Source: Trichodesmium erythraeum IMS101 (GTDB lineage: Bacteria > Cyanobacteriota > Cyanobacteriia > Cyanobacteriales > Microcoleaceae). From it: a stretch of 32,000 bases of DNA. The position numbers and the translations under genes were made by a program. The notes beneath the pieces were generated by a model. It was not told the DNA's origin, did not search any database, and saw only the letters and a list, made by a program, of their open reading frames with translations. The stretch is from contig NC_008312.1 in NCBI RefSeq assembly GCF_000014265.1, forward strand, positions 4,470,001-4,502,000. Reading direction: 5' to 3'. Of the stretch, positions 1-32,000 are shown one piece after another; position 1 is the stretch's first letter; each line of letters starts with the position of its first letter.

Positions 1-905
1 GGTTTAAATGCCACGCGCAATACAATATTTTCTCCATTAGAGATGCCACCCTGTATTCCACCAGAACGATTTGTCACTGTGCGAATCTCACCAAGTTTAT
101 CTGTATAGAGTTCATCATTATGCTCGCTACCTGTCATAGTAGTACCTGCAAAACCAGAACCAATTTCAAATCCTTTGGTTGCTGGCAAAGACATTACACC
201 CTTGGCTAAATCAGCCTCTAGTTTATCAAATACAGGAGAACCCAAACCTTTTGGCACATTCCGGACTATACATTCTACTACACCCCCCACAGAATCTCCC
301 AAATCCCGTATTTTTTCAACTAATTCAATCATTTTCTCCGCACATTCACTATCTGGACAACGAACAATATTGCTTTCTACTTGTTCCATTGTTACCGTTG
401 TTGGATCAACAATAGCTTCTAAATTTTTGATCCGCTTCACATAGCCTACAATTTCCACACCAGAATATTGTTGCAAAATTTTTTTAGCGATCGCTCCTGA
501 AGCCACTCGTCCAATTGTCTCTCTGGCCGAAGACCTTCCCCCACCTTGCCAATTTCTGATACCATATTTAGCATCATAAGTTGCATCAGCATGAGATGGA
601 CGATATTTAATAGCCATATCTTGATAATCTTGGGGACGAGCATCCTTATTTCTGACCCAAATCATAATTGGTGTCCCCAAGGTTTGACCTTCAAATACCC
701 CAGACAGTATTTCACAAGTATCACTTTCTTTACGGGGTGTAGTAATTTTGCTTTGCCCTGGTCGCCTACGATCTAACTCATATTGAATTTCTTTAACATT
801 TATTTCTAGCTTTGGTGGGCAACCATCAATTATAACTCCTACTCCTCCCCCATGGGATTCACCAAAGGTTGTTACCCGAAACAAATGTCCAAATATGTTG
901 CCCAT
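1..905 (-). CDS. aroC: chorismate synthase, first ~301 codons; C-terminus runs off the left window edge
   Basis: Reverse-strand frame is open from ATG (complement of 903-905) to position 1. Translation is [31 protein letters not shown]...[34 protein letters not shown]...[24 protein letters not shown], typical of chorismate synthase. It is absent from the ORF track, apparently because its stop codon lies outside the window. Confidence 0.93.
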
Positions 906-1177
906 TAAACTCCAACTATAAACTGCTTAAAAAATCACTATTACTGCTTTTTCTTCAAATTCTCATGCTTCTAGACTCATGTTTAATTAAGCCTGGTAAG
1001 TTAACCTATCCGACTCGTATTTTGGCTTTCCTTTTACATTACCTAGCTACCTTTGGAATTGGGAGATTTTTACTGGAGTTTTATTACTTTCCCCAACGCG
1101 CACAAGTCACCCTAGGTATCGCGGTATTGTCTCTGGTCACTGCAGCTTTTACCACATTTCGACCGCCTTTTGACTGA
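869..1177 (+). CDS. hypothetical small hydrophobic protein (doubtful)
   Basis: 102-codon ORF from the track with hydrophobic stretches ([31 protein letters not shown]). Its 5' end overlaps the aroC start on the other strand. It contains a 22-nt motif (1003-1024) that recurs in the group II intron relic at 26367-26388. No recognisable family. Confidence 0.2.
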
Positions 1178-1356
1178 TATTTAGTTACTCTACTCTAGCA
1201 TAAGCAGTCAATAAAGCTGATTAGCAGGTATAAGTTTTACCTACAAAATCATCAGAGTTTTTCCCAGACGAAGCGATAAGCTGCAATGTACTCAAAAAAA
1301 AGGCCTATTATACTTAGCTTGAAGCTAGTTTTTCAGCCTACGAGTCCCACTAAGCT

Positions 1357-1488
1357 TTAATCTTCATGTTCATCAAAAGGGTCAACCAACTCTTTTGATG
1401 GAGGTCCAAAAGCTGTATAAATTGAAAATCCAGTAATGGCCACAACCATTACACCTATCGAAATGCTAAGAACTGTTGCAGGTTCCAT
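1357..1488 (-). CDS. psbN: photosystem II protein PsbN
   Basis: 43-codon reverse-strand ORF, below the ORF-track size cutoff: [47 protein letters not shown]. It has the single TM helix plus the ...YTAFG.PS..L.DPF.EHED tail typical of PsbN. It is divergent from psbH, the classical arrangement. Confidence 0.9.
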
Positions 1489-1575
1489 ATAATTCATTAA
1501 AATTGTGACTGTTATACATATACAATATTACAAAACATTAAAATTTTCTGCTGAAAATAGTAAAAATCGAAAATT
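1489..1575. promoter_or_regulatory. divergent psbN / psbH promoter spacer
   Basis: 87-bp AT-rich spacer between two divergently oriented start codons, so both promoters must lie here. TATAAT-like hexamers are present (tataca, tacaat), but I cannot assign -10/-35 boxes with confidence. Confidence 0.35.
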
Positions 1576-1779
1576 ATGTCACAAAGAACTGGATTAGGAG
1601 ACATCCTCAAGCCCTTAAACTCAGAATATGGTAAAGTATCTCCCGGTTGGGGAACTACATGGGTGATGGCCGTTTTTATTGGCTTATTTTTTGTCTTCTT
1701 GTTAATTATTCTCCAAATCTACAACTCTTCCTTGTTATTAGAAAATGTTGATGTAGATTGGGCAAACTTAACTAAATAG
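1576..1779 (+). CDS. psbH: photosystem II reaction centre protein H
   Basis: [56 protein letters not shown]... closely matches the conserved PsbH sequence (LGDIL+[32 protein letters not shown]). Confidence 0.95.
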
Positions 1780-1797
1780 AGTAAATTTAAACCAAAG

Positions 1798-1835
1798 GGG
1801 CTAAGAAGTTCAGTCAAGCTGAATTTTTCTAGCCC
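1798..1835 (+). terminator. long stem-loop 19 nt after the psbH stop (terminator or mRNA-stabilising hairpin)
   Basis: GGGCTA-AGAAG-TTCAG [tcaag] CTGAA-TTTTT-(C)-TAGCCC gives about 16 pairs (including G-T wobbles) with one bulged C and a 5-nt loop. The U-run lies within the 3' arm rather than after it. Confidence 0.45.
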
Positions 1836-1892
1836 TATACATTAAACTAATACATATACTATATTAAAGTAAATTTTGAGAAGGAAAAAAAG

Positions 1893-2156
1893 GTGAATAT
1901 ATTTGGTATAGGCCTCCCAGAAATGATTGTTATTTTGGTGGTAGCCCTTTTGATATTTGGTCCGAAAAAGTTACCTGAAATTGGTCGGAGCTTAGGACAA
2001 GCAATAAATAGTTTTAAGGCAGGAGCACGTGATTTTGAGAATGAATTTAAACGGGAAGCAAAACATTTAGAGGAAGGAGTTAAAGTTAGTACCTCGGCCT
2101 CAGAACCAGAAAAAGTGGTAGATGTTTCTTCTGCAACAAATACAAACAAGAATTAA
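1893..2156 (+). CDS. tatA: twin-arginine translocase subunit TatA/E family
   Basis: GTG start preceded by aaggaaaaaaag. MNIFGIGLPEMIVILVVALLIFGPKKLPEIGRSLGQAINSFK... is the canonical TatA TM helix plus amphipathic helix (FG.P.KLPE.GR..G). Confidence 0.9.
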   Translation: MNIFGIGLPEMIVILVVALLIFGPKKLPEIGRSLGQAINSFKAGARDFENEFKREAKHLEEGVKVSTSASEPEKVVDVSSATNTNKN

Positions 2157-2263
2157 GTAAGTGAAAGTTAAACTATAGAAAAAATTAACCAGAGCCAATC
2201 TAAATCAAGAAGATTATTGCAATTGTGGCTTTAAATTTTATTTAACATTTAACTTTTAAAGGA

Positions 2264-2923
2264 ATGAAAGAGGTTGCACCAGCAGCAAATTTGGTGATTC
2301 CCAAATTAATTGTAGGTTTGGGAAATCCAGAGCCAAAATATGATCAAACTAGGCATAATATAGGATTTACTGGGATAGATACTATAGCTAATATCTGGCA
2401 GGTTTCTTTATCTGAAAATCGTAAGTTTAAAGGAGAATTTGGAGAAGGTAGGAGACCAAAAGCAGAAAAAATTTACTTGCTTAAACCCTTAACCTATATG
2501 AATAGATCGGGAGAAGCAATTAGTGCAGTAGTAAATTGGTATAAATTACCTCCGTCTTGTGTGCTTATAATATATGATGATATGGATTTACCAATGGGAC
2601 GACTAAGATTACGGTTGTCTGGTTCGGCAGGTGGCCATAATGGAATGAAGTCCGCGATCGCTCATTTGGGAACTCAAGAGTTTCCTCGTTTGCGGATAGG
2701 CATTGGTAAGCCAAAAAATATTACTGCTGAAAGAGGGGAAGCAAAAACTATTAGTCATGTTTTAGGAAAGTTTAGTCCTAAAGAAAACAAATTAATGACT
2801 CAAGTGCTGGAGCTGGTTGTAGATGCAGTAGAACTTTCTTTAAAGCAAGGAATTGAAAAAGCTATGAGTCTCTATAATAATAGAACTATTACCGAAAATC
2901 CTGTGTCTAAACCCCCGTCATAG
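2264..2923 (+). CDS. pth: peptidyl-tRNA hydrolase
   Basis: LIVGLGNPEPKYDQTRHNIGF, KPLTYMNRSGEA, IIYDDMDLPMGRLRLR..GSAGGHNGMKS are Pth family signatures. Confidence 0.93.
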   Translation: MKEVAPAANLVIPKLIVGLGNPEPKYDQTRHNIGFTGIDTIANIWQVSLSENRKFKGEFGEGRRPKAEKIYLLKPLTYMNRSGEAISAVVNWYKLPPSCVLIIYDDMDLPMGRLRLRLSGSAGGHNGMKSAIAHLGTQEFPRLRIGIGKPKNITAERGEAKTISHVLGKFSPKENKLMTQVLELVVDAVELSLKQGIEKAMSLYNNRTITENPVSKPPS

Positions 2924-3153
2924 AAGCTATATCTGATCAGGATGAAACTTCTGAATGAAACTTCTGAAAAGTTTGAGGAGAGATGGGTATAAGGGATATG
3001 GTTATGTAGGTAGGTTGACATATTTCCCAGACGTTAGGCGCAGGTGGAGTGTGGAAGAACACTTAAAGTAAAGCCTAGATTTTTCTTGACCTTTCATTGG
3101 CTGCTCTACCTATCCCTAAAAATAAGGCCAGCACTAACCCTGGTTAACACCCC

Positions 3154-3266
3154 TTGCAGTGTGCGTCTATTTTTTGTCTTGGACTTCCCACTTATAATTA
3201 ATTAATAGTGATTATGTGACTATAAAGTACATTGTATTTAAAAAAAACAAATAAAAATCTACGCGC
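3154..3266. repeat. non-coding repeat element, copy A
   Basis: Two colinear blocks are shared with copy B. TTGCAGTGTGCGTCTATTTTTTGTCTTGGACT vs TTGCGGTGTGCGTTCGTTTTTTATCTGAGACT is 25/32 ungapped. AAAAAAAACAAATAAAAATCTACGCGC vs AAAAAAAACAACTAAAAAGTCGCCCG is the second block. The blocks are separated by about 55-60 nt of AT-rich sequence in both copies. Confidence 0.5.
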
Positions 3267-3580
3267 TTGTGGGGCAGACTTTAAACCTAGTTTTTCTGGT
3301 ATACCCATTTTTCTGGCTGAAGTTCTTACCTTACAAGGTAAGGGTTTGAGAATTATGAATATATGTACTTATGACTCCTATAAAACTTAACCCCAGAAAT
3401 TGGCAGATTCTTAGATGTATTGATTATTTATACAGGGAGGGCAAGATTATCTTTTTGAAATATTCCTGGCCTCTAAGGCTTATGGTAGCTTGTGTTCCTT
3501 AGTATGATAGGAGTTGACCAATATTTTTGGTGCAGCAATTTATCAAAAGCGAGGGCTAAAAAAAGACCCTAGTCTTATGT

Positions 3581-3680
3581 TTGCGGTGTGCGTTCGTTTT
3601 TTATCTGAGACTGTCCTCCAGTCTAACTAATTAGTAATTTATAAAATATAAAATAAAAAAAACAACTAAAAAGTCGCCCG
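3581..3680. repeat. non-coding repeat element, copy B
   Basis: See copy A. Same orientation, about 430 bp downstream, in the same pth-pyrG gene-free spacer. Contains a small hairpin AGACTG-tcctc-CAGTCT. Confidence 0.5.
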
Positions 3681-3755
3681 ATAGGTGGATAAGGCAGTTG
3701 TGATTATAGAAATTTTTACTTTTGAGTGATTGACTTAAGTGACTTTTAACTATTA

Positions 3756-4022
3756 ATGATTTCTAAGGGTCTACCAGAAACTACTGCTTACATCAGAGTA
3801 ACTCGTCAGTCTTGGCAAAAAGGCACGATCGAAGGAGAGGTTAGTGCCGGTTCTTTTGGTTGGCAGTTTAAATGGCGTTTTAGACAGGGAAAAACTCTTT
3901 CTATTCAACCTTCTCAAGGGCGTGCCCTAATTCAAGAACCTTTGGGTAGATTTCTAGAAAAATGGGATTATCAACTAGAACCTGGTGGAGATTACTCCTT
4001 TACTATTAAGGCTAAATTTTAA
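3756..4022 (+). CDS. hypothetical protein, 88 aa
   Basis: Clean ORF with non-repetitive, balanced composition (..GWQFKWRFRQGKTLSIQPSQGRALIQEPLGRFLEKWDYQLEPGGDYSF..). Codon usage looks like the neighbouring housekeeping genes. I cannot name a family with certainty. Confidence 0.5.
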   Translation: MISKGLPETTAYIRVTRQSWQKGTIEGEVSAGSFGWQFKWRFRQGKTLSIQPSQGRALIQEPLGRFLEKWDYQLEPGGDYSFTIKAKF

Positions 4023-4169
4023 CAAAAATTAAACCTTAAGTTATATAAAGAATAAGGAATAGTGAAATGTTCTAACCTCTGTATGGTAGTGCTATGTATA
4101 TGATATTTTTGAAGCTAGCTAGAGATTAGCAATTCTTGGTAGTTAGGTAAAGTTAGGTATTTTAGATAG

Positions 4170-5930
<1,761 letters not shown>

Positions 5931-7043
5931 AGAAAATTAGGGATAGCGCATTCGGTAGTTTCTGAAATATATTAGCAGTAGCTTTTTCAATGTTTTTGAA
6001 GTATGAAATTAAGCTTTTATTTTTGCTGAGTTAATCTACGATAATTACTTTACTATGTTTAGATGAAATAGATTGTAATAGTTGGTAGTAAATATTTCTT
6101 CTTTGAACTTGATTTATTGTTTGTGATCAAATTTAATAGGCTGAAGCAGAGTAAAATTAATTATCTGAGTCACTATTAACCACTATAAGTACAATTGGTG
6201 GATGATATAGCAATACTCATAAGCAAGGTACTTGGAGCTGACCTCCAAGTCTATTTCAAGTATCGGAATGCCTGAGGGCGACTTACCAAAAATTATTGTG
6301 GGTTTTTATTTATGCTTTGGTGGAAAGAAGTTGATCCAAAACCTGAAGGCTTCCCAAGTTCTGCTCAAGGGCACGGGGAGAGTTTTGAGGAACCTCTTCT
6401 TTTCTAGAGTATTTATGAGACAAGGCGGGTGAAGAACCAATCTTATTTAAACATGGATTGTCCCCCAATGGGTAGGCGAGATTTTAAACCAAATTTTTGG
6501 GTAAATAAGATTTGCTGAAAAATTATGCATGGCTTTGGGTAGGAGTTAGGAGTCGGAAGTTAGGTGAAATGGGAATTAATTAGGAGGTAGTCGGATATAT
6601 TGGACCCTGATTTTTTTTGCTGTGGCCTGCCCAAAATTTTAACATGGGTGAGCTTGAGTGGCTGAAAAGCTTGCACTTTTTTCTACCTAAAAAAGCTAAA
6701 GCTCAAGTTCAGCCAGTCAATTTGTAACATTAAAAGTAGTACAAAATTTTGGTAGGGTAGTTCTCTAAGTATTTATAAGCAAGCCCTATTTATGCATAAT
6801 GCCTGATGCTAGGTTTTGAAGTGAGAAATTTAGGCTAAAGCTTTTATGCATAAATACTTTACGAGTTAATCAGCAATTTCTAAGTATAAACATTCAAGCG
6901 CTTAATATCCCTGTGTTGTCAGAACTTTAAAATTAAGATGCAGTTTGCCTTGAAAAAAGAGCCTTGTGTTTGAATTGTTGTTAGAGCTATTTCACCAAAC
7001 TGTTTTTATACCTATCTTTCAGCTTACTTGTCACCCTGTGAGG

Positions 7044-7944
7044 TTAGATCTCTATGATTTCCACTATTTGCTTAGATAATCGTTCAGCATTACTTAATAT
7101 ACTTTGAGTTTCGGTACGCATCGTCTCTAGTTCTCGCTGTTTGGCTTCATTTAAGACTACTCCTCGTTCGCGATCGCCTCGTAATTGAGCAAGTTTATTT
7201 TGAGTATTATCCAGAAGGGCTTCTAATTCTTGGTTTAAGCTTTTTTGAAGATCTGCAAAAGGTTCTGAAATTAGATTGCTAATTTCTTGTTCAAGATGTT
7301 TTTCTCGCAGTTGCTTATCAATTTCTTTGGTAATTGCTTCTTGAAAATTACCTTTAAAATTGCGCTCCATTTCCTTAGTAAAAACTGCTTTAGCTAACCA
7401 GTCTCCTGCAAAAATGCTAGCAATTCCAGTAGCTAAAAGAAGAGGAAAAGCAATATCCTGTAAATGCAGCTAAAGCAGCAGTAATTGCTTGTGCATGAGA
7501 AGTTGTCTTTTTCTCAGCATTAAATTCAATATCAACAAACTCCATTTCAATCTTATTGAAAGCTTCATCTACTGAAGTAGTAAAATCTTTAAGACGATCT
7601 ACTTCTCGGTCAATTCCCTGTTGAATTTCTGTTTGTATGTTCTCGGAAAATTTACGACTTGCTTTTTGTACTGCATTAGTAACAGAACGAGAAATTTTTT
7701 CTTGTAAAACTTTTTTTCTTTTGACCTCTCCTTTTTCAATTGGAGTTTCTTCAATAGCTGTTTCTGCTGCTTGTTTGAGAAGAATTGGAAGCTGATAAAT
7801 TAAAGGCTGAACTCTATATCTTACATTTTCTGCTGCCTTATTAATCAACTCCATTTCTGCTTTTTTCCGCTTACGAATACCTTCTATTTCTGCAACACCA
7901 ATATCGTAATTTACTATAATACCTTTTCCGTCGATAACAATAGC
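7044..7944 (-). pseudogene. frameshifted, 5'-truncated coiled-coil protein with a central hydrophobic hairpin
   Basis: Track ORFs 7417-7854 and 7044-7370 are on the same strand in different frames. The downstream frame stays open upstream of its ATG and reads DIAFPLLLATGIASIFAGDWLAKAVFTKEMERNF. This continues the ...AITAALAAFTG of the upstream ORF if one base is added or removed around 7455-7475. The upstream frame is open to 7944, where TGA (complement of 7945-7947) cuts it, with no start codon other than the internal ATG at 7854. Confidence 0.45.
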
Positions 7945-8486
7945 TCATTGATTTGATATTCAACTATTTAGTCTAAACTGGAGTAATTGTGTAGAATATA
8001 AAAAAGTGAGAGTTAAAGTATTGTTGCTGAACCAAGGAGTTCTGTTGGCAGCAAAAAATATAGGAGCAACTTAACTCCCGTCGATAGCATGAATAATTTT
8101 TCTTAATTGGTGTTAGTGCGCTCGTCCTCCAGGCGATGCAGAGCACTATCACGTGCCATTAAAATCACTGATCATATCAGATGCTACATTGGATATCATT
8201 CTGTAGCTTCAGCTCAAAAGTTTTGAGAATTATTAGCAATGCTGTAGAAGTCCTGCTCACTAAAAAACCATAGTTTCATCCTTTCCTTTTTAGGACTACC
8301 GGAAAATTATCTCAAGGATAGTGACCATTACTATCATCAGAATCATCTTCTGCAAAAGATGTTTAGTTTAATAGTAGAATTGTATTGATTTATAGTAATC
8401 TTTTGTCTAAACAGTATTGAGTTATTATCAAAATTTCCTTCCTCCACCAACTATTACCTATTACCTTCCAATTCAAAAATCTCAAA

Positions 8487-9398
8487 TCATTGATCTGAAA
8501 ACTTAGTCCAAGCTAACTTAGCAGCTCCAATAACACCAGCTTGATTACCTAATTTAGCAATTAATAATTGTAACTTTAAAGAAGAAGTCAGAAGAACTCG
8601 TCGCTTAACTTCTGCCTTAGTCGCAGGTAAAAAAAGTTTTGCTGCAGCACTTATTCCACCACCAATAATCACTGCTTCTGGAGTTAAAATATAAATTAAA
8701 CTTGCTAACCCAGCTCCTAAAAGTCGTCCGTAATTTTGCCAAAATTCTAGAGCAAATTTATCTCCAGCCAAAGCTAAATTGGCTAATTCTAAAGGTTCTT
8801 TTCCTGTCTCTCGACGAACTGCTTGAACAGAAATATATTGTTCCAAAGAACCATTATTGCCACTATTGCATTTAGGTCCATCGAGGTTTAAAGTTATTAA
8901 GCCTAACTCTCCAGCGGCACCTTGATGACCCACAAATAATTGGCTATTTAATATAATTGCTCCTCCGACACCAGTACCCAGGGTAAGCATAATCAGATTT
9001 TTATACTGACTACCTGCCCCTAACCAAGCTTCTCCTAAACCAGCACAGTTAGCATCATTAGCTATAACTACTGGTAAACCAGTTTTTTCCTCTAACAATT
9101 TAGCGAGAGGAACATCTTGCCAATCTGTTAAATTAATTGCTATGATAGAAGTTTTACCTTCAGCATCAACAGGACCTGGTACTCCAATACCTATTCCTTG
9201 AATAGGTCCTAAGTTGTATATTTGAGGTTCTTTTATCATCATAGATATTACCTCTTTTATTAGATCAATAACTGCTTTTGGAGTAGCAGGTCGAGGAGTT
9301 GGAACAGTTAAAGATTGATGACATACTCCATCCCTACCGAAACATCCCAACTTGATAGATGTTCCTCCTATATCAATGCCTATAACTAGAGAGTTCAT
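8487..9398 (-). CDS. ROK-family sugar kinase (glucokinase-like)
   Basis: N-terminal ATPase motif IGIDIGGTSIKLG, DANCAGLGE, TLGTGVGGAII, and a C-terminal GG...A.V.GAA motif typical of the ROK / ASKHA fold. Confidence 0.8.
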   Translation of the reverse strand: MNSLVIGIDIGGTSIKLGCFGRDGVCHQSLTVPTPRPATPKAVIDLIKEVISMMIKEPQIYNLGPIQGIGIGVPGPVDAEGKTSIIAINLTDWQDVPLAKLLEEKTGLPVVIANDANCAGLGEAWLGAGSQYKNLIMLTLGTGVGGAIILNSQLFVGHQGAAGELGLITLNLDGPKCNSGNNGSLEQYISVQAVRRETGKEPLELANLALAGDKFALEFWQNYGRLLGAGLASLIYILTPEAVIIGGGISAAAKLFLPATKAEVKRRVLLTSSLKLQLLIAKLGNQAGVIGAAKLAWTKFSDQ

Positions 9399-9650
9399 TT
9401 AATATCTTTCAATACTAGAATTAAATATTGGTTCAACCCGAATGGCAATTATAGCTGAAGGACGAACTACCATATATTCGCCTTGAATAGTCTTAATTGG
9501 TACATTTACAAACTCTTGAGAGTCATGTTTTGGGACTACAACCCCACTATACCAGGTTTGAAAGTCTTTAAGACTTAGAAAACGTACTTCTTCACGGGCG
9601 CCACCTTCTAATAGTAGGTGTATAGCAAATTCATCAGGATTTCTTGGCAT
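9399..9650 (-). CDS. hypothetical protein, 83 aa, translationally coupled to the ROK kinase
   Basis: Its TAA (complement of 9399-9401) directly abuts the ATG of the kinase gene (complement of 9396-9398). Non-repetitive sequence. No family recognised. Confidence 0.55.
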   Translation of the reverse strand: MPRNPDEFAIHLLLEGGAREEVRFLSLKDFQTWYSGVVVPKHDSQEFVNVPIKTIQGEYMVVRPSAIIAIRVEPIFNSSIERY

Positions 9651-9664
9651 ATCTCTTACAAATC

Positions 9665-9769
9665 AAAAGTTAAAATTATTAATTCCGACTCCTATGAAGT
9701 CAAATATTTTATAAGTAAAAGGTCAAAGTTTAAAAGTTAAAATTATTAACTCCGAATCCTATCAAGTCA
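9665..9769. repeat. 38-nt direct repeat, two copies, 67-bp period
   Basis: AAAAGTTAAAATTATTAATTCCGACTCCTATGAAGTCA (9665-9702) and AAAAGTTAAAATTATTAACTCCGAATCCTATCAAGTCA (9732-9769), with 3 mismatches. Lies in the divergent spacer between the 83-aa ORF and carB. Confidence 0.7.
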
Positions 9770-9978
9770 TATTAATTAATCCTAATATAGGAACGTGAAA
9801 CAATTAAGAACTAATCATTACCTCTTCTTTTTTATCCTTAGTATTTATGAGTATTTAAAACTTATAATTTTGAATTCCCAAATATAAAATTGGTATGTAT
9901 ATACTAGCACAGCCATTATACTAACCCTTAAAATACTCTGGATTAAGTTTTAATTCTCAAACAAATACAAATAAGTCT

Positions 9979-12900
9979 ATGCCACGACGCCAAGATATAC
10001 GTAAAATCCTACTAGTTGGTTCTGGCCCCATTGTTATTGGCCAGGCCTGTGAATTTGATTATAGTGGAACTCAAGCTTGTAAAGCCCTTAGGGAAGAGGG
10101 TTTTGAGGTAGTATTGGTAAATTCTAATCCGGCTACAATTATGACAGATCCAGAAATTGCCGAATGTACCTACATTGAACCTCTAACCCCGGAACTTATA
10201 GAAAAAGTTATTGCTAAAGAAAGACCAGATGCTTTATTACCAACAATGGGTGGTCAAACTGCTTTAAATATAGCAGTTTCTCTGGCAAAAAATGGCACTT
10301 TAGCTAAATATGGTGTGGATTTAATTGGGGCTAAACTACCAGCCATTGAAATGGCCGAAGATCGTCAATTGTTTAAGGAAGCAATGGGTCGGATAGGCAT
10401 CCAGGTTTGTCCATCAGGTATTGCTAGTAATTGGGAAGAGGCCAAGGCGATCGCTCAAAAAATAGGAACATATCCTCTAATTATTCGTCCTGCTTTTACT
10501 TTAGGAGGGACAGGGGGAGGTATTGCTTATAACCAAGAAGAATATGAGGTAATGGCACAAGGGGGGATAGATGCTAGTCCAGTATCTCAAATTTTGGTGG
10601 AAAAATCTCTAATTGGTTGGAAGGAATACGAACTGGAAGTCATGCGAGATTTAGCAGACAATGTGGTGATTATTTGCTCAATTGAAAATATTGACCCAAT
10701 GGGGATACATACGGGAGACTCTGTTACTGTTGCTCCGGCGCAAACATTGACGGATAAGGAATATCAAAGACTACGAGATGCTTCGATTAAAATTATTCGG
10801 GAAATAGGTGTGGAAACTGGAGGGTCAAATATTCAGTTTGCTGTTCACCCGTTGAATGGGGATGTTATTGTGATTGAAATGAACCCACGGGTGAGTCGTT
10901 CTTCTGCTTTGGCGTCAAAAGCAACTGGTTTCCCTATAGCGAAAATGGCGGCTAAGTTAGCAGTTGGTTATACTCTTGATGAAATTCCAAATGATATTAC
11001 GAAAAAGACTCCAGCTAGTTTTGAACCTACTATAGATTATGTAGTTACGAAAATTCCTAGGTTTGCTTTTGAGAAGTTTCCCGGTTCCCAACCAGTGTTA
11101 ACTACTCAGATGAAGTCGGTTGGGGAGGCAATGGCAATAGGTCGCACGTTTCAGGAGTCGTTCCAGAAAGCTTTACGGTCTTTGGAAACTGGTAGAGCGG
11201 GTTTTGGTGCTGATCGCTGGGAAAAAATACCCAGTTTAGAACAAGTAAGATCGGGGTTACGCACGCCTAACCCAGAAAGATTATTTACAGTTCGTCATGC
11301 TTTATTACTGGGAATGAGTTTAGAAGAAATCTATGAGTTGACTGGAATAGATATTTGGTTTCTTGATAAGATGCGGGAGTTGATAAATACAGAAAAGTTA
11401 ATTAAGTATACTCCGCTCAATGAATTAACAAAGGAGCAGCTCTGGGATATTAAACGTCAAGGTTTTAGCGATCGCCAAATTGCTTATTGCAGTAAAACTA
11501 CCGAAGATGAGGTCAGAAGCTATCGGTTGAGTTTGGGCATTAAACCTGTTTATAAAACAGTGGATACTTGTGCTGCAGAGTTTGAGGCACTGACACCTTA
11601 CTACTATTCTACTTATGAAGAAGAGTCAGAAATTTTACCATCGGAAAAACGGAAAGTAATGATTCTTGGAGGAGGACCTAACCGTATTGGTCAGGGAATA
11701 GAATTTGACTATTGTTGCTGTCATGCTAGTTATGCTTTGGGAGCGGATGGGTTTGAAACAATAATGGTCAACTCTAACCCGGAAACTGTTTCTACTGACT
11801 ATGATACAAGCGATCGCCTCTATTTTGAACCTTTGACTAAAGAGGATGTACTGAATATTATTGAAGCGGAAAACCCGGTAGGAATTATTGTTCAGTTTGG
11901 CGGACAAACACCTCTGAAATTAGCGGTTCCTCTGCAAAAATATTTAGAGCAAGTAGATGCTCAAACCAAAATATGGGGTACTTCGCCAGACTCTATTGAT
12001 ACTGCTGAAGACCGGGAACGGTTTGAGAAGATTTTACGAGATTTAGATATTCGTCAAGCAGCAAATGGTCTGGCTCGTAGCTTTGAGGATGCTTTGACAG
12101 TAGCACATACAATTGGTTATCCAGTTGTGGTAAGACCTTCCTATGTTTTGGGAGGTAGGGCTATGGAAATTGTTTATTCTGACCAAGAGCTGGAACGTTA
12201 TATGAAGTTTGCAGTACAGGTGGAACCGGAACATCCAATTTTAATTGACAAATTTTTGAACAATGCTGTTGAGGTAGATGTGGATGCTATTGCTGATAGC
12301 ACAGGTCGGGTAGTTATCGGTGGTATCATGGAACATATTGAGGAGGCAGGTATTCACTCTGGTGACTCTGCTTGTTCTATTCCTTATCAAACGTTAACTT
12401 CTGCTGCGGTGGAAACAATTCGTCAATGGACTGTTGCTCTGGCAAAGGCGTTGAATGTGATCGGGTTAATGAATATTCAGTTTGCAGTCCAAGGAGAAAC
12501 AGTATATATTTTGGAAGCTAACCCCCGCGCATCAAGGACAGTACCTTTTGTCTCTAAGGCAATAGGAATACCTTTGGCAAAAATAGCATCCCGGGTTATG
12601 TCTGGGAAAAATTTGGAGGAATTGGGTTTTATAGATGAACAAATACCTGATCATGTTTCTGTGAAAGAGGCAGTGTTACCATTTGCTAAATTCCCTGGTA
12701 TAGATACAGTATTAGGACCTGAAATGCGCTCGACAGGTGAGGCTATGGGTATTGATGTTGACTTTGGTAAAGCTTTTGCTAAGGCACAGTTATCTGCAGG
12801 TCAAAAGTTGCCTTTAGAGGGAACAGTGTTTGTGTCAATGAGCGATCGCTATAAAGAAGCAGTTGTACCAGTGGTTAAAGATTTAGTTGATTTGGGTTTG

Positions 12901-13209
12901 AAGGTAGTAGCGACTGAAGGAACTCGGAAGATTTTGCGTTTGCATGATTTAGAAGTGGGTTTGATGCTGAAGTTGCATGAAGGGCGACCTAATGTTTTGG
13001 ATGGAATTAAAAATGGAGAAATTCAGTTGATTATTATAATTCCTTCTGGGGATGAAGCCCGTGCAGATGGGATTAAAATTCGGCGGAGTGCGTTGGATTA
13101 TAAAATAACGTTAATTACAACTATTGCGGGGGCGAAGGCGACGGCGGCCGCAATTCGAGCATTGAAGTCGGGAGCGTTGGAGGTGAAGGCGATACAGGAT
13201 TATTATTAG
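9979..13209 (+). CDS. carB: carbamoyl-phosphate synthase large subunit
   Basis: 1076 aa with two ATP-grasp halves ([24 protein letters not shown]... and [21 protein letters not shown]...) and a C-terminal MGS-like domain. Confidence 0.97.
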
Positions 13210-14080
13210 AGTTGGAATTATTTGTAGGGTGCGTATTTACTTCTGAAATTCATACTCTCAAAGGTATTGATTAATCCGTATCCTGCACTATTTTAGCTGT
13301 GTCACTCCAGTAGGATGCATGGTGGGCAATGATCAGATTACGATGTGTTATAACGTTACCAAAAAAAATAGTCAACCCTAAAGGGAAGTTCAATAGAACA
13401 ACCCTAATTTTAAACTTTTGACTTCTTTTTTATTATGCTTAAATTGCGATTGCTCTTTTTGAATAACTACTGATATAATGGGATTTCTTATGAGGCGATC
13501 GCTACTTTTTCATTGCTACATTAGCACAAGCTTAATTTTTTTTAATAAACTTTAGCATGAGTAGCATGAGTGTTTTCCGAGGAATTTTAGGTCAGTTTAG
13601 TTCAACAAATAGTTCATGGATTTTTCTAAGTTTCAGTAGAATTTAGTTTCTTTTTAAGTTCTGAATCGAATTTTAAATTAAATTTTGCCTCGTTACAATT
13701 TTTATTTAGCTTGGCGTACCTAAAGATCGCGATGATACAACAAATGTCTATCTTCAAAATGAAAAAAATTATTATTAATTAGACAACAAAGAATTGATAT
13801 ATAGCTTTCAATAAATAAATTCAAACTATAGCAAATTTCATCTTAGTCAGATACATTACTAAGGGAAAAGATACCCGCACTAGGGAGCAATATGTTTAAA
13901 AATAGTTTCCCCAATTCATTTTAGATAGCTATAATTTTTATCTTTTTTATTGAATACTGCTAGCTTTTATAATAAATATGTGTAGTCATCAAAATAAAAT
14001 TAATAATCCTACATAAACTATTAATTATTTATCCTTAATTTCTATTCCCTTTTTTCTAGAAATATCTAATATTTAGATTA

Positions 14081-15901
14081 TCAACTTAAAGCCAAAGCTC
14101 CTTGGTAAAAAATGAAACTAGATAACCAAGCTAAAACTAATGGAAATACTAAAGAAAGTAAGGAAAATTTCCATGATTTTGCTTCTTTAATTAAAGTTGC
14201 TAAAGTAGATAAACATGGGGTATAAAGTAAACAAAAAATACAGAAACTATATCCTTGAATAAAAGTAACTGTCTCAGCAATATTGCTACTAACATTCTGT
14301 TCGCTCATGCTATAAATAACTGCTAAAGAACCGATCACAATTTCTTTAGCAATAAAGCCAAAAAATAGGGATAATGTTAAATAAGAATTGATACCAATAG
14401 GATCCATAATAGGACTCATCAATTGACCAATTTGACCACCAATTGTATCTAATCCTGTTGCCCCTGAAGGTAAACTTGTCAGTATCCAAACTCCAATACA
14501 ACCAACAGTAATGAAGCCAGATGCTCTAACTAAAAATTCTCTAACTTCTCCCCAACTTCTTAGTAAAACTTGTTTCCATGTAGGAAAACGATAAGGAGGC
14601 ATCTCTAAAACGAAAGGTTCTTCATTTTTATATACTCCTTGAAATAATGCTGCAGTAATAATAGCAACCAGAAAACTTAGAATATATAAAGAGAATAAAA
14701 CTATCGCTCCCTTGCTATTAGGAAATACTGCTGCAATAATAAATACAAATACTTGTAATCGTGCTGAACATAAACCAAAAGGAATAATTAACATGGTTAA
14801 TAGTCGTAAAGCACGCGATCGCATCACCCTAGTTCCCATTAATGCCGGAACATTACAACCAAACCCCATTATGTGCAGTACAAAGCTACGTCCATCTAAA
14901 CCCAATCTTGCCATAAAGGCATCCATTAAATAAGCAGAACGTGATAGATAACCACTATCTTCTAACACCGCCATAATTATAAAAAATACTATAATTAAAG
15001 GTACAAAAGAAGCAACAGTAGTTACCCCTGCCCAAAGCCCATTAATTAGAAAATCTTGAAGTACTTGTGGAAACGGTTGAACTAGAGGTTCAACAATTGA
15101 TGACTGTACCCATTCAACCCCAATTTCAAGAAGGTCTACTGAAGGAAGTCCGATATTCCAAATTGCCAAAAAAACCAGGAACATTCCTAGGAAAAATAAA
15201 GGTAAACCCCAGACAGGATGCAGCAGAATTTTATCAACTTGAGCTGTGAAATTTTGTGCCATTTGAGAAGGCATAATCACAGTTCCATTTAAAATACTAT
15301 CTATTTCCCTAACAGAAATATTTTCCTTGATTTTATTCGTATCTAGTTGAACTGAATTTTTACTCTCTTTTAACTGTTCAGAAATTGCCATGTAGGCGTT
15401 CATATAGCCTTTACCATATTTAGCACTTATTAAAAACACTGGCATTGACAAACGTTTGGATAATTCTTCTTTGTCTATTTTAATCCCATATTGTTTAGCT
15501 TCATCTGACATATTTAACATCAAAACTGCTGGTAAACCCAAAGATTTTACCTGTAATGGTAGCATAATTTGACGGTCGATTTGTGAGGAATTAATAACGA
15601 CTATTACTAAGTCAACAGGATTATTTTCCAGAAAATTTTGAACAACTTTTTCATCTTCAGAAAAACCATTGAAATTATAAATTCCTGGTAAGTCTATAAA
15701 TTGTGTAATTTCCTTATTTATTTTGACCTCAGCTTGAAAAAGATCAACTGTTATTCCCGGCCAATTTCCTACATGGGCCGAAACTCCAGTAATCCGATTA
15801 AAAAATGTAGATTTTCCAGTGTTTGGCATCCCTATTAAAGCCACTTTTTTTGTGGCATTAGTAGGTTGAGATATTGTTACTTTATTGTTATGACAAGTCA
15901 T
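14081..15901 (-). CDS. feoB: ferrous iron transporter FeoB
   Basis: N-terminal G-domain (ALIGMPNTGKSTFFN, DLPGIY, LNMSD) followed by a polytopic membrane domain. 606 aa. Confidence 0.93.
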   Translation of the reverse strand: MTCHNNKVTISQPTNATKKVALIGMPNTGKSTFFNRITGVSAHVGNWPGITVDLFQAEVKINKEITQFIDLPGIYNFNGFSEDEKVVQNFLENNPVDLVIVVINSSQIDRQIMLPLQVKSLGLPAVLMLNMSDEAKQYGIKIDKEELSKRLSMPVFLISAKYGKGYMNAYMAISEQLKESKNSVQLDTNKIKENISVREIDSILNGTVIMPSQMAQNFTAQVDKILLHPVWGLPLFFLGMFLVFLAIWNIGLPSVDLLEIGVEWVQSSIVEPLVQPFPQVLQDFLINGLWAGVTTVASFVPLIIVFFIIMAVLEDSGYLSRSAYLMDAFMARLGLDGRSFVLHIMGFGCNVPALMGTRVMRSRALRLLTMLIIPFGLCSARLQVFVFIIAAVFPNSKGAIVLFSLYILSFLVAIITAALFQGVYKNEEPFVLEMPPYRFPTWKQVLLRSWGEVREFLVRASGFITVGCIGVWILTSLPSGATGLDTIGGQIGQLMSPIMDPIGINSYLTLSLFFGFIAKEIVIGSLAVIYSMSEQNVSSNIAETVTFIQGYSFCIFCLLYTPCLSTLATLIKEAKSWKFSLLSLVFPLVLAWLSSFIFYQGALALS

Positions 15902-16041
15902 TATTATTAAGCAAGAAAACCGATAATATAAAAATTATGTAATATTTGTAATTTTTTGAAAAGATTCTTAACATTTGGTATCATAAAAATATTGATTTGT
16001 CAATAAAATTTTAGATGAGCTTGCCATGCTTAAGGAATCAT

Positions 16042-16311
16042 TTAAGAACCTTCAGAGAAATTTATTTCATCATCCCTATCTGTTCTAATAACTATCATTT
16101 CCGCTTCATGGGGTCGGATAGCTATTTCTGTAGTAGCTCCGACTCGAATGTGTAAGGGCCCATTAAATCTAGCCTTTCGCAAGACTTGTACTGATTTATC
16201 AGAAACTACTCCCATTGCTGCTAATCTCTGAACAGTTCCTTGTCCGCCATCAAGGTTGAGGACTTTATCTACTATCGCTATTTGTCCTATTTTCAAATCA
16301 GCTACATTCAT
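16042..16311 (-). CDS. feoA: FeoA-family protein
   Basis: 89 aa, SH3-like FeoA pattern (L.DLK.GQ.A.V..V......RL..MG...G..V.V......GP...), located 140 bp upstream of feoB on the same strand. Confidence 0.8.
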   Translation of the reverse strand: MNVADLKIGQIAIVDKVLNLDGGQGTVQRLAAMGVVSDKSVQVLRKARFNGPLHIRVGATTEIAIRPHEAEMIVIRTDRDDEINFSEGS

Positions 16312-17399
16312 TTCAACTTTGATTTTATTGTTATAATTTTATTTTGGCCTATTTAAACCAATATAGGTTAGGTAGAATATGGCACTGTTTAACCTCCAGA
16401 ATGTAGGATTAAACACAAAGTATTTTATTAACGGTACTTTGAGATTTTTTACACCTAAAATAGCTTCAAACCTAATACTAGTAATAAAATATAACTTGAT
16501 AGTTTTTAATTTGTCTAACTTTAAATGTAGTAATCTACCTATTGTTTGTGCCAAAATTTTATACTGAAAAAATTTGGAAAAATTGAATATTTAACCATAG
16601 CGCCAAAAACTTAAATAGCCCCTGAACTATTTTCAAAGAACTACAAAGATTATCAAATTATCTGGTTAAATTTTTTACTTGTAACCAAATTTATTCTATG
16701 GGGCTTTGCTTTAGGATATTAAGGTAAAATTTTGTACAATTTATCAACCATTCCTTTTCGGGTTTTTCTTGATTAATTGTCATCAAATATTTTTGAAATT
16801 GTTGAGAAGTATCATAAGTTAGTCTATCCTAAAATATTGCTAATTTTGCTTCCAATCTTTGCTGTTGTAAATATTCCATAAATTCCATAGTATTTCTTAA
16901 TTTGTACTTTGATACTATTTAATTATAAAGTCTTAAATTCTATAATAATATCCTCTATCATATTTATTAATTTAGTAATCATTTTTCATAATATTTTATC
17001 TGTTAAATTTCAAGCATAACCTAATATATATTTTTATAGTAAATACATTTATAAATCATAAATAATACTAGGTTTATAGCTTCTATTTTTGGCTGTTATT
17101 TAGCTAGTTTTTCTTCCAGATTTTTTTCAATTTTACTAATTATCATTTGAGTATAATTATTCTTTGAGTTTTTTTATAAACTGAACAGTAAAAAGTTTTT
17201 TGGTTCATAAAAAAGTTGTTGTCATCTGACAAAATGCTCCATTTTCCACAACCTCGTAAATAGTGATCTAGCATTTAATAATTTTGGCAAAATTAGTCCT
17301 CACCTACTTTTGACTAAAATATACTTCCTCTGTTCAGCAAGTGTTAGCAAAACTATCCGTTCACTCCGATAACTATTAGAAGGTAAAGTACAAAACTAA

Positions 17400-18050
17400 C
17401 CGGAGAAATGTTTCGAGACAGTCATAGGCATCTCTAAACTCAGTAATTGTAACAGCTAGAGCTATAGCATGAATAAATACAAACCTCTCCATTGCTTCAA
17501 TTTTTCTGTGAAACTGTTGCGGCCGTTTCTGAGGATATCGACTGAGAATTAACTATTTCAGCCACCCCTGAGTTGAGAGCATATCTTTCATCCAAAACTG
17601 ATAGCTAAAACCAGACAATAGTTGAATTAACTTCCCGAAAGTGACTTCAATATTGAAACCCCAACTGTAAGCAGTAAAAATTTATGCTGCCGAAATAGTG
17701 ATATCATTGAAAGCATAATTATTTGTTTGCCATAAAGCCATACAGCTATTACAAAGCGCACTTTTTGAACAGGAGAGCCTCAATGGAAATCATAAGTGCC
17801 ATATCTAAGTGTTACCATCTTACCGTAAAGTAGTCTTTCTCATCAAACAGTTGCGTAATTTAACTAATTTACTCCAGATGTAAGGTCTACCAAGAATGTA
17901 TTTGAGTGTTGCTAGCACTAAAGTATATTTGCTTACTGCATTGATTTATACTTTGGTAATTAAGTCTACCTTCTGCTGTCTCAACTCTTAAATTAACTGT
18001 TTTGAAGCAAGTTTGGCATCAATAATAATATAACTACCAGCATGGATAAG
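17400..18050 (-). pseudogene. relic of an IS4/IS701-like DDE transposase
   Basis: Reverse-strand translation gives recognisable blocks broken by stops and frameshifts. These include LIHAGSYIIIDAKLASK (the DAxF catalytic-D region), DLITKV.INAV, GRPYIW, and YSWGFNIEVTFGKLIQLLSGFSYQFW (the Y..RW.IE..F..LK motif). The track shows no ORF of 60 aa or more here. Confidence 0.55.
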
Positions 18051-18242
18051 TTCTACTCACAAATTCTTTCTACTATTGTAATTTCATCATCATATTTCAA
18101 TTGCTAAAAAAATTGAGTCAACTTTATATTATTAAGCATAAGTTTAAAAACACCAATGTGCAGAGGAGTTAAATAGAGATTCTTAAGATATGGAAAAGAA
18201 TAATTTAGACCAATTATCCTTATGATAATTTCTAATCGGTAA

Positions 18243-19316
<1,074 letters not shown>

Positions 19317-19708
19317 TAGTCTCAAAAGTAAAGGCTCCTAGTACATACTAAACTTAAGAGGTGTGAGAATGTGCTAATCACCCTAGTGACCCCTATGTAC
19401 CGATCCTAAATCATTTGTGAAAAAACTTTAGGGGTTTGGATAACAAACTCCTATGATAAAATATTATAATCTATTAAAGGATAGCGATCTATCTTAAATA
19501 ATACTTAATAACTGAAAAATTAAGTTATCAGGAATTATCCAGAAATAAGGTTGATGGGGCAAAAATTACTCTAGGAGCAGCCAATAATCAGTCGTTAAAA
19601 ACCAGTTTATTAAGGAAAAGATGTCAGTTTAGTATACCAGAGACGCTCTCTGCCATACATAATCTAAGCACAGAATCATCTAAATTAAGTTTTAAGGAAT
19701 CAGGTTTT

Positions 19709-20083
19709 ATGTCTAAACTACCAACTCTAAATATAGAAACTATTCAGGCAATTATTGATGAAAAAATTGAGGATGAAACTGTTAATCAATTAGTTTGGTA
19801 TTATCTTGGTTATCGTTATGATAATGCTACTTGTAAATGGGATATTTCCAGAGTAGCACCAGAGTGGCGAGAAGAATATCCAGAACCTCCAAATTTTATT
19901 GAATTTCGGCCACCTACTGTTAAATTGACTCGCTCTATTCCTAAAGAAAATAAACAATTGTTGAAAAGAAAATTGGGTTTTAAAGGCTATAAAATAGGCG
20001 AATTTACTCCTGTACAAGCACGTCGTGCTACTATGGCTAATTGGCTTTTAAGTTATATGGCAATTAATGATAAAAGAGACTAG
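19709..20083 (+). CDS. hypothetical protein, 124 aa
   Basis: Clean ORF with non-repetitive sequence (..VNQLVWYYLGYRYD....W......PEWREEYPEPPNFIE..). Looks like a conserved cyanobacterial/plastid-lineage small protein, but I cannot name the family securely. Confidence 0.6.
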   Translation: MSKLPTLNIETIQAIIDEKIEDETVNQLVWYYLGYRYDNATCKWDISRVAPEWREEYPEPPNFIEFRPPTVKLTRSIPKENKQLLKRKLGFKGYKIGEFTPVQARRATMANWLLSYMAINDKRD

Positions 20084-20758
20084 GAAGTAGAGGGCAGAGA
20101 TTAGCTATTTCTCAATGCTTGATTAACCAACGCCCAAGACTAATAAACATTTCCAATAAAAATATCCAGAAAATAAAATTGATTTTGACTAATGCATAGC
20201 ACAGCCATCTACTTGCTCTAGTTTTACCTTATAGAGATTAATGATATCTAAGCTATCCTCAATTTTAAATAGTCGAATTAAACCTACATTTTTTGATTGT
20301 AAGTAATAGGTAAATTCTGGATTTAGTAGTTAAATTTTTTTAGTTGAATATACTGCTAACTCTCACCAAGACTATTGAGGTTGATAAAATTTTCTGGTTA
20401 CTTTGAGAATACTACTATTAGTAACTCTCTACTACCAACATTCTGCACTTCATAACTTAGCAGAAACTATGCAAGCATAACTTTTTAATTATCCTTGGAG
20501 ACTAATTCCTTATTGCACTATAATGAGTTAATAACTCATAGCTGATCACTAATAGATAACCACTGAATGCTTACCATAGAAATTAAAAAAAACAAAAGAA
20601 AAAAATAGAAAGAGACTCACATATCAAACCAATATAAATAGTTCATTAATACTCAACATATAAAAGACAAGACCCAAAACAATTGATCATAAATATGATA
20701 GCAATAGGACATAGGAAAATAACATTATATTTATAGCAGACGCTAAACTATTCTCAAT

Positions 20759-20788
20759 AATTCCGATAACAGAAATGTTATCGGAATT
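20759..20788 (-). terminator. perfect 12-bp hairpin about 85 nt downstream of ndhM (possible terminator or processing signal)
   Basis: AATTCCGATAAC-agaaat-GTTATCGGAATT. No clear U-tract follows on either strand. Confidence 0.3.
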
Positions 20789-20838
20789 GATGAAATTTCA
20801 ATTTTAGTATTTCAAGCCTCTAAATGAAGCTAGAGAGA

Positions 20839-20868
20839 CTGATAACTGATAACTAATAACTGAGATAA
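20839..20868. repeat. tandem heptamer repeat (CTGATAA)x2, CTAATAA, plus a degenerate unit
   Basis: ctgataa ctgataa ctaataa ctgagataa, located 5 nt from the ndhM stop codon. Resembles the short tandem heptamer repeats known from filamentous cyanobacteria. Confidence 0.5.
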
Positions 20869-20873
20869 CATTG

Positions 20874-21221
20874 CTATTTAGCTTCAGCATCAACATCTAC
20901 TCTAGGTAGTCCCAGACTATAGTTATTGACACGACTACCAAGGTTATAACTAATTTCACCTGATTGTAATAGTGATCGGACAAAATGTTCTAAATCAGAA
21001 CCCATACAACGCAGATTATATTCAGTTAAATCTGAACCACTATAAGATTCTACCAATTCATCAAACTTTCGGTAAACCTGCTCCACAGCAGTATCATTCC
21101 AGTTAAGTTCATTGTCGGGATCAATATCTAAAGTTAATGCCTGATCATCAGGAACAAGTTCATTATTTTCCACAGTTCCTGCAAAAATACGAATATGTCT
21201 AGTTGTTGACTTTAATAGCAT
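20874..21221 (-). CDS. ndhM: NAD(P)H-quinone oxidoreductase (NDH-1) subunit M
   Basis: MLLKSTTRHIRIFAGTVENNELVPDDQALTLDIDPDNE.NW......VYRKFDELVESYSG.DLTEYNLR..GSDLEHF.RSLLQ.GEISYNL matches NdhM as I recall it, essentially along its full length. Confidence 0.9.
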   Translation of the reverse strand: MLLKSTTRHIRIFAGTVENNELVPDDQALTLDIDPDNELNWNDTAVEQVYRKFDELVESYSGSDLTEYNLRCMGSDLEHFVRSLLQSGEISYNLGSRVNNYSLGLPRVDVDAEAK

Positions 21222-21838
21222 AAGTAATTTTTTCTGGCGTTAGTTTTCGTTAAATTCTATCTTAAGTACTGTATTACCTAGCATGATAATATATCCCTAA
21301 TTTATTAATCAGATACTAAACGATAGTCTATATTTTCTTCTCTAGATAAAAATTCAGCAAATATTCAGTGCAATGCAAGTGGGACCAATAATAAACTTAC
21401 CTCGTAATTGCCATTGACCTAAGCTGGGATCATCAACTTCTAACAATGCACTAAGAGTATGATACCAAATCCGGCTATGAAAAGCTTATTTTTTAAATCC
21501 TTCCAACTCTCTAGTACAAGTGCCTTAACCTTTATAATAAAGCGTAAAGCGGATTTAGTCTGACTCACTCAATTTCTAGTCTTAAATGCAAATAACCCAC
21601 ATAATTCTACTATCGCTTGAAATCTAACCCTGCATTTGTCAGATGACTAAACCTTGATTTCCCACATTTTAATGGTTGTAAATTTATATCTGTTTTATTT
21701 TGCAATGCCTGAGACTGAATAAACTTTTACTGATAGTAAATATAAGGGCTACTACAGAGCAATTAATATTTTCTAGTTCAAATATGCCAGAACTATTTTT
21801 TCTCGAAGATATGTTGAATATAATTTCATAACTATATA

Positions 21839-22880
21839 CAGCACTCTGCATAACTAATTATTACAGTAATAACAGTGAATAAACTAATTTAGGATTTGCT
21901 TAGAGGAAAACAACTTAATGCCTAACTCTAAAAGTTTAGTTACTCCGTTCAAGTTTTTGGGCACAAATGCTGCGGAATTATGCTTTGAGTTCCAACCATT
22001 AATACTCAATAGGTTTAAATTCTGGTGAGCAGGGAGATAGATATATAACCTTAGCTCCCACAGACTCTAATATTTTTTTCAATACCCTTGACTTTATGAA
22101 CCATCAGAATTGTCCATAACGACCACTGCTCCTGGCCATAATTTTGGTGCTAATTCTTTCTGGATAATATTGAAAATCTTCTCCCTTAATTAATTTTCAT
22201 CAGGATTAGATTTAAAACAAAGGTTTTGATAGCGATCGCATGACCACATTTGATAGCCCCAATGAAAGTGACTTGGCTACCTCTATAGTAACGTTTGGAC
22301 CCATAAAATCCTTCTCCAATAGACTCCTGGCCATTGGTCTCATCATGCCCAGTCAAATACCCATTTCATCCAAAAAGGCCAGTTTTTCGGGATGGCAAAT
22401 CTCTAATTACTTTCCAATACTCCAACCTTTTTCTTTGATTTTCCTGTCTTAGAGCCTAAGTGCTTCTTAGGGTTCTTTTCAGGGTCAGTTGTATTGAATC
22501 AAAAAACGGCACATTGTACTTTCACTGACTATGATTCCAGCTTTGTCTTGCAAATATTCACAGCATTCTACTAGTATCAGGTCAGGTCTCAATAAGTCTT
22601 TCTAGAATCTTCTATTTCATTTTTATAATTTAATAATTGCTTGGGCTTACCTCTTATTACTCATCGAGGCAGTAATTGGCCTGTTTATGGTTTTCGTTTT
22701 AATAGCTCTTGTACCCTACTTTTGCACTCCTTGAAATCTTTGAGCAACTTTCCCAATAGATAGTATCTCCAGCTTCGTAAGTGCTGACCATTTTTTGAGG
22801 TAAGTCTAAAGAATAAGGTTTCATTTTTATCAAAACAATTCAGAAAATATCATTACACCTAATAGTTATGCAAAACAGTG
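21839..22880 (-). mobile_element. IS630/Tc1-mariner family insertion sequence, decayed (copy 1)
   Basis: Terminal inverted repeats CAGCACTCTGCATAACTA (left) and TAGTTATGCAAAACAGTG (right), each flanked by TA. Reverse-strand translation from ATG (complement of 22822-22824) reads MKPYSLDLPQKMVSTYEAGD.... Further blocks are WPGAVVVMDN, then HKVKGIEKILESVGAKVIYLSPCSPEFKPIEY in shifted frames with several stops. Confidence 0.75.
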
Positions 22881-23123
22881 TAATCAAATTTTTATTTCTA
22901 ACTTTCCCTGATAACACGTGCAAACCACTGTATTAACATTTACTTATATTCTTGTATCTTAATATTTACTTATATTCTTGAAAATTTATATTTTTGAATA
23001 TCTTGAGTAAATAATTTTATGTAAACTAATGTGATATAAATCACTAATTTGTAGGATAAATATCATCTAAATTCAACTTATTTATCACAATTATTAATTT
23101 TGATATAAGTAATATTAAAAGTA

Positions 23124-23351
23124 ATGGAGTTATTGGAAAAAACTATGATGAATTATCTAAATCAATCTTTTCTACCGGCAATAGGAATCACAGAATTAAT
23201 GTTTCAAGTTTATCGTTCTGGTATCTTGACTAAAGACCAAAGAAAACAACTCAAAGATTTATTTTTATACCACAATCTGACTGAAGAAGATACCACCGCA
23301 ATTAATCGATTAATTCATGCAATTCGCCGTGGATGGTTGAAAATGGTATAA
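23124..23351 (+). CDS. hypothetical protein, 75 aa
   Basis: Intact ORF between the two IS630 relics. The C-terminal pattern ...LTEEDTTAINRLIHAIRRGWLKMV resembles small cyanobacterial proteins I recall, but I cannot name them. Confidence 0.5.
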   Translation: MELLEKTMMNYLNQSFLPAIGITELMFQVYRSGILTKDQRKQLKDLFLYHNLTEEDTTAINRLIHAIRRGWLKMV

Positions 23352-23547
23352 TTCAGAATATCCTTTTTATAATTGTTGAAAGTTTAATTATTTTTGAAAA
23401 ATGCTATACTTAACTATGTTCTAATAATCCATATAATAAGATATTTTTATCTTTAATAATTCTCAAATAAAAGTTATTAGCATCTTATTCATAGTTCCTG
23501 ATGTCTAATCCTTAACCACTAATTATATCTAACAAAGATAAATAACA

Positions 23548-24448
23548 CAGCACTTTGCAAAACTAACTAGTACAGCAATAATAGTAGGTCAAATAATTTT
23601 TGATTTGCTTAGAGAAATATCACTTAATACCCCATTCTAATAGTTTAGTTACTGCTTCTAAGTTTCTAGGCGTAACGCAAAGTAAAGTTTGCTGATAAAT
23701 GCTAGGGTGTTCTTACCATAAACTCTCCATTGGAGAGAGCTCCGATGAGTAGGGAGATAAATACATAATCTTAGTTCCCACAGACTCTAACATTTTTTCA
23801 ATACCCTTGACTTTATGGACTTAAAAGTTTTTCATAACTACCACTGCTCCTGATCATAATTTCAGCACTAACTCTTTCTGGATAAATTGTTAGAAATTTT
23901 TTCTCTTCATTGATTTTCATAAAATTTTGAAAGAATTAGTACTTCTAAAATTGATAGCCCCAATTGACTTTGACTCGACTACCTTAATATTTTTGGTTAT
24001 TAATGTTAGCCTGTTCTCCAATATACTTCTCCAAAAATGCCGATTTTGGAACGGCGTTTCAAAGAGTTAGTAACCTTTTATGAAGATATCTAATAAGCTC
24101 CTGAACATTAGTCTCATCATCCCCAGTCAAACACCCAAGTAATCCAAAAATACCAGGTTTTCGGCATTGCACATCTCTAATAAATCCGAATTATCCTCCC
24201 TTTTTCTTTGATTTTCCTCTCTTAAGGGTTGAGTACTTCTGAAGATTTTTTTCCAGAATTCTATTTGATTCAAAAAAACAGTACATTGTACTCTCACTGA
24301 CCCTAATTCCAATTTTCGAGTACATCTGAATAGATGTCTGTGAGGCTTAATAAGTACTGACAATTTTTTGACTTAGGTCTAAAGATAATGTTTTTTTATC
24401 AAGAAAATTCATATCTTTGATTACCTAAAAGTGTAATGCAAAATGCTT
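23548..24448 (-). mobile_element. IS630 family insertion sequence, heavily decayed with internal deletions (copy 2)
   Basis: Colinear with copy 1 in the same orientation. The left end is CAGCACTTTGCAAAACTAAC and the right end is ...GTAATGCAAAATGCTT followed by TA. The block ttagttcccacagactctaacattttttcaatacccttgactttatgga parallels 22050-22098. About 140 bp shorter than copy 1 and full of stops. Confidence 0.65.
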
Positions 24449-24783
24449 TATTTAGTATAACTAAAATATTTCTTTCAGCATTTTTATAAATATCAACTTA
24501 TATAACAATACAACTATATCACCAAAAACTTTTTATCAAATCTTTAACTCATAAATTTTTATATACTATAGAGTAAATTCTCACCATAAGAAGTATAAAT
24601 ATTAAAGAATATCTAACCTGAACAACCGTAGTTTAAATAAACTTTTGTAGTATATAATTTTGCCAGGCATTACTTTATCTTACTCTTAAGCAAAAAAGAA
24701 GATAAAAATTGTGGTAAAAAAATAGTAGTTTTAGCTAAAATTAACCTACTTTATAAGTATCACTATTATTGTAAAGTTTACAA

Positions 24784-25314
24784 ATGAGCGATATTTATAT
24801 TTCTTGGTCACATTATCATCAAACAATTGAACATCTAGTAGCAAAAATTTATCAATCCCAATGGGAGTTCAATCAAATTGTCTGTTTAGCTAGGGGAGGA
24901 CTACGAGTAGGAGATACTCTTTCTCGTATTTTCAGCAAACCTTTAGCAATTCTAGCTACTTCTTCTTATGGCGACATTAAGGGTCAAAAGCAAGGTAATA
25001 TTAAAATAGCGAAAAGTTTGACTATGACTACAGATAGTTTAGGTAGTCATGTTTTGTTGGTTGATGACCTAGTAGACTCAGGAATTACTATTAAAGAATC
25101 CATTAATTGGCTTCAGAATAATTATGGTCAAGAAATTAAAGAAGTAAAAACGGCTGTTTTGTGGTATAAGTCTTGCTCAATATTTGAACCTGATTACTAT
25201 GTTGATTATTTGCTTGATAATCCCTGGATTCATCAACCCTTTGAAATATATGAACAAATAAATCCTTCTGATTTAACAAATGTCTACATAGATAGTCAAA
25301 TTAACTTGGATTAA
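24784..25314 (+). CDS. phosphoribosyltransferase (purine / xanthine-guanine PRT-like)
   Basis: PRPP-binding loop VLLVDDLVDSGITI, upstream CLARGGLRVGD, and a size of 176 aa. Confidence 0.8.
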   Translation: MSDIYISWSHYHQTIEHLVAKIYQSQWEFNQIVCLARGGLRVGDTLSRIFSKPLAILATSSYGDIKGQKQGNIKIAKSLTMTTDSLGSHVLLVDDLVDSGITIKESINWLQNNYGQEIKEVKTAVLWYKSCSIFEPDYYVDYLLDNPWIHQPFEIYEQINPSDLTNVYIDSQINLD

Positions 25315-25523
25315 ATACTTAATTTACTAGGGATACAGATTTAGGAAAAAATTTTTTGTGCTAAGTTAAAAAAATGCTGATATTAACTAAACTCATATAT
25401 CATCATATTCAAGCTAAAGCTAAATTAGTCAAAAATAGCAAATGCCTAATTTTTTGGCTTCAAGTAGTAACTTGAGCTTTAGTTTGTGTGATATACTTAT
25501 CCATTAATAATAGTCTTTATATA

Positions 25524-25662
25524 TGTATAGCAATCCTAAATTATTTGTAAAATCACTGAACTTCTTGACAAGAGTTTCAACTTCTGTTTATCACGCCTTC
25601 TGATTCCTGTCTCCTCCCTTCTAGTCGCTTATTTTTTTCACAAATTATATAGAATTGCTACA
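25524..25662. repeat. MITE-like element: ~28-nt imperfect terminal inverted repeats around an 82-nt core
   Basis: TGTATAGCAATCCTAAATTATTTGTAAAA (25524-25552) vs the reverse complement of 25635-25662, TGTAGCAATTCTATATAATTTGTGAAAA. About 22-23 of 27 aligned positions match with one 2-nt gap. Confidence 0.35.
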
Positions 25663-25868
25663 TTTGTCTCCATGTTTCCTTTAGTGTTAGATTGCTGAAT
25701 ATTAAAGGTAGAAATAGATTTTTTAATAGCACTATCAAAAACACTATTTAGGAGCAGCCTGGTCATTAACTCCGGGGTTTTTAAAGTATCGAAACTTAAT
25801 TAGACTTGAATTCTTTTTCAATTGAACCATTAACCTATAATCTTCTTCAATTAAATTATTTATTTATT

Positions 25869-26225
25869 ATGTCTACTTCTAAACTAACTTTGAATCTAGT
25901 AGAGGGATCTATATCTTTTGATTTTACCCCTGAGGCGGCAAGAAATTTACAAAGTGCAATAGCTGAATTAATAAAGCAATTAAAATCTGTTGCTGCCAAA
26001 ACGGCTACAGGTAGTTCTGGTAAACCAACTCCACAAAAACCTACGGAATATCGGTATACAGGAGATGTCTTTTTAGAAATCTTTTGTAACCCTAATATTT
26101 GGCCTAGTCCTTTTGCTGCTAAATTATTAATTACTTTGCGAGATGAGCGAATTCGGATAACCACTGAAGCTGAACTTACTAGAGTTTATGATGATATTAA
26201 TCAATATTTAGACCAAAGAGGCTGA
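25869..26225 (+). CDS. hypothetical protein, 118 aa (ATG start preferred over the track's TTG at 25806)
   Basis: MSTSKLTLNLVEGSISFDFTPEAARNLQSAIAELIKQLKS.... A stop-containing paralogous fragment at 28115-28240 begins its homology at exactly this ATG, which supports 25869 as the start. Confidence 0.55.
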   Translation: MSTSKLTLNLVEGSISFDFTPEAARNLQSAIAELIKQLKSVAAKTATGSSGKPTPQKPTEYRYTGDVFLEIFCNPNIWPSPFAAKLLITLRDERIRITTEAELTRVYDDINQYLDQRG

Positions 26226-26356
26226 AAGTGTTCAAACTAATTTTGAATGGCAATTACATGAAGCATAATTCATCGGTTAAATTACAAAATTATTTACCTA
26301 ATTTTTGTGTGAAACTAGTTCTGCAAAGATAGTTTGAATTTTATGATATGTTAAAC

Positions 26357-27690
26357 GTTCGCCATATAGGTTACCCTATCCGACTCGCCTTCAAATTCAA
26401 AACCGTGCCTGACTTTCACCTCACACTGCTCCTCTCCTAGACATTCCGGCGTTGGTGAATTAAGGTATGATTTGAGTTCATAGCGATCGCGCTCTTAGGC
26501 AGAAAAATTATAGAATGTCCAGAATGTCAATCAACTTACATCAATAAAAATGGCCAAAAGAAAGGAAAGCAAAACTACATCTGTGTTTATTGTGGTCCTC
26601 AATTTATTGATTCCTATGAAACTTATACAGGTTATAGTGATCAACTCACAGATGAATGCTTAAAAATATATGTTAATGCTATGGGCTTAAGAGGAATATC
26701 AAGAGTCAAAAAGCTACACCATACTACAATTATCAACTCAATTAAACAAGTAGGACAACTATTACCACGTTCTTACTCTCCTCAAAAAACTCCTCAAGTA
26801 GAAGAGCTAGAAGAATTACAGAGATAATTAGGCTCAAAAAAAACCAAATTTGGGTATGAACCGCAGTAAATCATTTTAAAAAAGGAGTTTTAGAATGGGT
26901 TATTAGAAATCTTAGCGGAAAAACATTTTATCCTTTATGGGAACAAGTTAAAAAATAGGAATGTCCTCCTTTAAATTACAGATGGATGGAAAGTATATAC
27001 CAAGGCCTATTAATGATGGGGATAAAATTATCAGCAAAACCTATATGACCAGAGTAGAAGAAGAAAATACTAGACTTCGGCACTATCTTGCCATATGACA
27101 TCGAAGGACTCTTTGCTACTCAAAATATAACGCGAAGTTAAAGCATTCAATTCACTTACTGATCCAGTAAATATCAATTTTGGGATGTTCCAGTTCCTTA
27201 TAGATATTCATAGCGATCGCTATGAACTCCAATCATAACTTAATTCACCAACGCCGACATTCCTTGTCATGGGTATATCTCTGCCTCAATATCAACATAT
27301 CATCAACAGTTGTTTATTCTTGTATGTGTTTTCAACACCTTCAGACTTAGATTTTATATGCTCTATTTCCATTAAGTCTGTAGGCTTAAAGGTTGCCTGA
27401 CAAAATGTGCATTTATTTTTTTGTCGTCTTAACAGCGTCGTGACTTCTTTCCTTACCCCTGGATATTTACTTATTCTGTTGCTCCAATAACTCCAGTCAC
27501 CTTCATAATGGTCATTTATTACCTTTAACTTTAATGTGCCTGATCAAATAGGAACATCTGAGTCTTGGTTTAGTATATATTCGCCATCATTGAGCAACCA
27601 GTTTTTGGTCTTTTTAACATTGGGGAAATACTTTTTCTGTACCCAGAAGGCTGCCTTATTTCGATGTCTTCTACTCTAGGGGAATTGACC
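26357..27690 (-). mobile_element. group II intron relic (C-terminal maturase/HNH part of the IEP plus a domain V-like hairpin), split by the IS1 element
   Basis: Reverse strand of 27264-27690 translates to ..RRHRNKAAFWVQKKYFPNVKKTKNWLLNDGEYILNQDSDVPI*SGTLKLKVINDHYEGDWSYWSNRISKYPGVRKEVTTLLRRQKNKCTFCQATFKPTDLMEIEHIKSKSEGVENTYKNKQLLMIC*. This is the typical IEP tail: SPYDGDW.YW, LLK.Q.GKC..C, E..HI.P.S.GG...NLQLL. The reverse strand of 26399-26431 reads GAGCAGTGTGAGGTGAAAGTCAGGCACGGTTTT, close to the bacterial domain V sequence as I recall it (GAGCCGTGTGAGGTGAAAGTCTCACGCACGGTTC). No RT domain remains upstream. Confidence 0.55.
26448..27255 (+). mobile_element. IS1-family insertion sequence, 808 bp, decayed, with an intact 8-bp target-site duplication
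   Basis: 43-nt terminal inverted repeats GGCGTTGGTGAATTAAGGTATGATTTGAGTTCATAGCGATCGC (26448-26490) vs the reverse complement of 27213-27255, with 2 mismatches. Direct repeat GACATTCC sits at 26440-26447 and 27256-27263. The InsA-like zinc-finger reading is IECPECQSTYINKNGQKKGKQNYICVYCGPQFIDSY...GLRGISRV, with no start codon (ATA where ATG is expected). The InsB-like part (..TDGWKVY.., ..NTRLRHYLA.., ..KDSLLLK..) is broken by multiple stops. Confidence 0.8.
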
Positions 27691-27739
27691 TATTTTTTCT
27701 ATTTATATATATTATCATTTTTGGGAAAAGTTCACTAAG

Positions 27740-27857
27740 ACTCAGAACGAAAAAAAAATGAATATGTATTGATATATGCGAATTTCAAAAATGTTGTTTT
27801 GCAAGTTGAGAATAAGTTAATAAATTTGGTTTGATAAAAGGTTATTATTAAAATATC
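27740..27857 (+). pseudogene. 3'-terminal fragment of a paralogue of the 28801-30057 acyltransferase gene
   Basis: gaatatgtattgatatatgcgaatttcaaaaatgttgttttgcaagttgagaataagttaataaatttggt... aligns with gaatatttattaatatatataaatttaaaaaatgttgttttacaagttaaaaataagctaataagtttgggt... at 29940-30057, an offset of exactly 2200 bp. The fragment has a stop codon and no upstream coding part. Confidence 0.55.
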
Positions 27858-28114
27858 GTGTCAATTACATAATAATTACAAATTGAGTTTACTTTCAAAA
27901 TAAATTAGCTTTTAAGTTTCTAGCTATTCAGATTAAAAAGATCTAGATTCAGCTATAAAATATACATTCTAGCTAAAATATTTTCCAACAACTTTTCACT
28001 TGCTTCTATCCACGTTATATTAACATAAAATTTTTTTTATCTATAATTTAAGATCGAAAATTATCTTTAATATTGAGTTAACTTAGAATACAATTTGTTT
28101 ATATTTTATTTCTG

Positions 28115-28240
28115 ATGTATATTTCTAAACTAACCTTGAATTTAGCAGTATAATCTATATCTTTTGATATTATTCCTGAAGCTAGAATAAATTTGCAAGG
28201 TTTTATCGCTCAATTAATACAGGGATTAAAATATTCGGTA
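28115..28240 (+). pseudogene. 5' fragment of a paralogue of the 25869-26225 gene, with an in-frame stop
   Basis: atg tat att tct aaa cta acc ttg aat tta gca gta TAA tct ata tct ttt gat att att cct gaa gct aga ata aat ttg caa... aligns codon for codon with atg tct act tct aaa cta act ttg aat cta gta gag gga tct ata tct ttt gat ttt acc cct gag gcg gca aga aat tta caa.... Similarity is lost after about 125 nt. Confidence 0.6.
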
Positions 28241-28800
28241 AGTTTATTTATTCTGAACAAAAAAATAATTTTTTAAAAGTAAAGTCTTAAAAATTTTCTA
28301 GTAGATAAAGATGAAGTAAATAATTATATACTCTTCCTTATAAACCAAAGTCTAACGGGAAAGTATCAGTACCAAATCATAAGTTTTTCTATTCTTCAAC
28401 TCTATGCTTCTCTGTTTCCTGAATCCTAATTCCTCAAGAACTAAATCATAAAGAAAATATATTATAAGAGAGTATTTTTCAACACAATATTAAGATTATA
28501 ATCAGTGGGATAAATTTACTGAAGAATTAATATATTGTAGATATTGTTAGGTAGATAAATACAGTTAATATAAGCAACCTAAAAGCATCTTCTGAACCCA
28601 AATCTGGTTATCAAAAGTAACTTTTTCCAATTTCTCTCTAACCTTTGCTGCATAAGTATCCTCTGCATTCTGTTTTACCTTTATGGGGTAAGCTTTCTGT
28701 CTAAACAGGATTTACCATGACTTTCCTAAAATCATTATTTTTCCCTTATTTAGGTAGAACGAGTCTATAAAAGATTTTTCAATATCAATAAATCTAACAT

Positions 28801-30057
28801 GTGAAACCAATGGAATTAATTACAAATAGTAATGTGTATCAAGAGTATCAACTTTCAAAATTTGATCTTGAGATGGGAGTTTGGCCTTATTATGGTGTGA
28901 TAAATTGGTACAAACATCAAATAGATTCTCATAGATTGAAAGTAGCAATTCAACAAATAGTAGATAGTGTACCAATTTTGGGAGGAAGATTGGTAAAGAA
29001 ATTTTTTTCCCCATTAAAAGTCGTATGTAACCCACAAAAATCTGGTGTTGGTTTTATTCATATTGATCTAGATGAACAGGAAATAAATATTGATAATTTA
29101 TTAGATGCAAGAACTTATATAAAAAATCAATTCAATATTCCCAAAAAATCTGCAGATGCTATTAATAAAGATATTCCATTAATATATGTGATTTTAAATC
29201 ATAATCAAAATTATTATGGCGTAACTCTACTTGTTAATCATTTCATAGCAGATGGTGGAACATATTTTAAATTATTAGAGTATCTTTCTCAAGCATACGA
29301 AGACCTAGAATATGTCTCTAAATCTGAACCATTATTTACAATAAATTTTAATAAAATGGATGATTTTATATCTGCAAGCTTTAAAAAATTATCATGGAAA
29401 GATAAACTTTTCAGTTCAACGTCTTTTATTGTTTTTATACTGAACAGTTTTTTTCAAAATAAGAATAATTGGAGTTATCTTGAATGTATCTTAACCAAAG
29501 AAAAGTTAGATTTAATCAAGGGTAAAAATAAAAATATTTCTAATGAAAAAAGTGCTTATAGCACAAACGATGCTTTATTTGAATTTTTATCAGTTGTTCC
29601 TATTAAACGATTTATTTTTCCTTGTAACTTAAGATATAGAAAGGTTGGCATACCAGAAAATTATTTAGGAAATGCTGAAGCTTTCGTCTTGGATTTAACT
29701 AAACCAGAAAACAATTATATGTTAAAACATACTAATGTCAGAAAAGCAGTCAATCAACTTCCAAAAATATACAGTTTTATACCTACTTTTAATGGCAAAT
29801 ATATGGCTCATAATTCATGGGTAAAATTGCAAAATAATCTACCTGGTTTTGGTGGTAAATTAATTCTACAAAAAATATTTGAATTTGATGATATACCAAA
29901 AGATATATTATCATTATTTTGTAAATCATCCCTGATATACAGATTGACAGAAAATGAATATTTATTAATATATATAAATTTAAAAAATGTTGTTTTACAA
30001 GTTAAAAATAAGCTAATAAGTTTGGGTGTAGAAAGGGTTATTATTAAACAATCTTAA
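28801..30057 (+). CDS. BAHD-type (HXXXD-motif, CAT/condensation-like fold) acyltransferase, orphan
   Basis: The motif series is in canonical order: LSKFDL (aa 18-23), PILGGRL (58-64), HFIADG (147-152, nt 29239-29256), STNDALFEFL (254-263), PENYLGNA (285-292), and NSW..LPGFGGK (338-353, the DFGWG position about 68 aa from the C-terminus). The start is GTG 28801 or ATG 28810. Very AT-rich. Confidence 0.7.
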   Translation: MKPMELITNSNVYQEYQLSKFDLEMGVWPYYGVINWYKHQIDSHRLKVAIQQIVDSVPILGGRLVKKFFSPLKVVCNPQKSGVGFIHIDLDEQEINIDNLLDARTYIKNQFNIPKKSADAINKDIPLIYVILNHNQNYYGVTLLVNHFIADGGTYFKLLEYLSQAYEDLEYVSKSEPLFTINFNKMDDFISASFKKLSWKDKLFSSTSFIVFILNSFFQNKNNWSYLECILTKEKLDLIKGKNKNISNEKSAYSTNDALFEFLSVVPIKRFIFPCNLRYRKVGIPENYLGNAEAFVLDLTKPENNYMLKHTNVRKAVNQLPKIYSFIPTFNGKYMAHNSWVKLQNNLPGFGGKLILQKIFEFDDIPKDILSLFCKSSLIYRLTENEYLLIYINLKNVVLQVKNKLISLGVERVIIKQS

Positions 30058-30271
30058 TCAAGTATATAATAATTACACATTGGCTATACCTGATAAATAA
30101 ATTCAATTAGCTTTTAATCTGCTAGTTATTAAGATTTAAAAAATATAGATTGAGCTCTTAAAATATCAAAAAATTAGCATAACTTCTTTGCACTTGCTTC
30201 TATCCATCTGGGTTATTTTAACAGTAAAGTCTATTTATAATATAGAATGATAGAGAAATTACTATTTAATA

Positions 30272-30676
30272 TTGAGTAAACTTACATTTATGAACCCTGA
30301 TGATCTAACCCAAATAATGCAAAAAGCATTCCGTACTACCCTAGGTGCAACCTCCTTTTTCATGGAAACTTTGCAAGACTCTAGTAAGCGGGATGAAAAT
30401 TTGAATAAATTAAATTCTGATTTTAATCAACTAACTGAGGAGTGGGCTGAAAGAGGTGAGATGACTGAGCAGGAAGCTCGAAGCTTTGTTGATATAATTT
30501 TGAATCAACAAAATACTCAAGCCAATACTGATAGCACAACTGTTTCTTCCAGCCCTAATTCTGCTTCGGGTTTGGCACAATCAGATATACAAAGAGATTT
30601 ATTAGAGCTAACTCAAGAAATAGCTAACCTACGGAATGATTTACAACAATCTCAAGAGTTAGACTCTCAGAACTAA
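30272..30676 (+). CDS. hypothetical coiled-coil protein, 134 aa (the start may be ATG 30290 rather than TTG 30272)
   Basis: ..AFRTTLGATSFFMETLQD..KRDENL.KL...F.QLTEEWAERGEMTEQEARSFVDIIL.. followed by a low-complexity S/T/Q-rich tail and a terminal heptad-like segment. Composition is like the core genes. Confidence 0.6.
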   Translation: MSKLTFMNPDDLTQIMQKAFRTTLGATSFFMETLQDSSKRDENLNKLNSDFNQLTEEWAERGEMTEQEARSFVDIILNQQNTQANTDSTTVSSSPNSASGLAQSDIQRDLLELTQEIANLRNDLQQSQELDSQN

Positions 30677-30831
30677 AGTTTTTCTTAAATTTTTGGAAAT
30701 AAAAAAATATCTGGAACATTATAGGATTCTAATCTATATTTATCTTATTTTCTTATTAAGTTCTGAAAAAGTAGGATAAATCATAGTATCTAACCTAGAT
30801 AAAATATAGTTTAACTAGGTTAGATTTTTAT

Positions 30832-31062
30832 TTAGTCGTTGTCCCATTTTTCTCTGCCTATTAGGTCACCAATTCGGTCCCTAAGTAGAAAGTCACATTC
30901 TTCTAATTCACATTCTACACAAGCCCATTCTCTGGCCGGAATATATCGACACAGAGTATAAATAGGCTGCTGACGACTGAGAACTCCTTTATGTACAAGT
31001 TCTAGTGCTTCGTCCCTGATAATGTCTAAAGAATATTGAATTGTGGTGTAAGTCATGGTCAC
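30832..31062 (-). CDS. small conserved cyanobacterial protein, 76 aa (possibly DUF4327-like, from memory)
   Basis: ..YSLDIIRDEALELVHKGVLSRQQPIYTLCRYIPAREWACVECELEECDFLLRDRIGDLIGREKW.. is non-repetitive with a Cys-containing conserved-looking core. The family name is recalled, not verified. Confidence 0.65.
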   Translation of the reverse strand: MTMTYTTIQYSLDIIRDEALELVHKGVLSRQQPIYTLCRYIPAREWACVECELEECDFLLRDRIGDLIGREKWDND

Positions 31063-31156
31063 CCTCTTGGCCTAGCTTAAGTAATTTTCTGCGCTACGGT
31101 ACTATTTATAATATAATGCAAAATTTGTAATTATGAACATTAAATTTGTCAGTATA

Positions 31157-31275
31157 TATAGTTACAATTTTTTATCTTGTTTTGATAAGAATTTTAAAAG
31201 TAAGAATGCCAACACATTACATTACATTTAGTGTTGTCTAAATTACAGTTATGTGCTAATAAAATTGTAACTATA
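31157..31275. repeat. perfect 15-bp inverted repeat separated by 89 nt
   Basis: TATAGTTACAATTTT (31157-31171) and AAAATTGTAACTATA (31261-31275), located 95-213 bp upstream of the 30832-31062 gene. Confidence 0.6.
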
Positions 31276-32000
31276 AGGTAGTAGCTAATAATCTAAACTT
31301 TCCCAGCCTTCTTACCTGAAATCATCATCTGGCCCATATAAGTTTAATTTTGTTTAATCAAAAATTAGGTGATATTTTTTGATATTTTAGACAGATACTT
31401 GTGAATCTTTAAATATAAAGATCCAGATAGCTTTGGGGCTTTTAGTATTTGTCCATAACAGAAGATATAAGATCTCTCTGATAATATTTCTGGGGAAAAC
31501 CTTTTCAATGTTTACTGACTACTGTATATGATTATACCTTATAGTTTGCCATTTCTTAATAATCTCTTCATGAAATCCTCTGCTACTTGTGTTAGACTAA
31601 TTTTTTGTCCAAAACAATGACCATCAATATATCAATGAGAAGTAAAGGTTCTGATAACCTGAGAAATAAGTGTTAAGAAGTATATCCTGTACAAATGCTA
31701 AATTACGTAAATGATGATTATCTGTACTTGGAGTCAGATAACTTCCTTCTACTTGAATAGAGCCTGGCAAAATTTGAGCAACACTTTCTTTTCTTGTGCC
31801 GAATTCGCTAAATTTTTAACTAAATTGTATGTAGGAGCTAAGAAATAATCTGGTATGTTTTCATTTCCAGGTTGCTAGGTAGGAAAAACCTTGATTTTAG
31901 CTTACCAAATTCTCTGCAAAGATTTATCAATTCGTAATTCAGAAATACGGCCTGGAGCCACCGCGTCACAAACAGTATTAATTGTCTGCTCAGGATCTAC

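Follow-up and report, generated by a model that had tools for sequence, protein, structure and literature searches.

The open reading frame at 28801..30057 (+) of the stretch of Trichodesmium erythraeum IMS101 DNA analyzed here (32,000 nucleotides of NC_008312.1, hereafter the window) is real and intact; it encodes a bacterial protein that is very divergent from, yet related to, the BAHD acyltransferases of plants and fungi and is probably a natural-product tailoring enzyme. The sequence is exactly that of Tery_2889, which is currently annotated as hypothetical and carries the automatic UniRef name 'Condensation domain-containing protein'. The frame gives the 418 residues reported in an earlier sequence-only reading when it is read from GTG at 28801, but all close orthologues start at an ATG three codons inside (MELITN..., 415 aa), so the likely coding sequence is the shorter one in Table 1. 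Our literature search found no paper that mentions Tery_2889, no biochemical, transcript or proteome evidence for it, and nothing on cyanobacterial BAHD-like enzymes.

Direct Pfam and NCBIfam scans of Tery_2889 returned sub-threshold matches only. Against the Pfam Transferase family (PF02458) the protein scored 14.7 bits (E 0.012, N-lobe only) and did not reach the gathering threshold of 22.7 bits, which its orthologues P0016 (23.7), P0033 (28.0) and P0035 (27.4) passed. The link to BAHD enzymes therefore needs orthologues or profiles. PF02458 was matched by 12 of the 30 members of the extended alignment (best E 1.3e-46); a second word-indexed homologue search with this alignment as query contributed only P0034 and P0098. 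The core family (A1) aligned with bona fide bacterial PF02458 proteins in hhalign at 99.1% (E 1.8e-18, 305 columns). A bacterial copy, previously regarded as unusual, is thus uncommon but not unprecedented. The extended profile gave 27 matches at E < 0.01 against the PDB, all to BAHD or TRI101 chains, with AmAT7-3 (8h8i) the best (E 2.6e-17), followed by spermidine hydroxycinnamoyl transferase (6lpv; 3.8e-17, full length) and vinorine synthase (2bgh; E 7.5e-17). As judged from these sequence profiles, homology of Tery_2889 to BAHD enzymes is firm.

Every motif that the sequence-only reading had quoted is present at its position; we number residues on the 415-residue protein, in which His144 is the His147 of that reading (Table 1). 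In the extended profile the HXXXD, NLRxR..GNA and NSW..F motifs are in register with those of BAHD enzymes. The counterparts of the mid-protein HXXXDG in solved BAHDs read HVVADG, HAIVDG and HKIADV, and NLRYRKVGIPENYLGNA aligns with DARTRLIPPLEDDYFGNA of 8h8i, DTRSRMEPPLPRGYFGNA of 6lpv and NLRSRMNPPLPHYAMGN of 2bgh. The canonical DFGWG near the C-terminus is absent, and its proposed degeneration is borne out by G346-F347-G-G-K at the equivalent position, where the Asp and Trp are lost and the Phe is kept; across the family, Pro345 and Phe347 are the only conserved residues of this region. No homologue, even at ~20% identity, departs from His144, Arg275 or Asn288, and Asp148 and Gly149 are nearly invariant.

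The predicted structure agrees with a BAHD-like HXXXD reading. An initial AlphaFold run with 21 close sequences (pLDDT 68.5, residues 271-324 unmodelled) was superseded by a confident AlphaFold2 model from a 30-sequence alignment (pLDDT 90.7, pTM 0.91). It has a two-lobed chloramphenicol-acetyltransferase-like fold in which His144 lies just C-terminal to strand 136-142 and N-terminal to helix 149-164. The best 48 Foldseek matches of the model in the PDB are all BAHD or TRI101 structures (E 2.8e-18 to ~6e-15, TM ~0.55-0.64), with BAHD enzymes nearest. Global TM-scores of ~0.6 and rmsd values of ~7 Å indicate substantial divergence from the solved BAHDs.

Table 1. Features of the acyltransferase gene and its surroundings (window positions; residues in 415-aa numbering).
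Feature	Position	Strand	Residues	Basis or remark
hyp113, pan-cyanobacterial 118-aa core gene, upstream border of insertion site	25869..26225	+		synteny
Pseudogene fragment A, second acyltransferase copy	26225..26350	+	319-362	57% identity, in-frame stop
Defective IS1-like insertion, 44-nt terminal inverted repeats	26447..27256			repeats 95% complementary (I1)
Pseudogene fragment B	27754..27858	+	381-415	69% identity, two stops; 83% nt identity (D3)
Duplicate of intergenic DNA 3' of intact gene	27861..28012	+		matches 30058-30206
Remnant of second hyp113 5' end	28105..28232	+	1-39 of hyp113	64% identity; 77% nt identity (D1)
Acyltransferase CDS, 415 aa + stop	28810..30057	+		identical to Tery_2889 / WP_011612418.1
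LSKFD			from 15	
PILGGRL			from 55	
NHFIADGG			from 143	
Catalytic motif HXXXDG, N143-H144-F-I-A-D148-G149 codons	29236..29256	+	143-149	alignments, model secondary structure
YSTNDAL			from 250	
NLRYRKVGIPENYLGNAE			from 273	
NLRYRKVGIPENYLGNA codons	29626..29676	+		aligns with BAHD motif (D/N)xRxR..PPLPxGYFGNA
NSWVKLQNNLPGFGGK codons, equivalent of BAHD (T/V)SW...DFGWGK	29812..29859	+	from 335	alignments
hyp134, conserved cyanobacterial gene, downstream border of insertion site	30272..30676	+		synteny

The protein is conserved at 75-86% identity across more than 20 genomes, with dN/dS values of 0.24-0.50. The family is small (at E < 1e-30 it accounts for 9 of 1.84 billion cluster representatives), with members from Trichodesmium, Okeania, Dapis, Moorena and a few metagenomes; its named members are all marine filamentous cyanobacteria. 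The gene has a GC content of 25.6%, as against 33.6% for the window, and the spot G+C counts given earlier (14 in the 60 nt from 29401 and 26 in the 60 nt from 10501) are exact. An Rfam scan of 25000-32000 detected no RNA family, and a scan for promoters and terminators (32 promoter-like sites against 21.8 expected) was uninformative because the DNA is so AT-rich.

All Trichodesmium, Okeania and Dapis loci long enough to show it have the gene order PRT-hyp113-AT-hyp134-DUF4327, whereas hyp113, hyp134 and DUF4327 are contiguous without the acyltransferase in Microcoleus FACHB-672 and Planktothrix tepida. The acyltransferase gene was therefore inserted between the core genes hyp113 and hyp134 in the common ancestor of Trichodesmium, Okeania and Dapis. 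Composition had previously been taken to suggest horizontal origin or rapid drift. Synteny kept across three genera rejects a recent horizontally acquired island, and AT-richness is common to the whole family in every host. We also considered hyp113 as a dedicated partner of the acyltransferase and rejected it, since hyp113 is pan-cyanobacterial and present where the acyltransferase is not. Other genes scanned nearby encode FeoAB, GAPDH, DUF1823, NdhM, a phosphoribosyltransferase and DUF4327.

In T. erythraeum a unit of ~2.2 kb comprising hyp113 and the acyltransferase gene was duplicated in tandem. Fragment A abuts the hyp113 stop codon, and 26231-26349 matches 29776-29894 at 76% nucleotide identity (D2). 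The matches of the intergenic duplicate (D5, D4, D7) have a spacing of 2194-2202 nt, and the hyp113 remnant marks the duplication junction. Decay then affected the two copies reciprocally, assisted by the IS1-like insertion, which splits the pseudogene acyltransferase copy, and one intact copy of each gene is left. The assignment of this 810-bp insertion to IS1 is based on a weak InsA zinc-ribbon match (17 bits) and the inverted repeats only. A decayed second copy had been noticed before and is confirmed in fragments A and B, but what was duplicated is the two-gene unit and not the acyltransferase alone.

This history raises the possibility that the intact-looking gene is itself a decaying relic under relaxed selection that has lost its pathway partner, with its AT-richness and the pseudogene as symptoms. 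Several orthologues (L015, L021, L022 and L024) are broken by stops, frameshifts or insertions, with independent disruptions in Trichodesmium MAG_R04 and in Okeania SIO3I5, KiyG1 and SIO2B3; in Okeania SIO1F9 and Dapis M229, as in IMS101, the gene is intact. Because several orthologues are disrupted and dN/dS is fairly high (up to 0.5), the gene is dispensable and could be inactive here. Its GC3 of 0.154 is the lowest among the neighbors measured, partial copies litter the locus in several genomes, and T. erythraeum has a long stretch here (21300-24700) that is free of ORFs. Nevertheless, the 415-codon frame has stayed open at 26% GC, where stops arise easily, and several strains and metagenome-assembled genomes of T. 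erythraeum carry an identical or 99% identical protein. The residues assigned to catalysis and structure do not vary, and dN/dS is clearly below 1 in every comparison. We therefore regard decay of the intact copy as unlikely.

The context of paralogues suggests a role in acylating a secondary metabolite. The sequence-only reading had called the gene an orphan, and locally it is one, since none of the window ORFs with 80 aa or more is a PKS, NRPS, carrier-protein or adenylation gene; some of its paralogues, in contrast, lie as separate genes inside NRPS/PKS clusters. Paralogues of ~60% identity (in Moorena, Trichodesmium MAG_R04 and metagenomes) begin 8 nt 3' of a P450 gene and are flanked by an NRPS on one side and by further NRPS and PKS-TE genes on the other. 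The flanking NRPS has the order cyclisation-A-oxidase-PCP-TE and, by eye, an FkbH-like stretch. One cluster of this kind, NRPS-P450-acyltransferase-NRPS-PKS, is on contig WTKN01000342 of Moorena SS36440bin_2. In these cluster-embedded paralogues the Asp of HXXXD is replaced by Gly. A homologue of 35% identity has a Rieske oxygenase gene on one side and a FAAL-ACP-KS megasynthase gene on the other. The copy in Moorena SIO4G3 also adjoins an NRPS; we give this adjacency less weight and consider that it may be accidental, because the copy nests within a Trichodesmium clade and has transposase fragments on its flanks. From the linkage of the closest paralogues to a P450 gene in an operon, or their position beside a Rieske oxygenase gene in NRPS/PKS clusters, we infer a secondary metabolite as the acceptor. 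For Tery_2889 itself the acceptor pathway is hypothetical, as the window is without NRPS/PKS or carrier-protein genes.

The explanation that best joins these observations, and that we consider reasonably probable, is a BAHD-branch HXXXD acyltransferase, likely with a secondary-metabolite acceptor, whose gene underwent an ancestral insertion followed by duplication and decay. Tery_2889 is a soluble two-lobed HXXXD protein of ~48 kDa from a small, very divergent bacterial branch of BAHD/PF02458. By analogy with solved BAHDs, His144, predicted to follow strand 136-142 where the two lobes meet, would act as the general base and deprotonate a hydroxyl or amine of the acceptor, which would then attack the thioester of the acyl donor, for which an acyl-CoA is the most likely candidate. 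Structural roles are expected, again by analogy, for Asp148 and Arg275. The most likely acceptor would be a polyketide, peptide or lipid product of secondary metabolism whose pathway is encoded elsewhere in the genome. Of this explanation, the fold, family, motifs, conservation, synteny, duplication and paralogue contexts are shown by the data above, and the chemistry, donor, acceptor and present activity are inferred.

Alternatively, the protein might be a free-standing NRPS-type condensation-like enzyme that acts in trans with an assembly line and has a carrier protein, not CoA, as the source of its acyl group. Its UniRef name points in this direction, as do the location of paralogues between NRPS genes, a weak match to Condensation (PF00668; 12.1 bits, E 0.076, cut-off 30.6 not reached) over the same N-lobe region as that to PF02458, and weak PapA5 matches (NCBIfam scores of 16 bits, with cut-offs at 396 and 873). 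Epimerisation and condensation domains of NRPSs also appear in Foldseek at E ~1e-14, with the first of them at rank 49. However, there are no condensation domains among the PDB profile matches at E < 0.01, and PF02458 is ahead of Condensation both in score and in the number of extended-alignment members matched (12 versus 4, the best Condensation match being 5e-5 in P0035). The BAHD-specific motifs beyond HXXXD are matched, the first His of the condensation motif HHXXXDG is Asn (NHFIADG), and no carrier protein is near in the window. WS/DGAT (PF03007), the other family put forward for comparison, gave no match to Tery_2889 at E <= 10. Thus BAHD/PF02458 is preferred, and we think a condensation-like enzyme rather improbable.

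We also entertain, as a speculative idea of low probability, that a tailoring acyltransferase from an NRPS/PKS cluster was domesticated into a core-genome locus of Trichodesmium, a globally important diazotroph, and its relatives, where it might work in trans, acylating either an endogenous pigment or lipid or whatever an unlinked pathway produces, while the HXXXG paralogues between two thioesterase-terminated assembly lines might join two separately released chains by an ester. We know of no such role in ester-joining for BAHD-fold enzymes in bacteria.

A BAHD fold might also serve something other than acyl transfer, such as a lyase reaction (as in Arabidopsis EPS1) or a non-catalytic partnership (as in CER2). 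EPS1 (6wcs, 6wao) is the top Foldseek match, CER2 is among the matches, and DFGWG is degenerate; on the other hand, the E-value ranking among BAHD structures is almost flat (3e-18 to 1e-15), and the general-base His and its HXXXDG context are kept throughout the family, so that such a role is very unlikely. Finally, the motifs might have arisen by chance in a low-complexity, AT-rich ORF without coding function. The extreme composition (25.6% GC, with Leu, Lys, Ile and Asn together at 40% of residues) and the protein's own sub-threshold Pfam score could point that way, but this reading is refuted beyond reasonable doubt by the conserved orthologues with their invariant residues, by purifying selection, by the confidently predicted fold and by profile matches at E ~1e-17 to 1e-18.

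To our knowledge, BAHD acyltransferases have been treated as a plant and fungal family, with bacterial members essentially uncharacterized. The clade of Tery_2889 is a defined bacterial BAHD branch, and some of its members have a clear biosynthetic-cluster context, as in the P450-acyltransferase operon; the clade may therefore offer a practical entry point to the missing acylation step of cyanobacterial depsipeptides and polyketides and possibly an enzyme for engineering. For Trichodesmium biology, Tery_2889 is flagged as a likely metabolite-acylating enzyme whose presence varies among relatives. The locus also illustrates how a gene inserted into a conserved core pair was later duplicated in tandem and how the copies decayed reciprocally.

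These findings do not overturn existing knowledge, and Tery_2889 is not a new kind of system. Plant BAHDs (vinorine synthase 2bgh, HCT 5kjv/4g0b, AmAT7-3 8h8i and 6lpv) are similar in size (~420-450 aa versus 415), have the same two-lobed fold with HXXXDG after a beta-strand, a (D/N)xRxR...GNA motif and a (T/N)SW ten residues ahead of the conserved Phe of DFGWG, and match at E ~1e-17 in full-length profile alignments and ~1e-18 in Foldseek. Tery_2889 differs from them in its 11-15% identity and TM of ~0.6, in GFGGK in place of DFGWG, in its bacterial host and in its own sub-threshold Pfam score. Bacterial PF02458 proteins share the host domain and retain HXXXDG and R..GN, but are only ~20% identical, keep a DF(G/E)-like loop of their own (YDVDFEG, YDIDFGSG) and occur in different contexts (P0098 with AraC and GGDEF/EAL neighbors, P0051 in fusion with a response-regulator receiver). 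The CoA-dependent acyltransferase fold superfamily and the HXXXDG loop are also common to NRPS condensation and epimerisation domains and PapA5, yet these give no significant profile match and condensation motifs beyond the His motif are unmatched; unlike condensation domains, Tery_2889 lies outside any megasynthase and has no adjacent carrier protein. The fungal trichothecene 3-O-acetyltransferase TRI101 (2zba, 3b30, 2rkv) is eukaryotic and a weaker sequence match than the plant enzymes (E 1.1e-3), but it resembles Tery_2889 in the extended profile and in Foldseek (E ~1e-16). TRI101 tailors a secondary metabolite as an O-acetyltransferase of BAHD fold, and its gene lies with or near a biosynthetic cluster.

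Tery_2889 is a genuine, divergent member of the BAHD family (plant and fungal acyltransferases; Pfam Transferase, PF02458), as the sequence-only reading had proposed. Its open frame (28801..30057, plus strand) and each motif quoted from it are present where that reading placed them, and the frame would encode 418 amino acids if started at GTG. The start in all close orthologues is the ATG three codons further on (MELITN...), and we therefore took the coding sequence as 28810..30057, encoding 415 amino acids. The protein is identical to ABG52059.1 (WP_011612418.1; UniProt Q110L5) of T. erythraeum IMS101, named 'hypothetical protein' by NCBI and 'Condensation domain-containing protein' in UniRef; one Okeania orthologue carries the automatic annotation 'acyltransferase'. 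Our literature search found no publication on Tery_2889 or on cyanobacterial BAHD-like enzymes.

Alone, Tery_2889 scored below threshold against PF02458 (14.7 bits, cut-off 22.7; N-terminal lobe only) and, in the same lobe, NCBIfam PapA5 (16 bits), while its orthologues or homologues P0016, P0033 and P0035 exceeded the PF02458 threshold. PF02458 matched 12 of the 30 sequences in an extended alignment (best 1.3e-46), and when the core family alone (21 members) was compared by hhalign with four bona fide PF02458 proteins from bacteria, the probability was 99.1% (E 1.8e-18, 305 columns). The extended profile had 27 matches at E < 0.01 among all PDB sequences, every one a BAHD or the fungal trichothecene 3-O-acetyltransferase TRI101; they include AmAT7-3 (the top match, 2.6e-17), spermidine hydroxycinnamoyl transferase (3.8e-17, almost full-length) and vinorine synthase (7.5e-17). 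Once relatives are included, these profile comparisons point firmly to homology with BAHD / PF02458 enzymes.

In the alignments with PDB sequences, the catalytic HXXXDG of BAHDs falls on NHFIADG of Tery_2889, the (D/N)xRxR..PPLPxGYFGNA motif on NLRYRKVGIPENYLGNA, (T/V)SW on NSW and the Phe of DFGWG on Phe347. The Asp and Trp of DFGWG are indeed replaced: the stretch reads G-F-G-G-K, with family-wide conservation limited to Pro345 and Phe347. His144, Arg275 and Asn288 are invariant down to homologues of ~20% identity, and Asp148, Gly149, Ser251, Asn253, Asp254, Gly287 and Arg311 are almost invariant. A first AlphaFold2 model from a shallow alignment was mediocre (pLDDT 68.5) yet already matched BAHDs; with the 30-sequence alignment, pLDDT rose to 90.7 and pTM was 0.91. 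Foldseek against the PDB placed only BAHDs or TRI101 at ranks 1-48 for the latter model (E 2.8e-18 to ~6e-15, TM 0.55-0.64), and His144 is predicted, from alignment and secondary-structure context, to lie at the lobe interface. We consider the family and fold assignment as a BAHD-like HXXXD acyltransferase almost certain.

The family is very small. Of 1.84 billion cluster representatives, the core-family profile picked out 116 relatives at E <= 1e-3 and just 9 at E < 1e-30. Its named members are confined to Trichodesmium, Okeania, Dapis and Moorena, with a few more distant ones in metagenomes. The gene order phosphoribosyltransferase - hyp113 - acyltransferase - hyp134 - DUF4327 (minus strand) is kept in all Trichodesmium, Okeania and Dapis loci that extend far enough. 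Hyp113 (118 aa, no Pfam domain) is pan-cyanobacterial, with ~2000 clusters at 70-75% identity across distant genera. About 130 bp separates hyp113 from the adjacent hyp134 homologue in Microcoleus FACHB-672 and Planktothrix tepida; no acyltransferase lies between them, and DUF4327, GH3 and RbfA follow. The order in three genera and the acyltransferase-free pair elsewhere therefore indicate insertion in the common ancestor of Trichodesmium, Okeania and Dapis, which rules out a recent island. Hyp113, which is near-universal, stays together with hyp134 (30272-30676 in the window) and DUF4327 as a conserved triad, with GH3 and RbfA downstream.

Odd composition had been taken to suggest horizontal origin or rapid drift. 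The spot counts of 14 and 26 G+C are exact and the AT-richness is real (GC 25.6%, GC3 0.154 and GC1+2 0.306, versus 33.6% for the window and 32-41% for the neighbouring genes measured), but it is a family trait and does not mark a recent arrival. The gene stands out for its low GC in all host genomes examined (GC 0.26-0.30, GC3 0.15-0.23). This holds even within a Moorena cluster of 41% GC (flanking-gene GC3 0.33-0.37), and although the clades have diverged widely at synonymous sites (dS ~0.77).

The decayed second copy noticed nearby is real and, by repeat analysis and tblastn, belongs to a ~2.2-kb tandem duplication whose unit comprises hyp113, the acyltransferase and ~150 bp downstream (table). 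About 1.4 kb, including a defective IS1-like element, separates the two acyltransferase remnants of copy 1. Each inverted repeat of this element has the HIP1-like palindrome GCGATCGC at its inner end; the InsA-like zinc-ribbon frame lacks a start (Pfam InsA match of 17 bits only) and the InsB part contains many stops. Hyp113 and the acyltransferase are each left with one predicted functional copy. Independent partial copies (N- or C-terminal pieces) beside the gene in Dapis M229, Okeania SIO2F4 and Trichodesmium MAG_R02 indicate that the locus is recurrently prone to rearrangement.

Features of the acyltransferase locus and of homologous loci (L-handles) in other genomes
Feature	Locus	Position	Remark
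hyp113, copy 1	window	25869-26225	intact
Acyltransferase remnant, copy 1	window	26225-26350	aa 319-362
Defective IS1-like element	window	26447-27256	810 bp; 44-nt terminal inverted repeats
Acyltransferase remnant, copy 1	window	27754-27858	aa 381-415
Downstream spacer, copy 1	window	27861-28012	duplicated; matches 30058-30206
hyp113 remnant, copy 2	window	28115-28231	first 39 codons only
Acyltransferase, copy 2	window	28810-30057	intact
Partial acyltransferase copies	L008	8779-9207; 11485-11710	beside intact gene
Partial acyltransferase copy	L009	60-281	beside intact gene
Partial acyltransferase copy	L025	3533-3652	beside intact gene
Cluster-type paralogue	L003	10001-11260	
Cluster-type paralogue	L019	724-1983	
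Cluster-type paralogue	L020	9992-11251	
Moorena SIO4G3 copy	L002	9068-11257	
Disrupted orthologue	Okeania SIO3I5		in-frame stop
Disrupted orthologue	Okeania KiyG1		stops and frameshift
Disrupted orthologue	Okeania SIO2B3 (L022)	10318-10546 (insertion)	stop at codon 14; 228-nt insertion at ~codon 106
Disrupted orthologue	Trichodesmium MAG_R04		frameshift

Elsewhere in the window, ~3.4 kb (21300-24700) lacks any ORF of at least 80 aa and holds two short minus-strand fragments (22485-22833 and 24127-24363) that by eye resemble IS630-type transposase N-termini. The matching interval of Okeania SIO1F9 carries a 625-aa gene, and in that locus DUF1823 and NdhM are also separated by a gene for a PP2C phosphatase; the comparison suggests that T. 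erythraeum has undergone loss and decay of genes.

The description of the gene as an orphan holds for the 32-kb window, in which PKS, NRPS and carrier-protein genes are absent, but not for its relatives, some of which lie inside such clusters. In a paralogue clade of ~60% identity (Moorena SS36440bin_2, Trichodesmium MAG_R04 and metagenome contigs), the gene begins 8 nt after a P450 gene. Upstream of this pair is an NRPS ending cyclisation-A-oxidase-PCP-TE, with a stretch assigned by eye as FkbH-like; two NRPS genes and a KS-AT-KR-ACP-TE PKS follow downstream. Two assembly lines in the cluster end in a thioesterase. All three cluster-type copies (L003, L019, L020) read HLIVGG, with Gly for the Asp of HXXXD. 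A homologue of 35% identity is flanked by a Rieske oxygenase gene on one side and by a gene for a FAAL-ACP-KS megasynthase on the other. Two independent contexts thus pair the enzyme with both an oxygenase and an assembly line, in keeping with the classic scheme in which hydroxylation precedes O-acylation. The Moorena SIO4G3 copy also adjoins NRPS/PKS genes, but it is a weak third case because it nests in the Trichodesmium MAG_R02/R03 clade (neighbour-joining, bootstrap 86-96) and lies immediately downstream of DUF4096 and DDE transposase fragments, suggesting IS-mediated transfer between genera.

On the explanation we favour, Tery_2889 would depend on His144 to move an acyl group from a thioester donor, probably acyl-CoA, to a hydroxyl or amine on an acceptor that might be a secondary metabolite produced elsewhere in the genome. 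We hold a secondary-metabolite role for this copy tentatively, at somewhat less than an even chance. It may possibly be an intact-looking relic, as pseudogenes occur among its relatives; several genomes carry disrupted orthologues, so some lineages can do without the gene. In strains of T. erythraeum it is intact, with 99-100% conservation, and dN/dS against orthologues (0.24-0.50) points to selection that is purifying, not strict. The insertion in the SIO2B3 orthologue is GC-rich with hairpin-like ends and resembles a miniature mobile element. A carrier-protein-dependent, condensation-like enzyme is disfavoured by profile and motif evidence, but sequence cannot tell the type of donor. Pfam Condensation matched the N-terminal lobe of Tery_2889 below threshold (12.1 bits) and 4 of the 30 aligned sequences (best 5e-5). 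The highest NRPS domain in the Foldseek list stood at rank 49. A BAHD fold with a non-acyltransferase role is unlikely given the conserved catalytic His. The checks proposed beforehand, an HXXXD-family profile search and structure prediction with Foldseek, returned matches and a two-lobed fold, which refute a coincidental motif series in an AT-rich ORF.

The value of Tery_2889 lies chiefly in two things: a lead towards acylation steps, so far uncharacterised, in the natural products of marine cyanobacteria, and a locus that neatly illustrates insertion, duplication and then reciprocal decay. The expectation that a bacterial copy would be unusual stands insofar as such copies are uncommon, but they are not unprecedented, since bacterial PF02458 relatives exist: P0098, with AraC and GGDEF/EAL genes as contig neighbours, and P0051, fused to a receiver domain. 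Compared with BAHD / PF02458 enzymes, Tery_2889 lacks an above-threshold Pfam score of its own and the DFGWG motif but has the other membership marks tested, and it is homologous to them and predicted to work likewise.
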